64,000 bases of DNA from Mobula hypostoma (taxonomy: Eukaryota): assembly GCF_963921235.1 (NCBI RefSeq), contig NC_086097.1:165728001-165792000 (forward strand). The letters are read 5' to 3'. This document shows, piece after piece, positions 1 to 64,000 of the stretch. The notes under the pieces were generated by a model. The model saw only the letters and a list, made by a program, of their open reading frames with translations. It was not told where the DNA came from and searched no databases. Position 1 is the stretch's first letter. Each line of letters starts with the position of its first letter. The position numbers were made by a program, and so were the translations under genes.

Positions 1-2680
1 GACAGCAAGCAAGGAGTACTGGAATATTTAGGTCAAGAGGTAAGAATAAGATAGATGAGGAACTCAGCAGCTGATGAACTTTAATAGCAAGAGTAAAAGG
101 AAGTTGATGGCAGTTATATACAGGGCTCCCAACAGTGGCTGGGAGGTGGACCACAGATTTCAACAGGAAATAGAAAAGGCAAGTCAAAAGGGCAATGTTA
201 TGGTAGTCAGGGGAGATTTTAATATGCAGGTTGATTGAGGAAAATCAGGTTGGGAATGGATCTCAAGAGAGTGAGTTTGTTGAATGCCTAAGCGATAACT
301 TTTTAGAGCAGTTTGTCGTTGAGCCTACTGGGGGATCAGCTGTACTGGATTGAGTGTTGTGTAATGAACCAGAGGCGATTAGGGAGCTTAAGGTAAAAGA
401 ACCCTTAGGAACCAGTGATCGCAATATGATTGTTTCGAACTTGAAATTTGATAGGGAGAATGTAAAGTCTGATGTAGCAGTATTTCAGTGGAGTAAAGGA
501 AATTACAGTGGTATGGAAAGAAGTTGGCCAACGTAAACTGGAAGGAGATGCTGGCAGGGATGACAGCAGAGCAGCAATGGCGTGCGTTTCTGGGAAAATT
601 GAGGAAGGTGCTGGACATGTGTATTCCAAAAATGAAGAAGTACTCAAATAGTAAAATAGTACAACTGTGGCTGACAAGGAAAGTCAAAGCTTTTGTAAAA
701 GCAAAAGAAAGAGCAAAAATTAGTGGGAAGATAGAAGACTGGGAAGTTTTTAAAAACCTACAGACAGCAGCTAAAAAAAAAATCATTAGAAGGGAAAGAT
801 GAAATATGAAAGCAAGCTAGCAAATACCAAAGTGGATAGTAAAAGTCTTTTTCCAAGTATATTAAAAATAAAAGAGAAGTGAGAATGGATATAGGACTGC
901 TAGAAAATGAAGCAGGAGAAATAATAATGGGGGACAACGAGATGGCTGCTGAACTAAATGAGTATTTTGCGTCAGTCTTCACTGCGGAAGACACTAGCAG
1001 TATGCCTGATGTTGTCGTGTGTGAAGGAAGAGAAGTGGGTGCGATTACTGGTACAAGTGAGAAGGTGCTCAAAAAGCTGAATGACCTAAAGGCAAGTCAC
1101 CCGGACCAAAGGATCTGCATCCTAGGGTCTGAAAGAGGTGGCGTTTGAGATTGTGGTGGTATTAGAAATGATCTTTCAAAAATAATTGGATTGTGGCCTG
1201 GTGCCAGAGGACTGGAAAATTGCAAATGTTACTCCACTCTTTAAGAAAGGAGGAAGGCAGCAGAAAAGAAATTATAGACCAGTTGGCTTGACCTCAGTGG
1301 TTGGGAAGATGTTGGAGTCAATTGTTAAGGATGAGGTGATGGAGTATTTGGTCACACAGGAAAAGTTAGTACCAAGTCAGCATGGTTTCCTTCAGGAAAA
1401 ACCCCGCCTGACGAATCTGTTGGAATTTTTTGAGAACATTGCAAGTAGGATAGATAAAGGGGATGCAACAGATGTTGTATATTTGGACTTTCAGAAGGCC
1501 TTTTACAAGGCGCCACACATGAGGCTGACTTGCCAAGTTCAGAGCCCATGGCATTACAGGAAAGTTACTAACATGGTTAGAGGATTGGCTGATTGGTAGG
1601 AGACAGTGAGTGAGTGGGGAAAAAAAGGATCCTTTTCTAGTTGGCTGCCAGTGACTAGTTGTGTTCCGCGGGGGTCGGTGTTGGGACCACTTCTTTTTAT
1701 GCTGTATATAAATGATTTAGATGATAGAATAGATGGCTTTGTTGCCATGTTTGCAGATGTTACGAAGACTTGTGGAGGGGCAGGTAGTGTTGAGGAAACA
1801 AGTAATATGTAGAAGGACTTAGACAAATTAGGAGAATGGGCAAGAAAGTGGCAAATGAAATACAATGTTGGAAAATGAATGGTCATGCACTTTGGTAGTA
1901 GAAATAAATGTGCGGTCTATTTTCTAAACGGGGAGAAAATCCAGGAATCTGAGATGCAGAAGGACTTGGGAGTCCTTGTGCAGTACACCCTACAGGTTAT
2001 CTTGCAGGTTGAGTCGGTGGTGAGGAAGGCAAATGCAATGTTAGCATTCATTTCAAGAGGTCTAGGATACAAGAGCAAGGATATATTGCTGAAGCTTTAT
2101 AAGGCACTGGTGAGGCCTCACCTTGAGTATTGTGAACAGTTTTGGGCCCCTCATCTTAGAAAAGATGTGCTGGCATTGGAGAGGGTCCAGAGAAGGTTCA
2201 CAAGGATGATTCTAGGAATGAAAGGGTTATCATACGAGGAACGTTTGATGGGTCTGGGTCTGTACTCGCTGGAATTCTGAAGGATGAGGAGGGATCTCAT
2301 TGAAACCTTTCGAATGTTGATTGGCCTAGACAGAGTAAATGTGGAAAGGACGCTTCCCATGGTGGGAGATTCTAGGACAAGAGGGCACTGCCTCAGGATA
2401 GAGGGGCATCCATTCAAATAGATGCGGAGAAATATCTTTAGCCAAAGGGTGGCGAATTTGTGGAATTTGTTACCACATGCAGCTGTGGAGGCCAGGTTGT
2501 TGGTGTATTTAAGACAGAGATGATAAGTTCTTGATTGGACATGGCATCAAAGGTTATGGGGAGAAGGCTGAGAACTGGGATTGAGGAGGAGAGAAAAAAG
2601 GATCAGCCATGATTGAATGGCGGAGCAGATTTGATGGGCCAGATGGGCTAATTCTGCTCCTATATCTTATGGTCTTATTG
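1..2680 (+). mobile_element. CR1-clade LINE, decayed ORF2 (end of endonuclease, RT) and 3' tail; runs off the window start
   Basis: ORF fragments VPEDWKIANVTPLFKKG, VVYLDFQKAF, VPRGSVLGPLLFMLYINDL, MFADVTK, LYKALVRPHLEYC; frameshifts and stops; cttatggtcttat tail. Confidence 0.93.
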
Positions 2681-3001
2681 TCTAATAGGGAAGACATTAC
2701 TAAAACAGATGCATGCAACCTCAGCGATTGGAATTGTTATTGGTCCAACACTGATCTGTATTAAATGCTCCTCCAAGATTGTGAACGGTCTGCCTCAGCA
2801 CAACATTGCCAGGGAGATGATGGAATAAGGAACAGGGGACAGTGGAGGACCAAACACAATAGATTTGGTCTTCCCAGTTTTCAGTTAGAAGTTGTTTTTC
2901 GTTTCCTATGTATCTGACAAGCAAAGTTGGAAGTCAGAACAAGACTAACGTTGCGGGAATGAGTAAAGTATCATCAAAGTACATGTGGAATCTGAAATGT
3001 A

Positions 3002-3617
3002 TGTAACGGTCTTTGCCCCACTGACCCCCGTTGCCTAGGGTGAATAGCCGTTGATCCCGCCAAACAGTGCAATTGCTTTGGTGCGGATAAGGTGTGAGTC
3101 GCCCAATGATCAGCTACGACACAAATATGAAACAATATACAAAGTGCGAGTAAAGAATTATACCTTATAGCAAATTTTTGGTGATGGGTTAGTAGAAAGA
3201 ACTACAAGAAAAGGCACCACATAAGTAACTTATCAGTCTTGTGCACATAATATTTTAGTACGTTGGAGCTCACGCCTCCGATTCCATCCACAACATCCTT
3301 CCGAGACTCCGGCCACCCTCCGAACCCCCGAGGTCCGGTATCTGCCGCTCTGGAACCACCGTCCGTTCCTCACACGTCTGTCCTCTCTGTTCGCCTCCCG
3401 AAAAAGCCCGCGCTCCTCAACTCAGCACACATATACAAGATAACAGAACATGACTTCCATTGGCTAACAAATGAATACAATTTCTATCATCACACTGTAT
3501 AACCCAAACATTGCAGTTACAGAGAACCCCTTGCTCAGCAGTTAACATTACGAGAAGCCATTTTGGTAATAAGCGATCAACAATTAACAGTCCATCTTGT
3601 ATACTGAGAGCCCTACG
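3002..3617. mobile_element. Probable solo LTR (Gypsy-type)
   Basis: Starts TGTAACGG and ends CCCTACG (ACA>ACG). 4-bp duplication TGTA at 2998-3001 and 3618-3621; CpG-richer than its flanks. Confidence 0.55.
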
Positions 3618-4019
3618 TGTAGTTCAATTATATTGCCACAAGACAGTTGAGGTCTGGGGGTGGTTGGATGTACAAGATTAGGATACTGATGAAACAGAAG
3701 AAAGAATATCAAGTTGCATTCTTTACTAATATGCCTGTACTCATCATAGTAAAAGGTGGCTTCCATGAGTTCTGTTTATCTTGTACTATTACCTGCACGC
3801 ATAGTTGTGTGTGCCCAGTTTTATGGTCACTGCCTCCTTATTCCGGATTATAAAGGTGACCAGAATACCTTTTCTAACCAAAGGCCACCAAGTAAACAAG
3901 CCAGAAGTACAGAGGCTGAAATATCCTGGTTGAATTTATTTCAAGGTTGTGTTAAAACACCAATGAGGACAGGAAGTGCTGGAAACTCTCTTTTAAGTTG
4001 AGAGAGAAATGATTTAAAA

Positions 4020-4260
4020 GGGATCTGAGGGGCAACTCTTTCACACAAAGTGTAGTGCATTTATGGAACAAGCTGTCAGAGAAAGTAGTTGAGGCAGGAA
4101 CATTAACATTTTAAATATATTTGGATAAGTAGGTTAGGAAAGGTTTAGAACGAAATGGGCCAAACGCGGGCAAATGGCACTAGTTTAGCTGGGCACCTTG
4201 GTCGGCATGGACTAGTTGGGCCAAAAGGCCAATTTCTGTGCTGTACTACTCTGACTCTAT
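4020..4260 (+). mobile_element. CR1 3'-end fragment
   Basis: gatctgaggggcaactctttcacacaaag…gggccaaaaggcc…tgtgctgtac…ctctgactctat, a typical CR1 3' terminus. Confidence 0.7.
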
Positions 4261-5436
4261 CACTCAGCAGGCCAGGAAGCATCGGTGGAAAGAGAAACAG
4301 TTAATGTTTCAGGTCCAGGACCTTTCATCCAATGAAATAGCAATTGTTTCTCTTTCCACAGATGGTATCGAACTTACTAAGTGCTTCCAGCACTTTCTGT
4401 TTTTCTTTCAGATTTCCAGCATCTGCAGCTTATTTGATTTTTATTTATGTTAAAAACGAAAACCAAAATGATGACAATCAACAGTAATAGGTAACAGTAA
4501 TCAACAGGTCCATTTAGTTTTAAGTCAACAATTTTCTATGTTAATTGATGGCAGATGTAAAACTGCAAAGTAGAATTCAAAACACACGCACAGTCCCTGA
4601 AATATGTGGAAGGTGGAACCCTGTCAATATCAAATCAACTAATATTGACTGAATGAATTTGCCTGAATTTTCATCCACAATATATGAAACTGTATTGGAT
4701 TCCATCTTCTTGTCAATCTAGTGGTTATATTTTCTGTGAGTTTTGTTTCTTCTTCATATTTAAAGGAAATTCCATGTCTTCAGTAATAATCAGCCAAATC
4801 TTAAAAACATAGCTGATTTTCAGACAGTTGGTGTTATTCGACACTCTGCCAAAAAAATCCATGAATCACTTTGTATTTTTACATGGGTGAGCGAGAGTGT
4901 TAGAGTACATATAAAACATAGACTTCGTCTGTGTTTTTTGGATGAACTGTGGACATCAGCGTCAGTTGTGAAATGTGGTCTTTTATAATATGCTTTCTGT
5001 GTTTTCACTGTCTGGGATTTCAAACGCTGCCGGAATCTGCTGGAAGACAACTGCCTTTTTGAAGGGTTTAATATTTGTCGAGTAATCTGCAGAGTGGTGG
5101 GGTGAATTGTAGTGCTATTTTCAGTTCACAAGACTCAAAGTCAAAGTGGAGTTGCAATGAAAACCTTATTTGCAGCAGCATGACAGGCCTATAAACAACT
5201 TTTACCAAGATCTTAAATAAACATAATACTAATCTATACTGTTTAGTCTTGTGCCGGCTAAATGGTTGAAGGAAAGTAGCTAGTCTGAGCAACACTCAGA
5301 AAATGGTGAAGGAGCTCAACAAGTCAGTCAGAATCTAAGGAGGGGAATAAACAGCTGACTTTTTGGGCCAAGACCCTTCATCAAGGCAGGAAAGGAAGGG
5401 GGTAATCAGCAAGAACCTAGCGGTGTAGGACTTTAA

Positions 5437-6555
5437 CAGACATCCCACCTCTCCCGGAACTTCCGGGAGTCTCCCGCATATTAATAGTGGCTCCCTGATG
5501 CCCGCAAATTATACACAATGTCCCGGAAATCAATTACTTGAGAGCGAGCGAGAGAAAAGCAAGAGAGAGCGCGAGAGAGAAAGCAAGAGAGAGCACGCCA
5601 GCGAGAGCGAAGGCGAACGAGAGCGCGAGAGAGAGCGGGCAAGGGAGAGCGAAAGCAAGTGAGAGAGCGGGCAAGGGAGAGCGAAAGCAAGTGAGAGAGC
5701 GGGCAAGGGAGAGCGAAAGCAAGTGAGAGAGCAGGCGAGAGGGAGCGAAAGCAAGTGAGAGCGAGCGAGAGAGAGCGAAAGCAAGTGAGAGAGCGAGAGA
5801 GTGGGCAAGGGAGAGCGAAAGCAAGTGAGAGAGCGGGCAAGGGAGAGCGAAAGCAAGTGAGAGAGTGGGCGAGAGAGAGCGAAAGCAAGTGAGAGAGTGG
5901 GTGAGAGAGAGCGAAAGCAAGTGAGAGAGCGAAAGCAAGTGAGAGAGCGAGCGAGAGAGAGTGGGCAAGGGAGAGCGAAAGCAAGTGAGAGAGCGGGTGA
6001 GAGAGCAAGCAAGCGAGAGTGAGAGCGCGCGAGCGACCACGAGAGAGAGAGCACGAGTGAGAGAGAGCGGGCAAGGGAGAGCGAAAGCAAGTGAGAGAGC
6101 GAGCGAGAGAGAGCGGGCAAGGGAGAGCGAAAGCAAGTGAGAGAGCAGGCAAGGGAGAGCGAAAGCAAGTGAGAGTGCTTGAGAGCGCGCAAGCGACCAC
6201 GAGAGAGAGAGCGCGCCATTGTAGAGTGTTCCAGAAAAATATAAAACGTACGTCACCCCAGACTACCCTAAAGTGTACCCCTGTCTAATAGGGGTCAAAA
6301 TAATGACAGTATTGCTCGCTGCACTGTTTGCAACAGTGACTTTTCTATTGCCCATGGTGGGGTAAGGCTGTAAAAGACATGTTGAGGTGAGTTTAACAGG
6401 TGTCATTTGTTCATTAGCGTAGCTAACGTTATTTAAACTAGCTGGCTAGCTGCTAAGGAGCTACTGTATTGCAGACATCCCACCTCTCCCGGAAGTCCCC
6501 CGCAAATTGATGGTGCTACCTCCCTGAAATGAGTTTTTGCAGGGTGGGATGTCCG
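5437..6555. mobile_element. Non-autonomous hAT-like DNA transposon (MITE) carrying an expanded GA-rich repeat
   Basis: Terminal inverted repeats CAGACATCCCACC…GGTGGGATGTCCG. Flanks ctttaa(c) / ctttagac resemble a degenerate 8-bp TSD. Confidence 0.7.
5539..6213. repeat. Purine-rich minisatellite, ~32-bp unit GAGAGAGCGGGCAAGGGAGAGCGAAAGCAAGT with shorter variants
   Basis: Directly visible tandem units; it produces the spurious Leu/Ser/Ala-rich ORFs at 5481-6256. Confidence 0.95.
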
Positions 6556-7329
6556 CTTTAGACTTCCATGCCTCCCGTCTGACCTGGATAGTGGGGACCT
6601 TTGATGGGTGTCAGCTGTTTACTTGCGGCCACACTTCCTGTAGATATTAATGATGGGGAGGGTTGTCCTGTGATGTTTTGGTTGAGTCTGCTACCAGAGC
6701 TGTGAGTGGTCAACTCTGGTCCAGTGATTAATTGTTTCAACTTAAACTTCAGGGAAGAATTTTGTTATGACAGGATTTTCACTGGTGGAAATTTGGACTC
6801 AAAACCAGTGCTGCCAGCATATCACACAAAATGCTGGAGGAACTCAGCAGTTCAGGCAACATCTCTGGGGAGAAATAAACAGTTGACATTCCAGCCCAAG
6901 ACCTTTCATCAGGACTCGTTCCATAGATGTGGCCAGACTGCTGAGTTCCACCAGCATCTTGCATGTGTTGCTCAAGATTTCCAGTATCTTCAGAACCTCC
7001 TGTGCCTCTGTCAGCATATCACGCCAAAAGCAAATTCTGAGCTTCTCTATAATCACACAATAGTTTCACAGCTAATTTTATCCAAAGTGTACATGTGGGA
7101 AAATCCTGGAAGCTCAAATGACCACGTTAGAGCCTTTGTGAGTGAGGCACATCTTTTGGCAGAATCAGTTGAGACTCGCAGAGCCTTGAAATAAAAATGG
7201 GAATTGTGGAAAATACTCAGCAGGTCAGGTAATGCTTCATGTTGATGGTTTTAATATAACTGGGACAAATCAGAGGTTAAGGAAGGACTTACATTATACC
7301 AGCTTGGACAACTTGGAGAGAACTTGAAC

Positions 7330-7932
7330 TTGCAGTTTCAAGTTCCTGGGTGTGAACATCTCTGAGGATCTATCCTGGACCCAACATTGAAGCAAAGAAA
7401 GCCTGACAGTGGCTATATTTCATTTAGAGTTTGAGGAGAATTGGAATGTCACAAATTTCTATAGCTGTACTATGGAGAGCATTCTAACTAGTTGCATCAC
7501 CATCTGGTATCGAGGGGCCACTGCACAGGATCAGAAAAAGCTGCAGAAAGTTATAAATTTAGGCAGATCCTTCATGGGCACTAGCCTCCCCAGCATCCAG
7601 GACACCTTCAAAAGCTGATGCCTCAAAAAAAAAGGCATCCATCATTAAGGACCCCCATCCCCTCGGGACAGGTCCCATTCTCATTGCTACCATCGCGGAG
7701 GTGGTACAGGAGCCTAAAGACAAATAGTCGACGTTTCAGGAGCAGCTTCTTCCCTCCACCATCAGATTTCTTCAGCATTTTTTCCTTTTCTCTTTTGTAC
7801 TAATTATTTTGTTTTTATGTATACTTAAAGTAATTTATAATTTTTATTACTAGGTATTGCAATGTACCGCTGCTGCAAAACAACAAATTTCACGACATAC
7901 GCTGATGACATTAAACCTGATTCTGATTCTGA
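7330..7932 (+). mobile_element. Rex1/Babar-type LINE 3' fragment
   Basis: FYSCTMESILTSCITIWY…KKLQKVI peptide; ends in ctgattctgattctga tail. Confidence 0.75.
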
Positions 7933-8079
7933 ACAATTCTCACAGAGGTTCTGTGTGAAGAAGAGTTTAGTGCAGTGGGGAAATTGTGCAAACCACCACA
8001 TGATGACCTATGACTAGGGTATCAGAGTTGCTGATTCTGACCGAGATAATACTGATTTAAAAAAAATAATAGATTGAGA

Positions 8080-8830
8080 GCTCAGTCAATGAGAGAGGGT
8101 CAGCATCTTTAAATTTTTCAGTGTTATCATTTCAGAAGATCTGTCCTGGGTTCAGCAGATCCTTATTACAAAAAAAAACAGCGGCGCCTCTACTTTCTTA
8201 GAAGTTTGTGAAGATTCAGCATCTCATCTAGAACTTTGACAAATGTCTATAGATGTCTGGTGGAGAGTATATTGACTGATTGCATCACAGCCTGGTATGG
8301 AAACACCAGTTCCCTTGAATGGAAAAGCCTACAAAGAGTAGTGGATACAGCCCAGTCCATCATGGGTAAAACCCTCCCCACCATTGAGCACATCTACATG
8401 GAGAGCTGTCACAGGAAAACACCATTCATCATCAAGGATCGCCACCATCTAGGTCATGTTCTTTTCTCACTTCACAAGAAGGTGCAGGAGCCTCAGGACT
8501 CACCACCACCAGGTTCAAGAACAGCAATTACCCCTCAACCATTAGGCTGTTGAACCAGAGGCGATAACTTTACTCAACTTCACTTGAACCATCACTGAAC
8601 TGTTCCCACAACCTACAGACTCAACTTTTTTTATTATTATAATTATTCTTTCTTTTTTTCTCCTCTTTATTTTTGTATTTGCCCAGTTTGTTGTTTTTTT
8701 TTTACATTGGCTATTGTCCATTTGTTGGTTGCGGTCTTTCATTGATTGTGTTGTGTTTCTTGTATTTACTGTGATTGCCCTCAAGAAAATTAATCTCAGA
8801 TGACATATATATATTTTGAACATAAAACCC
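8080..8830 (+). mobile_element. Rex1/Babar-type LINE 3' fragment
   Basis: VYRCLVESILTDCITAWYGN…LQRVVDTAQSIMG peptide plus a T-rich 3' UTR. Confidence 0.75.
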
Positions 8831-9208
8831 AGGAAAGCCTGGGTTATTTTGCTCATGTTACAATTAGGACGGGCTGCACCAGAAAGTAACTGATTCTCTC
8901 TCTTTGCTCTTTGCTTTCATGTTTACATGAAACCATGCACTTTAGCAACACCAGTACCAGTCCAGATGAAGGGTCTAACCCCAAAATGTCACCTGTCCAT
9001 CTCCCTTCACGGATGCTGCCTGGCAAGCTGAATTCCTCCAACAGTTTGTTTGTTACCACAGTACCATATCCTGGTAATGCAGACACCTGCTACCAGTATA
9101 AGCTGTGGGTCGGTCTGTCTTCCAGTACGGTAATGGTCAGCTTCATCAGTGTTCACTTCCCTTTTCCCTCTCAGACATTTTTTTCATTCTGTGTAGTGGG
9201 CAAATTGG

Positions 9209-9803
9209 TTCTTTAAGTTTGTATAGCCAAGGGTAGCAATGAGGACAAACTCTCACTACGTATTAAATGCTCCCAATGGCCTGTGTCTGAAATAGCAGGC
9301 ACCTCTAAAAACCAAGTCCAACTCCTGGCCTTCACGTGTGACTTAGCTACTTAGCCTGGCTGAACCGTTTCTACTGACAGGCGAAGGGGCAAAGGTAGGC
9401 TACTGGTGTCTTGAAACCAGTCGCTCTGGGCAGATGGGGCTGGTTGGCAGTGATGGCAGCTGCTCTAGGAGAAGGAAAACTCTGGTCTCAAACTTCCGCT
9501 GCCTTACAGCTATACCCACTCATGGGGAGGGCTTCGGGAGTAAACCTTGAGGGAAAAATTCGGAGCTAGAATCCCTAAGGCAGTCCTACGGTGAGTTCAA
9601 CATGAACTGACAACTCCTGTAACACTGCTGGTACCAAATTGTATAGGTCTCTGCCGTTCCTTTGGGTTCATCAGATGCATGGAGAGAGGGAGCTTGCTGC
9701 ATGGGCAACAGCTTGCTGTCCGTATCGTACTGCCCAGGCTTGCGTATCTAGACAGCTAGGACCCAACATCCGTGGTTGACTCTGACCGATGCTGGCCTCA
9801 CTC
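9209..9803 (+). mobile_element. Complete ~595-bp non-coding retroposon (RTE-like non-autonomous element)
   Basis: Perfect 14-bp TSD AGTGGGCAAATTGG at 9195-9208 and 9804-9817; short CTCA-repeat 3' end. Resemblance to RTE 5'-UTR sequence is from recall. Confidence 0.7.
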
Positions 9804-11059
9804 AGTGGGCAAATTGGCCCAGAAGGGTCACTCTTCTCACCACCACTGTTTTTTGCAGCATCACCTCAACCACTGTACAGGACAGGGTGAGGGGCTTTTC
9901 ACCTGAATGTGGGACATAGGCATTACTGGTGAGCAGCTATCAATGCTCATGAAAAGATGACTGTAAAATTCCACCATAAATTGCTGTAGTTGGTTGATGA
10001 AGTTACATCCACCCTGTTGGGTAGGAAGTTCTGTGATTTAGACCGTTGGATTGTTTCAGTTCCTCTGTGGTATATTTGTTCCAGGCAAGAATTTGCAACA
10101 CATCTCATTGAGCATATCAGTTAGTACACCATCAAACAACAGGAATTCTGGAAATGCTGCATGTTCCTTTTATTCAATAGATGGGCACAACTTCCACTTC
10201 TGGGAGGAATATGGTTCAACAGAGTTGAGGAATTTACATTGTCAGCAGAAATCTATGACATCATTGACCAACAGTTTCATTGGAATTTCAGATCAGAGTT
10301 CAGCTTTCAGTTTGGAGTTAGAAGTTGATGATCTGCATCTGGTTTACAAAAGCACAGTGAATGTCATTCCTCCACATGCTGAGTTTCAGTGATCGAGTCA
10401 AGGCCTCAAAATGTATAATTTTCTTGCAGTTCTTTGATGCCATGTTCTGCTTTGACAAGAGGCAGTCATGCTTGATATTTTGTTCTGGATTAATAGATTA
10501 TACAGGTCTGAAACGGACCCTTCACCCTACCATGTCCAAGCTGATATTTTTGTCCATCTATACTAATCTCATTTGCCCATATTGGAACAGTATTCTTTTG
10601 TGCATCTTTCAGCGGCATCGTTATCAAGCATGTTTCAATTCGAGGCTGTGATGATGCCTAGACTAGTATAAATAACCGATTATCAGTGGTAAATGCATTT
10701 TGATAGTAATACAACAGCATCTAAATGTTTGACTGAATTGAACTGCTGTGGTGATTTTTGTGGATTGGGCGCACCCAGGGAGTATTTTAATGATCTTTAA
10801 CCGTGTTGGTCAATTGGCTCTTGCCATGGGAAGACGCAGTGCTTTCTTGCACTGCATCTGGGCATAAAATATATGCAAACAAGGTAAGTGAGTTCAATTT
10901 GCCTAATTTTATATCTATTTGTTAGTCAGTGAACCTCTAGGTTTTCAGCTGTATAAGTATGTGTATAAAACTAGTTGGCCTTTAGGAATACTGTTATAAA
11001 TTAACAAGTTGTGATTTGGTAAATACATGTTTAATTCTCTGCCTTTTCTTTCCCACTAG

Positions 11060-11131
11060 TTCCATTCGCTGGCTCCAATGTATTACCGTGGATCGGCTGC
11101 AGCTGTTATAGTTTACGATATCACCAATGAG
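11060..11131 (+). CDS. RAB31: RAB31 internal coding exon (72 nt, phase 0/0): [24 protein letters not shown]
   Basis: Acceptor ttttctttcccactag and donor GAG|gtaaaa. The translation matches the Rab5/22 subfamily switch II-beta4 region; FHSL and AAAVIV fit RAB31 rather than RAB22A (FRAL, AAAIIV) as I recall them. Confidence 0.95.
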
Positions 11132-14100
11132 GTAAAATTCCAGCTCTGCAAAACCTGTTTTAGACTTAGAGAAAGCAGTTTATCTGACTATAAGTGTTAA
11201 GAAGTATTTGTGTAGTAGCTGATCGCTTGCCTCCATGAGAAAGGAACTTTCCAACATCACAGGTCTATGTTGTTATGAAACAACATTTTCAGTTAAGCTT
11301 TTAGTTTTGTTCACTTTATAACAGATTTTTTTTTTGCACTGCCCCTTCTCCAGCTTTAACTAGTGTTCAGCTGGATAACAGATTGAAAGATGTCTGTGGC
11401 TTGCCACAGAGCCTTGAGCTGAAATCAGCAAAATCTCGTTGCCTTATAGACCATATAAAAATATGATATTTGATAGTTACCAAGAAGAGTAGGCAGGAGG
11501 TGAAATTGGTGGTGTTACTTCTTGTAGCTGAATAGTTTGATAATGGTTTTGGTTTATTATTGTCACATGTACCAAGACACAGTGAAAATTTTGTCTTGCA
11601 TACTGCTTATACAGATCAAACCATTACACGGTGCATTAAGGTAAAACAATAACAATGCAGAATAAAGTGTAAAAGCTACAGATAGCATGCAAGGTCAGTA
11701 AATGATAAGTGTAAGCTCATAATGAGGTAGATTGCGAGGTCAAGAACCCATCTTGTTGTACAAGAGACACATTCAAGAGTGTGATAAGAGTGCAATAGAA
11801 GCTGTCCTTGAGCCTGGTGGGAGAGGGGAGAAGAGAGAATGTCCAGAGTGCGTGGGGTCTTTAATTATGCTACCTGCTTTACTTTAGCAAAAAGCATAGA
11901 CAAAGCCCATGGAAGGGAGGCTGGGGTAAAGTTAATACTCAGCACCTTTGCTTGGATAAGGAGATAGCATTCTGAATTGGGTCTCTAACACAGTCCTGTG
12001 CAGTTATAACCCACTTTTATAACTAAGTGGCTTGGCAAGATATAAGTTGAGATACTTCCACTAGTGGAGATGTGCGAACGAAGGGGCATAACTACAAAGC
12101 GAGTTTCTGGTCATTTAAGACTGAGAAGTGTAGATATCTTCTCTGAGGATGGTGAATCTCTGGAATTCTCTGCCCCTGAAAGTGGTGGAGACCAGATCAT
12201 TAGATATATATTAAGGCAGAGGTTGATAAATATTTGGAAGATTAAGGAATTGAGGGTTATTGGAAACTGGCACAGAAGATGAGTTGAAGCCAGCGTAGAT
12301 CAGCCATGATCATAATGAGTGACAGGGTAGACTTAAGAAACCTGGCGGCCACCTCCTGGTCCTGCTTCATTTTGTTGTGTTTGGATCATCATCTTCATTT
12401 GGAGTTATGAAAACTGAAAGTGGGAATGTTTGTCAGTAAAATAGTCAGTTTATTTTGAGAAATTGGTGGTGAATCTTGAAAGAAATATTGTGCAGAAGAC
12501 ACGAGGTTCTGCAAAAAGTGTAATCTGGAAAAACACACAAAATGCGGGAGGAACTCAGCAGGTCAGGCAGCATCTATGGAGAGAAATAAACAGTTGACAT
12601 TTTGGGTCAAGACTCTTCAGCAGAAATGGAAAGGAAGGGGACAGCAGTCAGAATAAGGTAAGAGTGGGGGAGAAGTACAACTATCAGGTGATTGTTGAGA
12701 GCAGGCAAGGGACAATGTGAGTGGGGCAGGGGTAAGATCGGCAAAGCTGGCAGGTGATTGGTGGAAGAGTTTACAGCTTGTATCTGACATTAAAGAACTG
12801 TTCTCCTCTGCAATAATAAAATGGACAATAGTAATACATCACTCATTTGTTCTTGAGAGCACTAACAGAAGAAAAAATTCTGAAGCACAGACCAGTATTT
12901 AAGTCACAGCTGTGTCAATGATGTAAGAATGGTTGTATTTCTGACTTTCTTATAGCTTTGCTAAATCTGAGCAGGGTCTGACTTCACCCTTCCCACCTCT
13001 GTCAAATTCTCATGCACAATCAGTCTGATTGGTAGGCAGAAGATCCATGGGGAAGCCAAGGTCTCAGATAACCTGGTGGAACAGGGTGGCTGAGTGTTAA
13101 TGTAAGAGAAATTTTCGGAGCCTGCCTTTGAACGGTGCCTTCCTATCGACTTGAACAAGGACACTCTGGCTCCTCTGAACATCAACTGCTTTGAATTTCT
13201 TACAGCTTGATGTACACTCAGCTTTTGTTTAACCAAAGTGGAACTCAGATGTTCTACCTTGCCCATTCCTTGCTAATTCTCTTGTCTGCCCATATCCCCA
13301 TGAAGCCTCGCTGCATTCTTCTCACATTGCCACCCGCCTAGCATCATTAGCAAACTATCACACATTATCCCCTTACAGGAACCTTTAATATAGATTATCA
13401 ACAGTCAGCTCCTAATACCTGTCCATCTGGCATTCCATTTGTAACAGGCTCCCAGTCCACCAATAAAATTATTCATTTCCACCTTATTTTCCATCAGTAG
13501 CTTGTTAGGAATTGCTCACAGTTCTAGACAATAGTTAGATGTTCCTTTTACATATATGATTTGCCCCAATTAGTAAATGATGAACATTCTTGAAATGATC
13601 ACGCTGTTGAGTACAAGGTAACTGCGTAATTTGAATAACCCAGTTTCCTGGCTTACTACTGAACAGACAGACTTTCCTTTGGTCTGTGAAATTCTTCTAT
13701 TACCTTGTTAAAATTATTATGTATATTTCATATGGTTAATTACCTCTTTCCAACTATGCTTGACATATTCAAGAGTAAATGATTCATAATTGAACTGATA
13801 TCTATACCTAAGTTGTTGCAGAGTAATTAACTTTAAGGTAAATGGGAAAGAAAATGGTCTGATATCCCAACAAGGAAATAAGTGACTTGAGAAACACACT
13901 GATTATGTGATTAATATCTGTCTTTTCTGGCTGTTATGATGAGTAAAGGCAAAGAGCTCAGTTAACGGTGGTATGGAACTATCATACAGTACAGTAACAA
14001 TTCCTTTGGCCCAATACTTTATTCACTACCTAATTTAATCTTAATTTTGTCTTTTTCATTTCCATTAGCCCCAGCTTACCATCCATACGGGCCACCTTGT

Positions 14101-14449
14101 GTTCCTGTTCCTCAAGTATACTAGGGGAAGTTTATCTACCACCCATCATGTTTTCATAAGGTTTTCACATGAGAAACTTTATGAAGGTAGCACCAGAAGC
14201 TTTCAGCATCTCTGAAGCTTTCAGGTATCAATGCTAAATGCTTTGCTCCTGTAAGCTCTACCATATCTGCTAATCTTTACAGATATAAGTTGTTAATAAG
14301 GATATTCCTTAAAATCTCCAGGAACAGATCAACACAAGATGAGAAAATCTCAGTGATGGAACAAATCTTTGAAATAACTAGATAGAGAGTTTGTGAACTT
14401 AGTCTTTTTTTTTAAAAAAAGGATTGAAGAACAGATCACTTCTTTAGTC

Positions 14450-15130
14450 AAGTGAAGTTTATCATTATTTAACTATATACATTGTATATAATGTATATAG
14501 AAACGAGACAGCATTTCTCTGAACCAGGGTGTAAAGCACAGTAGTACACATAACGCACAATAAATTATGAAGGTAAGGATAAAATCTACAGGTGAATCAC
14601 ACATAAATAACGAACTAAAGTGCACTAATAAGGTACAGGACAGATTAACCAGTGACACTTTGAATATGATGCAGCAGGGAGTTCAGAAGCCTAATGGCCT
14701 GGTGGGCGAGGGGGAGCTGTTTCTCATCCTGACCGTTCTTGTTTGATTGTAGAAAGTCAAAGAGGAGGCAGGCAGGATTGGTGGGATCCTTAATAACACT
14801 AAGGGCCCTGTGTATGTAGCACTCCTGATAAATGTTCCCGATGTATGATAGGGAGAACCCTATGATCCTCTCAACTGTTCTCACTGTCCTTTGTAGGGAC
14901 TTCTAGTCTGAAGCTGGACTGCTCCCACACCAGATGGAGATGTAACTTGCCGGGACACTTTCAATGGTGCTCCTGTAAAACACAGTTAAGATTGAGGGGT
15001 GGGGGTGGACCCTTGTTTACCTCAATCTTCTTGGGAAGTGGAGGCACTACTTGCCTTCTTGTTCAAGGAGGTGATATTAAGGGACCAGGTGAGGTCATCT
15101 GTGATGTGAACTCTCCGGAACTTGGTGCTC
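14450..15130 (-). mobile_element. Rex1/Babar-type LINE 3' fragment
   Basis: Minus-strand peptide RTVERIIGFSL…RALSVIKDPTNP…QAIRLLNS. Confidence 0.7.
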
Positions 15131-16819
15131 CTTCAGAAGTTTCCGAACAGGTGTGAAAGGAAGGATAAAAGTCCAGAATTGATTGCAAAGCTTCAAAGAG
15201 AGAGATTCTGAACAGTGCCCCTTTGCTCCTTTGTGATGTAAGGTGTATATAAAGTAAAATATTGTAAACTCAAACTGGAGTTGCTTCAGAGCAACACCAA
15301 TAAGAAAGGCTAAATGGAAGGTTAAAATGTTAAAACTTCTGAAGAGCCAAACTGGGTATAAATCTTCAATGTAGCAACTGACAAAGAATGTTTTCACAGC
15401 TGCAGGAAGCATCATATATTTCAGAGTTAATGGAAAGAGACCATGGTTTGGATTTTGAGATAACGTTGGATCTATCTGTTCAGTCTCGAGGGAAAATGTT
15501 TGTTTAGCATATTTCAGAGTGCAATTTGGTGTAATTTTAAAGAAAGAACATAGCTTTCTGCTGTTGAGACCTAGGTATCAAATTGGGGTCACTGAGACAG
15601 ATGCTCCAGCCTGCAGCTAACAGGACAGGAAAAAGTTACAGAAGAACTCAGCAAGTCAGGTAACATCTATGGAGGGGAATAAACATGTGACCTTTTAAGC
15701 CAAGACCCTTCATCAGGACAAAAAGGTACATTATGGTTAGGTTTGCCATTATGATACATTATGATTAGGTTTGGCTGAATACATTCACACAACAACACCT
15801 TGACAAACATCACTGGTAGACTGTTTAGTGTGATGCTTCTTTAATTCTTGGAGCAAAAACTCAGATGTTGGAAATCTAATTCAAAAACAAAATTAGTTAC
15901 AGAGAGCCCAGCTTCATCAATGGGGAGTGAAATAGACTAGGAGTTTCAGGTGAATGGCCCTTCAGCAGAATTGGAAAATTTAAGGGGAAAATAAAGGTTA
16001 ATTTTAAGTTTCAGGTTGAGAGAAGAGTGTAATCAAAGTTAAAATTACTTTAAAAACTAGCATTTGGAGATCAGGAGGGAGAGAAGTGAATTGAAACAAA
16101 TAGTGCCACAACATTGGTTGGTCAGAAGGTAAAAATGAAACAGGAGATTGGCAGAAATTGATACATTCAATATTAAAGTCTCAAAGACTGCGACGGTGAT
16201 GACCCAATTTTCTGGCATACCACTGAACACAGACAGAGTTCACTTGTCTGTGAACTTCTGTTACTTTGTTAAATTATTATGCATATTACTTGTGGTTAAT
16301 TATATTTCTTTGTAACAACTCTTTGTAACCATTCTTTGTAATTCACTGTTGGAAAGCCCCTTGAATTTTTGCTGGGTATCATTGGAACAATGCAGAGGTC
16401 AGAACGGTTTAATGTGACAGATGAAGATCAAGGTCATTCATGCCGACTGAAAACTTGTTAGAGACAAACTCATTACAATATTAGATCCTGGCCTGTGCTT
16501 TCTGCACCACCCTTCAATCTCCATTTGCTCATCACTAAACCCCATTCAGTGCTAGTTTCTCAAATGTTCCATAGTGTCGTTAATACAATGTGCCAGGGTG
16601 AGCTGTTGTGAGGCCCCAGGTTTGTTCATTCTATTTGCTTCACTTACAGCGATTGCAGGAGAAAAGGAAAAATAATGTTATGGGTCTGCAGGTTGTTCAA
16701 ATATGCACCAATGCAGAGCATACATTGCCGAACATACATTGGTGAAGGACAAGCAGCAGGGGAGGGAAACCCATTGGTATAATTCAGGAGATAATTAAAA
16801 CCCATCTCTGGGACGCACA

Positions 16820-17350
16820 GGGTTCTGCAGATGCTGCAAATCTTGAACATTGCACACAAAGTACTGGAGGAACTCAGCCAGTCATGCAGTATCTATGGAG
16901 AAGAATAAACAGTCATTGTTTCAGGCTGAGGCTCTGGGCTGGTGAGGAAGGAGGTAGAAGCAGGAATAAGAAGGTGAGGAGAGGGAGAGGAGTACGAACT
17001 GACAGGTAATAGGTGAGATCAGGTGAGGTGGAAGGTGGGTGGGGGAGGGAGGAGTGATGTGAGAAGCTGGGTGGAGAGGTAATGGACTGAAGAAGGATAA
17101 ATATGAAAGCAGATGACAGTGGACCGTGGAATAAAGGGAAGGAGGTGGAGATCTAGAAGGAGGTCATGCAGGGATAGGAGAGAGGGAGTGAGACAGGTAC
17201 CAGAATGGGAGAACACAAAAAAGGTTGAGGGGAGTGGGAAATGGGGGAGTGGTTACTGGACATCAGAGAAATTGAGGTTCATGCCATCAGATTGGAAACC
17301 GCCCAGATAAAATAGAAGGCATTTGGCCCTGTTGTGGCGATAGAGCTGAC
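16820..17350 (-). mobile_element. Penelope-like element 3' fragment
   Basis: Reverse complement reads …gatggcatgaacctcaatttctct (GIY-YIG C-terminus, GMN..FS), then a pyrimidine-rich UTR and the gatgc…ctgagttcctccag…tgtgtg end. Confidence 0.7.
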
Positions 17351-17584
17351 TGTGGATGGACACGTCAGTACCTCGGAGTGGTGTAAGATAAGTTAGAGGG
17401 GAAAGTTGCTAAAGGTTGCAGCTGATGCATTTATAGGGTGTGGTGTCTGTATTAAAGTTACTATAACATAGATGGCGAAAGATCCCATTTTGGGGAGTGA
17501 TTGATACCTCTTGCAGAGAGAAGGCAAAGACTGGATGTCAAATTGCCTCTTTCTACAGTGCTGTGTCTGGTTCCAAGTGATAGA

Positions 17585-17640
17585 GAATTGTCTTGATGTG
17601 CTGTGAAATGAGGAATTGTCTTGATGTGCTGTGAAATGAG
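17585..17640. repeat. Perfect 28-bp tandem duplication GAATTGTCTTGATGTGCTGTGAAATGAG x2
   Basis: Seen directly in the sequence. Confidence 0.95.
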
Positions 17641-17734
17641 GATGAAACAATGAGAGAAAAGAAAGAGAGGGTTATGGCTTGAAAGTGTTCCCAAATCCAT
17701 ATTTTCCTGTAAACAGCAGGAGAATATGGAATTT

Positions 17735-17992
17735 CTTCTTTTTAAGCCCATCATCTGTACTGGAGCATAGACCACGGACAGCAGCTCACCAGAGTCCTCT
17801 CTCCTGGGCTAGTCTTTTGAGTTTTTCTAGTTGTAGCCCAAGTTTTTGGTGCATCATTCCTCTCTCAGGGATGAAGTCTGTGGAGCTTTTGTTGCCGGTT
17901 CTGTAACACTGAGTTTTTACGGGATGGGGTTGCTAGCTCCATGCCCAGCTCTCCTTTTGCAGCCAGGCTTAGGACTGTTTAATGGCAGAATT
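17735..17992 (-). mobile_element. Short RTE-tailed retroposon (SINE-like) with a twister-ribozyme-derived 5' end
   Basis: TSD ATGGAATTT at 17726-17734 and 17995-18003; RTE-like 3' end with a GAA-repeat tail; twister-like 5' sequence. Confidence 0.75.
17941..17992 (-). ncRNA. Degenerate twister ribozyme, 3' cleavage product only
   Basis: Minus strand AA-TTCT-GCC-ATTAAA-CAG-TCCTAAGC-CTG-GCTGCAAA-AGGA-GAG. P2 (TTCT/AGGA) and P4 (CAG/CTG) pair; loop TCCYAAGC and GCC match the recalled twister core; the GAGGG segment is damaged. Confidence 0.65.
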
Positions 17993-19240
17993 GAATGGAA
18001 TTTAGTAGAGCTTAAAAGAAGTCAAGAAGAAAGGCAGAAAAAAGAAACAAATTATTTTCAGATAATGCCTGATGAAATCTAGTTTTCAGCATCCTGAGCA
18101 TAGTGTTTGCTGGACCAAGGTAACGTGTGTCCCAAGATCTCGAGCAGCAATCTTTCGATGCGGAATGTTTTCTATTTCTGACTGCACTTGGGGTCAGAAA
18201 GAACAAAACGGTCACATGCAACATTCCTGATTTAGAGATGGTCCAGATGTTCAGCTCCAGGCAGAGAAAATAAATCTTTTATCTTTTCCAGCCACAGGGC
18301 CACCCTGTTGTGAAGAGGGTGTCTGTCATAGTTCAGCAATCTGTCTGCTCCTGTTCTGGTGCCTGTTATGGTGAGAAATTTCAATTTGGAGGATGGAAGC
18401 TCAATTGATGATTTACCAGTTTACATGACAACCTCTGGTTAACCAGTTGTAAGAGTATTGCATATCAAGGTCTTCCCTTAGGAGCCACAGAGTAAACCAG
18501 TTTTAGCCTATTGAGCTTGTTAACTATTATGTATTATATTAATCCCGTTTATCAGCACTTGGCAATTCAAGTGCTCGTGTGGATGCCTCTTAAACCTTTT
18601 CGAGTACCTGGTTCCCCTGCCTAACCACTGAGCATCTTCCAGATTACAACCATTCTCTGGGTTAAAAAAAAACAGCAACGAAAGGTTACTCCTTGAAATT
18701 CGAAAATTTGAAAGGAAATAGTGGCTTGCTTACAGTGATCTGAAGGGTAAAAGATTGCAGAGGAAACTTTGTGGAATGCAGTGGTAGAATAGATGTTATG
18801 TAACTGGACTCATTCTAAAGAAGCCCGGACTAATGATGGTTATAAAGCAGTTGGTGCTGTGAAATGCATTGGTGCTATGCAGCAGTGAGTTATCACAGAC
18901 CACAATTAGGTGAAGAAGGTAAAGAGTGACCATGAAAGTGGAGGGGGAAAATGTTTGGAGAAAAATCAGTACCACATCTCACTGGAAATTACTATAGTGT
19001 ACAGCATATAAATAAACAAATGGACAAGGAAATCTGGAAAAAAGTTCCAAACTGGGCAGGAAATAGACTTCAGCAGAGATGGTTTTCAGGAGTTCTATGT
19101 GCATACATCACAATTTACATCATTAGAACCTGCCATTTCAGCTCAATATGTCATATTTTTAAATTTCTAAACCAAACTACTGAATTGTGAGGGTGCAACC
19201 TTTAACTTCATGCTCCATCAAGTTACATATTTTCTCTCAG

Positions 19241-19347
19241 GAATCATTCTACACTTTGAAGAAATGGGTAAAGGAACTGAAGGAACATGGGCCTGAGGAC
19301 ATTGTGGTTGCGATTGCTGGAAACAAGTGTGACCTAGCTGACATGAG
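19241..19347 (+). CDS. RAB31: RAB31 internal coding exon (107 nt, phase 0/2): ESFYTLKKWVKELKEHGPEDIVVAIAGNKCDLADM(R)
   Basis: Acceptor ttttctctcag and donor AG|gttggt. Contains the G4 motif NKCD and is in frame with the previous exon. Confidence 0.96.
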
Positions 19348-19793
19348 GTTGGTATCTGTACTGCAAAATCGAGGTTGCTTTAAATGAGAATATAATTATT
19401 TTTGTCCTTTGGTATCATAGTATTGTGTCTGTGTAAAATACTGATGTTACTTTGGTTTGTTCTTTGCTATTCTGCCAATATGCAGTATTAATTGTTTTGC
19501 AAATTCTAGTGGATTGTTCATGTGATAAATGAAGTGATGCCCAGTTATCTTCACTGTAACAGGCCACCATTCAGTGCAAGGTAGGTACAACATCGTGTGG
19601 TCACAGTTAGAAAGAAAAATCACTCCTTATGTGTGAATGAGTAATAGCCGGTATCAGAAAATTTTTATTTCACAGTGTGTGGTTGCTAATTAGGCGAATT
19701 ACTTGTTCTTCAACCTCAGAGCTCAAGATGTTGTTATTTATAATCTCTCCCTTGCTAATCAGTGTGACTAATGATCTTCCCTTACTCTTCCAG

Positions 19794-19903
19794 AGAGGTC
19801 ACAGTGAAGGACGCCTTAGAATATGTTAAGTTCATAAACGCGATTTTTGTTGAAACAAGTGCAAAGAATGCCATTAATGTTGCTGAGCTGTTTGAAAGAA
19901 TCA
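19794..19903 (+). CDS. RAB31: RAB31 internal coding exon (110 nt, phase 2/1): (R)EVTVKDALEYVKFINAIFVETSAKNAINVAELFERI(S)
   Basis: Acceptor cttactcttccag and donor A|gtaagt. Contains the G5 motif ETSAK; phase is compatible with the previous exon. Confidence 0.95.
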
Positions 19904-20297
19904 GTAAGTTATTTCTTTATTTACAATTAAGTCATTGGTTAAGAAAATTATCATGTGGGCTGCAGTCCTGCCACTAATGCCTTATATAAAGAAAATGTGC
20001 AAGAGCAACAGCCAGAGTTAAAGTGATTATTTCTGCTCAGTCATAGGTGCCTGTCATGGCCGCGTTTATTGGCTTTCCACTGACTGCCACATTGGACACC
20101 AGTTAAGAGTCATAAACATGAGATTCTGCAAGTACCAGAAATCTTGAGCAACTTGCACAAAATGCTGTAGGAGTTCATTAGGATGAAGTGGCTTGGCCTG
20201 AGATATTGACTATTTATTCCTCTCCTTGGATGCTGCCTGACTTAGAGTTCCTCCAGCATTTTGTGTGTGTTGCTCAAAACAGCTACTTCCCTTCAAT

Positions 20298-20433
20298 GCA
20301 GCAGGCCAGGCTGCATCTCTAGGAAGAGGTACAGTCGATGTTTCGGGCCGAGACCCTTCGTCAGGACTAACGAAGGGTCTCAGCCCGAAACGTCGACTGT
20401 ACCTCTTCTTAGAGATGCTGCCTGGCCTGCTGT
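20298..20433. repeat. Fold-back inverted repeat (63-bp arms, 10-nt spacer) made of two Penelope-type ends
   Basis: 20298-20360 is the near-perfect reverse complement of 20371-20433. Confidence 0.9.
20331..20370 (-). ncRNA. Minimal type I hammerhead ribozyme motif (Penelope-associated)
   Basis: Minus strand AGTC-CTGACGA-AGGGTCTCGGCCC-GAAA-C-ATC-GACT: core CUGANGA and GAAA, stem II GGG/CCC, stem I AGTC/GACT. The opposite arm keeps the GAAACGTC palindrome. Confidence 0.7.
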
Positions 20434-23400
20434 GTTCACCAGCAACTTTTATGTGTGTTGCTTGAAATACCAGCATCTGCAGATTTCCTTGTGTTTGTGT
20501 TTTTAACTTCCCTTCAACCATTTGGTTCTTAAACCATTTGGTTTTTATGTATTTATTTAATTTCATTTATGTTTACCATCTGCATAATAGAATTGGAACT
20601 TTCCTCACCAGATCAACAGTGCAAAAATGCAGACTGTGTGCCACGACACCTTGCATGGTAATTCGTGAAGTAGTAACTAGACAATGTCATGGCTGAATTC
20701 TGAAAGATTCAACAGCAGAGGACTCTGAAAATTGAGGACGTCCTCCAATAGCTTGTGATCTTGCCATCCTGCTAAGTAGGACAAACAATGCAGATATCCA
20801 AAGGCACGAGATTCTGCAGATGATGGAAATCTTGAGCAACACACATAAAAATGCTGGAGGAACTTGCAGGTCAGGCAGAAGACAAACTGCGTTTTCGCTG
20901 AGATCTTTCATCAAGAGTTGTACATCGGTCCTAATAAAGGATCTCGGCTATTTACTGTATTTCCCTCTATCAATGCTGTTTGACCTTCTGAGTTCCTCTA
21001 TATTTTTTATCTATTGCTTAGAAATCCAAAACTGGGCACAGTTAAGGTGAATTGTGGAGTAGCAGTAGCAGATTTATGTATCAGTACCTTTGAGTTAATG
21101 GTGTGGAATCTTCCAAAACAGAACAGGATGTGAAATTAAACCTCATTCTAGCTTAGCTTGGCCACCAGGCCTGCAATGAAGAGCTAATTCAGTGAAGCCT
21201 CTGCAACTTTTTAATGCCAACTTATTCCACAATGAGCGGATCAGAGCATAATTCTGCAATCTTCTGTCTGTACACTATATCCAGACACCTACCTAGACAG
21301 GCTCTTTCAGACTGACCATTTTACAGCTATGGAGTGATATGGAGTACTTCCCAGGTATGTCCTCTTCACATGAAGTGGATATTTTCATAACTGTCTAAGT
21401 GCAGCCCTCTCAATTAATGGGAAGGCGATAGGGTGGAGGGGGGGGAGAATAGCAGAATGCGGCGTAGAGTGTTAAAGTTATAGAGAAAGTGCAGTGCAGG
21501 TAAAACAATGTGCAAATTTTTAGTATCACATTAACATAGGTCTCTGTGAAGCTTGGTCGTCTTGTAAGATGTTCACTTGAGTCAAGGAGTGTTGATTCAA
21601 GTGCAGTCCGGTGAAGGAAGCTCCTGATCCAGCCCAGCACTCAGTTCAGTGCGATTGGAGGTGTGCGCTTTCAGATAAGATACTACCCGGATAAGGTTCT
21701 GGGATTCACCAACCAATACCATATAGGAGTACTATTACCAGCAGGACCATGGCAGTTTCAGGTGGCCAGTCAGCAGCAACATGAAATGCACAGAGGGTTA
21801 GCGCTAGTCAATGTTGGCCAAGTTCTTTGACTAATTTACTGAATCCTTGTTAATGGAAGCAGTGGTGAACATTATGTGTTCCTCCCGAGCCCTTCCCTGG
21901 GGTGTGCGGTGAACCAAGTTTGTCGTGAGAGGGATTGCATTTGATGTTGCGCTAGCAAATAATGAAACACTTGGTGTGTGATCAGAGCTGTGATCAGGAA
22001 CCAGACTTTGTTTCTGGTTAGTTACCATGTTTATTCATTGTTATTTACATGGAAGGAAGCCCTGCAGCAACATTCATTCCATTTTCATTCTCCCCACATT
22101 CCCATCAACATACTCCAGATTCCACCAGTCGCCTACATGCTAAGGGTAAATTACAGCAGCTAATTAATCTACTAACCCACACTTGGAGATGCGGCAAGAA
22201 ACCAGAGCACCCAGAGGAAACTCTCACAAACTCCTCAGAGACAGCATCTAAAGCCAGGGTTGAATCCTGGTCACTGGTGTTCCATTAGCTGCACACTCTG
22301 CTGCCCAAATATGTAATGAACGTGAGAACATAAAAAATATGAGCAGGAGTAAGCCTGTCGTGCCTGCTCTGCCATTCAATAAGATCATGGCTGATCTGAC
22401 CATGGACTTATCTCCACCTTCCTGCCTTTTCCCCAAAACCCTTAATTCCCCTCCTATGCAAAAATCGATCCAATCTATCTTGTCTTAAATATATTTACTG
22501 AGGTAGCCTCCACATGCATTACTTTTGCATGCATGTGACTTTCTACGTCCTGAAGTCCTGTGTTTTAGGAGATAAGTTAAAGTAACAGGAAGATTGACAA
22601 TGTAGCTAGTATTGCTGGGTTCAAAGTTGGGGTCAGGTGTACATTCTGGGTGGTGCGTAGCTACCTGTTGCCTTGGATGGTGAGTGCATTCAGGTTGGTC
22701 AGTCTCCTCCTCTGTAAGGCTGCAGCAAATCACGAACAAACCCTGCTTGCTTTTCCATGCTAAAATATGTAAGCTGAGACTTGCATACATTGGGACGGGG
22801 TGAACACAGTGTGTCATTCCAGCCAGTGGTCTCTGAGGTCCCTCAGATTTTCATATTCATCAGAAGACTGTGTTCCTATTCCTTGTTGATGATGAGAACT
22901 CGGAAAATTAAAAAAAGATGTTTCCTACAAAACAGTTCTTTTTTATTTTTAATATTTTAAAAGTATTCCTATGAAGAATAGGAAGCTGAAGAAGAGTTTA
23001 TTCCTCATATGCGCCGGGAAAGTCCTAGATTCTTGTTCCTTTGAAGGTTGATCTTAAATTTTCACTTTGTGGTACAGGCTCACTGTTTGGAGAACATGAT
23101 TAGGATTAGCAGTGTGGTCACACAGGACAGTTCATCCATTATTTATATCAATTCCCAGTTTTGGTTATATTGTGTGCATATACGACATGAGGGTTGGCAG
23201 ATTAATCTGTCTCTAAATTACTCCTAATAGTTTGGGAGTGGTAGAATCAGGGGTTGTTGATTGGAATGTGGGGAGAATTAAGTGAGAACATAATGATAGG
23301 CCAAAGGGCTGGTTTTGTGACCTTTGGACTACTTGCCTGATCTGTACAGTCTTTGATTCCTGGGCTGTCCTAAAAATTCCTTACTCAGATGCAAAAATAT

Positions 23401-24333
23401 TTAATGTCTCATCTCTGTTGTAGAGATATGCGAAGATTTCCAATTCTGTGGAAAGAAATTTCTCTCTCCCTCAGCTTCATATGATTGAATATATTAAAAG
23501 GGGACAGACAATGAACACCAAGGCTGGGACTTCATCATAACTTGCCTCAGCAGTGAAGCGATGAGGTGTAGTGGCTAAATTGGCCCAAGGGAATATCATT
23601 GAGACTTCCCATTTGCTTATTTTGTCGAATATGTGAGCTGCTTATTGTTAGAATCAATATCCCTCAATTAAGCATACATTGAACTCAGGGAGCCAGAGGA
23701 TCATTTTGCAGGTTGAGGATAAGTTTTCATTATTTCTTAAGGGTTCTGCTCTGTTTTAGTGAAACAAGATCACGAGGTTTGAGTTCGGAGCACTGGTGTT
23801 AGAAAGCAGCATTTGGCTGAGAGCATCACTAAGAGCTAGAAGTGGAGGAATCCCAGAACAATAAGATACTGGAAAGAAAATGGTGAATACCTGTGAGAAA
23901 TCTTGGAACAAATTGCTATGCTTGTCATAAATTGTTTTTCCATTGGTTCTTGCATCCTGCAAAGCCTTGGCAGTGGTTGATACAAGTAGTGAGAAAATGC
24001 AGAATAATGCTCTGGGAGGAGCCTCTTGGACATTTTTTCTGCCTGAACACTAGACCGGAAACACTTGGTTCTGGTGTAATGGGAGTTAAGGATAGAAAAG
24101 TCTGATAAAATATGTAGGCTTTCCAAAAATCCCACTGAGACTGGAAATGTAGATTGAAAAGGGAAAATGCTAAAAGCACTGAGCGAGTGTAACTGAGACA
24201 ACATTTTGAAGTCCACAACCTTTATTGTGAAAGTTCTGATTCTGCCTGACCTGCTGCATATTTCCAGCATTTGTGGCTGCTGCATTGTAGCTTCTTCACT
24301 TTGTTTACTGTCGGAGAGAACTCATGGCAACAG

Positions 24334-24600
24334 AGGCACAGTAGCGCTGCTGCCTCACAGTGCCAGAAACCTGGGTTCAATCCTGACCTTGGGTACTGTG
24401 GGTGTGAAATCTGCATATTCTCCCCGTGAATGTGTGAGTTTCCTCCGGACTCTCTGGTTTCCTCCCACATGCCAAAGATGTATGGTAAGGTATCTGGCCA
24501 CTGCATTTTGCAGCTACTATATTGGTGAATGGTAAAAATCCAGAGAATGGATGAAATACCGGGAGAATAGGTTTAATTCAGACCAATTTACATGAGTGGT
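24334..24600 (+). mobile_element. tRNA-derived SINE
   Basis: ggcacagtagcgctgctgcctcacag…gggttcaatcc (B-box-like) followed by the V-SINE-like body gtttcctccgga..ctctggtttcctcccaca. Confidence 0.7.
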
Positions 24601-27124
24601 TGCTCATCAGTGTACACTTGATGGGCTGTTTCCGCATCTCACATTCACTCTATATTGGAAATTACTTGTCTGAAAGGCAGGGGCACTTCTCCCTGTCACA
24701 GATTTGCCATGTTCTAGTGAATGCAGTGTTGTAAACAGCAGTTGTTTGGTGGGAAAGCATGATAAGGCAACAACTCGGGAATAGAAATGAATTGCTGCTT
24801 TCAGATTTTCCACTTAAATTGCAACAATGTCTTGCTATATTATCTGGTAGCATTCGGTTTAGAAATCAATACCTTACAGCAGGATCCCTGTGGGCCTGAA
24901 AATGATTAACCTTCACTCTGCTCAATAAAGCAGATGGTGCAGGAAATGGAAAAGGAGAGTGCTATGAAGGCTGTAATTTAGGCAGATGGCTGTATCCAAT
25001 TGACCTGTTAATGCTGAGCATGGTCATTACTGCGAAGGTGGAAGGAAATGGTTTATTCTACAACCGAAAATCCTCATTACTATGAGCATATATGTGCATA
25101 CAGATGAGTTCAGAAAAGCAGGTTCAAAACCCATATTATACATAATATGTAGCAGACAACTTTGGCAGATCTCCTCAGGGACATTTTCTTTCAGAAAGCT
25201 AATAACTTGCTTCATATTCCTGACATTTGCTTGAAAGAAGATGCCTTGTTTCAATAACCTTCCCTTTTAAAAATTCTTGTGCTGAAATGAACTGTTCTTA
25301 GCTGGGTTGACAGTAAGGAAGTTGCAGCCAATGCTATACGCACTGAGTGGTTATAGAATCAGTGAATCATATAGCTGAGAAACTCCGGCGTACAAGTACT
25401 CATCTATACAGATCTCATCTTTCAGCACATGGCCCGTTACCTTATATGCCTGGTGAAATAAATGCTTATCTAGCTACATCTTAAATGTTGTGAGATTCTC
25501 TGCCTCCATCATTTCCCAGGCAGCATGTTCCAGATTCCAACCACCGTCTCCAGTGCAATGACATCCTTCTTATAATGTGGTGACCAGAAATTCACGGTAC
25601 TCCATTTGTGGCCAAAGCAAAGTTTAGTAAAGTTATACCACAACCTTCTTGCTCTTATAGTCTGTGCCCAACTAATGAAGTGAAGAATCCCGTGTACCTC
25701 CTTCACCAACTACTCTACTTGTGCTGCCATCTTCAGGATTCTTAGATTTCTACTCGAAGGTTCCTCTGTTCCTCAAAACTCTCTAAGGCTCCAGATGCTT
25801 TTCATCTACGAATCATGTACTGTGGTGCACTGAATAATGGGGAGCTACAGTAGCCAATGCCATCTCCTTAAAGTAATCCCTGAGCCCTTACTCCATTTCC
25901 ACTGTCACTGCGCCTTAACCCACAAAACCTGATTCCCATATCCACTTCTTTCCCTAATATCCCCATTCCCTAAACCCTTTCCTGGTTCACAAGCCTGGCC
26001 TGTCAGAGAAAGTGTCTCGTGTGAAGAGAGTGGCAGTGTTACACTTTATTCACATGTTGTAAGACTGCAGAGAGGTGGCGGAGGTGGGACATGGTTGAGC
26101 GATCAATAGTGGTATTATATCCAAAACTTGTTGCCCCACAGTACTGAGGGACTGAAAATAAAAATTGGGAAAAGTTTGTTTCTTTTGCATGAGCTTTGTT
26201 TATCTCCTGAGTCTAAAGACACGAGGCCAAATGCAGGTTGGAAGAGCAACACCTCATGTTTCATCTTGGTAGATAGCATGAACATCAACTTCTCTCATTT
26301 CTGGTGATTTCTCCTTCTCCCCCTTCTCTCTTTTCCCCATTCTGGTTCCCCTCAAGACCCTTTATCAGACTCTTGATGAAAGGTCTTGGCCAAAACTTTG
26401 ACTATTTATTTCCTCCAGTTCCTCCAGTGTTTCGTGTGTTTATTCAAGATTTTCAGAATCCGCAGAATCGCTTGTGTCCTGAGACTAATGTTGGCCCCTG
26501 TGGTTAAATAATGGTCACTTTAAGAAATGGTCGCTTTGTCATCACTGATAAAATGGCTGAGTATGGAAGGAAGAAGATCCTGAAGGAACACACCTCTGCT
26601 TATCACATGGGATCTAATAGAAAAGTGGATTACAGATAATCATGATACATATAGTGAGTTTTCTAGAATGCAACCCACCGTAGTGCCAAGGGTTGGCAGG
26701 GATGTGGTAGTAGCCTGTATTGTTTAACTTGTTAATTAATCCTTGTGATATTTTTATGAAGTGAGTAACAGGAACCGTGCATTCAGTTCAACCATCCATA
26801 TGACATGCAGTGGTAACGCACGCTATGATTTCCCCAAGTAAATCTCTACATAGGTGCAAGATATGGGAGAAATTTAGGGGGAGTGACGTAAGCAAACTGG
26901 GAATAAATTCGCTAAAAAACATTCCATTTTGGATAAAGGGGAAGGCAGAAGTAGGCTAATTAAACTGTTTCTGTGGAGTCATGACTGATTTACGATGTTT
27001 CTATTTGCCTGCCCTTTTTCCATTTCCCTTAATACCCACGATTAATATCTTTGATTAAAACTTAATAATTGACTGGTATTTCCTCCTGAATATCTCCAAA
27101 CTTCTGTATGTATAAACCTTCCCT

Positions 27125-28700
27125 AATGCAGAGCTGGGCTGAGAAGCGGCAGATACAGTTCAATCTGGAAAAGTGTGAAGTGATACACTTAGGAAGGTCG
27201 AACTTGAAACAGAGTACAAGTATTGTAGAGGAACCGCAGGATCTTGGAGTCCACATCTATAGATCCCTTTAAGATGCTGCACAAGTTGATAGGGTTGTTA
27301 GGAAGGAGTATGGTGTGTTGGTCGTCGTTAGTTGGGGATTGAGATTGAGCTGCAAGTTAATGTTGCAGTTCTATAAAACTCTGGTTTGACTACACTTGGA
27401 GTATTGTGTCAGTTCTAGCCACCTCATTATAGAAAGTGTTACAAGGATCAACTCTCAATAATAATGGTCAGTTAGGCACAGAGAAAGTCTGTATTTACTG
27501 ACAAGTACCTTTATGAGCTCAGTTAACAAACACATGAATTTACAAAACTAATTACCTGTGTGCACACCCACTAGGTTTCCCTGACCCTCCATGAACAGTC
27601 AAAGATAATACCTGGGAAAAGGAGTCTACATTGATCAGGCATTCTTCTTAATTCTGCTGTAGTTTCCAATGTGGGGTCTTCCACTTCTGCAAAGATTGGT
27701 CTCCACAGAGCTGTCACTCCCAAAATCCTCCATTTTTTATTCTTTCCCTTAACAGATCATTTTATGATGTTTCAATTTCATTGGTTCATGTTGTCTGACT
27801 GGCCTGTCTCAGCTTCTTATTGGAAGTGGCCCAAGGCTACAAGTAGTATTGGTTTATGGCTCTTTCCTCCAGCCTTCTGCTCGGAGTCTTTTTGTTCTGT
27901 CCACCTCTGACTGGTTCAGTCCAGTCCAACCAGCTCAGACATACACTGGGCTCAGAGGACCGGATATCAGGCTGTTCCTCCTGCAAGTCTGCATTTTACA
28001 TAACAAAGAGCTTCTTATCTTAAAATGGTCTCAGCAAAACTATGGCCATGTTCAGTTGCTCTGTATAAGCTATCCCTGAGCAAGAACCAGTCCACCAAAT
28101 AGTTGGCTAAATTGCGACTGCAAGAGCAATCTCACAAAATGGCAGTTTCCATTCCTGCACACACATGGCAAGAACAAAGACTTCTGTTTTGTCTGTTTCC
28201 ACTACCCTTGCCTTATGGATTTGCAGATTGTAGTTCTTTCTGGCCAACAGAAGGGTGTGGAAGGTGCAGAGGAGATTTACTAGGGTGCTGCCTAAATTAG
28301 GGAGCATGTCCTGTGAGAAAGATTGAGTGCACTAGTGCTTTTCCCTTAAGAGCAAAGGAAGATGAGAGATGACTCGATAGATTGTAGATGATGAAGTAGG
28401 TAGAATGGACAGCCAGTTCCTATTTCACAGGGCAGAAATGGCTAATATGAGTGAGTGTAATTTTAGGTCATTGTGGAGGGAAGGGGTGCCCGAGGTAGGT
28501 TTTTGACCCGGAGAGTGGTAAGTGCATGGAGCGCACTGCCAGGGATGGTGGAAGAGGCTGACAGATTAGAGAAATTTAAGAGACTCTTAAATGGGCACAA
28601 GGATGAAAGAAAAATGGGGGGATATGTGGGAGAGAAGTGATTAAACTTGTAATAGCTTAAAAGGTCAGCACAACATCATGGGGAAAAGGGCTTGCACTTT
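27125..28700 (+). mobile_element. Decayed CR1 3' region interrupted by a solo LTR
   Basis: The CR1 sequence cctcattatagaaag | gaagggtgtgg resumes on the far side of the insertion. Confidence 0.75.
27437..28249. mobile_element. Solo LTR (813 bp) inserted in CR1
   Basis: TGTT…AACA termini; 4-bp flanks AAAG/GAAG (one mismatch); cleanly splits the host CR1. Confidence 0.75.
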
Positions 28701-30295
28701 CCTGTGTTCACACCTAAAAGGCCTGCCTTTGATTTTTAATCTTAAACTTGTCATCCTGGACTCCCCAGCCAGCAGCAGCAGTTTATATCTATTTTCCCTA
28801 TCAGTTCTTTTTAGTACCCTGAAAACTTCAGTCATATTAGCTTTTAATCTAAATCCCAGTGAATACATTGAGACACAAGAGATTACAGGGGCTTGACTCA
28901 GGACATGGTCTGTCCCTCTGCCTGGCCCTCTGAGTTCCTCTAGCAGTTTGTTTTTTCTGTCCCAGTGAGCACGTTACTGGTTAGTATAATTTCTCTTCAC
29001 AATTAAACCCTTTTAAAAGTTAGTCCTGTCATCATTTGGCAAATCTAATGGTATGGCACATAGGTTCCTCTGTCAGTATCTTTGTGCTTACATGTAGGAA
29101 TTTTTCTGTAGGGAGCAAAGCAGATAGGTATATACAGTTTCAATAGATCCGCTTGCTCTATGTAGACATGATACATCATAGTAAGGTCTTCTCATTAGCA
29201 TAGAAGGCATACAAGTGCTAAGAAATTTAGAGGAGATCTGAGGAAGATTATTTTTCATTCAGTGTACACTTGGAGTTTGCCTGAGTGAATGGTATAGGCA
29301 GCAATTCTCACAACTTTTAAGATGCATCTAGACAAATAATTGCATTGACAAGGCATAGAACTGTTGGTAAATGGGATTTGTAGCGATGGGTATTGGATTG
29401 TTGGTATAGAAGTGGGGGGCTGAAGGGCCTTTTCCTGTTCTGTTTGACTGTACGAGATGGTTATTGCACTGTCCCTTTCTAGGGGCAGGTTACTGAGCCA
29501 CTCTTTTTGACTAGGTATACAGAGTGGAGTAAAATACTTGCATTTATAAGTCACATTGCTGTATTGAACAGTCTCAAGAGGTTTCACAATCTGAGTGTTT
29601 CATTCTGATGTGAGTCAGAGACATAAATTCCAATTATTTTGATTAAATGTGGAAAGTCCCTCTTTAAAATTCCCAGAGGAATTTAAAACCTGCTCAGGTG
29701 GAGGTTTGAGCTTGTGAAAGGTTAAGTTTATGGATATCAAGAAGCTTTAACCCGCTTTTCTATGAGAAGGGAATGATTGATTAGCAATGTAAATACTCAT
29801 CCTTGTCCATTGTGTTAAGTAGAGAATTTTGCAGTGACTTCGTAACATACTCTCGAAATTGAAGCCAGCGAAACTGAAACTCAGAAGTGTCATATAGCAT
29901 GCAGTTGCTACTGAATTGTGCATTAAATATGAACTACTGAAGATTAATGTTTTGAGTCTGAATGAGACACACAGAAGCTGGAGCTGTAGATGTAGCAGGT
30001 CGCTATTCAGCACCAGCAGCGATGCAGGAAGAATTTCGGGTCAAAGTATGTTGAGTTTTTATACTCCTTCGAAATGTCTTATGAAATTTGATTAGATACA
30101 GTTGTATAGTTACATTTTCAGTGGACAGGTGGTTGTATAGAATTATCTATTTACAGTAGTAACATGCATTAACTAGCAAGGCCAGTTCTCAGTATTCATA
30201 CTCCTTTGTTGGGAATCCAGATACCTAAAACAGCCGGCTTTTACCTCTGTGTTGCAGGATGATTCTCCAGAAATCCCAGATACTAGTTGACAAAT

Positions 30296-30630
30296 ATAAG
30301 ACAGTAAGATATAGGAGCAGAATTAGGCCATTTGACCCATTGAGTCTGCTCTGCAACTCCATCATAGCTGCTTTATTGTCTTCCTCAGCCCATTCTCCTG
30401 CCTTCTCCCGCTAACCTTTCATGTCCTGATTAATCTTCTGATTAATCAAGAACCTATCAACCACTGCTTTAAATATATCCAATGACTTGGCCTGCACGGC
30501 CTTCTCTGGCAATAGATTCCACAGATTCACTATCTTCTGGCTAAAGAAATTTTTCCTCATTTGTGTTCTAAATGGATGTCTCTCATTTATGAAGCTTTGC
30601 CCTCTGGTCCGAGATGGATAAGATATCCAT
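30296..30630 (-). mobile_element. CR1 3'-end fragment
   Basis: Minus-strand peptide RTQMRKNFFSQKIVNLWNLLP; tail seen as ataagacagtaagatatagg. Confidence 0.8.
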
Positions 30631-30649
30631 GAACACATCAGCTCAGGTC

Positions 30650-31292
30650 TTCAGTACTTGGCCAAGTACTCTGTCCGGACCAGGTGCTTTCCTTGGATTC
30701 ACTCTCTTGAAGGCAGCCCATGTCATCTTCAGATACTGAGACCAAAGGATCATCAGGAAATGTGGGGATGCGTGATGGTTCCTCCATATTCTGATGGTCA
30801 AAGTGAGCACAGAAGGCCATTGAGCTCATCTGGAAGCGAAGCTCTGCTGTTCCCCTTGTCACTTGATTTAACTTTGTAGGAGGTTGTAGCATTCAAACCC
30901 TGCCACAGCTGTCGAGTATCCCTCATTGATTCCAGTCTGGTCCAGAATCTTCACTTTGCCCGTGAGATGGCTTTCTGGAGATCATACCTGCACCTCTTGT
31001 AGCATTCTTGATCTCCAGACTTGAATACCTTTGATCTGGTCCTCAGCAAATCCTGGATTTAATGGTTCATCTGAGGCTTCTGATTGAGGAAGACCGTGAA
31101 TGATTTCATAGGGGCACACTCATCTACGGCTGCTTTAATTGAGTCTGTTGCAACCCTGGTGTAGTCGCTCAGATCCTCCAAGGAGTGCTTGAACATGGCC
31201 CAGTCCACTGTCTCAAAGCAATCCTGTAATTCTTCCTCTGCCTCCCATGACCGTCTCTTTGTTGTCTTGATCTCTGGAGCCTTGTTTTTCAA
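30650..31292 (-). mobile_element. Rex1/Babar-type LINE internal fragment
   Basis: Peptide EELQDCFETVDWAMF…DECAPMKSFTVFLNQKP. Confidence 0.7.
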
Positions 31293-31403
31293 AATCTGAT
31301 GGGATCAGAGCAGCTGCCTCTTTTAACGTGTTTATAATCCAGTGCTACCAACTAGAATCAGATTAAATGGTTGTTTATAAATCATGTTGGAAATCTCCAT
31401 TGG

Positions 31404-33072
31404 TAATGGATTTTGATTATTTGAGCCATTGGTTAATCAGGGCAGCCATTTGTTTGGGACAATTCTTAAAGGGCAGAAGCTAAATCGAGAATGTAGCTGG
31501 GATTCCCTTCATTGATTTGCGACACTATGCTGGTTAATTGGGTCGCAAACCTGTTGTCAAACAGCTTCTAACTAGCATCAGTCACATGCACTTGTTTAGC
31601 CGTAAGACACTACACTGTGCTTAGAGTAATCAGTTTTTAAATAGTGTCAGTTGCTTGTGCTTATATTCAAAAAGCAGTTACTTTTGTCACTGATAATTGG
31701 TGAGAAATAAGCAGTAAGACAATCTCAAACTGTTTTGCTCACCATGGGTTCGAGCATTCAGGCTTAGAGATGCCAGAAACGTCTGAGAGTGAAAATGAAA
31801 CTATTTCACTATTTCAGTAAGTTGGGAATGATGAAGAATTTGAAGGTATTAACAGTCATCTTGAATATTACAATGAAAATGAAGATTTGAAGGTTGAAAT
31901 CATTGAAAGCTTTGTACGAAGGCAGTCCATTATATGCTCTGTGTCTGCACTGGTTTTGCTCATTCTTAAGTACACAGTAGATGAATTCCTCCAATAACTA
32001 TTAGGAACTAATACAGTACAGTTTTATAGTACTGTATGGGCATTTGTAGTGTTCTGATTTGTTCTATATTTCATTTAAATATATAATTTGTTACTCAGTT
32101 ATAAGGTAGTTTGTTTTTATTATACCTTGTTACGTACCCTGTAACTGGGTTGCCAAACCAGCAGAAATGGACCACTCGTTGGAGTCTGGATTACTAGGAA
32201 CTAATAAAGTTTTATTAAAGAAATAAGTAACACAGTACTCTAATCGTAAGGATATAAATGCAACAGATTTAGCAATGATAAAACACACATGTACACAGAA
32301 CTAGGGTAATAGGGATCAACCAAGCTCTATCGCAGTCTAGGGGTAAAATGACCAGTCTTAAGTGACGCAGAGTTCAGTTCAGCTTAGTACAGTTCACAGT
32401 AATCGCTGTTGTGCTGTTGGAGAGAGAGAGGGAGGGGGATGCAATTTGATTCAGGCAGACCTTTGATGTCTTCGCAGTTGGTTTTTGGGCGGACCCTTTT
32501 ATGTCTTCTATCCCGCTGTGGTCACCAACTGTGACCCCTCTGTTCTGGATACGATCGTTCTTCCGTGGTGAACCCGGCACCCAGGCAAGGGCGGACACAC
32601 ACACCAGGTTCCCACCGATTGTACCTTTACACCCTGTGAGCCTCTGGTCGGTTCCCGCGAACTGGACCTCCAAACTCCCACCAGCTTGTGGGGGCACACT
32701 GCTCTTTCCAGGGTCTCGTTATCTCATGATCTCGTGGTGTGTCGCGTGCTTTAGAGAACCTGCTCTTTTTATTCCCCTGCTGGGGTAGCACCTGTCCATC
32801 AAACTTCAAGCAGTTCAGGTTCAAAGTAACCGGTCTGTCAATATTCTGAATTGTGTTTCTTTTCCGTTAATCCCTCTGTCCTCTCTTATTAGCATTTTGA
32901 ATGTTTCTCCATTGTCTTTCTTATCTCTCCAATTAGCATCAATCGTCCGATAGCTTGATTTGGCGTCACAACCTTTTAACTATTTAGATGAAATTTTGGC
33001 TAATTGAGGCAGCTGCTTAATCGGGCCAAAGAGTACTGGTCCTGTTGTGTCCCAATTAACCAGAATCCACTG
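31404..33072. mobile_element. Non-autonomous Tigger/pogo-type DNA transposon with a nested solo LTR
   Basis: Right TIR …tgtcccaattaaccagaatccactg followed by TA; degenerate left TIR taatggattttgattatttgagcca; acidic transposase C-terminus-like remnant at ~31830-31910. Confidence 0.65.
32128..32970. mobile_element. Solo LTR (843 bp), Gypsy-type, relatively young
   Basis: TGTTACG…CGTCACA termini; perfect 4-bp TSD ACCT (32124-32127, 32971-32974); many CpGs retained. Confidence 0.9.
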
Positions 33073-36000
33073 TATTTGTACTATACTCTGCTTATGGGTG
33101 TAATGTGATTCCATTTCATAGTTAAGAAAGCATTGGATGATAAAAGAGACATAGCATATCCTGTAGTCAGATTTTCTAAAGTATATTTTTGTTTGAAGTT
33201 TGCCTATTTTATCTTTAATGTAAGTCAGAGCTGTTACATCTCTGGGTCCATGCAGTGCTGTACTGCCATCTACTTTTGATGTAAGATGTTGCATTCTGAA
33301 GTGAAACCTTTTCAGTAATTTGAATCAGCCAGCACCAAGGCATGCTTCTTGTCCAAATGGTATGAAAATGTAAATCCTAGTTGTTTTGAATATATAGAAA
33401 ATGCACATTTGTACTCTATAAAAGAAGAAATTTTCATTTTCATAGATGCAGCCTGATCTACTGAGTTCTACCAGAATTTTGTGTGTGTTGCTCTGGATTT
33501 CCAGCGTCTGCAGGATCTCTTGTGTTTAAGAAGGAATTCAAACTGCTTTTCAAACTTCGTTTTCCATAATATGGAGGAGGAAAGAAAAAAAAAATCAGAA
33601 TTTTAAAAACATTTTCAAAAAAGCTAATTGGTTTTACTTGCCCTTCAGGATGCGTTTCTCTAATCATTAGCACCAAGAGGTACCAGATTAGTGCATAAGG
33701 TCAGTCTGTCTCTGTTACTTTGGAGTTGGAGTCCAGTGACTCATTAATTAACATTTGGGTTTACTGATCATGAGGTTAAGTTGAATAAATGCACAGCAGG
33801 CATTGAACACTCTGCCCCTCATTTAAATAGGCTTTTCCTGCAGATAACTAATTCCTCCACAGACTTAACAATTGGAAAAATCAGATACATTAGTAATTAA
33901 GGGCATCTGCAAAACCTGACACAATATATTCACATCACAACATATGCCGGACTTATTAATCTGTTTAGTAATATGGGAACCACCCACAATGCAGTACAGG
34001 GACTGCCCAACGCAGAACCAGGTTATCTGGAGCCATGTTGCAACCTTTAGATGAGAGGAGCAGCTTCTTACAGTTCCATTGTCTGGTTGGACATGCTGGC
34101 ACATTACTGAGAGTGCTGCATTGTCACTGATGTCAGCTTTTGAATGAGCTGCTGTCTGCTCTCCCATACTGGCATACAAGATCCCAGGGTACCTACTTGG
34201 ACAATAGCAAAAACTGTGTTTGGATTAACACGTAGTCATACAGTTCAGAAGCAGGCCCTTTGGCCCATCTCATCCAAGATAGTCCCGTCTGTATCTCTCT
34301 AAACCTTTCCTACTGTGTACCTGTTCATGTATTTTAAACATTGCTATTGTATCTAACTCAACCACTTCCTCCAGCAGCTCATTCCAAGTACACACGACCC
34401 TCTGAATGAAAAAATTTGTCCCTCAGGTTCCTTTTAAATTTCTCCCCTCTCACCTTAAACCTTTGTCCTCTAGTTTTTGATTTGTAGTACTTTCTCTGGG
34501 GAAGGGATCATATACACTCACCCTCTTTATGCCCCTCCTGATTTTTATACACCTCAGGACTCAGACTGTGACACAAAAGGCATTGCTGCTTTCTTTACAG
34601 AGAGCACACAGGTGGGTAGGAAAGAAAATTGTGAAAGAAATTCTTGAGTATAAATATATCTGGTCTTTTGTGTCCCTTTCAGGACACCCCAAGTTATTGG
34701 GCCGTTGCCCATCTCTTCAAGCTAGTATGTGATCTTTTAAGCTAATACAAGAGAGCAGACAATGGCTCATCCAAAGTCAAATTTGAGTTTATTATCGTAC
34801 ACACCAAGTACACAAACGCGTAGGTGAAACGAAAAAACTTACAGCAGCATCACGGGACATGGCATTAGAGACACAACATTCACAAGAGAAACATACATTA
34901 ACAATATAAATTAAGAGAAGAAAGAACAAAGTCAGATATGTAAAATAATTATAGTGCAAGGTGGCCATAGTGCTGCTATCCTGAGGTAATGATTAGGGTT
35001 GTGCAGGTTGGTTTAAAAACCGAATGTCGATGAAGAAACCTGCACAACACTAACCACTGACTATAACAACACTATCACCACTTTGCACTCCAGTGGACTT
35101 TGTGTCAAAAGGTGACACCAGTAGCGGTGCTGCACTCTCTCAGTAATGTGCTGAAGTCTCAAATCAGACAGAGGAACTGTATAAAGTTGCTCTTCCTCAT
35201 GCTGAAGATAGTCACGTAACAGTTCCAAGTCGTCTGCTTCAGTGTGGGACTGTCCCTGCTGTAGACTGTGGGTGGTTCTCATATTACTAACACGTTAAGC
35301 AAGTCACATATATGTACCAATGTGGATATATAACATGAGGGTTTTATTGCTTTGGGCATCACGGATTGTTGGGCTGAATTTCCTTTCGATGAATTGTTCA
35401 AGCATTGCTTTCCTGTTGAAAGCTGACTAAAACAGGTGTAGCTGGAACTACAATACAAAGAGGAAATGTGTTGAAATAGAAAGGAGGATTTACTGGATAG
35501 GCGGGTGAGTTGGCGAACAAAGGAGTCAGGATGGAGTTGAGCAATGGAGCAGTGTTCTGCCCTGTTCCAGCTGCGTGTGGATCCGGGACTCAGGCCTAGT
35601 TGGCAGACAGTTTGGGGAGCTGTCTGGAATAAAAATCAAGAGTGCTCTGAGACTTCCTGTCGCTCTTTGTTTTTATTTCCACGAGCGAGATGGGCCAAAT
35701 CAGTAGTGAATGACGAACTCCTAAGACTCGTTACCATCTGCCAATTGTAAATACAAATCTGCATCCTTTGCCAGCTGTCATGTTTTATCATAAGCTGTAA
35801 GCTCTTTGAAAGATGCTCACAATAGAAAGGGAAAAGAAGGATTTTTAAATGGTGGATTCTAAATCAGCCCATGTTTATTAAATTATTTGCAACCATCATT
35901 GCAAACCCCTGCCTGAAATAATTTATCATTTTTTTCCTCATTGAATGCCTTGATCCTTTGTTATGATACTAATTTCTTGGCTACCTGATTTTCCATCCAT

Positions 36001-36347
36001 CATTCTCTGCAGAGAATTCAGCAACATTCTCACTGCTTGTCCTGTATCGGCTGCAAGGATACCATTAAAATGGGAAGAGTGCACAACAGGTTTACAGGGA
36101 TGTTACCAGGACCGGAGGGCTTGAGTTTTCACAAGAGGCTGGCTTGGCTTGGAGTAGGAGGCTGAGCGCTCACATTATAGATAAGCTGAGTAGCCGTGGT
36201 CTTTTTTGCTGGGTAGCAGAGTCTAAAGCCAGAGGGTGTAACCTGAGGATAGAGGGCAAGCATTTGAAAGCAGCCCGTGGGCAACTTTCTCACACAGATA
36301 ATGTGGGTATATGTCACGAGCTACCAGGGAAACAGTACAATTACAAT

Positions 36348-37508
36348 TTGTTGTGCATCCGTTAGTCTCGCGAGGCCATGGATCTGCGCCTGGAAAGTCT
36401 TGCTTCAATCTGTGTTGGTAGAGCAGTGTCTGTTGTGGCTGTAGAGGCCCATACTGAAGTGACAGTCTTAGCTGCAGCGACTGCACTTGAAGGTGCTGTC
36501 CTTCAGTGTTGTCTTGGTGCCATTTTTCCGACGAGTGCGCTTTTCTTCAGCAGCAAGCCTCAGCTTCTCTTTTCTTCTCTTTTTAGACCTCTGCGTAGTT
36601 CCAGCCTCCAGCAAGAGCGATCGCTTGCAATGTCCTCCCACCTCTCGATGTTTATGTTCAGTGACTTCATGTCTCTCTTGTAGACATCTTTGAAATGAAG
36701 ATGGGGCCGCCCTTGTGCTCTCTTGCCGGAGGCCAGTTCCCTGTACAGCAGGTCTTTCGGGATCCTCCCGTCTGACATGCGATGTACGTGGCCCAGCCAG
36801 TGGAGACGGCGTTGTTGGAGCAGGGTGAAGAGGCTGGGTATCTGGGCACGGGCCAGGACCTCATTGTTGGTGACTCGGTCAACCCACTTGATGTCCAGGA
36901 TGCGTCTCAGGCTGCGAAGGTGGAAGGCATTGAGACGCCACTCGTCTGGAGTAGAGGCTCCAGGTCTCACTGCCAGAAAGCAGTGTGCTGAGGACGCAGG
37001 CCCTGTAGATTGCAACCTTGGTGTGTGTCGTCAGCTTTTTGTTCTCCCAGACTCTCTTTGTCAGCCTGGCAAATGTTGAGGCTACTCGTCCGATCTGTCT
37101 GTTGATCTCGGGGTCTAGGGAGAGGCTGTCTGTGATGGTGGAGCCAAGGTACGTAAACTTGTGAACTACCTCCAGCTCGTAGTTGTTGTTGGCAGTGGCA
37201 GGGTGGTGCTCAATGCCTTGGCCCAACATGTTGGTCTTCTTCAGGCTGATGGTCAAGCTGAAGTCCTGGAGAAGCTGTCCATGAGGTGTTGGTGTTGCAG
37301 CTGCTCTTCAGAGTGTGTTGCCAGTGCTGCGTCGTCTGCAAACAACATGTCCCTGATGAGTACTTCATGGACCTTGGTTTTCGCCCTCAGCCGGGACAGT
37401 CTGAACAAGCTCCCATCCGATCTGTTGTGGAGGTGGACACCATCAGTTATGTTCCAAAGGCGTGCTTCAGCACCCTGTTCAGCACCTTCTTCGCAGTCAT
37501 GCTGAAGC
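36348..37508 (-). mobile_element. 5'-truncated RTE-BovB-clade LINE inserted in a CR1 3' fragment
   Basis: Peptides LSRLRAKTKVHEVLIRDMLFADDAAL, TISLKKT, FTYLGSTI, RLHWLGHVHRMSDGRIPK; 11-bp TSD ACAATTACAAT (36337-36347, 37509-37519). Confidence 0.92.
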
Positions 37509-38677
37509 ACAATTACAATATTTTAAAAATATTTAGACTGATACATAGGCAGGAAAGGCTTAGGGAGATATGGGCCAGATGCAGGCAAATGGAACTAGCT
37601 CAGGAAGGCCACTTGATTGGCTTGGATGAGTTGGGACATGTGGCGCGTTTACAATATTTTATGTTAATGACCCACATGCACACATCCCTCTTAAAGTCAA
37701 CAATGGGAATTGATCATCCCATTCCTGGACTACTGAAGGCAAGGTGGCATCTACCATTTTAGCTTTTGAATTGTTTCATCTCTATCAGCTCTTTTGTTCA
37801 TAAATCTACATGATTCGACACTGACCCTTGTAAAGAAAGTGCTTGAGCTTTGAAGATAAAAGTGAATGCAGATGCAGGTATCTGGAATAGAAAGCAAAAT
37901 ACTGCAAAACTCAGCAGGTCAATCAGCAGCCATGGAGTACTTTACTACAAAAGTACTAGGTTGGGAAGAAAGATTCTGGCTGTCCATAGATTGGATGATC
38001 TTTCTTCCCAGGGTAGAAATGTCAAATACTAGAAGACATACATTTAAGTTTAAAGGGGAAAAATCTAAAAAGATGTGCAAGGTAAGTTTTTTTTTTCACA
38101 TGGAGAATGGAAGTTCCCTGGAATGAGTAGCCAGAATTGCTGTTGGAAGGAGTTGCAATGGTTTGAGATTTTAATGTATATATCATGTGTACTGTACATT
38201 AAAAGATGCAGTGAAATGTGTCATTTGCATTAACAGTCAACCCACCTGAGGGTTTGCTCGGGCCAGTCTGCAAATGTCGCCACTCATTACGGCACTCACA
38301 TAGCATTCCCATGACGCTCAGCAGAACAACACAGAACACAACAACAACAGCAAAACAACCCTGTTCTTCACACAGGCACAGACACGCACAATCCTCCAAC
38401 AACATTTTTAAGTTTTTCCACAGAGAGTGGTGGTTGCATGGAATGCACTGCCCGTGGCGGTGGTGGAAGCGGATACAACCGGGTCCCTTAAGAGCATCTT
38501 AGATGGGTACATGGAGCTTAGAAAAATAGAGAGCGATGCGCTAGGGTAAATCTGGGCAGTTTCTAGAGTCGGTTACATGGTTGGCACAACATTGTGGGCC
38601 GAAGGGCCTGTAATGTGCTGTAAATTTCTATGTTCTAACATTTGAAAAATCTGAGTATGATAAAGGATGAAAAGAAG

Positions 38678-38957
38678 CTGAGAATTGGAGCGGGAGTGTG
38701 GAGGAAGCCTTTTTTGAATTTTTCGAATTCTTTCATCGGCGTTGAGAGAGGCGGAACTGCGCAGGCGTGTGACGTCAGGGAGTGAAGCGCGGAAGATTTA
38801 AAAGGACACAAATCCTGATTTGAGTTTAATTTGGAGAAGAAAGTCTGAGAATCGGAGCGGGAGTGTGGAGGAAGCCTTTTTTGAATTTTTTGTTTTTTTT
38901 CATTGGCGTTGAGAGAGGCGGGACTGCGCAGGCGTGTGACGTCGGGGAATGAAGCGA
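38678..38957 (+). repeat. Tandem duplication (167-bp period) of a CpG-rich segment, probably a CR1 5' UTR, with CRE and NRF1-like motifs
   Basis: Copies start at 38678 and 38845; TGACGTCA at 38770-38777; TGCGCAGGCG in both copies. Confidence 0.75.
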
Positions 38958-38963
38958 CTAACA

Positions 38964-41245
38964 TAAGTGTATGAGGTGGATGAGCTTAGAGCATGGATTG
39001 ATACCTGGAAATATGATGTTATAGCTATTAGTGAAACATGGTTGCAGGAGGGGTGTGATTGGCTACTAAATATTCTAGGATTTCGTTGCTTCAGGTGTGA
39101 TAGAATAGGAGGGGCAAGAGGGGGAGGTGTTGCGTTGCTTGTCAGAGAATATATAACAACGGTGCTCTGGCAGGATAGATTAGTGGACTCGTCTAGGGGA
39201 GGCTATTTGGGTGGAATTGAGGAATGGGAAAGGTGTAGTGACACTTATAGGGGTGTATTATAGACCACCTAATGGGGACGGAGAACTGGAGGAGCAAATT
39301 TGTAAGTAGATAGCAGATATTTGTAGTAAGCACAAGGTTGTGATTGTGGGAGATTTTAATTTTCCATACATACACTGGGGAGCCCATTCTGTAAAAGGGC
39401 TGGATGGTTTGGAGTTTGTCAAATGTGTGCAAGATAGTTTTTTGGAGCAATACATAGAGGTACCAACAGAGAAGGGGCAGTGTTGGATCTCCTGTTAGGG
39501 AATGAGATAGGGCAGGTGACGGAGGTATGTGTTGGGGAGCCTTCGCGTCCAGTGATCACAATACCATTAGTTTCAGTGTAAATATGAAGAAGGATAGGAT
39601 TGGACCTAGGATTGAGATTTTTGATTGGAGAAAGGCTAACTTTGAGGAGATGCAAAAGGATTTAGAAGGAGTGGATTGGGACAATTTGTTTTATGGGAAG
39701 GATGAGGTCATTTAAGAAAAATGGAGGTCATTTAAAGGTGAAATTTTGAGGGTACAGGATCTTTATGTTCCTGTTAGGATGAAAGGAAAGGTTAAAAGTT
39801 TGAGAGAGCCATGATTTTCAAGGGATATTGGAAACTTGGTTCGGAAAAAGAGAGGGATCTTCAATAAATATAGGCAGCTTGGAGTTGATGAGGTGCTCGA
39901 GGAATATAAAGAATGTAAAAAGAATCTTAAGAAAGAAATTAGAAAAGCTAAAAGAAGATCCAAGGCTGCTTTGGCAAGTAAGGTGAAAATAACCCAAAGG
40001 GTTTCTACAGTTATGTTAGTGGCACTTACGTTATAATAGCTACAACATCATATTTCCAGGTATCAATCCATGCCCTAAGCTCATCCACCTTTCTTACAAT
40101 GCTCCTAGTATTAAGATAGATGCATTTTAGAAACTCTCCACCTCCCACTCTCTGTTTATCCTTAATGGAGCAAACATGAACATTGACTTCTCGAACTTCT
40201 GCTAATGCCCCACCTCCCCCTCGTACCCCAGCTGTTATTTATTTATTTACACATATTCTTTTTCTCTCTCTCCTTGTTCTCCCTCAGTCCCTCTCACTAT
40301 ACTCCTTGCCCATCCTCTGGGTTTTCTCCCCCCCCTCCCCCTTTTCTTTCTCCCTAGACCTCCTGTCCCATGATCCTGTCATATCCCTTTTGCCAATCAC
40401 CTGTCCAGTTCTTGGCTCCATCCCTCCCCCTCGTGTCTTCTCCTATCATTTTGGATCTCCCCCTCCCCCTCCCACTTTCAAATCTCTTACTAGCTCTTCT
40501 TTCAGTTAGTCCTGACGAAGGGTCTCAGCCTGAAACATCGACTGTACCTCTTCCTAGAGATGCAGCCTGGCCTGCTGTGTTCACCAGCAACTTTGATGTG
40601 TGTTGCTTGAATTTCCAGCATCTGCAGATTTCCTCATGATTGAGTATGGGAGTTGGGATGTAATGTTGAAATTGTATAAAGCATTGGTAAGGCCAAATTT
40701 GGAGTATTGTGTACAGTTCTGGTCACCGAATTATAGGAAAGATGTCAATAAAATTGAGAGAGTACAGAAGAGGTTTACTAAAATGTTGCCTGGGTTTCAT
40801 CTCCTAAGTTACAGAGAAAGGTTGAACAGATTAGGTCTTTATTCTTTGGAGTGTGGAAGGTTGAGGGGGGACTTGATAGAGGTGTTTAAAATTTTGAGGG
40901 GGATTGATAGAGTTGATGTGGATAGGCTTTTTCCATTGAGAGTGGGGGAGATTCAAACAAGAGGACATGAGTTGAGAGTTAAAGGACAAAAGTTTAGGGA
41001 TAGCATGAGAGGGAACTTCTTTACTCAGAGAGTGGTAGCTGTGTGGAACGAGCTTCCAGCAGAAGTGGTTGAGGCAGGTTCGATGTTGTCGTTTAAAGTT
41101 AAATTGGATAGATATATGGACAGGAAAGGAATGGAGGGCTATGGGCTGAGTGCAGGTCGGTGGGACTTGGTGAGAGTAAGAGTTCGGCATGGACTAGAAG
41201 GGTCGAGATGGCCTGTTTCCGTGCTGTAATTATTACATGGTTATA
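38964..41245 (+). mobile_element. Rearranged CR1 LINE: endonuclease part, inverted CR1 piece, Penelope insert, then RT C-terminus and 3' end
   Basis: Peptides KYDVIAISETWL (APE) and LYKALVRPNLEYCVQFWSP…FFTQRVVAVWNELP; the RT core is missing. Confidence 0.88.
40167..40638 (+). mobile_element. Penelope-like 3' fragment with a hammerhead-like motif at ~40507-40544
   Basis: catgaacattgacttctcgaacttc (MNIDFSNF), C/T-rich UTR, then AGTC-CTGACGA-AGGGTCTCAGCCT-GAAACATC-GACT. Confidence 0.8.
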
Positions 41246-44200
41246 AGCTGCAATCCAAGGGAGCTTTGAAATCGAATGAGTCAGTGCTATTACAATGCTG
41301 GAGGTTGAGAGGCTATTACATGCATGAATATGGAGTCATTTGAGGGATATGAATCATACAGACAGAAGAGATATAGTTTAATTTGGCATCATGTTTGGCT
41401 AAAGGGCTTATTTGTGTGCTGTACTGTTCTGTGTTCTATGGTAGAAGAACTTCACTTAGATTTCCAGGATACATTGGTCAGATGTAATCTCAAAGGTCGT
41501 TGTGGAAAATGAATGTTTATGGTGTGGAAGGGATCACTGGCATGGATAGAACTTTGGCTAGCTAATGGTAAATAGGAAGTAGGCACATTTGGGTCTTTGA
41601 TAGTGGGCAGGATGTAATCAGTGTGTTCTGCAGGGCTCGGTAGCTGGTTTCAACTTCTTACAATTTACATTTTGGTGATGGCACTGAACATATTTGACAA
41701 TAACATAAGACCGGTAAGAAAATAAGTTGTAAAATGATAGACGATGTATATGAAGGATTTCATGTACTTATCTAAAAGTCTTGAGTGCCTCTATCATATT
41801 TGTCTCCATCACCACCACATGAAATCCTTCATATACACTGTCCTTTTTATCACTTTACAACTTACTTTCTTACTGGCAGCACAATTCCAGACACCTACCA
41901 CTCTGTGTAAAAGGAAAACCTGCCCTGCAGTGCTCCTTTGAATTTACACCATCTCATCTTAAATCTATGCCCACTGTTGCTAGATATTTCAACCCTGGGA
42001 AGAATATACTGCCTATCTATCTAAGTATTTCACAATCTGTATCCGATCTCCTCTCAGCCTCTGCCACTCCAGAACAACCAACCAAAGTTTGTCCAATCCC
42101 CCAAGTTCTTGTGTGCTATGATACTGTATGAACTATTGCAGATAATTACGCTGCCAAGGAAGTCTAGTTTAAATTTGTCAGAGTTTGTTTCTTATTGTGG
42201 TTAGGTATCATTCCAGTTTGGCTTGCTGTCCCTCATGTATTGTGTAAGTCTGGCCATTGCCAGCTCTCTGTTTTTGCATTGCAGAATGGGTACATGAAAG
42301 AAAACGTACTCCACCAGACAAAGTAACTGCAGTTTCAGTAACCACAATAAATCAGTGCTGACTCAGCAAGCAGGCAGATTGCTGGAAAGGCAAAATAACT
42401 TGACAACTGTCCAGTCACTTTTTTGATTATAATAGTTATATAAAAACATAACGAAAAGAAGGAAATGGGCCTCCAGCAATCAATAAAATCATGGCTGACA
42501 CTGTTCACCAGACTCCCTTTCCCCATATCCCAACTGTTGTTGAAGATTCTGCACATTGACAGCTAATTGAAGGCTTTTTTTCCCTATGCTGATATGCGAC
42601 CGAACATCTGTTGACAGAAAATGATTCTTCCCAATGCGATGCAGCTCAGAAACTGGTTGGTTTGTTGCTTGCAGGTGTCCAATTTGCACTGGGAGTGGAC
42701 AAAATTATTTTTAATTTATTCACTGACTTAGATACAGACTTCGCTAACAGTTCATATCTAGCTAGTTCTGAAGTGAGGGAGTAGGTAAGTGTCAACCATG
42801 TTGGTGAAGCTGATGTCATGGATAAGCGAAGTGGGTAGTACGACAGTTTTCCTTCCATTAGTGAACCAAGTGGGCTTTTACAACAGTCCACTAGCTTCAT
42901 GGTTCCTATTACTGATGATTTTCTGAACTTCCACAGCTGCTGTGGAGGGATTCGGACTTGTTCTTCTTGGTCAGTGGCCCAGGAACCTGGCTGCTAGTAC
43001 AATTACAGTTACTCTCTACTACACCTTTACTTGTTGCTACCAACCACTGTGAACCTTAAACATACATAGAGCATAGGACAGTACAGCCCATGATGTAGTG
43101 CTGACCTTTTAAAATACTCCATGATAAATCTAACCCTTCCACACTGCACAGTCCATAAGCCTCCATTTCTCTTCATCCATGTGCCTATAATATCTTATAA
43201 ATGTCCCTGATGTATCTGCTGCAACCCATCACCCTTGGCAGTGCATTCTAGGCACCCACTGCACTCTGTGTTTCGGGGGGGGGGGGGGAGAAAAACTTAC
43301 CTCTGACACCTCCCCTAAACTTTCCACCACTGTTCTTAAAAGCATGTCCTCTGGTATTATCCATTGCCACCCTGAGAAAAAAGTGCTGGTTGTCCATTCT
43401 ACCTATACCTCTTATAATCTTAAACACCTCTATTATCCTTTGCTCTAAAGAGAGCCCTAGCTCACTCAACCTATTCTGATAAGATACATTCTTTAATGCA
43501 GGCAGTGTCCTGGCAAATATTTATTTATTTAGCAGTACAGAACAGAGTAGGCCCTTCAGCCACGCCAAGCCAGCAACCTTCTTCAAACCCGATTAACCCT
43601 AGTCTAATCATGGGACAACTTACAACGACCAATTAATCTACCCAGTACGTCTTTGGACTGTGGGTGCAAACCAAAGAGCTCAGAGAAGCCCCTTGCATTC
43701 CATGGGGAAGATATACAGGGACTCTTTACAGAACAGCGCTGGAATTGAACTCTGAACTCCAGAGTGCTTCGAGCTGTAATAGCGTCACACTAACTGCTAT
43801 GCTACTGTGTAGTAATATCAGGATGTTGAGACTGTCACTTTAGTTTCAGCCATGAAAAAACGGATAACTCAATAATTGAAGCACATTTTCATCATGAAAA
43901 TGGCCTGAAAACAAACTGCTGGAGGAACTCAGTGGGTCAGGCAGCATCTGTGGGGTCAATGGGATGGCTGACACTTTGAGTCCAGATCCTGCATCAGCAC
44001 TGAAAACATTAAAGGAGCGAGAGCAAATTCAAAGTGATGAGGCAGGATAGGTCGATCCAAGTGAGGAGTGGTTGGTGTGTAGATGGAACCCAGTGGGGAA
44101 GGAGTAACAGAGAATGTTCCCAGTTTGGCAAGTACCCCTGCATTACCTGATTCCATTCACCACCTTTCTTATCGGTTTCCTTCATGCCTTTGTTATCTCC

Positions 44201-44976
44201 ACCTTTCACCTTCCAGCCCTTGTCACTATCTCTACTGTTCCCTCCATCACAGGACTTCATCTGTCAGTCAACTCATCTTCACTTGAACCCATATTGCAAC
44301 CATCTCCTGTCTCACCCCTGGCCCTCACGCCTTTATACTGGCTATCTTCCCCCATGGTTATAAGATTATTAATTAGTTCCCTGGTACATAAATTGGACTC
44401 TTGACCTTACAATGTACCTTGTTATGATCTTGTACCTTATTGTTTACCTGCGCTGCAATTTCTCTGTAGGTTTTACACTTTATTCTGCAGTGTTATTATT
44501 TTAACTTGTTCTGTCTCAGTGCACTGTTTACTGATGCAAGACAAGATTTATACTCTTAATCAGTACATGTCACAATAATAGACCAATTCCAATTCATGCT
44601 CAGACTGATGCAGGGTCTTGACTGGAAATACCAACTATCCCTTTGCTTCCACAGAGGATGCCTGAACCGTCAAGTTGCTTCAGCAGTTTATTCGCTCCAG
44701 ATCCCAGCATCTGCAGTCTCTTGTGTTCTCTGTGTAAAGGGCCAAAAGCTTTTAAGTTCAGCTGAAGAGAACTGAAAGCTGCATAATACAGAGATGAGTC
44801 AGTGCATGTAGCTCAGCAACGGTTCAATCCTGACCCCGGACTGTGTGTGTGTGTGTGGTTCTCACACACTCCCTGTGGCTGCTTTCGTTTTCCTCAAGTG
44901 TTTTGGTATCTCACACTTCCTGAAGACATGCTGGTAGATTAATTGATAACTGTAAATCGCCCCACAGGTTAGGTAA

Positions 44977-46835
44977 TGTCAGGCCTGCACAGGCAGGCAC
45001 CTCCCAGTGTCTACCCAGCTAACAGGGGTCACCTGCCACTCATTTCCAACTCTTGACCTGCGGCCTATTTAAATCCAGTTCTCACCCACTGTCCTTTGTA
45101 CACCCATCGAACCAGCCAGCCTCAACCAGTTACTCTGAGCCTTTGGTTACCTTGACTGATCATGCTAAGAATCTGCTCTTTTGTTTTGTGGCTCCTTGTA
45201 GCTTGTTATTTTGCAAGTTATCAGTAAAATATTGTCTCCTGCTAAATTTCTCCACTGTTTTGCTTTTGGCCTCTTCTACATCACCTGACAGGATAATTGA
45301 CCCATGAGAGTATCCCTGCATAAAGGAAGTCATCCGTTGACAGGAACACATGATCCTAAAGCAGCAGAAACTCATTGACCATCTGCTCGCCACTCTCAAC
45401 CAACTCTCCATCTTGATACAGCAACTCTGCGCCAGTCAGCTTTCTCCCCTGGAGCCCTGGATTCCAGAGCCTGAACGCTTCAATGGGTCTCTGACCCTAT
45501 GTTGCAACTTCCTATCTCAGTGTGTCTTACACTTTGAGCTTCAGCTATCTCTGTATTCTGTGGAGTGGGTTAAGATTGCCTTCATCTCTCTCCTGACTGG
45601 GCGAGCTCTGACCTGGGCCACCACTAACTGTGGGGCAATAAAAGCAGCATTTAAAATAAATATGATGAGTTCACTGCTGAGATGTACTGGGTTTGTAACC
45701 ATCTGGGAAGTGAAAGGGGGCAGTGGATTGGATACTTCGCCTGCTTCAAGGCTCATGCTTGGTGCTGGATTACATGGTGGAACTCAGGACCCTTACAGTG
45801 GAGTGCACCTGGAATTCAGAAGCATTGCTGCCCCTTTACCATCATGGCACCTTGGAGCGCTTGAAAGATCAGTTGTCTGTCCAGGAGAAGCCTGACCGCT
45901 CTGGCCCTCCGAATCGATAAGCGTCTGATGGAACGGCCTCCAGATCATCAGCCAGAACCCTAGTTCCATTGCCAGAACCATTCCAGGCTGCAGGGCACAC
46001 ATCATCAATGTTTCCAGAACCCATGCCAGTAGGGAGAGCTCCTTAAGCCACCCCCCCCCCCCCCGCCGGCTGTAAAGTGCAATCGTTGGTAGGGAAATTA
46101 CTTGTGTGCTTTCCACAGGGCTGCTGACCACCCATGCATCAAATGCCCACTGCGTTCAGGAAAATGACACCACCGGGTAGAGCTGACAGGCTTTCTCTCT
46201 AGTAAACTATAAACTCCCCCAGCCTCTCATTCCAGCACTGTAGCCTGACTCACTCCCTCTGTCCTCCTCCACATCTCAATGATTTTATGCACACAGGAGG
46301 TTGTGGTAGATCCCTGCACAGCAGGCAACTTTTTGAACTGTGTCTGTGTGCGCATCTTGGATTCCATACCGAGCCTATCTCTCACCCCTTCTGCATCACA
46401 GCCATGATGGATGCCCCTTGGGGTCAGGAGTGGTCGGGGCGTGCACCCGGTCTGTGCTTATGAGCATGGGAAAGCAGCGCAAGTCCATCATCGACACAAT
46501 CAACACTCTTCTCATCTTGGGGTACTCCTGGCTGTCCACTCTTGACCTTCACTTCGCCTGGTTGTCCGGTTCACTGCTGGGTTGGGGACTCATCTGCCGG
46601 ACCACCTGCCTGTAACCTCAATTGACTTCACCCAGTAAACCTGCGGAGATGGAGGAATCTTCTCACCAAATTCCCACAGCAATACCACAACTTGGCCATC
46701 ACCTTCAATAAAAAGAAAGCCAACACCCTGCTGCCTTGCAGACCATATGACTGTGCAATCGACCTCATACTGGGTACCACCCCTCTCCGAAGTCATCTGT
46801 TCTCCCTCTGTCCTCCAGAGGTCAAAGCCATGGCC
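44977..46835 (+). mobile_element. Decayed, 3'-truncated Ty3/Gypsy (sushi-like) LTR retrotransposon: 5' LTR, gag, protease, start of RT
   Basis: LTR 44977-45290 with TGTCAGG…CCTGACA termini and TATTTAAA. Gag PEPERFNGS…CNFLSQC…KIAFISLLTGRALTWA; protease remnants VVDPCTAGNF and LILGYSWL; LLPCRPYDCAIDL. Confidence 0.88.
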
Positions 46836-46849
46836 ACATATCTACATCT

Positions 46850-47180
46850 ACATTCCACTACTTTCTTCCATGGTCTTTCCTATCAGATTTCCCCTTCTGC
46901 AGCCCTCATCTCTTTCACTATCAGCTTCCCAGCTCTTTACTTCACTCTTCTCCCTCTCCCGGATTCACTTATCACCTACCACCTTGTACTTCCTCCCCTT
47001 CCCCCACCTTCGTACTCTGACTATTTACAGTCGCAATGAAGGGTCTTAGTCTGAAACATTGACTGTTTACTCTTTCCTTATGGAAAAGAGTATGTTGCCT
47101 ATGCTGCCTTGCCTGCTGAGTTCCTCCAGTATTTTGTGTGTTTTGCTTGGATTTCCAACATCTGCAGATTTTCTTTTGTT
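46850..47180 (+). mobile_element. Penelope-like 3' fragment truncating the Gypsy element
   Basis: C/T-rich UTR then atgaagggtcttagtctgaaacattgactg…ctgctgagttcctccag. Confidence 0.7.
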
Positions 47181-47499
47181 TGTGATAATGAACCTGATTC
47201 TGATTCTGAATGGGACTAGTTTGTTGGGAGCCAGCTTGGGCATGAAGGGACAGGGATAGGACTGGTATGTGAGCTGACATTCAAAAAAGATCATAACTGG
47301 CCTCATAGCTGAGGGAATGAATGTTTTGAGTTCCCAATCCAGATCATAAAAGTATTGGAAGGTCTTGGAAAAACAAACAAAAATTGCGGATGCTGGAAAT
47401 CTAAAATGTAAAAAGAAAACTCTGGAAGTACTCAGCACATCTGAGAGAAGAGAAACAGAGTTCAAGTTTTGGGTCAAACCCAGACCTGAAGAACTAACA

Positions 47500-49130
47500 A
47501 GTTCAAATTTATTGTCATACAACCAAATGAGACAGTGTTCTTCTAGACCCGAGTGCACCCATGTATATATAGCACGCACAGCACACAAAACAAAATATGA
47601 CCACAAATAAGTTAATAAAACATAACTTAAAATGCATTTGGTAAGCAGCTCGTTGTCCTAGAGACAAGATTTTGGTGGTGGCAGGGTATTCACTAGTCTC
47701 ACAGTCTGTGGGAAGAAGCTATTATCCAGTCTCATAGTCCTCATCCTGATGTTCCTCTTCCTCCATCCTGATCGTAATGGATCAAAGAGATTGTGGGATA
47801 GGTGGTAGTGATCTTCAACAATGCTTCAGGTTATTTGTGTGCAACACTCCCGGTAAATGTCACAAATATTCGGGAGGGAGGCTCTGTTGATCATCTTGGC
47901 GGTTTTTACTGTTCTCTTGATGTCTGATGCCTTGCAGTTTCCATACCACACAACGATGCAGCCAGACAGGATACTCTTGATAGTGCTCCTGCAGCAGTTG
48001 TTTGGATGGGGGCATGGAGTCTAGCATGCATCATTCTCCTCAGAAAGTATAGATGCAGCTGTTACTTCCTGACTAATGAGAAGGTGTTATGGTTTCAGGT
48101 TAGATCGTCCATTGTGTGCACACTAAGGACCTTTGTGCTCTTCACTTTCTCTCCACGGCAGAGCCATTGATGTGCAATGGAGAGTAGTTAACCTGAGACT
48201 TCCTGAAGTCCACAATCATCTCTTTTGTCTTGTCCATGGTACTCAACTGCTCACTATTGTTGTTGAATTCTCTCTCTCTAGACAATCCTAGTAAGTGGCT
48301 TTCACTCCTTTCAGAGCTTTGCTAAACTGCTGTTTGTCAGAGCTATATTCCTCTCTGTTTCCAGACCTGTAGGCGTGATCCTTTGCGGATCTGAGAGTCC
48401 CCAACTCCTTGGTGAACCACAGGTTGTCATTGTTATACTTGGGAATGATCTTTTTAGAAAGACATATATCTTCACAGAAGGATACGTATGATATTACAGT
48501 GTCAGCATATTCATCTATACTGCTACACCAACCTTCCATGACCAACCATTCCATGGAACTTAAGCAGTCTCTCAGCCTTCCAGCAGCCCCAGGACACCAT
48601 CACCGTCTGATTTGCGTTTATAGCTGGGACCAAGCATGACAATGGCATGGTCAGAGTTGCCAAGGGGAACCTGGGGAAAATGGCAGAATGCCCTTTTTAT
48701 ATTGGAATAGAAGTGGTCTTACGTTCTGTGCTCACGTGGGGCAACTAATCACCTGGTGGTCTTTGGGCAGATCATGTTTCATGTTACAATGGCTACAATT
48801 CCCCATAATAAAAATGACAGTATTGGGTAATTTATTTTCCAAGTCAACCAACAGTCATTGTGCAGACTGAACATTTGCATGAGGGAGAATGTAAATATTG
48901 ACCAAGGTAACAGAGTGAAGTTCCCTAGGAAGGTAGCATGGTTTACAGTGAATGAAGAGAGCCTCTAAATCAGCAGAGGAAAATGGAAAGAAAATGACAG
49001 ATGCATCGCTGCATGATTTGTGATTTATAAACATGCACAAGCCACCACCAAGTGACTTGCCTCATAGTGCACTATTACGATATGCTCGAAGTAGCTGGGA
49101 TCCTGAAGTCGTCTGGTATATCTCAGTTGA
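47500..49130 (-). mobile_element. Rex1/Babar-type LINE, decayed and internally deleted
   Basis: Peptides LEALFIHCKPCYLPRE…VNIYILPHAN (APE) and IDEYADTVISYVSFCED; RT 3' remnants at 47650-48240. Confidence 0.8.
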
Positions 49131-49993
49131 GCCACAACATAATGTTAGTGATATTCAACCTGATTCTGATTGAACTTCGATTGAGACACAGACTGCAATC
49201 CCTGTAATCTGGAGCATTAAAGAAAGGAAGAACTCAGCATCTGTGGAGATGGATAGATAATCAATATCTTGGTATATCTTTTGCTGCCACAGATGTTGCC
49301 TGACCCACTGAGCTCCTCTGTTGAATCTCACTGTCCTGCTTCTACAGTCCTCCATTAAAGCACTCACAGCTAAAGTTCACATATAAACAGTAGTGGTTGG
49401 AAAAATTAAATGAGCAGAGGTTCAAGGATACATTTGCTGCTAGTTGACCAGTAAGATGCTTGTAGCTAGTTATTTTCAGCACTGGACAAATAGAACCAGC
49501 CATTCTCTGCATGTGCTTGCGTGCAGATTTTCTGCACAAACTACAATAAATTAAGAGATATTAGAGGCTTAGGAAGTTCTGCAAGACATCTGAAACCTCT
49601 GTGACCAAAAAAACACCTGAATAGCTCTTCAATTGGAATTGTGAATTATTGAGATATTGTAGTGGAGAATTGGACCAGGAGAAGTTAAAATGCTTAACTC
49701 AAAATTAGATTCAGTGGGACGGAGTGAAGGAAAGAGAGAGCGGGAAGCTGCAGTGCGGCTGAAGTGTTGACAAGTCGGACCAGGGCTGGTGAGGAGGCAA
49801 AAGTGGTGGTCAGGTGAGTAGATGGAGCTTGTCGTGTTTGGAACTTAATCCTACATTATGAACCTACAGCAGTTGGAGAGTTGTGGGCCTTGGCTGATTT
49901 TGTAGTTGTGAGTCATATCTGGAAAGGAGTGGTCAGGAGTAAGATTGGTGGGTTGCAGTTCGTGAGTGACATTGGTTGGTAGGTGGGAAGGGA

Positions 49994-63425: not shown

Positions 63426-64000
63426 TTTGCTGGAGTCTTTGGTGGCAGTGCCAAGCTGATATTGGCCAGGGGTGGAATGCACACTGCAACCAGGATGACA
63501 GCAGAAATCTTCCTTGTCTGATAGAACAGATGACGCTTGGCCGCCAGATGTTTCAGGTTGGGAGAGTAGGACTGAGACAGAATTGTCACGTCTGTGCACC
63601 ATGATGAGTTAATCATGAAGCAAAACACTGCTGCCTCTGCCTTTACCTGACACTGCCATTTGGTCCATGTGGTGAAGGTGAAGTCCTCAGACTGGAGTGC
63701 TATGTCTGGAATGCTGGGGGTGAGCCATCTCTCATGTGTCTCTGGTACTGCAGTCTTACTCTGAGTTCTTCAACTTATTCTGTACTGTACATTAACCAGG
63801 AGGTTTGTAGGGAGTGGGGGCTTCAGGCTCCTGCATTTCATTCTTCCCTGCAGTCAAACCCGGTGGCCGTGTTTTCTTTAAGGGAAACTACACTTGCTAC
63901 CTGGGTGGTCCGCAGTCCAGAATCTGGTTTTGGCAGTTGAGTTTTTTAAAAAATATCTTAAAACAATATTGCTTACTGAAGTTGCTCAGTAACTTCAATG

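Follow-up and report, generated by a model that had tools for sequence, protein, structure and literature searches.

A short retroposon of Mobula hypostoma composed of two ends of an RTE-type LINE, with a twister-like core at its 5′ end

The window, as we call the whole stretch of 64,000 nucleotides analysed here (Mobula hypostoma, contig NC_086097.1, positions 165,728,001 to 165,792,000, forward strand), contains a short minus-strand insert with neither a tRNA head nor an intact open reading frame (ORF), which raises the question of where such an element comes from and how its 5′ end is made. The reading that we favour, with a probability of about 0.75, is that the insert is a decayed short copy composed of two ends of one LINE, and that its 5′ end was made by self-cleavage of an inherited twister ribozyme. 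The principle is already known: RTE LINEs with a twister at the 5′ end have been published, as have internally deleted LINEs that carry a ribozyme head.

Anatomy of the window copy and its host context

The features of the copy and of its surroundings are listed below in window coordinates.

17735..17992, minus strand: short retroposon copy of 258 nt without an intact ORF, of the ~140-nt-junction subfamily (84% identity to the family majority line over 241 nt)
17993..18003, minus strand: upstream target-site duplication (TSD) of 11 nt, whose last base is position −1 (C) and abuts the first A of the element (sequence inspection and TSD analysis)
17722..17734, minus strand: downstream TSD of 13 nt, 2 nt longer than the upstream TSD (sequence inspection and TSD analysis)
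17945..17992, minus strand: decayed core of the twister-P1 type, lacking both P3 and the 5′ strand of P1 (15.5 bits in Rfam, E 3.8; family alignment)
17924..17942, minus strand: predicted hairpin of 6 bp with a 7-nt loop, directly behind the ribozyme (compensatory pair types in relatives)
17853..17992, minus strand: segment from the 5′ end of the parent LINE, its first ~140 nt (comparison with full-length parent copies)
17741..17852, minus strand: segment from the 3′ end of the parent LINE, the last ~35 codons of its reverse-transcriptase (RT) ORF (translation and parent comparison)
17735..17740, minus strand: short (AAG)n tail (sequence inspection; tail types of the family)
19241..19348, plus strand: exon of a Rab31-like host gene, context outside the element (36-residue exon; Rab-31 is the best match, E 2.4e-17)

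An earlier reading made from the sequence alone (the sequence-only reading) had described a 258-bp minus-strand insert between TSDs with an RTE-like tail and no ORF. Both TSDs were located, with the start of the element at 17992 and an AAG-type tail at 17735, and the duplications (18003-17993 and 17734-17722) are identical except for a 2-nt indel. The description of the tail was correct and even understated, as the last ~110 nt represent the coding end of the parent RT ORF. The copy indeed has no intact ORF, but these ~110 nt derive from coding sequence, which in the window copy (17741..17852, minus strand) carries one frameshift and one stop.

Additional plus-strand exon pieces with Rab-31 as the best match were found near 11081 and 19852; together with the exon at 19241-19348 they place the element in an intron, antisense to a Rab31-like gene. 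The host pre-mRNA reads the strand opposite to the ribozyme of the window copy, which is an ordinary decayed insertion. Directly downstream of the element, the window shows a 29-nt direct tandem duplication (17585-17642). Other decayed LINE fragments encoding parts of RT or endonuclease are present at 50187-51864 (plus strand), 1159-1713 (plus strand) and 36948-37268 (minus strand), with 24-36% identity to the ORF of a sister LINE described below.

A parent LINE in the same genome

The genome searched comprised 3.48 Gb in 200 contigs. A DNA search yielded 3,349 first-look candidates, 40 of which were scored and showed 76-81% identity, besides the window copy itself. Given this number of candidates, the window insert is not a chance resemblance, and the short family can be estimated at thousands of copies. 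An exact 30-letter head pattern was found at 64 genome sites, and its reversed control at none.

The tail peptide, which is the C-terminal end of the RT ORF, matched one public protein at 60% identity, and this protein carries a DUF6451 domain. A Pfam search with the 43-residue tail peptide returned a chance match only, and a PDB search with protein P0001 gave no match. Searching the genome with the DUF6451 protein retrieved mostly the younger sister LINE, with the 3′ end of the element present at the DNA level in one of 20 loci. The RT stretch of the parent locus gave 43 genome matches from 77 candidates, and five of the 12 parent loci that were extended proved to be full-length, with the same AAC start and the same final ~110 nt as the short element. 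Three of them are 3,001, 3,064 and 3,075 nt long, and two further ones contain insertions (range 3.0-3.7 kb). A parent search with the inner stretch of the other subfamily retrieved short copies only. Every parent ORF seen is broken, and this ORF (AP endonuclease and RT behind the ribozyme) is matched along its length by the 1018-residue ORF of the sister family. Judged by sequence, the parent is an RTE-type LINE of 3.0-3.1 kb, dead and residing in the same genome; it is assigned to the RTE clade by its architecture, DUF6451 and the match of its head to Perere-3.

The short element corresponds to nucleotides 1 to ~140 of the parent fused to its last ~110 nt. At least two more junction types are present. 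One of them defines a longer subfamily, which retains ~229 nt from the 5′ end and ~80 nt from the 3′ end and has an extra common deletion of ~12 nt, also found in copies picked by the head alone. The junctions sit at short repeats (microhomologies) common to the 5′ and 3′ ends of the parent, which would allow repeated independent deletions. The 5′ end retained by all subfamilies, 140-229 nt, compares with ~50 nt for the ribozyme.

By this make-up, two ends of one LINE joined by internal deletion, the short family is classed as a bipartite, ORF-absent, non-autonomous LINE (SIDE-like). The SINE-like family that had been proposed is thus not a SINE of separate origin: it belongs to a described class, and arose by internal deletion from a LINE that resides in the same genome. 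A Pol III SINE with a tRNA, 5S or 7SL head was ruled out, as the head is the LINE's own 5′ end. The sequence-only reading was right that a tRNA head is absent: no tRNA gene was found in any of the ten loci scanned, Rfam scans of copies gave no match to 5S or 7SL, and neither the window copy nor the family majority line contains a B box. A non-LTR retrozyme, which would consist of tandem repeats with hammerhead ribozymes that give circular RNA, was also rejected, the copies being single, dispersed and TSD-flanked with no hammerhead match and just local head arrays.

Spread and age of the short family

The tails of 90 short copies were of the AAG type in 40, TAAG in 21 and TAAC in one (28 unclassified), whereas 8 of 11 parent 3′ ends are of the TAAC type; in addition, none of 30 head-picked copies runs on into the parent ORF. 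Because of these distinct tails and the absence of ORF sequence behind the picked heads, the short forms most likely spread from masters of their own. One could instead suppose that there were no masters and that each short copy arose when the parent RT jumped across the parent RNA at a microhomology, as the position of the junctions at repeats common to both parent ends and the presence of at least three junction types would suggest. We give this a very slim chance, considering that the tail repeats are unlike the parent's, that the longer subfamily shares its second deletion even in head-picked copies, that these copies never enter the ORF, and that 3,349 short candidates compare with 77 for the parent RT stretch. 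Shared junctions, TSDs and tails of its own indicate that the short family was amplified as a unit, most likely from its own masters.

Judged from its copies, the short family is old and looks extinct. Divergence from the majority line outside CpG was 10.0% (4.6-15.8%) in the 50 top-scoring copies, a sample that biases the value low. A core that is intact by strict pattern was present in 3 of 74 copies, and conservation of the head (0.887) was no better than that of the rest of the element (0.884-0.929); these two observations give no sign of selection after insertion.

Five of the 30 head-picked copies (L125, L131, L132, L151, L154) consist of the first 55-110 nt only, without the 3′ part. 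At locus L018 (G000:C45:4586643-4589883), one short copy has about 12 head-to-tail 54-nt twister units at its 5′ end, each beginning with AAC, and similar head duplications were seen in L051, L057 and the parent copy L113. Near another family copy, L016:2746-2917 (minus strand) matched snoRNA ZL1 with 59.3 bits (gathering score 64) and E 1e-11.

A twister core without P3

Compared with the Rfam twister-P1 model (RF03160), the window copy scored 15.5 bits (E 3.8), which alone is not significant, and a scan of the whole window at the gathering score gave no match. The 20 copies most like the window copy included four twister matches at E < 1 (25-33 bits). A genome-wide RF03160 search, in which 62 of 198,712 candidates were scored, produced nine matches with 39-47 bits (best 46.9, E 3.7e-6), and every one of the nine is the head of a family copy. 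None of the copies scored reached the gathering score of 67.2 bits, the best one falling ~20 bits short; the alignments place the loss in the absent P3 and the variable P1, both of which are part of the model, while the conserved letters match. The twister head claimed by the sequence-only reading therefore stands at the family level, where the core is present and the better copies are significant, but not for the window copy taken alone. The covariance-model check on the family left the proposed fit unrefuted, with the best copies at 39-47 bits and under gathering.

Well-kept copies and the parent have a conserved L1 (AA after the cut, GAGGG), P2, P4 and the two pseudoknots, and an A·G mismatch in P4 is found in both family and parent. 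The family core equals the Schistosoma mansoni twisters of Table 1 in PMC8501958 in P2, L4, both pseudoknots and L1, without P3. When 18 rows were aligned, 87.6% of cells were paired as the twister structure requires, against 38-66% when it was slid, with the structure drawn from the same sequences and three metagenomic rows misaligned in P2. Changes from G-C to A-U in the family P4 were discounted as covariation, as CpG decay on both strands yields them. As far as sequence can tell, the head of the family is a P3-less twister core, in the parent and the short forms alike.

The 5′ boundary and the scissile bond

Among 104 distinct copies, the alignment begins within the first 13 nt in 94. Column conservation is 0.82 and 0.80 at positions +1 and +2, 0.43 at −1 and 0.27-0.39 farther upstream. 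TSDs were searched in 83 complete copies, anchored on bases −11 to −3, with strict and loose thresholds. Strict TSDs were found in 22 of the 83 (null mean 0.26), and the match continued at −2 and −1 in 18 copies each, at +1 in nine and at +2 in five; with the loose threshold there were 42 TSDs (null mean 3.8), with 32, 33, 19 and 9 matching at −2, −1, +1 and +2, respectively. A clear TSD that stops at −1 was also seen in two of the five full-length parents. Since the TSD match extends through −1 and drops at +1 and +2, the first base of the element is the A that follows the scissile bond, which is the 5′-OH product end mapped for T-variants in the experiments of PMC8501958. When 50 copies were chosen by their internal or 3′ sequence, the alignment began within the first 5 nt in 32 and within the first 13 in 41; the remaining nine include truncated and rearranged copies. 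The proposal that 5′ ends accumulate at the AA next to the scissile bond is thus borne out at single-base resolution by column conservation, TSD ends and this unbiased sample.

A pile-up of start sites would also be expected from a fixed transcription start, and it is the coincidence with the scissile bond alone that points to cleavage. The 5′ end might accordingly be the plain transcription start of an internal promoter, with the twister an inactive passenger in this lineage, and the scores below gathering and the P4 A·G mismatch of family and parent would fit such a history. We regard it as highly unlikely, as the boundary coincides with the scissile bond to the base, the A·G variant is present in metagenomic heads too, P4 mismatches are tolerated in the assays reported in PMC11662667, and Perere-3 heads with the same core cleave in those of PMC8501958. 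Self-cleavage remains the preferred origin of the 5′ end.

T is in excess at −1 (40 of 94 copies versus 29% background, p 0.004). An element-derived U at this position would argue against cleavage; this candidate was rejected, as the T recurs in the downstream TSD (5 of 5 strict, 14 of 15 loose), which identifies it as target-derived. At insertion sites, the element is preferentially preceded by T, and the downstream TSD is mostly followed by a purine (18 of 22), so that U-AA is often rebuilt.

The missing P1 strand

The lack of the upstream P1 strand in the window copy had been taken as a sign of decay. This interpretation fails: the 5′ strand of P1 is inherited by no copy and by no parent, the insertion site supplying it, and P1 was dispensable in twister assays described in PMC8501958 and PMC11662667. 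Across 94 copies, the flank provides no P1 pair in 43, one in 30 and two to four in 21, and no closed P1 helix belongs to the element itself, its 5′ strand coming from the flank. The high-throughput assays of PMC11662667 report that flaws in P1, P2 and P4 and all four bases at −1 are tolerated, whereas pseudoknot mismatches are harmful.

The window copy was also called probably inactive, which is plausible, though not for want of P1. It has retained A+1 and A+2, but shows a net loss of 2 nt; bases are missing on the 3′ side of P2, and the longer pseudoknot contains a mismatch. The copy is likely to be weak or dead as a ribozyme.

Proposed mechanism

Under the preferred reading, several short masters would have arisen by internal deletion at short microhomologies. 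Pol II transcripts initiated upstream, most likely by host read-through, would cross a master, and the twister, needing one or a few flank bases, would cut before AAC and so set the 5′ end. The endonuclease/RT of the parent would bind the shared 3′ end in trans, and target-primed reverse transcription would generate TSDs of ~10-13 nt, the new upstream TSD becoming base −1 and a chance P1 strand. The boundary and the anatomy are visible in the copies themselves; from them we infer cleavage, the source of transcription and trans-mobilisation.

Comparison with known systems

T-variant twisters with assayed cleavage have been described in S. mansoni, where they head the RTE-clade LINE Perere-3 (Liu et al. 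2021, PMC8501958). From that description, the present family resembles Perere-3 in the core (P2, pseudoknots, L1), in the TSD directly before AA that supplies the 5′ strand of P1, and in a short-repeat tail and lack of target specificity. In contrast, the published Perere-3 elements are full-length and have a twister with P3 and demonstrated activity, whereas the present family, known from sequence, lacks P3, resides in a vertebrate and consists mostly of ORF-less derivatives of ~255 nt. A 20-nt head stretch was absent from the supplement of PMC8501958.

Bipartite, ORF-absent, non-autonomous RTE LINEs, including RTE-N2_Lch, RTESINE2, MAR4_MD and Bov-A, were reported by Kojima (2018, PMC5786205), who proposed a 5′ ribozyme as a possible reason why such derivatives keep the 5′ end. 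As presented there, they share with the present family the RTE 5′ and 3′ ends joined by internal deletion, a length of 200-300 nt and the lack of an RNA-gene head. They differ in that no ribozyme is identified in them in that account, and in that the 3′ segment of the present family is coding sequence. The stretches of coelacanth RTE-N1/N2 given in the supplement of PMC5786205 show no resemblance to this family.

The R2 SIDEs of Drosophila (Eickbush and Eickbush 2012, PMC3414825), which are released from a co-transcript, and NARTc of Trypanosoma cruzi (PMC3383444) are, by these reports, likewise short and internally deleted, with a 5′ self-cleaving ribozyme and a LINE 3′ end, and moved in trans. 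Their ribozymes are described as HDV-like, not twister, and R2 SIDEs as rare and rDNA-specific, whereas the present family is dispersed, with thousands of copies as estimated from candidates. De la Pena et al. (2020, PMC7761336) stated, as work in preparation, that retrotransposons of the RTE superfamily have conserved twisters at their 5′ ends, truncated yet active, which likely process these elements out of upstream transcripts; the statement itself gives no data and no mention of non-autonomous derivatives. Twisters from fishes, amphibians and reptiles are reported in PMC11662667. In the literature searched, which excluded Dfam and Repbase, no paper on a twister-headed non-autonomous RTE derivative was found; the supplement of PMC11662667 may hold the head among its tested fish twisters.

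The two published observations, twister-headed RTE LINEs and internally deleted LINEs with a ribozyme head, meet in a single abundant vertebrate family whose parent resides in the same genome. This makes testable Kojima's question of why only a few LINE clades, those with 5′ ribozymes, yield bipartite derivatives, and the family offers many natural P1-less and P3-less twisters with different flanks for assay.

Relatives and a hairpin behind the ribozyme

The sister LINE is younger than the parent and has an intact 1018-residue ORF with endonuclease, RT and DUF6451 domains. Its copies (L081, L185-L201; for example G000:C50:29863519-29863699) show ~90% identity to one another, their 5′ ends line up, and a different structured head of ~80 nt is placed on the same downstream block as in the twister family. 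Rfam scans of five copies at E 0.5 gave no match for this head, and a by-eye comparison of topology with HDV-like ribozymes gave no fit. It is possibly another ribozyme class, and heads may be swappable.

The predicted hairpin directly behind the ribozyme is common to the parent, the sister LINE family and metagenomic relatives. It shows compensatory pair types at four of six positions in 24 hand-picked sequences, several of which are out of register, and may represent a second RNA signal. The hairpin bears on a dual system in which the retained 5′ ~140 nt would contain an internal Pol II promoter, with transcription beginning at the element or upstream of it; the twister would then do no more than trim the transcript, and host read-through would not be needed. 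There is precedent in L1Tc/NARTc, where the first 77 nt are described as serving as promoter and as HDV-like ribozyme (PMC3383444), Kojima (2018, PMC5786205) expects LINE 5′ ends to be transcribed by Pol II, and the subfamilies keep more of the 5′ end than the ribozyme alone. The conserved block behind the ribozyme, however, covaries as an RNA hairpin and not as a DNA motif. A promoter of this kind seems unlikely to us, and it concurs with self-cleavage as the way in which the 5′ end is made.

A wider reading is possible but doubtful: the family might be a promoter-less, SINE-sized class of vertebrate elements whose spread to thousands of copies relied on nothing but twisters freeing them from host transcripts. 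A preference of the parent for integrating where it cuts after T (the target-derived T at −1) would rebuild the canonical U-AA cleavage site and a chance P1 at each new site. Ribozyme heads would be modules that can be exchanged on an RTE 5′ hairpin common to them, and would be the reason why RTEs yield bipartite derivatives.

A metagenome scan with a pattern of the 5′ half of the core gave at least 124 matches in at least 119 loci, and in most of them the 3′ strand of P2 and GAGGG, both outside the search pattern, follow. P2 shows compensatory changes in these loci: its second pair among the 18 distinct metagenomic types is U-A in ten, A-U in six, C-G in one and unpaired in one, and the P4 A·G mismatch of the family also occurs in these heads. 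An RTE-type ORF was found behind a P3-less head in at least 14 loci, with 65 loci having at least 400 nt to search. The contigs L214-L332 include two repeat families with a P3-less twister head and 14 and 9 different flanks, respectively, all starting with AAC, and other clusters among them retain a full P1 helix. The metagenomic locus L253 has a head nearly identical to that of the present family followed by an endonuclease ORF, and L284 looks internally deleted.
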